A program made the position numbers and the translations under genes. The notes under the pieces are model-generated. The model worked only from the letters and a program-made list of their open reading frames with translations. It made no database searches and was not told the DNA's origin. From positions 1 through 12,490 of the forward strand of contig CAZXFU010000038.1 of the NCBI GenBank assembly GCA_964640345.1: a DNA stretch of 12,490 bases. The letters run 5' to 3'. Source of the DNA: an uncultured Eubacteriales bacterium (lineage in GTDB: Bacteria > Bacillota > Clostridia > TANB77 > RGIG9151). Positions 1 to 12,490 of this stretch are shown here, one piece after another. Numbering within the stretch: position 1 is the stretch's first letter; each line of letters opens with the position of its first letter.

Positions 1-468
1 TAAACAAGATAATTCCCTGTTATAAAATAATAGGTCAATAAAAAAATCATGATTTTCAACCTGAACTCTATATTCATCTCCAATTTCAATGATTTGATTA
101 AAGTTTATATAACATATATAACCACATCCTTAAAATAAGTTATTTGTAAATTTAAATAAATTATATCATTTGATTTGAAAAATTTATATATTTTCATTGA
201 ATTGGATTGAAAATCGATAATAATTTTTGTATAACATATTTAGTTGATTTGGTCAATCTCTTTTTTATTGCTCGTTTCACACACTTTTTAGAGGAATTTC
301 CTATTACATAAAAAATTATTTTAGGGCGATTAAAATTCTTAGAAAAATATAATATGTAAAAGTTGTAGACGTATGAGAGAGCTAAAACTATGTAATTAGT
401 TGATAATCCAGAAATTCTAAACATAGTATTAGGTGCTTGCAAAAATTTATAATAAAGAGGGTGCTTTA

Positions 469-1008
469 ATGGTTTATAAATGGTTATATAAAACCCCAGA
501 TAGTTTTGACGATATGCTAATGAGTAGTGATGGCGAATATTTAACAGGCTTGTGGTTTATAGGCTCAAAAGATTCATCAAAACACATTGTTGAGTGTGAA
601 GAAAAAGATTTGATGATATTTAAAGAAACAAGTCGATGGTTAGATATTTATTTTAGGGGTAAAAATCCGGATTTTACACCTAAATATAAAATTAATAATT
701 TGACTCAGTTTAGAAAAGAAGTAATTGATGTAATGAATACTATTCCGTTTGGAAGTACCGTTACTTATCATGACATATCAAAAAATATTGCTGAGAGGAG
801 AGGACTTGAAAGAATGTCTTGTCAAGCTGTTGGAGGAGCTGTGGGTTGGAATCCTATTTGTATTATTATTCCTTGTCACAGAGTGGTGGGGTCAAATGGA
901 GATTTAACAGGATATGGTGGCGGAATTAAAAATAAACTTGCTCTTTTAAAGCATGAAAAAAATGATATGAGTAAATATTTTGTACCAAAGAAGGGAACAG
1001 CATTATGA
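469..1008 (+). CDS. ogt: Methylated-DNA--protein-cysteine S-methyltransferase (O6-alkylguanine-DNA alkyltransferase)
   Basis: ORF 433..1008 contains the alkyl-acceptor active-site motif IPCHRVV and typical flanks (VTYHDIS, GGAVGWNP). I place the start at ATG 469 (MVYKW...) because AAAGAGGG (454-461) lies 7 nt upstream. The GTG at 433 has no SD. Confidence 0.9.
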   Translation: MVYKWLYKTPDSFDDMLMSSDGEYLTGLWFIGSKDSSKHIVECEEKDLMIFKETSRWLDIYFRGKNPDFTPKYKINNLTQFRKEVIDVMNTIPFGSTVTYHDISKNIAERRGLERMSCQAVGGAVGWNPICIIIPCHRVVGSNGDLTGYGGGIKNKLALLKHEKNDMSKYFVPKKGTAL

Positions 1009-1550
1009 AAAGATGTAAATGGTGCAATGAAAAAAATCCTTTATATGTAGAATATCACGATAAGGAGTGGTGTGTGGCGAGATTTGATGATAATTATTTA
1101 TTTGAAATGTTAATATTAGAATCGTTTCAGGCTGGATTATCTTGGGAATGTGTTTTAAATAAAAGAAAAGATTTTGAAATTGCTTATGATAATTTTAGTA
1201 TAGACAAAGTGGCTAATTGTGGCGAAAATAAAATAAATGAATTACTGTCTAATACTAAAATCATAAGAAATAAATTAAAAGTAAAAGCAAGCATAAATAA
1301 TGCAAAAGTATTTAATGCTATTAAAAAAGAATATGGAAGTTTTTATAATTATTTAGTCTCATTTACTAAAAACAAAATTCTTTATGAGGTAGATAAAACA
1401 ACCAATCCTTTATCTGACGCCATTTCCAAAGATTTAATTAAAAGAGGAATGAAATTTGTAGGCTCTACGATTATATATTCATATTTACAGGCTGTTGGAT
1501 TTATTTATTCACATGATAAGGAGTGTTTTTTGTATAAAGAGCAATTATGA
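1005..1550 (+). CDS. tag: DNA-3-methyladenine glycosylase I
   Basis: The N-terminus CKWCNEKNPLYVEYHDKEWCV...LFEMLILESFQAGLSWECVLNKR matches my memory of E. coli Tag (CGWVSQDPLYIAYHDNEWGV...LFEMICLEGQQAGLSW). The start ATG overlaps the ogt stop (ATGA at 1005-1008). Confidence 0.9.
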   Translation: MKRCKWCNEKNPLYVEYHDKEWCVARFDDNYLFEMLILESFQAGLSWECVLNKRKDFEIAYDNFSIDKVANCGENKINELLSNTKIIRNKLKVKASINNAKVFNAIKKEYGSFYNYLVSFTKNKILYEVDKTTNPLSDAISKDLIKRGMKFVGSTIIYSYLQAVGFIYSHDKECFLYKEQL

Positions 1551-1656
1551 TAAAAATAATAAACATAAGCAGTTTAGGAGAGTGAAATAAATATAAAGCA
1601 GTAAAAACAAGAAAATATATGAATAAAGAAATTAAAAAAATTGAATAATAGGGTTT

Positions 1657-1700
1657 ACCAAAATAACAGCATACTGTTGACAGCATGCTGTTATTTTGGT
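1657..1700 (+). terminator. Perfect 16-bp inverted repeat hairpin; possible ogt-tag terminator and/or operator of the downstream operon
   Basis: ACCAAAATAACAGCAT (1657-1672) is the exact reverse complement of ATGCTGTTATTTTGGT (1685-1700), with a 12-nt loop. A perfect 12-bp palindrome ACAGCATGCTGT (1680-1691) is nested inside. The U-rich part lies inside the 3' arm, with no separate trailing T-run, so the terminator call is tentative. Confidence 0.4.
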
Positions 1701-1723
1701 AAGTTAAATAAGAGGTCGAAAAA

Positions 1724-2494
1724 ATGAGAAAAAATACGATTTATTATAAAACTTATGAAGATGATTTTGTTAAAAGTAAAAACCAATATTATGAGGTGGA
1801 GAAAGGTTATATTTGGAACCACACAAATTTGTTTTATTGTTTTGCAGAATGGTTATCATATAGAATAGCTGTTGCTTTTGACTTTTTTTATTGCAAATTT
1901 TGTCTAAGAATAAAGGTGGAAAATCAAGGAGTCTTAAAAGATTATAAAAATTCGGGATTTTTTTTGTATGGTAACCATACTCAGCCGGTAGGCGATGCGT
2001 TTATACCGACGTATGTTTGCAGAGGGAAGAAAGTTTATGTACTTGTAAGTCCAGCCAATTTGGGGATCCCGTTTTTGGGAAAGATATTGCCACTTCTTGG
2101 TGCTTTACCAATTTCAAAAACGAGAGATGGACTTGAACAATTAAAAAAAACAGTGGAAATTAAAGCAAGAAAAAGAAAGTGCATTGTAATTTATCCGGAA
2201 GCCCATGTTTGGAAATATTACACAAAAATTCGCCCATTTTCATCTAATTCTTTTAGATTCCCGATTGAAAATAATTTGCCGTCGTTTTGCATAACTACCA
2301 CTTACCAAAAGGCAAAAAAGAATAAGAAACCGAAAATGACAGTTTATGTTGATGGCCCGTTTTGGGGAAAGAAAGATGGAACGGAAAGAGAAAAGAGACA
2401 AGCCTTAAGAGATGAAGTGTATGAGTGCATGGTAAATAGAAGTAAGAATAGCACATATGAGTATATACACTATGAGGAGGAAAAGAATGTATGA
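1724..2494 (+). CDS. PlsC/LPLAT-family acyltransferase (atypical H-x5-D motif)
   Basis: Block I-like YGNHTQPVGD and block III-like IYPEAHVW resemble lysophospholipid acyltransferases. AAGAGG lies 8 nt upstream of ATG 1724. The stop overlaps the next start (ATGA 2491-2494). Confidence 0.7.
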   Translation: MRKNTIYYKTYEDDFVKSKNQYYEVEKGYIWNHTNLFYCFAEWLSYRIAVAFDFFYCKFCLRIKVENQGVLKDYKNSGFFLYGNHTQPVGDAFIPTYVCRGKKVYVLVSPANLGIPFLGKILPLLGALPISKTRDGLEQLKKTVEIKARKRKCIVIYPEAHVWKYYTKIRPFSSNSFRFPIENNLPSFCITTTYQKAKKNKKPKMTVYVDGPFWGKKDGTEREKRQALRDEVYECMVNRSKNSTYEYIHYEEEKNV

Positions 2495-3324
2495 ACATAT
2501 TGTATTGCGGAGACAGAAATATAGAAAAAGGGTTGATTATCTCGATTTTGTCTTTAATGAATGCGGTAAGAGAGCCATTAAATGTATACGTTGTTACCAT
2601 GGAACTAAAAACAGAGAATAAAACATATATGCCTGTTTCAGAAAATACTATTTGCAAATTAGATAATTATATGAAATTAAAAAACAAAGATAATCATATA
2701 AAATTAATAGACGCAACAGATAAATTTAATAGTGAGATACCAAAGAAAAATTTAAAAACTCGTTTTACACCTTATTGTATGCTAAGGTTGTTTGCAGACC
2801 AGATTACGGAACTACCTGAAAAAATTCTTTATTTGGATAATGACGTTATTTGTCGCCTGGATTGCTCGGTTTTTTATAATCAAAATATAGAAAACTATGA
2901 GATTGTCGGAGTTTTGGATTATTATGGGAAATGCTTTTTCAGAAAGAATTTATTAAAAGAGGATTATATAAATTCTGGAGTATTGCTTATGAATTTAGAG
3001 AAAATAAGAAAGACAGGTTTATTTGCAAAATGCAGATTTTTGTGCAGAACAAAGAAGATGTTTATGCCTGACCAATCAGCAATTAATAAATTAGCTATTT
3101 TAAAGAAGATAGATCCAGCACGTTTTAATGAGCAAAGGAAATTAAGAAAAGAGACAGTATTTCAGCATTTTACAACTAGTTTTAGATTTTTGCCGTGGTT
3201 TCATAAATTGACGGTAAAACCTTGGCAGATAGAAGATGTGCATAAAAAATTAAAAATATATGAATATGACGAGTTGTTTAGTGAATATGAAAAAATCTTA
3301 AATAAAATTGAGGGGGAAAATTGA
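2491..3324 (+). CDS. Glycosyltransferase family 8 (retaining, LgtC/GspA-like)
   Basis: DxD-type motif LYLDNDVIC, the GT8 signature YINSGVLLMNLEKIRK, and MPDQSAINK. GGAGG (2476-2480) lies upstream of ATG 2491. Confidence 0.8.
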   Translation: MNILYCGDRNIEKGLIISILSLMNAVREPLNVYVVTMELKTENKTYMPVSENTICKLDNYMKLKNKDNHIKLIDATDKFNSEIPKKNLKTRFTPYCMLRLFADQITELPEKILYLDNDVICRLDCSVFYNQNIENYEIVGVLDYYGKCFFRKNLLKEDYINSGVLLMNLEKIRKTGLFAKCRFLCRTKKMFMPDQSAINKLAILKKIDPARFNEQRKLRKETVFQHFTTSFRFLPWFHKLTVKPWQIEDVHKKLKIYEYDELFSEYEKILNKIEGEN

Positions 3325-3326
3325 CA

Positions 3327-4289
3327 ATGAACAATAAGAAAAAAGTTATACCGATTTTCTTTTCTGTAGATGATAATTATGTGCCTTATTTGGCTGTGGC
3401 ATTAAAGTCACTTATTTCTAATTCTTCTAAAAAATATGACTATAAGGCAATTGTTTTATATCAAGACGTGAATGAAACTAACGTAAAAAGAATAGAAAAT
3501 TTGAAAACAGATGGATTTGACATAGAGTTTGTGCCTATGAGAAATCGTCTTGAAAGTATAACAAATAGAATGTCTAACAGACTTCGTGCAGACTATTTTA
3601 CACTTACAATTTACTTCAGATTGTTTATTCCTGCATTATTTCCAGAGTATGATAAAGGAATATATTTAGATAGTGATGTCGTTGTTTTGGGAGACATTTC
3701 AGAATTGTATGGAATTAGCTTAAATGACAATTTAATAGGTGCTTCTGTTGACTATTCGATTCAAAATATACCTGAATTTGCTAAATATACTGAAAAAGGT
3801 GTTGGGGTAAGTGTGTCTAAGTATATAAATTCAGGGGTATTACTTATGAACTTAAAAAAGTTAAGAGAAGTGGCTATTGATACTCGTTTCTTAGAATTGT
3901 TAAATACATATCATTTTGACACGATAGCACCGGATCAAGACTACATAAACGCTCTTTGCTATGGGAAAATAGAATATATTCCGGAAACATGGGATACTAT
4001 GCCGGCAGAAGGAACTGCTACATCAAAAAAACCTAAATTAATACACTATAATTTGTTTGCTAAACCATGGTGTTACGATGATATTCAGTATGAAGATTAT
4101 TTTTGGAAATATGCAAAAGAGACTGAATTTTTTAGTGAAATAAAAAAATATAAAGAAAAGTATTCTAGTGAGCAGAAGAAATCAGATATAGAGTGTACAG
4201 GAAGGATGCTAAAGAGAGCTTTAGAAATTGCCGAACAAAATGAAAATTTTAGAACTGTATTTGAAATGGGAAAAGAGAGGCGTTTATAA
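3327..4289 (+). CDS. Glycosyltransferase family 8 (second paralog)
   Basis: N-terminal IPIFFSVDDNYVPYLAVALKSL, DxD motif IYLDSDVVVLGD, YINSGVLLMNLKKLRE and APDQDYINA. I prefer ATG 3327 over TTG 3321 because GAGGGGG (3310-3316) is better spaced for it. Confidence 0.85.
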   Translation: MNNKKKVIPIFFSVDDNYVPYLAVALKSLISNSSKKYDYKAIVLYQDVNETNVKRIENLKTDGFDIEFVPMRNRLESITNRMSNRLRADYFTLTIYFRLFIPALFPEYDKGIYLDSDVVVLGDISELYGISLNDNLIGASVDYSIQNIPEFAKYTEKGVGVSVSKYINSGVLLMNLKKLREVAIDTRFLELLNTYHFDTIAPDQDYINALCYGKIEYIPETWDTMPAEGTATSKKPKLIHYNLFAKPWCYDDIQYEDYFWKYAKETEFFSEIKKYKEKYSSEQKKSDIECTGRMLKRALEIAEQNENFRTVFEMGKERRL

Positions 4290-5140
4290 TGATTGCTCCA
4301 AAGCGGGATTTGGTTATTGAAAATATAAAAAACAGTATAGGAAATGGCGAGTTTAATTATAAAGTTGAAGTAGATGACCCGGATTTGTCATATGAAGAGA
4401 AAAGGCAACTCTTAGGAGACTTTATAAAATATAGAAAAACATTTTCTTATAAGGTAAAAAATTGTATTAATAGAATGATAGTAAATTCTGCAACATGGTA
4501 TATTAATCGCACGACAGAAATAAAAGGAATTGAAAATATTAAGGGGATACAAAACAGTGCTATTATAACAAGCAATCATTTTAATCCTATAGACAATACG
4601 ATAATTAGAGATTTTGTAATGAAATCCGGAAAAAGAAGATTATATATCATAAGCCAAGAGACTAACTTGGCTATGAGAGGGATAATTGGCTTTTTGATGA
4701 AATATGCAGATATTATTCCGATAAGCAGCGAAAGGAAATATATGGAAAATGTTTTCCCGAAGCTCATAGAAGAAAGGATAGAAAACAAGGATTTTGTACT
4801 AATTTATCCTGAACAAGAAATGTGGTTCAATTACAGAAAACCTCGAAATCTAAAAAGAGGGGCGTATTACTATGCTGCTAAGTATAATGTGCCTATTATT
4901 TCTTGTTTCGTGGAAATTAGAAATTTGGAAGAGATGGAAACAATAGAATTTCATAAGGTAAAGTATATTTTGCATATATTAAAGCCAATTTTCCCGGATT
5001 CGAGCAAATCAATAAAAGAAAATAGTGAAAATATGTGTAAAATTGACTATAACCAAAAAAAAGAAGCATATGAAAAAATTTATGGTAAAAAACTAAATTA
5101 TGAATTTGAACCGGAAGATATTGCGGGTTGGGTGTCTTAA
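4289..5140 (+). CDS. PlsC/LPLAT-family acyltransferase (canonical H-x4-D)
   Basis: ITSNHFNPIDN (NHxxxxD) and LIYPEQEMW blocks. The start overlaps the upstream stop (TAATG at 4287-4291). Confidence 0.75.
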   Translation: MIAPKRDLVIENIKNSIGNGEFNYKVEVDDPDLSYEEKRQLLGDFIKYRKTFSYKVKNCINRMIVNSATWYINRTTEIKGIENIKGIQNSAIITSNHFNPIDNTIIRDFVMKSGKRRLYIISQETNLAMRGIIGFLMKYADIIPISSERKYMENVFPKLIEERIENKDFVLIYPEQEMWFNYRKPRNLKRGAYYYAAKYNVPIISCFVEIRNLEEMETIEFHKVKYILHILKPIFPDSSKSIKENSENMCKIDYNQKKEAYEKIYGKKLNYEFEPEDIAGWVS

Positions 5141-5173
5141 AAATATTATTTTATATTAAAAGAAGGCGAAGAA

Positions 5174-5605
5174 ATGAATGATGAGTTAAAAAATGGAATT
5201 ATGCCTATTGTGAAGCTACTTAGTGAAGTTATTGAAAAAAAAGTAAATTCTGAGTTAAAAGAGCAGGGTATAACAGTTAGCCAATTGAGGGTCCTAGGCG
5301 TAGTGGCCCAAAGCGGTGTCGATGATGTTTCGTTGAAAGAAATCGAGGGGGTTTTACGTACTGCTCAAGCAACTATTGCCGGAATAGTGTCTAGGTTGGA
5401 AGATAAAAATCTTGTTGTTGGTTTTTCTGAGCCAGAAGATAAAAGAGTTAAAAGAATAAAGCTAACAGAACGTGGGAAAGAACTTATTGAAAGTACAAAG
5501 GACAAGGTATTAGATATGGAAGAAATATTGACTTCAAATTTTAGTGAATATGAAAAAGAAGAGCTTATTCGTTTACTTGGCAAGATGTATGATGCTATAA
5601 AATAG
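5174..5605 (+). CDS. MarR-family winged-helix transcriptional regulator
   Basis: 143 aa with a typical MarR layout: ITVSQLRVLGVV..., LKEIEGVLRTAQATIAGIVSRLEDKNLV, and wing KRVKRIKLTERG. It starts only 33 nt after the acyltransferase stop, with AGAAGG 7 nt upstream, so it is probably co-transcribed. Confidence 0.85.
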   Translation: MNDELKNGIMPIVKLLSEVIEKKVNSELKEQGITVSQLRVLGVVAQSGVDDVSLKEIEGVLRTAQATIAGIVSRLEDKNLVVGFSEPEDKRVKRIKLTERGKELIESTKDKVLDMEEILTSNFSEYEKEELIRLLGKMYDAIK

Positions 5606-5726
5606 TGCTTGGCATTAGGAGTAACGGTTTTATTACAGAATTTATGTGATTAACGATAAAAAATTTCCTGCTTTTTGAATAAAAATATTTGAAATGAGAA
5701 AAATATTATCAAAAGGGGGAAAAAAT

Positions 5727-6146
5727 ATGTATGAATTAGTACCATTTGGTAATGAAAGTATTTTTAACTATTTTGATAATTTCGAGAAAAATTTATGGGG
5801 GAACTCCTATAAGTCTATCGGTTCTTTTAAGGCAGATGTGGTTGACAAGGGAGATAAATATTTATTGCAAGCAGAATTACCTGGTTTTAAAAAGGAAGAT
5901 ATCTACATTGATTTAGACGGAAATTATTTGACTATTCAGGCTTCTCATCTTGATGAAAATCATAAAAAGTCAGAGGATAAAGTGGTTAGAAAGGAAAGAC
6001 AGTACAGTGCATTCTCAAGAAGTTTTAACGTATCAGGAATAAAGACAGATGGAATAACTGCTGAGTATAATAATGGAATTTTAGAGTTAGAACTTCCAAA
6101 GGAGTATGCTGAAAAGACAAAAACTAAAAAAATAGAAATACACTAA
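5727..6146 (+). CDS. Hsp20/alpha-crystallin small heat-shock protein
   Basis: Alpha-crystallin domain: KADVVDKGDKYLLQAELPGFKKEDIYIDLDGNYLTIQA...FSRSFNV...ITAEYNNGILELELPK. I set the start to ATG 5727 (MYELVPFG) because AAGGGGG lies 6-7 nt upstream. ATG 5694 lacks an SD. Confidence 0.9.
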   Translation: MYELVPFGNESIFNYFDNFEKNLWGNSYKSIGSFKADVVDKGDKYLLQAELPGFKKEDIYIDLDGNYLTIQASHLDENHKKSEDKVVRKERQYSAFSRSFNVSGIKTDGITAEYNNGILELELPKEYAEKTKTKKIEIH

Positions 6147-6181
6147 ATATTAAAAAAATTGCTTTTTTAATATAAATACAA

Positions 6182-6231
6182 ATCGCATCCCTGTATGTAC
6201 CGTTTGGGTATATGGGGGTGCGATAATTTTT
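6182..6231 (+). terminator. Intrinsic terminator after hsp20
   Basis: ATCGCATCCC (6182-6191) pairs with GGGGTGCGAT (6215-6224), 10 bp with one G.U. An inner extension pairs TACC with GGTA. The hairpin is followed by AATTTTTAT. Confidence 0.7.
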
Positions 6232-6286
6232 ATAAAAGCTTATTTTGCATCATTGACATTATACACAGTAGTTTGCTTTTTTGGAC

Positions 6287-6315
6287 TTGATTTATTGTAA
6301 AAAAAAAAATATAAT
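6287..6315 (+). promoter_or_regulatory. Sigma-A-type promoter for rpiB-tagO-mnaA
   Basis: TTGATT (6287-6292), a 17-nt spacer, then TATAAT (6310-6315). The spacer ends in an A11 run (6299-6309). It lies about 44 nt upstream of the rpiB start. Confidence 0.5.
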
Positions 6316-6358
6316 GTATAGGAGCAAAGAGTTATTTTTATGTAATAGGGAGGTCTTT

Positions 6359-6796
6359 ATGAAAATTGCGATTGGAGCAGACCATGCTGGTTTTGAGTTT
6401 AAGGAGCAACTAAAAGAATTTCTTGTAAAGAATGATCATGATGTTAAAGACTTTGGGGCTTATGCTTTTGATAAAAATGATGACTTTCCGGATTATGCGA
6501 TTCCGGTTTCAAAATCTGTTGCAAATGGAGAAAATGAACGGGGAGTTTTGGTTTGCGGAAGCGGAATTGGAGTAAGTATTGCGGCAAACAAAGTTAAAGG
6601 AATAAGGGCAGTAAACTGTACGTGTCGAGAGTTTGCGGAGCTTTCAAGAAAGCATAATGATACGAACGTTATATGTTTTCCTGGTAGGTTTCTTGATATA
6701 GAGGAGGCAAAAGAGTATCTTGAAATCTGGCTGAGAACTGACTTTTTAGGCGGAAAGTATCAAGAAAGAAACGATAAATTAAATATAATAATGTAA
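6359..6796 (+). CDS. rpiB: Ribose-5-phosphate isomerase B (RpiB/LacAB family)
   Basis: MKIAIGADHAGFEFKEQLKEFL...GVLVCGSGIGVSIAANKVKGIRA is the RpiB signature. I set the start to ATG 6359 because GGGAGG lies 6 nt upstream. The upstream part of ORF 6281.. would lie 5' of the predicted promoter. Confidence 0.9.
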   Translation: MKIAIGADHAGFEFKEQLKEFLVKNDHDVKDFGAYAFDKNDDFPDYAIPVSKSVANGENERGVLVCGSGIGVSIAANKVKGIRAVNCTCREFAELSRKHNDTNVICFPGRFLDIEEAKEYLEIWLRTDFLGGKYQERNDKLNIIM

Positions 6797-6831
6797 GAGG
6801 AATATATTAATGCACAAAAGGAGAAGCACAA

Positions 6832-7914
6832 ATGAGCGAGTATATAAACATAATAATGATTTTTTCTATTGCTTTTGTAGTATCATTTTTTATGACACCA
6901 TTTGTAAAAAATTTGGCTGTAAAATTAAATGCAATAGATGTACCTAAAGATGAGAGAAGAGTTCATAAAAAACCAATTCCGAGGCTGGGGGGTCTTGCAA
7001 TACTTGCCGGGTTTATTATGGCATTGATTTATTATTTTATAATGGTTGGGCTGGACTCTGTAGTATTTGATAGTAAAATTGTAGGATTGTTGCTTGGAAT
7101 AATAATAATAGAAGTTGCCGGAATTTGGGATGACATAAAGCCGATTAGAGCTTGGACGAAATTGGGTTTTCAGATTTTAGCTGCAGCAGTAGTTGTTGGT
7201 TTCGGTGTAAGGGTTGAATTTTTAACCAATCCTTTTGTCGAAAATGGAATTTTTGATTTGGGCATTTGCTCTATCCCACTTACTATGCTATGGATAGTTG
7301 GAATAACAAATGCAATTAACTTTATAGATGGGTTGGATGGACTTGCTGCCGGCGTCGCAACAATATCGTCTCTATCCTTATTATTTATTGCAATATACTT
7401 AAACCAACCACAAACAATCGTACTAGCTACTGGACTTGCAGGTGCAACAATGGGATTTTTGCCATTTAACTTTAATCCTGCAAAAATATTTATGGGCGAG
7501 ACAGGTTCCGCGTTCTTAGGCTTTACATTGGGAACAATATCTATTATGGGACTTGTAAAAAGCTATACAGCAATAGCAATAGTTGTACCGCTAGTCGTGT
7601 TGGGACTACCTGTGTTTGACACAGCGTTTGCAATTATAAGAAGAGTTTTAAGTGGTAAGTCCCCGATGCAAGCAGATAGAGGGCATTTACACCATAGACT
7701 TGTTGATTCGGGTTTATCTCAAAGACAGTCTGTTGTCATATTATATATAGTAAGTGCATTTTTAGGATTGGCAGGTATTGTTTTAATAGAAACGGGAATT
7801 TGGAAGTTTACTTTACTTATTTTGACAATTGTTATATTTATTATTGCGGGTAGTAGATATATGGGAGAAATGAATGGAATAGAAAAAGGAGATAATGAAG
7901 ATGAAAAAAATTAA
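6832..7914 (+). CDS. tagO: Undecaprenyl-phosphate N-acetylglucosamine-1-phosphate transferase (MraY/WecA/TagO family, GT4)
   Basis: Polytopic membrane protein with family motifs PIPRLGGLAIL, WDDIKPI, NAINFIDGLDGLAAG and GETGSAFLGF. AAGGAG lies 8 nt upstream of the ATG. Confidence 0.88.
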   Translation: MSEYINIIMIFSIAFVVSFFMTPFVKNLAVKLNAIDVPKDERRVHKKPIPRLGGLAILAGFIMALIYYFIMVGLDSVVFDSKIVGLLLGIIIIEVAGIWDDIKPIRAWTKLGFQILAAAVVVGFGVRVEFLTNPFVENGIFDLGICSIPLTMLWIVGITNAINFIDGLDGLAAGVATISSLSLLFIAIYLNQPQTIVLATGLAGATMGFLPFNFNPAKIFMGETGSAFLGFTLGTISIMGLVKSYTAIAIVVPLVVLGLPVFDTAFAIIRRVLSGKSPMQADRGHLHHRLVDSGLSQRQSVVILYIVSAFLGLAGIVLIETGIWKFTLLILTIVIFIIAGSRYMGEMNGIEKGDNEDEKN

Positions 7915-9043
7915 GGTTATGACAATTTTTGGTACAAGACCTGAGGCAATAAAAATGGCACCTCTTGTAAATGAATTAAAGCAAGATGAATCAATTGAGA
8001 CAATTGTATGCGTAACGGCACAGCATAGGCAAATGCTTGATCAGGTTTTAAAAATATTTAAAATCGTGCCTGATTATGATTTGAACATAATGAAAGAACG
8101 CCAAACATTGGCACAAATAACGTCTAATGTATTAAACGGAATAATGAGTGTAATAGAAGATGCAAAGCCAGATATAGTATTGGTACACGGCGATACGACT
8201 ACGACATTTGCAGGTGCACTTGCAGCATTTTATTCAAAGGTAAAAATCGGACATGTTGAAGCAGGACTTAGAACAGGAGACAAATATTCTCCGTTCCCAG
8301 AAGAAATGAATAGAAAATTGGTAGGAAGTATGGCGGACTTGCACTTTAGTCCTACAGCGAATAATAAAAATAACCTATTAAAAGAAAATGTATCTGAAGA
8401 TGGAATATATATAACAGGAAATACAGTAATTGACGCATTAAAGACAACTGTAAGCGGTTTGTATTCTTTTAATACGCCTACGTTAAAAGAACTTGATTTT
8501 AATAAACGTATAATTCTTGTAACTGCACATAGAAGAGAAAATTTAGGAGAACCATTACGTAACATATTTAAAGCAATAAGAAGAATTGCAGAAGAATATA
8601 AAGATGTAGAGGTTGTATATCCTGTTCATTTGAATCCTGCCGTTCAAGAACCTGCAAAAGAAATCTTAGGAGAACTTGAAAATGTACATTTAATTTTACC
8701 GTTAGATGTTCAAGAGTTGCATAATTTAATGGCAAAATCGTATATGGTTATGACAGATTCAGGCGGACTTCAAGAAGAAGCTCCGGCACTTGGCAAACCT
8801 GTGTTGGTATTAAGACAAGAAACAGAAAGACCTGAAGCGGTAGAGGCAGGCACTGTTCGTATGGCAGGTACGTCAGAAGAAGATGTGTATAAACTTGCAA
8901 AGACGTTATTAGATGACAAAGCTGAATACGAAAAAATGAATAAAGCTGCAAATCCTTATGGTGACGGAAAAGCATCATCTAGAATTGTAAAAGCGATAAA
9001 ATATTATTTCGGAGTAACAGAAGAACCGCCGATTGAATTTTGA
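7901..9043 (+). CDS. mnaA: UDP-N-acetylglucosamine 2-epimerase (non-hydrolysing)
   Basis: VMTIFGTRPEAIKMAPL, VHGDTTTT, HVEAGLRT, DSGGLQEEAPALGKPVLVLR and NPYGDGKAS are classic WecB/MnaA blocks. I prefer ATG 7901 (9 nt after AAGGAG at 7886-7891) over ATG 7895 (3 nt). It overlaps the tagO 3' end. Confidence 0.92.
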   Translation: MKKIKVMTIFGTRPEAIKMAPLVNELKQDESIETIVCVTAQHRQMLDQVLKIFKIVPDYDLNIMKERQTLAQITSNVLNGIMSVIEDAKPDIVLVHGDTTTTFAGALAAFYSKVKIGHVEAGLRTGDKYSPFPEEMNRKLVGSMADLHFSPTANNKNNLLKENVSEDGIYITGNTVIDALKTTVSGLYSFNTPTLKELDFNKRIILVTAHRRENLGEPLRNIFKAIRRIAEEYKDVEVVYPVHLNPAVQEPAKEILGELENVHLILPLDVQELHNLMAKSYMVMTDSGGLQEEAPALGKPVLVLRQETERPEAVEAGTVRMAGTSEEDVYKLAKTLLDDKAEYEKMNKAANPYGDGKASSRIVKAIKYYFGVTEEPPIEF

Positions 9044-9128
9044 TAGCAAAAAGTGACATATTTTAACGACTAAAAAGAGTATACTTTCATATAAAGGAAA
9101 AAGGTTTTTATATGGAGGTGTACTTTTT

Positions 9129-9989
9129 TTGACTATATATGCCGATCAGATGTTTTTGGAAAATTTTGTTATGAATTGTGTTATTCTGTATATAACTTCA
9201 AAATTTTCAGGAATAAAGAGCAAATGGTACAGGTTTATGATAAGTGCTGCTATTGGAGCAGTATATGTGATTTTAAGCTATGTGTTTAATTTTTATAATA
9301 GCCAAATCGTTGTTGCAAAGTTTATTTTGGCAACTGTGATGGTCTTAGCTGCTTTTAAAATAAAAAGTATGAAAGATTTTTTTAAAGCTTTTGTATTTTT
9401 TTTAGGAATAACATTTTTAATAGGTGGAGCAAGTTTTGGCTTGGCTTTTTTGCTAAACTTTACAATGATTTCAGAAGGCGGAGTATTATATGTGGAGGAA
9501 TTTCCTATAGTTATGGTAATTCTAGGGAGTGTACTATGCATTATTATAATAAAATGGACTAGTGTATTTCTAAGAAAGAAATTAAATGTTGCAGAACTAA
9601 TATACAATATAAAAATAAAAATATTCGATAAAACGCTTTCAACAGAAGTATTCTTAGATTCGGGGCATAATGTAAAAGATACTTTTACAGGCTATCCTGT
9701 TGTCATAATCCAAAATGATAAATTGGAGAAAATTATTCCGCCTTACGTTGTTAAAGATATAAAAGGAAACAATTTTGAGCTTGGAGGAAAATGGAAAGAA
9801 AGGCTTTGCATTATCCCGATATCTACTGTGAATTCTGAAAATGGTGTTTTAATAGGATTTAGAGCGGATGAGTGTATCATATATGCAAAAAATGGGAATA
9901 TATGTTTAAATAAAGTAGTAGTGGCTGGCTGTGAAAGAAAATTAGATAATAATGGAAAATATTTTGGGTTGATTGGCAATATTTTTTAG
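9129..9989 (+). CDS. spoIIGA: SpoIIGA-family membrane aspartic protease (sigma-E processing peptidase-like)
   Basis: Multi-TM N-terminal half (MTIYADQMFLENFVMNCVILY...). The C-terminal domain has FLDSGHNVKDTFTGYPVVII, compared with B. subtilis IDSGNQLYDPLTKTPVMII from memory, plus LCIIPISTV...GVLIGFRADECII. The TTG start lies 8 nt after GGAGGTG (9114-9120). Confidence 0.85.
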   Translation: MTIYADQMFLENFVMNCVILYITSKFSGIKSKWYRFMISAAIGAVYVILSYVFNFYNSQIVVAKFILATVMVLAAFKIKSMKDFFKAFVFFLGITFLIGGASFGLAFLLNFTMISEGGVLYVEEFPIVMVILGSVLCIIIIKWTSVFLRKKLNVAELIYNIKIKIFDKTLSTEVFLDSGHNVKDTFTGYPVVIIQNDKLEKIIPPYVVKDIKGNNFELGGKWKERLCIIPISTVNSENGVLIGFRADECIIYAKNGNICLNKVVVAGCERKLDNNGKYFGLIGNIF

Positions 9990-10006
9990 ATAAATATTTA
10001 TGTATC

Positions 10007-10023
10007 AGGGGCTAAAGACCCCT
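10007..10023. terminator. Short GC hairpin between convergent spoIIGA and the 95-aa ORF
   Basis: AGGGG (10007-10011) pairs with CCCCT (10019-10023) across a 7-nt loop. It is the only GC-rich hairpin in the 47-nt convergent gap, but there is no clear T-run on either side. Confidence 0.3.
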
Positions 10024-10036
10024 TAAATAATAATAA

Positions 10037-10324
10037 CTATTGTTTTATTTGTGGTATAGACATTTTTGACGTATTACTTCCCATATTTTGGGCATTTTCT
10101 GAAGCTTGGCTTGTAATATTGCTTGTATCAATTTTTGTAGAAACGTTTCCATTTTGTGGTGTCTCCATACTTTTTATTGTTTGATTAATTTGTTGAGGTG
10201 TCATATTTCCATTATTTTTACCCGAATTGCTATTTAACCAATTCCCTGAGGCACCCATTACACTTACAAATAGTACTAAACAAGCTAGTCCTATGAATAC
10301 TGCAATCCAATTCCTGTTATTCAT
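10037..10324 (-). CDS. Hypothetical small membrane-anchored protein with an N/Q/S/T-rich extracytoplasmic tail
   Basis: It has an N-terminal hydrophobic segment WIAVFIGLACLVLFVSVMGA followed by low-complexity polar sequence. AAAGGAA lies about 11 nt upstream of the ATG. I recognise no homology. I prefer it over the overlapping + strand ORF 10227..10421, which has a TTG start and no SD. Confidence 0.5.
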   Translation of the reverse strand: MNNRNWIAVFIGLACLVLFVSVMGASGNWLNSNSGKNNGNMTPQQINQTIKSMETPQNGNVSTKIDTSNITSQASENAQNMGSNTSKMSIPQIKQ

Positions 10325-10356
10325 ATATGCATCATTCCTTTCATATTTTATAGTGT

Positions 10357-10385
10357 TTGCAAATTTAATAAAAATATGTTACATT
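10357..10385 (+). promoter_or_regulatory. Candidate extended -10 promoter for mazG
   Basis: TTGCAA (10357-10362), a 17-nt spacer, then TACATT (10380-10385), with TG at 10377-10378 (TGnTACATT). Confidence 0.35.
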
Positions 10386-10433
10386 AACGAAGTAGTTAGA
10401 TGGAATATATTCTCGGTTTAGGAGGTAGTTTTG

Positions 10434-11234
10434 ATGGATATAAATAAAGAAAAATATACATTTGATGATTTTGTAAAAATAATAAGTATTTTGCGTTCTG
10501 AAAATGGTTGCCCTTGGGATAGGGAGCAAACACATGAGAGTCTTAGAAAAAATTTAATTGAAGAGTCATACGAGTTTATACATGAAGCTGATGCAAACTC
10601 AAAGGAAGGAATGTGCGAAGAACTAGGAGACGTATTACTCCAAGTAGTGCTTCACTCACAAATAGCGAAAGATGATGGCGAGTTTGACATAAATGATGTT
10701 ATAGACGGCATTGCAAAGAAAATGATTTTTAGGCATCCACATGTTTTTGGAGATAAAAAAGCAGAAAATGTTGATGAGGCATTAAGACTTTTTAAGCAGA
10801 GTAAAAATAAAGAAAAGAAGATTGGAAGCAAAGCGGAAGAAATTGGACATGTTCCTGAGGATTTGCCGGCACTGATGAAATCCTATAAAATGTTTTCACA
10901 CCTTGAAAAAATTCAGTCTAGCTACTTTACCGGAAAATTTGATGATTATATGGGAAAACTAGAGGAAGAAATTGCTGAGTTAAAGGAAGCATACAATAAA
11001 AAGGATATTGGTAATTTTGAAGAAGAACTTGGAGATGTATTAACTGCGACAGTTGCTCTTGGACATACAATGAAAGTTGATTCAGAAATTGCATTAAATA
11101 AGTGTTTTAAAAAGATATTAAACAGAGTAAAAATTATTGAAAAACTTTCAAGTGAGAGTGGCAAAAAGATAGATGAAATCACAGATGCAGAGTTTGTAAA
11201 ATACTGGGATGCGGCTAAAAGTGAGGAAAAATAA
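10434..11234 (+). CDS. mazG: Nucleoside triphosphate pyrophosphohydrolase MazG (tandem MazG domains)
   Basis: CPWDREQTHESLRKNLIEESYE...EELGDVLLQVVLHSQIA...RHPHVF, with a second EExxELxxA...EELGDVL repeat. ATG 10434 lies 8 nt after GGAGG (10421-10425). Confidence 0.9.
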   Translation: MDINKEKYTFDDFVKIISILRSENGCPWDREQTHESLRKNLIEESYEFIHEADANSKEGMCEELGDVLLQVVLHSQIAKDDGEFDINDVIDGIAKKMIFRHPHVFGDKKAENVDEALRLFKQSKNKEKKIGSKAEEIGHVPEDLPALMKSYKMFSHLEKIQSSYFTGKFDDYMGKLEEEIAELKEAYNKKDIGNFEEELGDVLTATVALGHTMKVDSEIALNKCFKKILNRVKIIEKLSSESGKKIDEITDAEFVKYWDAAKSEEK

Positions 11235-11341
11235 CATTTTCTCAAAAAAAAGAAGGATATTAGTGAATTGTGGAGAATTATATCCGTGAAATTGCCGGAA
11301 GTTGTTGCCGGTAAAAGAAAATTTTATAGGAGGAATGAAAG

Positions 11342-11614
11342 ATGAATAAGGCAGATTTAGTTTCTATGATCGCTGCAAAGAGCAATTTAACAAAGAAGGA
11401 TTCAGAGAGTGCATTAAATGCATTTGTTGAAACAGTACAAACAGCACTTAAGAAGGGTGAAAAGATTCAATTAGTTGGATTTGGAACATTTGAAATACGT
11501 AACAGAGCTGCAAGAACAGGTGTTAACCCTAGAACAAAACAAGCCATTAAAATACCTGCAACGAAAGCTCCTGTATTTAAGGCTGGAAAAGCATTAAAAG
11601 ATTCTTGTAAATAA
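11342..11614 (+). CDS. hup: DNA-binding protein HU
   Basis: MNKADLV...LVGFGTFEIRNRAARTGVNPRTKQAIKIPATKAPVFKAGKALKD is the canonical HU/IHF fold sequence. AGGAGG lies 8 nt upstream. Confidence 0.95.
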   Translation: MNKADLVSMIAAKSNLTKKDSESALNAFVETVQTALKKGEKIQLVGFGTFEIRNRAARTGVNPRTKQAIKIPATKAPVFKAGKALKDSCK

Positions 11615-11637
11615 GAAAATTAGAGAGAGGATTTTTA

Positions 11638-11666
11638 GGAGACTACTGAAAAGTCTCTCTTTTTTT
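11638..11666 (+). terminator. Intrinsic terminator after hup
   Basis: GGAGACT (11638-11644) pairs with AGTCTCT (11652-11658) across a 7-nt loop, followed by C plus T7 (11660-11666). Confidence 0.8.
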
Positions 11667-11686
11667 GTAAATTTTTTTAAAAAGTA

Positions 11687-11715
11687 TTGACTTTGCAGTA
11701 TACATAATATATAAT
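11687..11715 (+). promoter_or_regulatory. Strong sigma-A promoter driving the riboswitch unit
   Basis: TTGACT (11687-11692), exactly 17 nt, then TATAAT (11710-11715), preceded by an A/T-rich UP-like stretch. Confidence 0.7.
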
Positions 11716-11724
11716 AATAATATG

Positions 11725-11812
11725 AAATCCGAAATAGCAAACCGATTGAAAGGTCGGGGCGCAAAGCTACAGTCCTAAAGTCGTGAGACTATGGAGGCTG
11801 GGTTGCCGAAGA
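11725..11812 (+). promoter_or_regulatory. c-di-GMP-I (GEMM-I) riboswitch aptamer
   Basis: AGCAAACC-GAUU-GAAA-GGUC-GGGGCGCAAAGCU ... GACUAUGGAGGCUGGGUUGCCGAAG. This matches Vc2 from memory: GGCAAACC-AUUC-GAAA-GAGU-GGGACGCAAAGCC ... GGGGUUACCGA. It has the GNRA-capped hairpin, the CGCAAAGC junction, a P3 hairpin (CUACAGUC/GACUAUGG) and the GGGUUnCCGA 3' strand. Confidence 0.85.
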
Positions 11813-11830
11813 TAGAGGTAAGTTTGATCT

Positions 11831-11866
11831 CCGCTTTGGTAACTCGAAGTGGGGTTTTTCATTTTT
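11831..11866 (+). terminator. Riboswitch expression-platform terminator
   Basis: CCGCTTTG (11831-11838) pairs with CGAAGTGG (11845-11852), 8 bp with 2 wobbles and a 6-nt loop, followed by GGTTTTTCATTTTT. Confidence 0.7.
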
Positions 11867-12218
11867 AAGGATGTTTTCGTAAAGAAATGCCTAATTTAGT
11901 TGGGCGAATGAGAAGCGAGCTTGTTGGTAATTCGACTTATGAAAGGATGGTTGAATACTAGTTAGCAAGGAGGCTAAATTGCTTGGCAATGGTTAAGCGG
12001 TATAGCATGGAGGCTAACTACAAACTGACAGGTAAAGCAAATTTCAATTAAAGTTTTCTTTTTGTAACACTTGTTTTTTACATGACTGTTTTTTCGTAAC
12101 GGTGGTGTAAGTGAAGGAGGGGGATGCCAAAAGGAAACATTACTTAAAAATGATAGATGAAATGAGAGTTCGGTCTTCGGATTTGATAGAGGGAGTAGAA
12201 TCCCTTTTATATAGTAAG
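11867..12218 (+). ncRNA. Unassigned structured read-through RNA downstream of the riboswitch (no credible ORF)
   Basis: The segment is bounded by two + strand terminators. There is no ORF of 61 aa or more in any frame, and by hand only 5-26 codon ORFs. GC content is higher than the surrounding intergenic DNA. It has several clean hairpins and repeated GGAGGCTAA. The boundaries are inferred, not measured. Confidence 0.45.
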
Positions 12219-12260
12219 AAAAGAGCCTAATCGGTATCGAGATTTAGGCTCTTTTCTTTT
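12219..12260 (+). terminator. Strong intrinsic terminator closing the riboswitch-tail unit (looks bidirectional)
   Basis: AAGAGCCTAA (12221-12230) pairs with TTAGGCTCTT (12244-12253), followed by TTCTTTT. The reverse complement is also followed by a T-rich run. Confidence 0.8.
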
Positions 12261-12273
12261 AAAAGAAGAAATC

Positions 12274-12298
12274 GGCTGTAAAAGTATTCTTCACAGCC
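12274..12298 (-). terminator. rpmB terminator
   Basis: GGCTGT (12274-12279) pairs with ACAGCC (12293-12298). On the - strand it sits 6 nt after the rpmB stop and is followed by GATTTCTTCTTTT. Confidence 0.6.
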
Positions 12299-12304
12299 AA
12301 CTTA

Positions 12305-12490
12305 TTAAGCACGTTCAATTTTATTAGAACGAAGGCACTTAGTACAAACACTAATAGATTTTATAGTTCCGTCTACGTTAGCACGAACATTTTTTACGTT
12401 TGCATTCCAAGCTCTGTTTGATTTTCTGTTTGAGTGACTTACTTTGAGACCAAAGTTAACTCCTTTACCACAAATTTCACATTTTGCCAT
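12305..12490 (-). CDS. rpmB: 50S ribosomal protein L28
   Basis: MAKCEICGKGVNFGLKVSHSNRKSNRAWNANVKNV...VCTKCLRS is the L28 signature. The ATG falls exactly at the window edge, so the promoter and RBS are outside the window. Confidence 0.95.
   Translation of the reverse strand: MAKCEICGKGVNFGLKVSHSNRKSNRAWNANVKNVRANVDGTIKSISVCTKCLRSNKIERA

Follow-up and report, generated by a model that had tools for sequence, protein, structure and literature searches.

Riboswitches that control a noncoding RNA instead of an mRNA are few, and the closest functional analogy to the locus described here is EutX/Rli55 of Enterococcus and Listeria, an RNA gated by an AdoCbl riboswitch. There the ligand truncates the noncoding RNA, and the long form alone carries the functional tail, a sponge that sequesters a regulator in trans; in EutX this tail holds an ANTAR dual-hairpin site for EutV (PMC5821096). 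With c-di-GMP as ligand, the merRNA of Bdellovibrio bacteriovorus is an RNA of 445 nt with a c-di-GMP riboswitch and no conserved open reading frame (ORF), which is massively expressed and has been proposed to serve as a c-di-GMP store (PMC3627812). In strain HD100 it lies on the minus strand at 1,073,741–1,074,185. The c-di-GMP-I riboswitches Cdi1_4 and Cdi1_5 of C. difficile lie upstream of the antitoxin RNAs RCd11 and RCd12, which are antisense to a toxin gene, reside in prophages and have a second, stronger promoter (PMC7699646). The same species has an orphan c-di-GMP-I riboswitch between CD2517 and CD2517.1, and several further copies that precede hypothetical proteins of ~58 aa (PMC11477304). 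For c-di-GMP-I, these were the three reports found; the read-through product of RCd11/RCd12 is a dispensable long form of the antitoxin, and the function of merRNA is a proposal. In C. difficile, a group I ribozyme is also reportedly joined to a c-di-GMP-II riboswitch (Lee et al. 2010, Science).

Here we analysed a 12,490-nt stretch of DNA from an uncultured Eubacteriales bacterium (contig CAZXFU010000038.1; this whole stretch is called the window), in which positions 11687–12262 of the + strand form a self-contained unit of promoter, c-di-GMP-I aptamer, terminator/antiterminator, 396-nt tail and a terminator of its own (Table 1). Judged from its sequence, the unit is probably a stand-alone noncoding RNA gene gated by a cyclic-dinucleotide riboswitch, with the tail as its product, and the tail appears to be a candidate new structured RNA family from uncultured rumen or gut Clostridia.

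The layout of EutX/Rli55, in which an aptamer and terminator are followed by a noncoding tail with its own 3' end, recurs in the unit. Ligand and aptamer differ, and inspection of the tail hairpins gave no pair of hexaloop hairpins like the ANTAR dual-hairpin site. The likeness to merRNA lies in a noncoding RNA of ~445 nt that starts with a c-di-GMP riboswitch, has no conserved ORF downstream and is confined to one lineage (PMC3627812); compared by description only, merRNA is defined by massive expression and a proposed sponge role, whereas the window unit has a termination platform and a tail supported by covariation. Cdi1_4/Cdi1_5 and RCd11/RCd12 share with its predicted design a c-di-GMP-I OFF switch under its own promoter, a terminated RNA of ~140 nt and a noncoding read-through product of ~400 nt with its own terminator (PMC7699646), whereas the window has no conserved ORF on the opposite strand, ordinary chromosomal neighbours, no conserved internal promoter and a large conserved fold. 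The orphan and small-protein copies of C. difficile are likewise c-di-GMP-I elements of Clostridia that do not precede an ordinary gene (PMC11477304). They differ in that they either lack a described tail or precede a conserved small ORF, whereas the window has a conserved structured RNA and no conserved ORF. The c-di-GMP-II ribozyme fusion resembles the unit in having a c-di-GMP aptamer directly upstream of a large structured RNA, but the aptamer class is another and the window tail is without a group I intron signature in an Rfam search to E = 10.

The first-pass annotation of this DNA, which knew of no standalone RNA with a c-di-GMP-I aptamer, is contradicted on that point by merRNA (PMC3627812), RCd11/RCd12 (PMC7699646) and the orphan copy in C. 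difficile (PMC11477304). Riboswitch-controlled noncoding RNAs are already known, and the novelty lies in the RNA family, not in the principle. Here the gated tail is long, conserved and backed by pair-preserving changes, and its invariant loops look like binding sites; the immediate reach of the finding is limited, as the unit is narrowly distributed and has no cultured host.

Layout and conservation of the unit

The promoter first annotated at this position is present in all relatives, with the −35 and extended −10 regions kept in all clades of the relatives' alignment, and transcription would start near 11722. rpmB faces the tail terminator, as the same annotation had it, and has its own terminator on the minus strand (12303–12269). 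Within the window, the genes around the unit are of ordinary chromosomal type and not of phage. A mobile or phage origin was rejected, as the tail had no relatives in plasmid and phage searches; exact 17-mer matches in viral contigs were due to chance and fell in unrelated, high-GC and apparently coding sequence.

Table 1 Features of the unit and its neighbours in the window
Feature	Position	Strand	Remarks
hup	11342–11614		gene upstream of the unit
Sigma-70-type promoter TTGACT-17-TATAAT	11687–11715	+	11/12 consensus positions matched
c-di-GMP-I (GEMM-I) aptamer	11726–11810	+	RF01051, 75.4 bits
A in place of model G	11736	+	RF01051 model position 11, unpaired, just 5' of the first helix
Antiterminator hairpin	11800–11845	+	aptamer 3' strand GGGUUGCCGAAG pairs with CUUUGGUAACUC, the terminator 5' half
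Riboswitch terminator	11829–11866	+	11-bp stem (11829–11854), then U-tract TTTTTCATTTTT up to 11866
Tail RNA body	11867–12215	+	conserved, structured, without conserved ORF
Invariant tail 5' end AAGGAUGUUUUC	11867–11878	+	can pair with 12133–12145 as closing helix H1 (consensus fold)
Small hairpin	11889–11905	+	GCCU/GGGC in the window vs GUCC/GGAC in relative L015, both sides changed
Long arm	11919–12033	+	10-bp helix (11919–11928 with 12024–12033) around a three-way junction
Hairpin with AAAGGAUGG at its tip	11930–11956	+	mostly kept, both sides changed at one pair; in L015 weaker
Near-symmetrical hairpin	11959–12020	+	internal loop AAGGAG (11967–11972) opposite AUGGAG (12007–12012)
Invariant U-rich strand GUUUUCUUUUUGUA	12053–12066	+	can pair with 12125–12138
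Invariant block TGAAGGAGGGGGATGCC	12112–12128	+	Shine-Dalgarno (SD)-like, then AUG; 17/17 positions identical in all clades
Two 3' hairpins	12163–12206	+	12163–12186 and 12190–12206; 97–98% of cells paired, one pair changed on both sides
A-rich stretch AUAUAGUAAGAAAA, tail terminator and U-rich run	12209–12262	+	A-rich stretch conserved
rpmB	12305–12490	−	convergent with the unit

From promoter to tail terminator, the unit is present in three clades that are 71–80% identical to one another, a small phylogenetic depth with all three drawn from metagenomes. It always adjoins rpmB, tail-to-tail, while the upstream gene is hup in two clades and lytR in the third, so the unit persists as a unit while the gene upstream of it differs. 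The L28 clusters of P0126 and P0127 alone comprise 30 sequences, and the analysis covered the contigs of a minority of them. Conservation starts at the −35 region and fades past the tail terminator, and the flanking spacers do not align. Because tail identity between clades (66–79%) is about that of third codon positions in the adjacent rpmB (65–79%), the argument for selection is drawn from the block pattern, the kept helices and flanks that cannot be aligned, and overall identity plays no part in it. The unit is absent in relatives at about 60–71% MazG identity (L003–L005, L012–L017) and in the L28 lineages P0138 and P0139, and of the three distant loci that were all a first scan of the genome collection yielded, none had the element. 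Related lineages carry a transposase or a 73-aa ORF at the position of the unit.

Aptamer, ligand and termination platform

In a covariance-model search the aptamer matched RF01051 far above the gathering score of 35 (E = 1e-13) and over the full model (positions 1–87 of 87), which confirms the GEMM-I call by the very search proposed with it; the aptamers of the relatives score 72.8–75.7 bits. In the RF01051 alignment GAAA forms the loop of the first hairpin, CCUAAAG and CUAUGG belong to the second, and both helices are paired; the window aptamer has the GNRA tetraloop and receptor of GEMM-I.

The A at 11736 is invariant in all clades. We take the corresponding model position 11 to be the ligand contact G20 of Vc2, a mapping of our own. 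The ligand contacts of c-di-GMP-I aptamers are, in Vc2 numbering, G20, A47 and C92 (PMC5888326, PMC6140456). In the window the equivalents of A47 and C92 are present and that of G20 is A, so the full contact set of GEMM-I is lacking, and by our position mapping the aptamer has the A at position 20 of GEMM-Ib. By its fold it is a member of the GEMM-I family and, if G20 is mapped rightly, of the A20 subtype.

A20 is a signature of bispecific or cGAMP-sensing variants, and alone gives bispecific binding in Vc2 G20A and Cbe 1-2 (PMC6140456). Cbe 1-2 of Clostridium beijerinckii binds c-di-GMP more tightly than cGAMP (30 nM and 463 nM, respectively), and Gs1761 of Geobacter is a cGAMP riboswitch with reportedly high specificity; with both, the window aptamer has in common the fold, an A for G20 (by our own mapping) and a retained C92 (PMC6140456). 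The ligand is most likely c-di-GMP and, because A stands at the position mapped to G20, possibly also 3'3'-cGAMP, selectivity not being readable from sequence. The unit adds an A20-type aptamer in Firmicutes whose ligand is worth measuring.

The expression platform shares sequence with the aptamer, as in GEMM-I elements: the antiterminator takes the aptamer 3' strand, and the terminator takes the antiterminator 3' strand. CUUUGGUAAC is common to the two hairpins, and both structures are kept in all five representatives folded, at −16.9 to −18.6 kcal/mol for the antiterminator and −12.5 to −14.6 kcal/mol for the terminator that had been annotated at 11831–11866. The apical stem of the antiterminator covaries (GAGGU/AUCUC vs GAAUU/AAUUC), and changes in the terminator stem keep its pairing (CUCCGC/GUGGGG vs UUCCAC/GUGGA). 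In these models terminator and antiterminator are mutually exclusive, and the platform would be an OFF switch, because the terminator forms when the aptamer holds the shared strand. Transcription would start at the strong housekeeping-type promoter. With ligand bound, the aptamer would keep its 3' strand and the terminator would form, leaving an RNA of only about 140 nt; with ligand scarce, the aptamer 3' strand would pair with the 5' half of the terminator and read-through would give an RNA of about 540 nt. Its 396-nt tail would fold into a conserved multi-helix structure and end at a terminator of its own. Cells low in c-di-GMP, which in other bacteria are the motile ones, would be those that make the tail RNA.

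Fold of the tail RNA

The folding energy of the tail is −121.4 kcal/mol, against −88.4 ± 5.4 kcal/mol for shuffled sequences (z = −6.1). In the consensus structure, which was derived from the same alignment used to test pairing, 96.8% of cells are paired, compared with 41–51% when the partners are slid; most of the helix support consists of one-sided transitions via G-U pairs, with changes on both sides at only 6 pairs. When the window was folded alone, three long helices (10, 14 and 13 bp) emerged whose pairing tolerates several substitutions and indels in the other clades, apart from one mismatched pair in L015 and one clade A column that is an alignment gap. As a whole, this window-only minimum-energy structure keeps 43–52% of its changed pairs, which is no better than slid controls, so only the core helices stand. 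The per-helix breakdown lists as unsupported across clades the pairing of 11911–11915 with 12042–12046, the apical part of 12070–12119, and 12151–12179.

Closing helix H1 has 12 pairs, 4 of which vary on one side, and is paired in 100% of cells. The pairing of the U-rich strand 12053–12066 with 12125–12138 competes with H1 for one 3' segment, and by our reading of the alignment 11–12 pairs of it are possible in every clade, compensated single-base indels included. All 10 pairs of the long-arm helix are kept in every clade, although by our own count 4 to 7 of them differ from the window in each relative. In the near-symmetrical hairpin the 14-bp apical helix, formed by 11973–11987 with 11992–12006 and capped by an AAUG loop, is kept, with a compensatory change from U-A to C-G in L015, and the loops are invariant except for one U/G difference. 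The invariant block at 12112–12128 is largely unpaired in the structure models, and the invariant purine-rich blocks AAGGAG, A[U/G]GGAG and GAAGGAGGGGGAUGCC all lie in model loops or junctions. At the 3' end, folding gives a 17-bp stem (12216–12258) followed by a U-rich run, in agreement with the second strong terminator annotated at 12219–12260; a simple terminator scanner did not list it. Every clade has this terminator at the matching place, with a different stem sequence in each.

With permissive thresholds (to E = 10), Rfam searches of the window and L015 returned RF01051 as the sole family. Matches in the tail were sub-threshold only and mostly over terminators, and no covariance model of a group I intron or other known large RNA matched there. 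Long MITE-like hairpins in L015 gave spurious miRNA matches.

What the tail may encode or do

The first-pass annotation proposed as the regulated product either the tail RNA itself or a micro-peptide in it. The former is supported because the unit is conserved in three clades, no ORF is conserved, and the core helices keep pairing through substitutions and indels. Between hup and rpmB no ORF of at least 60 aa was found, consistent with the earlier statement that none of at least 61 aa lies downstream of the aptamer; tail ORFs were previously put at 5–26 codons, but the longest is a 39-codon GTG ORF (12111–12230), of which the 26-codon ORF is the C-terminal part. No ORF on either strand keeps start, frame and length across the three clades, no conserved protein ORF, the sign of a decayed gene named at first pass, was found at the position of the unit in these clades, and the tail has no conserved small ORF with a ribosome-binding site as found behind C. 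difficile GEMM-I. As a gene, the 39-aa ORF was rejected (no Pfam match, no exact gene on record, frameshifted in L015), as was a gene of 54 aa annotated in L027 and L028, whose TTG start lies within the riboswitch terminator, a position at which neither the window nor L015 has an ORF start.

A micro-peptide encoded in the tail, by a 7-codon ORF at AUG 12124 or by the GTG/ATG ORF at 12111 (MKEGDAKRK...), with the riboswitch regulating the peptide or a translation-dependent event, is unlikely. GAAGGAGGGGGAUGCC is invariant, and an SD-like block followed by AUG could mean translation; by our own translation the 7-codon ORF reads MPKGNIT in the window and MPRGNVA or MPRENVA in clade A, ending at a common TAA, every sequence has an ORF starting at alignment column 256, and the small-protein copies of C. 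difficile offer a precedent (PMC11477304). However, just 3 nt separate GGAGG from the AUG, a distance that would probably not allow efficient initiation in Firmicutes. No SD precedes the ORF at 12111, and a 1-nt insertion in L015 shifts both frames, lengthening the first ORF from 7 to 24 aa and shortening the second from 39 to 16 aa. Candidate ORF lengths vary between 16 and 39 aa. Where this segment is substituted, the changes preserve pairing with two U-rich strands, the invariant 17-nt block shows no third-position and no synonymous variation, and a peptide would explain only about 25–120 nt of a 396-nt conserved structured tail.

The similarity of overall identity to rpmB third positions, the narrow distribution, and the transposase or 73-aa ORF at this position in related lineages would all suit the decay of a gene once present downstream, or of its 5' UTR, into a functionless relic, a reading we nonetheless hold to be quite improbable. 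Variable stretches are interspersed with invariant blocks as long as 17 nt, helices survive substitutions and indels, a dedicated terminator is retained in all clades, and the flanking spacers cannot be aligned; tblastn with proteins from this position or neighbourhood in relatives (the 73-aa ORF, YceD and UDG) gave nothing below E = 1.

It is very unlikely that the RNA is mainly a ligand sponge, in which an abundant aptamer buffers c-di-GMP and the tail affects stability only: the precedent of merRNA as a proposed c-di-GMP store (PMC3627812) and the near-consensus promoter speak for it, but the complete, covarying terminator/antiterminator platform points to gating, and a conserved tail of ~400 nt with invariant loops would be needless. 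We give similarly little credence to an action in cis on rpmB, through convergent transcription or a bidirectional terminator. The unit is always tail-to-tail with rpmB, and the tail terminator, with an A-tract upstream and a U-tract downstream, could work in both directions; against this, the terminator of rpmB itself sits between rpmB and the tail, the tail terminator should stop the + transcript before rpmB, and a conserved 350-nt fold is not needed for a cis effect. Although its layout and sizes match those of RCd11/RCd12 (terminated RNA of ~140 nt and read-through of 400–540 nt ending at its own terminator; PMC7699646), the tail is hardly an antisense antitoxin of a type I toxin-antitoxin pair, given that the minus-strand ORFs (16–51 aa) are not conserved in extent and by our own reading none resembles a toxin of the hydrophobic, charged-tail type, that no conserved promoter-like site for a minus-strand gene and no second conserved promoter within the tail were found, and that the neighbours are chromosomal and not phage genes.

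With the tail RNA as the product, we infer that it acts in trans, and our best guess is that it would regulate by base pairing or as a decoy, with three invariant SD-like purine blocks on display. Its 3' part, with an A-rich stretch, a terminator and a U-tail, looks like that of an sRNA. If its partner were found, this would open a route from cyclic-dinucleotide level to RNA regulation in trans in Clostridia. A more specific version, which we regard as rather doubtful, is that the tail, with its conserved core of ~290 nt and two closing helices in competition, belongs to a new class of large structured bacterial RNA. Made only at low cyclic dinucleotide, it would act as a decoy whose three invariant SD-like loops titrate a partner able to recognise SD-like sequences, be it the anti-SD of the 30S subunit, a protein of the CsrA type or an sRNA rich in C. 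Were this true, global control of translation, of motility genes for instance, would be tied directly to the second-messenger level. GGA is not enriched in the tail (8–12 occurrences vs 7.5–10.5 in shuffles), and a CsrA sponge is therefore kept only as a reading of low probability. AAGGA and GGAGG are modestly enriched (3–5 times vs about 1 in shuffles, P 0.003–0.19, and 3 times vs 0.6–1.1, P 0.02–0.10, respectively), and three conserved motifs are placed in loops or junctions.

The unit and its relatives

The interval between hup and rpmB holds a real riboswitch-gated noncoding RNA gene, whose 396-nt tail, starting 3' of the riboswitch terminator, is a new RNA family inside a known regulatory scheme. 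The promoter, the GEMM-I aptamer and both terminators proposed in the first-pass annotation were all recovered (see table), with the aptamer scoring far above the gathering score and RF01051 being the only match in an Rfam scan of the window. The tail terminator was not listed by a simple terminator scanner and came from folding; a terminator sits at the same place in every relative. Since rpmB has a separate minus-strand terminator, the one at 12216-12262 belongs to the plus-strand unit. The segment 12209-12262, with its conserved A-rich stretch, hairpin and U-run, looks like an Hfq-type sRNA 3' end and could also serve as a bidirectional terminator facing rpmB.

Features of the unit and its neighbours (window positions; L015 is a metagenomic relative)
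Feature	Position	Strand	Details
hup	11342-11614		Pfam Bac_DNA_binding
Promoter TTGACT-17-TATAAT	11687-11715	+	11/12 consensus positions matched
c-di-GMP-I aptamer	11726-11810	+	RF01051 over whole model length, 75.4 bits vs gathering score 35
Riboswitch terminator	hairpin 11829-11854	+	11 bp, G+C-containing, then TTTTTCATTTTT
Small hairpin	11889-11905		retained; both sides changed in L015
Helix	11919-11928/12024-12033		10 bp; every pair retained in every clade
Hairpin	11930-11956		most of it retained across clades
AAGGAG opposite A[U/G]GGAG	11967-11972, 12007-12012		nearly two-fold symmetric internal loop; unpaired, conserved
Helix	11973-11987/11992-12006		14 bp; one mismatch in L015; compensatory U-A to C-G
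Helix	12053-12066/12125-12138		13 bp; retained in every clade
TGAAGGAGGGGGATGCC	12112-12128		conserved unpaired block, identical in all sequences
AUAUAGUAAGAAAA	immediately ahead of tail terminator		conserved unpaired block
Tail terminator	stem 12216-12258, to 12262	+	dominant 3' hairpin of fold, then U-rich run
rpmB terminator	12303-12269	minus	
rpmB	12305-12490	minus	convergent with unit; Pfam Ribosomal_L28

The window's HU protein is also encoded on two other metagenomic contigs, where the intergenic region is almost identical. A MazG scan of the genome collection returned only three MAG contigs (~62% identity), none of the three with the riboswitch, while MazG homologs in a large protein collection led to L015 (MazG identity 73%), which has the window's gene order (hup, riboswitch, tail, rpmB) and a unit ~71% identical to the window's. 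The same search gave L007 and L008, in which the riboswitch is present and the sequences stop at the start of the tail. Scanning metagenomes for a two-block tail pattern yielded four further loci (L018, L022, L019 and L020, the last two being one sequence in two copies), and looking up P0126, a variant of the rpmB product L28, added nine loci with the unit. One pattern match, L021 145-214, was discarded as chance and unrelated to the unit, lying on a high-GC contig with CCCTAA telomere-like repeats. Across the 47 loci collected up to that point, nhmmer with the unit as query detected it in all of these relatives but in no other sequence. The relatives come mostly from metagenomes, one contig name containing "bovine metagenome" and another "Hadza".

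These sequences form three clades, namely the window, L015 with L007 and L008, and clade A (nine distinct sequences, 89-100% alike), between which the unit is 71-80% identical. Clade A has a LytR_cpsA_psr gene upstream in place of hup, and convergent rpmB is always the downstream neighbour; the upstream gene thus varies while promoter, switch, tail and terminator stay, so the unit is kept whole. It is absent from relatives with 60-71% MazG identity, where yceD follows hup, and from the lineages of two other L28 variants, P0139, in which an IS200-type Y1 transposase gene adjoins rpmB, and P0138 (L042, L043), which has a Cys-rich 73-aa ORF at that position. In the P0139 loci L032-L038, L040 and L041 the transposase gene is convergent to rpmB, ~120 nt downstream of it.

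In relatives, the spacers flanking the unit contain long, near-perfect, MITE-like inverted repeats (L015 5190-5338 and 5941-6111, L007 ~5230-5385, L009 ~4990-5180), which produce spurious plant-miRNA matches in Rfam. Several contigs (L010, L011) break just after hup, suggestive of a multi-copy element. Upstream of mazG, the window encodes a 95-aa ORF (10037-10324, minus) without a Pfam domain on record, and ORFs of 95-106 aa, likewise without Pfam matches, lie at the same place in L001, L002, L009, L010 and L012-L017.

Expression platform and ligand

In the antiterminator (-16.9 to -18.6 kcal/mol), GGGUUGCCGAAG, the aptamer's 3' strand starting at 11800, is base-paired with CUUUGGUAACUC, which ends at 11845. 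This hairpin uses CUUUGGUAAC, which also serves the terminator (-12.5 to -14.6 kcal/mol) as its 5' half; every representative folded can form both structures. Covariation is seen in the apical antiterminator stem (window GAGGU/AUCUC vs clade A GAAUU/AAUUC), and the terminator stem differs with pairing retained (CUCCGC...GUGGGG vs UUCCAC...GUGGA). Because the two structures share a strand, the ligand-bound aptamer should favour the terminator, so that the predicted logic is that of an OFF switch, as described for most C. difficile class I elements (PMC7699646). The terminated product would be ~140 nt and the read-through product ~540 nt.

Position 11 of the RF01051 model, unpaired and directly 5' of the first helix, is G in the model and A in all these sequences (window 11736, L015 5408, and likewise all clade A copies); we take it to correspond to G20 of Vc2, a mapping of our own. 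The family assignment is secure at the level of the fold, and on this mapping the putative subtype is A20. In Vc2, G20 reads one guanine of c-di-GMP and the remaining contacts are C92 and A47 (PMC5888326, PMC6140456), equivalents of which are present here. Vc2 G20A binds c-di-GMP and 3'3'-cGAMP alike, and natural A-variants span cGAMP riboswitches reported to be highly specific, such as Geobacter Gs1761, and bispecific elements, with Clostridium beijerinckii Cbe 1-2 binding c-di-GMP at 30 nM and cGAMP at 463 nM (PMC6140456). On this mapping, the A at 11736 is the hallmark of GEMM-I variants that sense cGAMP or bind both ligands, and the ligand is perhaps not c-di-GMP alone. Since natural A-variants vary in specificity and Cbe 1-2 prefers c-di-GMP, the latter is most likely the signal in a Clostridia host.

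Structure and coding potential of the tail

The folding energy of the tail is -121.4 kcal/mol, whereas shuffled sequences give -88.4 ± 5.4 (z = -6.1). An RNAalifold consensus of 11 sequences has 112 pairs, with 96.8% of cells holding a standard pair (41-51% when partners were slid) and six two-sided pair changes, compared with 1-4 for slid partners and 2.1 ± 1.0 for shuffled columns (0/500 shuffles reached six). As this consensus was derived from the alignment used to test it, the window-only minimum-energy fold was also checked against the other clades; as a whole, 43-52% of its changed pairs were still paired there, equal to the slid controls, and three of its helices, unsupported by the other clades, were dropped. 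Taken singly, the helices listed in the table are retained in every clade. In helix 11919-11928/12024-12033, four to seven pairs per relative differ from the window by our count, and in L015 one of them has switched from U-A to A-U.

The 3' segment 12125-12145 has two mutually exclusive partners, either the tail's invariant 5' terminus (11867-11878), closing the whole ~280-nt domain, or an invariant internal U-rich strand (12053-12066), both of which contain GUUUUC. Each pairing fits all substitutions and, by our reading of the alignment, also the one-base indels in L015 and clade A. The tail may thus contain a conformational switch.

Between clades, the tail is 66-79% identical, about the level of neighbouring rpmB third codon positions (65-79%), and overall identity is therefore no proof of selection. 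A neutral remnant is the less likely reading; the case for selection rests on invariant blocks beside variable stretches, preserved helices, the kept promoter and terminators, and limits of conservation that run from the -35 region to just after the tail terminator.

No ORF of at least 60 aa was found between hup and rpmB, in agreement with the first-pass annotation. Its range of 5-26 codons for the remaining ORFs falls short, the longest being a 39-codon GTG ORF (12111-12230) whose second half is the 26-codon ORF. Across the three clades, no plus-strand ORF is conserved in start, frame and length together. A micro-peptide encoded in the tail is less likely than an RNA product. Every sequence has an ORF start at the column of 12111 (GTG in the window, ATG elsewhere) because the stretch is invariant, but this ORF lacks an SD, varies from 16 to 39 codons and is frameshifted in L015 by a 1-nt insertion. 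The invariant AUG at 12124 opens seven codons in the window and clade A but 24 in L015, and lies only 3 nt from its GGAGG; substitutions within the seven codons are purine or pyrimidine transitions that retain pairing with U-rich partners. A pipeline-called 54-aa gene in L027 and L028 proved to be a TTG ORF starting inside the riboswitch terminator. Minus-strand ORFs opposite the tail are not conserved and, by our reading, not toxin-like, and the tail showed no similarity to the tested proteins from this position or neighbourhood in relatives.

Known systems and possible function

The earlier view that the product is the RNA itself thus gains from the lack of ORF conservation in three clades, the preserved core helices and the retention of the unit as a whole. 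Its statement that no standalone c-di-GMP-I RNA was known does not stand, and noncoding RNAs with this aptamer have been described before: Bdellovibrio merRNA (445 nt) has the aptamer and no conserved ORF (PMC3627812), C. difficile RCd11/RCd12 follow such an aptamer, with products of ~140 nt (terminated) and ~400 nt (read-through) (PMC7699646), and C. difficile also has an orphan copy (PMC11477304). What is new is the tail, a conserved structured RNA of ~400 nt with no relatives in Rfam, phage or plasmid searches. It lacks the defining features of antitoxin, ANTAR-sponge and small-protein cases and does not clearly match the CsrB-like one. The best functional analogy is EutX/Rli55, whose protein-sequestering tail is removed through ligand-induced termination (PMC5821096), a ligand-induced loss of the tail. 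Our best guess, held with low confidence, is that the tail RNA acts in trans as a decoy or base-pairing regulator made at low cyclic dinucleotide; a ligand sponge appears less likely. Against dinucleotide shuffles of the tail, GGA is not enriched, and AAGGA and GGAGG are modestly so.

Follow-up and report, generated by a model that had tools for sequence, protein, structure and literature searches.

A structured noncoding RNA that appears to be gated by a c-di-GMP-I riboswitch in uncultured Clostridia

What does a c-di-GMP-I riboswitch control when no ORF lies downstream of it? The question is raised by the stretch of DNA analysed here, which we call the window (12,490 nt; contig CAZXFU010000038.1 of assembly GCA_964640345.1, from an uncultured Eubacteriales bacterium, TANB77; RGIG9151). 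A preliminary description of the region behind the riboswitch, the tail (11867-12218), had proposed a functional noncoding RNA with switch-like pairings and displayed SD and GGA look-alikes. All the literal sequence features listed there can be read off the window at the positions given, and a repeat search recovers the repeats among them. The core of the proposal is upheld by conservation, covariation, a terminator belonging to the tail itself and the lack of a conserved ORF, and it is on these four grounds that we read the tail as noncoding RNA. We propose that the tail is very probably the 3' domain of a regulated, structured noncoding RNA of ~540 nt (about 11722-12262), the synthesis of which appears to be gated by the riboswitch. 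To our knowledge, riboswitches that gate noncoding RNAs instead of genes are rare.

We recovered 15 distinct tail homologues, from metagenomes and two MAGs. They share a single layout of promoter, aptamer, terminator, tail and terminator, convergent with rpmB, and differ in the neighbour upstream of this module, which is either hup or a LytR_cpsA_psr gene. The carriers seen so far are a handful of uncultured Clostridia from gut or rumen; all 15 homologues represent one narrow clade, and many alignment columns are invariant. A neutral benchmark is given by the homologous locus L035, where the third codon positions of mazG are only 57% identical to those of the window and yet the module still aligns; the hup-to-promoter spacer of L035, unlike the module, is quite different from the window's in length and sequence. 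Among MazG relatives in GTDB genomes, three loci at ~62% identity were found, none of them with the riboswitch or the tail, and the contigs of relatives at 73-90% identity end just past hup or where the tail begins. Exact-protein matches of HU and L28 gave only near-identical contigs of the same species, with no useful variation. Where L28 relatives show 79-85% identity, no gap follows rpmB, so that the module is absent. A pattern search of metagenome DNA with GCAAGGAGGCTAAATTGC returned chance matches only, the pattern being too specific to the window; most homologues have CTAGATTGC in its place. Viral contigs, plasmids and phages yielded nothing real.

The module, all of which is read on the forward strand, begins with a sigma-70-type promoter (TTGACT-17-TATAAT, 11687-11715) that matches 11/12 consensus positions; both hexamers are kept in every homologue reaching that far, and the predicted transcript start lies at ~11722. 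The aptamer (11726-11810) scores 75.4 bits with Rfam RF01051 (E=1e-13; gathering score 35), and 13 homologous loci match the same model at 73-76 bits. A terminator scan places the intrinsic terminator of the expression platform, with its U-tract, at 11829-11870; its stem (11829-11854) shows compensatory differences between groups of homologues. The unconstrained MFE fold of the leader (-47.0 kcal/mol) instead contains an antiterminator (11801-11844), in which GGUUGCCGAAG (11801-11811) pairs with CUUUGGUAACU (11834-11844). Both of its strands are invariant in the homologues, and it is predicted to compete both with the base of stem P3 in the aptamer and with the terminator, which forms once the aptamer pairs are enforced in a constrained fold. 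By these predictions, the expression platform is coupled to the aptamer through a terminator and a competing antiterminator. The folds suggest that, when the ligand is absent, the antiterminator would form and the tail would be transcribed, and that, when c-di-GMP is bound, the aptamer would hold the shared strand, letting the terminator form and leaving only a ~140-nt stub. On this modelling, the riboswitch is probably an OFF switch and the tail a product of low c-di-GMP. The U-tract of the riboswitch terminator doubles as the 5' strand of the tail helix P1; since P1 is built with this U-tract, the tail arises only by read-through.

P1 is an 18-bp helix (11860-11878 with 12133-12152) that closes the tail core (11860-12152) in the RNAalifold consensus. 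It contains UAAGGAUGU, and 98.5% of its alignment cells are paired; the 5' strand does not vary, and the changes in the 3' strand are limited to exchanges among G-U, A-U and G-C. The hairpin GCCUAAU/GUUGGGC (11889-11905) shows compensatory C-G to U-A changes in 4 sequences, and L017 and L035 have different sequences there that are still self-complementary. Domain 1 (11919-12033) consists of a 10-bp stem (11919-11928 with 12024-12033; 100% of cells paired) bearing a three-way junction; seven of the stem pairs vary on one side and two on both. A hairpin at 11930-11956, likewise paired in 100% of cells and having A-U in place of G-C in 6 sequences, carries in its loop UAUGAAAGGAUG the motif AAAGGAUG, which is kept in 11/15 sequences, reads AAGGAAG in L058 and L059 and AAGGAUA in L061, and is absent from L035. 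Domain 2 is a hairpin (12070-12119) whose U-rich 5' strand pairs with AUGAAGGAG; 96% of the cells of its 14 pairs are paired and 2 pairs have compensatory changes, while the helices of its variable apex differ in sequence and stay self-complementary. The block AAGGAGGGGGAUGC (12114-12127), an SD look-alike with an AUG just 3 nt downstream, is invariant in 15/15, and GGGGGAUGC within it is unpaired (p=0.7-0.9).

The folds of each homologue contain a weak hairpin GAGUUCG/CGGAUUU (12166-12184), in which UUCGGAUU is invariant and whose 3' strand is also the partner of the 5' leader. The cUUCGg stem GGTCTTCGGATT that had been described here (12172-12183) exists as a sequence, but its second pair is C.A or G.A in all homologues except the window. 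The neighbouring AGAGGGA/UCCCUUU hairpin (12188-12207) of the same description fared well, its 7 pairs being paired in 98% of cells with one-sided changes only. An invariant single-stranded run, AUAUAGUAA (12209-12217), directly precedes the tail's own intrinsic terminator (12216-12262), a perfect 15-bp stem (inverted repeat I2, 100% complementary) with an A-run on one side and a U-run on the other. A hairpin followed by a U-run, of differing sequence, stands here in every homologue. To judge by its make-up, this terminator looks bidirectional; the terminator scan also finds a separate rpmB terminator at 12303-12269.

Folding of the tail is specific to the strand and well above chance. The plus strand reaches -128 kcal/mol where shuffles reach -89 (z=-7.2), and the minus strand only -71 kcal/mol (z=-3.9). 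In the 92-pair consensus structure, 98% of cells are paired compared with 40-50% in slid controls, compensatory changes occur at 11 pairs compared with 0-4, and the covariation score is 0.197 compared with 0.04-0.06; 0/500 shuffles reached these values. Two checks named in the preliminary description, covariation across homologues and comparison with Rfam, both turn out in favour of its claim, with compensatory changes at those 11 pairs and no family match to the tail. With Rfam 15, the window tail at E<=10 came near no gathering score, the tails of two divergent homologues and all loci at gathering thresholds gave no tail family, and neither the group I intron core (Intron_gpI) nor any ribozyme model matched the tail at E<=10. 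The ~400-nt tail fits no described RNA family. We rejected readings of the tail as a T-box, 6S RNA, group I intron, toxin-antitoxin locus or MITE: Rfam gives no match, the ORFs are hydrophilic and lack conservation, and the strongly strand-asymmetric folding speaks against a DNA palindrome. Pfam and NCBIfam profiles found nothing in any of the small tail ORFs, and across the homologues no ORF is conserved in frame, length and start (frameshifts and stops intervene, and the start is lost in L057).

At positions 11961-12018 lies a two-fold symmetric element with two GGAG copies, GUUAGC-AAGGAG-GCUA and UAGC-A(U/G)GGAG-GCUAAC, on either side of a hairpin (11978-12001); its flanks are invariant in 15/15. 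The duplication of GGAGGCUAA that first drew attention to this region proves to be conserved: it is invariant in the 15 homologues and forms UAGC-ANGGAG-GCUA twice, with GGAG always unpaired. In the window, GGAGGCTAA stands at 11969-11977 and 12009-12017, and the repeat extends to TAGCA[A/T]GGAGGCTAA (15 nt, spacing 40). The dual-GGAG element has two possible folds, one with a 6x6 purine internal loop and the other with two hexaloop mini-hairpins, and the nested fold beats the local-hairpin fold by 9-11 kcal/mol. Flanking helices and loop residues alike are invariant in 15/15, so no covariation signal can be obtained from these helices. The hairpin between the GGAG copies (11978-11987 with 11992-12001) does covary, with compensatory changes at 4 of its 10 bp. 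Two pairings proposed earlier have to be revised at this place: ATTGC-TTG-GCAAT (ATTGCTTGGCAAT, 11978-11990) is present in the window, but the homologues replace it with the covarying 10-bp hairpin, and the 8-bp helix of TAGTTAGC (11959-11966) with GCTAACTA (12013-12020) is likewise present, but only 6/8 of its pairs are conserved. The GGA residues of the element are unpaired in all sequences (p=0.96-1.0), and its two CANGGANG elements, 40 nt apart, are both invariant and always unpaired. Outside the tails, the dual-motif core, which would have marked possible true targets, occurs nowhere in ~240 kb of related sequence. Whatever its partner, an all-purine 6x6 loop of such two-fold symmetry is an RNA recognition element that is well defined and testable.

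Three more AAGGA(U/G)G sites in the tail are conserved. For GGAGG, 3 occurrences stand against an expectation of 0.58 (P=0.017), and for ANGGANG, a motif picked post hoc, 5 against 0.63 (P about 2e-4); the minus strand has these motifs 0-1 times. Conservation is 98% in unpaired motif columns, compared with 73% in other unpaired columns. Two sites are always exposed and two partly, and no more than about 4-6 sites lie in 400 nt. The count of nine GGA triplets given in the preliminary description is correct, but it is no enrichment (8.2 expected, P=0.43), and two of the triplets are poorly kept, m7 being found in the window, L017 and L035 only and m9 in the window only. The three SD look-alikes noted there (AAGGAGG at 11967, GGAGG at 12009 and GAAGGAGGGGG at 12113) are all present, and none heads a conserved ORF.

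Based on this motif anatomy, we suggest that the tail may act in trans through its invariant exposed purine motifs. Chief among them would be the symmetric pair of C-ANGGAG-G elements, spaced by 40 nt, with AAAGGAUG and GGGGGAUGC exposed too. In the mechanism that we prefer, the tail would titrate a dimeric protein that binds RNA at GGA or SD-like sites, for which CsrA is the best candidate; titration of CsrA at low c-di-GMP would then release CsrA-repressed mRNAs, such as that of flagellin. The spacing of 40 nt between the two CANGGANG motifs suits one CsrA dimer. c-di-GMP and motility are usually inversely linked, and the direction of the proposed CsrA release agrees with this. Both the protein sponge (for example for CsrA) and the trans-acting sRNA suggested earlier are compatible with the data at the level of sequence, and titration of a CsrA-like or ANTAR-like protein by the tail is plausible. 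Taken as a whole, a riboswitch-gated noncoding RNA with an OFF switch and a tail titrating a CsrA-like protein is the best explanation that we can offer, and we place it just short of probable. Its parts differ in strength: that the tail titrates some factor in trans is a tentative reading which the motifs make quite possible, and that this factor would be CsrA specifically is unlikely. It is improbable, going by the motifs, that the tail is the first RNA found to antagonise CsrA in Firmicutes, a riboswitch-gated sponge made only at low c-di-GMP that would capture CsrA dimers with its dual C-ANGGAG-G and accessory AAGGAUG sites.

Several observations speak against a sponge. The covarying scaffold makes up most of the RNA, and a simple sponge would not need one; the plain GGA count of the tail is not enriched; and the density of GGA sites is low for a classical sponge, those of the CsrB or RsmZ type being far denser in GGA sites than the tail with its ~4 conserved accessible ones. 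In addition, AAGGAGG is the Firmicute SD too, so that a CsrA site, SD mimicry and RNA-RNA pairing are indistinguishable by sequence. If the CsrA-sponge reading is true, c-di-GMP would be linked directly to the translation of flagellin and motility genes without a protein effector; binding of CsrA by the exposed GGA/SD-like motifs would give c-di-GMP a direct route to the control of translation that consists of RNA alone. We know of no RNA antagonist of CsrA in Gram-positive bacteria, a long-standing gap that such binding would fill.

The same motifs admit other partners. If it works by base pairing or by mimicking an SD, the tail would use its exposed GGAGG and GGGGGAUG tracts to pair with C/U-rich partners, such as a C-rich sRNA (as RosA for RoxS), anti-SD-like mRNA elements or the 3' end of 16S rRNA. 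This would suit the conservation and enrichment of the three strong SD look-alikes (that of GGAGG as given above), two of which are always single-stranded, and the lack of a conserved ORF behind any of them. However, the AAGGAUG-type sites match the SD less well and are equally conserved, no complementary partner occurs in the ~240 kb of related sequence (a tiny sample), and the dual element, being two-fold symmetric, would point to a dimeric protein over an RNA partner; we regard such pairing as improbable. Somewhat less probable again is an ANTAR-type decoy like EutX/Rli55, in which the alternative fold with two mini-hairpins would sequester a dimeric ANTAR-domain antiterminator at low c-di-GMP. 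ANTAR substrates are defined by two hairpins, each with a stem of 3 bp or more and a hexaloop bearing A1 and G4 (PMC3369931). The hexaloops UUAGC-AAGGAG-GCUAA and UAGC-A(G/U)GGAG-GCUA, which exist in the alternative fold only, have A1 and G4 in 15/15 and stems of 4-5 bp, and the overall design is that of EutX/Rli55, with a 5' OFF riboswitch, an RNA that is full-length only without ligand and a 3' dual-hairpin protein platform (PMC8237595). The linker, on the other hand, is 25 nt (11978-12002) and itself a covarying hairpin, whereas natural eut linkers have 5-12 nt and one lengthened to 14 nt lost function (PMC3369931). The two-hairpin fold is also the worse one by the 9-11 kcal/mol given above, and no ANTAR gene is seen in the window. 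Invariance also takes in every one of the six loop positions, the additional AAGGAUG sites and GGAGGGGGAUG, which is more than ANTAR recognition needs.

Three further explanations dispense with a partner in trans. The tail could be the mRNA of a tiny peptide, MKEGDAKRK... (start 12111), or hold a uORF-like element whose translation remodels helix P1, which we consider very unlikely. AUG or GUG followed by the KEGDAKRK codons is present in 14/15 sequences, most with a weak purine-rich SD-like tract 6 nt upstream, and 3/4 substitutions within the first nine codons are synonymous; yet this excess is not significant (about P=0.1, a rough binomial estimate), the length ranges from 11 to 39 aa through frameshifts and stops, the start is ATA in L057, the peptide has no Pfam or NCBIfam matches and was never predicted by gene callers, and RNA pairing accounts for the same nucleotides. 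A purely cis role, with the tail refolding or clamping its own aptamer and so tuning ligand sensing or RNA stability without a trans target, has a chance as slim or slightly slimmer. It draws on the 5' leader AAAUCCGAA (11725-11733; inverted repeat I5, 13 nt, 92% complementary), which is complementary to UUCGGAUUU in the tail (12176-12184), as sequences flanking the aptamer are to the tandem UUCGG repeat. In full-length folds this helix has a pairing probability of ~1.0 in 6/6 homologues, its two strands are conserved without clean covariation, and it is predicted that it would join both ends of the full-length RNA. Termination is decided before the tail exists, however, and a clamp would leave 400 nt of conserved structure and the invariant exposed motifs unexplained. 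The other route to a cis role, refolding of the aptamer by a duplicated strand as the preliminary description had suggested, is not supported: the upper P3, for which the tail copy would have to compete, is kept in full-length folds of six homologues, with no predicted pairing between the P3 stem and the GGAGGCU copies of the tail, and the identity of ATGGAGGCT at 12007-12015 with aptamer positions 11791-11799 is real but confined to the window, the 14 others having AGGGAGGCU and only GGAGGCU (7 nt) being common. Finally, a non-functional spacer or decayed gene remnant between riboswitch and rpmB would be in keeping with the narrow clade and the lack of an ORF or known family, but it is extremely unlikely in view of the covariation, the strand-specific folding, the invariant blocks and the dedicated conserved terminator, and the adjoining spacer diverged in length and sequence where the module did not.

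The riboswitch-gated noncoding RNA that we propose recalls several known systems. In C. difficile, a c-di-GMP aptamer is joined to a noncoding RNA in the tandem of c-di-GMP-II riboswitch and group I ribozyme; unlike that ribozyme, the tail matches no group I intron or ribozyme model. The same tie between aptamer and noncoding RNA is seen in the Bdellovibrio merRNA, a c-di-GMP aptamer acting as a noncoding RNA that is essentially the aptamer alone (PMC3627812). C. difficile also has c-di-GMP-I riboswitches that precede the noncoding RCd11/RCd12, with an orphan between CD2517 and CD2517.1 (PMC11477304). There, as here, a c-di-GMP-I aptamer in a Clostridium-class organism controls an RNA and not a protein-coding gene, but RCd11/RCd12 are short antisense type I antitoxins, whereas the present RNA is long and highly structured, without a toxin ORF or antisense partner. 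With CsrB/C and RsmX/Y/Z it shares its noncoding nature, its own terminator and conserved unpaired A(N)GGA motifs. It differs from them in having no sequence or Rfam relationship, a far lower site density, a tail mostly of long covarying helices, and control by a riboswitch instead of a two-component system. Its host also belongs to the Clostridia, where the FliW protein is the only known antagonist (PMC13443453); in B. subtilis, where the hag leader has GGA stem-loops to which CsrA binds, the FliW protein is likewise the only antagonist so far known (PMC13443453).

EutX of Enterococcus faecalis and Rli55 of Listeria are decoy sRNAs gated by an AdoCbl riboswitch (PMC8237595), and among riboswitches that gate noncoding RNAs they are understood best. 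Like them, the present RNA is noncoding and starts with a riboswitch, here of predicted OFF logic; it ends in its own terminator with no ORF downstream, is predicted to be full-length only without ligand, and carries a duplicated 3' motif as a possible protein platform. It would be the c-di-GMP version of their logic, by which a metabolite controls a protein decoy. The ligand is c-di-GMP here and AdoCbl there, and the tail is much larger (~400 nt) and folded more elaborately. The dual motif shares with ANTAR targets the two hexaloop mini-hairpins with A1 and G4; unlike in those targets, it does not overlap a terminator, its linker is 25 nt and the two-hairpin fold is thermodynamically disfavoured. 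Unlike those of EutX/Rli55, the two copies of the motif, 25 nt apart, are nested about a hairpin and prefer the fold with the 6x6 internal loop.

Based on its layout, predicted fold and conservation, the tail (an RNA region of about 400 nt lying 3' of a riboswitch terminator and ending at a terminator of its own) is a genuine structured noncoding RNA, previously undescribed, whose synthesis is under a c-di-GMP-I riboswitch. To its left lies hup (HU; 11342-11614, plus strand) with its own terminator, 3' of which are a near-consensus promoter (TTGACT-17-TATAAT, 11687-11715), the c-di-GMP-I aptamer (11726-11810; 75.4 bits, the gathering score being 35) and, 3' of the aptamer, an intrinsic terminator with a U-tract (11829-11854). 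The tail's final terminator, a perfect 15-bp hairpin between A and U runs (12216-12258), is separate from the terminator (12303-12269) of the right neighbour, rpmB (L28; 12305-12490, minus strand). With this promoter and these separate terminators, the plus-strand unit starts and stops on signals of its own, and no gene lies downstream of it. The remaining genes of the window are housekeeping genes. No Rfam family matched the tail of the window or those of its homologues.

Exact-protein look-ups returned same-species copies only, and in MazG-based relatives the element was absent or the contigs were broken at its start. A scan with the aptamer 3' end yielded a GTDB MAG carrying the entire module from promoter to final terminator (L017), L28 proteins of at least 89% identity led to many further loci (L026-L038, L057-L060), and a scan with the most conserved block led to a second MAG, Clostridia bacterium Tb.RUG.527 (L061). 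The resulting alignment, A3, holds 15 distinct full-length tails with pairwise identities of 66-99.8% (median 74%). In 15/15 the promoter is followed by aptamer, terminator, tail and a second terminator, and the unit converges on rpmB; the upstream neighbour in these homologues is hup or a LytR_cpsA_psr gene. Since the L28 relatives of 79-85% identity leave no space for the element, its distribution is restricted to one narrow clade of uncultured Clostridia; plasmid, phage and viral-contig matches to the tail were not found. The related locus L035 shares with the window 57% identity at third codon positions of mazG, and its hup-to-promoter spacer is ~170 nt vs ~70 nt in the window, with no evident similarity between the two. 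Despite this divergence the L035 module aligns to the window's throughout, which is evidence of purifying selection on the module.

No ORF within the tail is conserved in frame, length or start among the 15 homologues, in agreement with the remark of the preliminary description that its SD look-alikes head no real ORF. The ORF at 12111 encodes 39 aa in the window, whereas most of the other tails have only 11-18 aa; one subclade carries a frameshift in it, and in L057 its start codon is lost (ATA); the 62-aa open frame of L017 is broken at differing places elsewhere. Tail ORFs had no Pfam or NCBIfam matches, and gene callers called no genes in the region.

The plus strand folds at -128.1 kcal/mol, where shuffles give -88.7 +/- 5.5 (z=-7.2), whereas the minus strand reaches only -70.7 kcal/mol (z=-3.9); this asymmetry points to a structure formed by the RNA, with many G-U pairs, and not to a palindrome in the DNA. 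The RNAalifold consensus of A3 contains 92 pairs, with standard pairs in 98.0% of cells vs 40-50% when the 3' partners are slid by 1-3 columns, both-sided changes at 11 pairs vs 0-4 in the slid controls, and a covariation score of 0.197 vs 0.04-0.06; the observed values were not attained in any of 500 column shuffles. The core is closed by P1, an 18-bp helix (11860-11878 with 12133-12152) whose 5' strand is the riboswitch terminator U-tract plus UAAGGAUGUUUUC, and a covarying hairpin follows (11889-11905). Domain 1 has a 10-bp stem (11919-11928 with 12024-12033) bearing a hairpin with AAAGGAUG in its loop (11930-11956) and the dual-GGAG element (11961-12018). Domain 2 is a hairpin (12070-12119) in which AUGAAGGAG is paired to a U-rich strand; the tract AAGGAGGGGGAUGC (12114-12127) is invariant. 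Two small 3' hairpins (12166-12184, 12188-12207) precede AUAUAGUAA (12209-12217), which is invariant in 15/15, predicted single-stranded and directly before the final terminator. Two invariant copies of GUUUUC (11873-11878, 12053-12058) have a single GAAAAC-containing strand (12133-12138) as their potential partner, one pairing lengthening P1 and the other domain 2; such competition could serve as a conformational switch inside the tail.

Every sequence feature listed in the preliminary description lies at the position given for it; their statistical support is mixed. The nine GGA triplets are no enrichment (8.2 expected from dinucleotide shuffles, P=0.43), and of these m7 is retained in just three sequences (the window, L017 and L035) and m9 in the window alone. 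The reported 9-nt identity with an aptamer strand is not conserved, because the second copy of the repeat reads AUGGAG in the window and AGGGAG in all others. The related proposal that this duplicated strand refolds the aptamer is not borne out by full-length folds of 6 homologues, which predict no pairing of the aptamer P3 stem with the tail's GGAGGCU copies. The cUUCGg tetraloop stem has C.A or G.A as its second pair in all homologues but the window; what is preserved there is a weak GAGUUCG/CGGAUUU hairpin.

The repeat unit proper is UAGC-ANGGAG-GCUA, in two copies. Because the arms of each copy are self-complementary, the copies can pair with each other (GUUAGC/GCUAAC and GCUA/UAGC), giving a two-fold symmetric 6x6 all-purine internal loop with AAGGAG opposite A(G/U)GGAG, or each copy can form a hexaloop mini-hairpin alone. 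The hairpin between them covaries: the suggested ATTGC-TTG-GCAAT gives way to a covarying 10-bp hairpin (11978-11987 with 11992-12001, loop AAUG). Since arms and loops of both copies are invariant (15/15), covariation cannot choose between the nested and local folds; the nested fold is favoured by 9-11 kcal/mol, and both folds leave the GGA residues unpaired (p=0.96-1.0, all homologues). Among unpaired columns, those of the motifs are 98% conserved and 80% invariant, vs 73% and 29% for the others, and AAGGA or GGAGG lies within four of the six invariant runs of at least 8 nt. Against dinucleotide shuffles GGAGG is enriched (3 vs 0.58 expected, P=0.017), as is ANGGANG, a motif picked after seeing the data (5 vs 0.63, P~2e-4); the minus strand has 0-1 of each tested motif.

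In the unconstrained leader fold an antiterminator pairs GGUUGCCGAAG (11801-11811) with CUUUGGUAACU (11834-11844), taking up nucleotides that otherwise belong to the base of aptamer stem P3 and to the terminator 5' strand and loop; both strands are invariant among homologues. Enforcing the Rfam aptamer pairs makes the terminator form in its place. From this difference between the modelled folds, c-di-GMP would be expected to favour termination, and the tail to be made at low c-di-GMP. The full-length folds place the 5'-most part of the leader, AAAUCCGAA (11725-11733), in a helix with UUCGGAUUU (12176-12184) of the tail (p~1, 6/6 homologues), a complementarity that is conserved without clean covariation. 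Of additional note, a direct repeat, CCGAAAUAG / CCGAAGAUAG, lies on both sides of the aptamer (second site 11805-11810), and the tail carries a matching complementary tandem UUCGG(N2)UUCGG. Together these complementarities could clamp both aptamer flanks in the full-length RNA.

We prefer a scheme in which the tail, at low c-di-GMP, would titrate a dimeric GGA-recognising protein, CsrA being a candidate. The exposed C-ANGGAG-G elements fit the CsrA/RsmE hairpin-loop consensus, and the AAGGAUG sites are similar to the CsrA SELEX consensus. B. subtilis CsrA binds two GGA stem-loops of the hag leader, and its antagonist is a protein, FliW, not an RNA (PMC13443453). The closest working analogue is EutX/Rli55, an sRNA that begins with an AdoCbl OFF riboswitch and, through a dual hairpin in its 3' part, sequesters EutV, an ANTAR regulator (PMC8237595). 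An ANTAR-type decoy is a live alternative to CsrA titration: the local-hairpin fold satisfies the A1/G4 hexaloop rule, but the 25-nt linker of the tail fails the linker rule of 5-12 nt (PMC3369931). A role as an SD mimic or in base pairing is likewise a live alternative. In C. difficile, c-di-GMP-I riboswitches lie upstream of noncoding RNAs, namely the RCd11 and RCd12 antitoxins, and there is one orphan riboswitch (PMC11477304). A riboswitch-gated noncoding RNA is of a known kind; what is new is the RNA itself, its ligand context and the symmetric purine-loop element.

Several further features of the locus were observed. In relatives the spacer that follows hup can contain long imperfect palindromes (L012 5214-5401, 56-nt arms with 89% complementarity; L014 5040-5161, 25-nt arms); these resemble small inverted-repeat insertions, and the window has none of them. 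Several independent contigs of relatives, all metagenomic (L011, L012, L013, L015, L016), end a few hundred bases past hup or exactly at the tail start, which suggests strain variation or assembly trouble at the locus. In the module-less L28 relatives L039-L048 the tail's place, ~120 nt downstream of rpmB, is taken by a gene for a Y1_Tnp (IS200-like) transposase, convergent with rpmB. Directly upstream of rpmB, module-bearing relatives have a tRNA gene (~90 nt upstream in L026-L036; L017 1880-1960); the window stops at the rpmB start codon. A 95-aa ORF in the window (10037-10324, minus strand), without a Pfam match, is called as a gene in same-species contigs, and relatives have unannotated ORFs of 104-130 aa upstream of mazG on the same strand and at the corresponding position.
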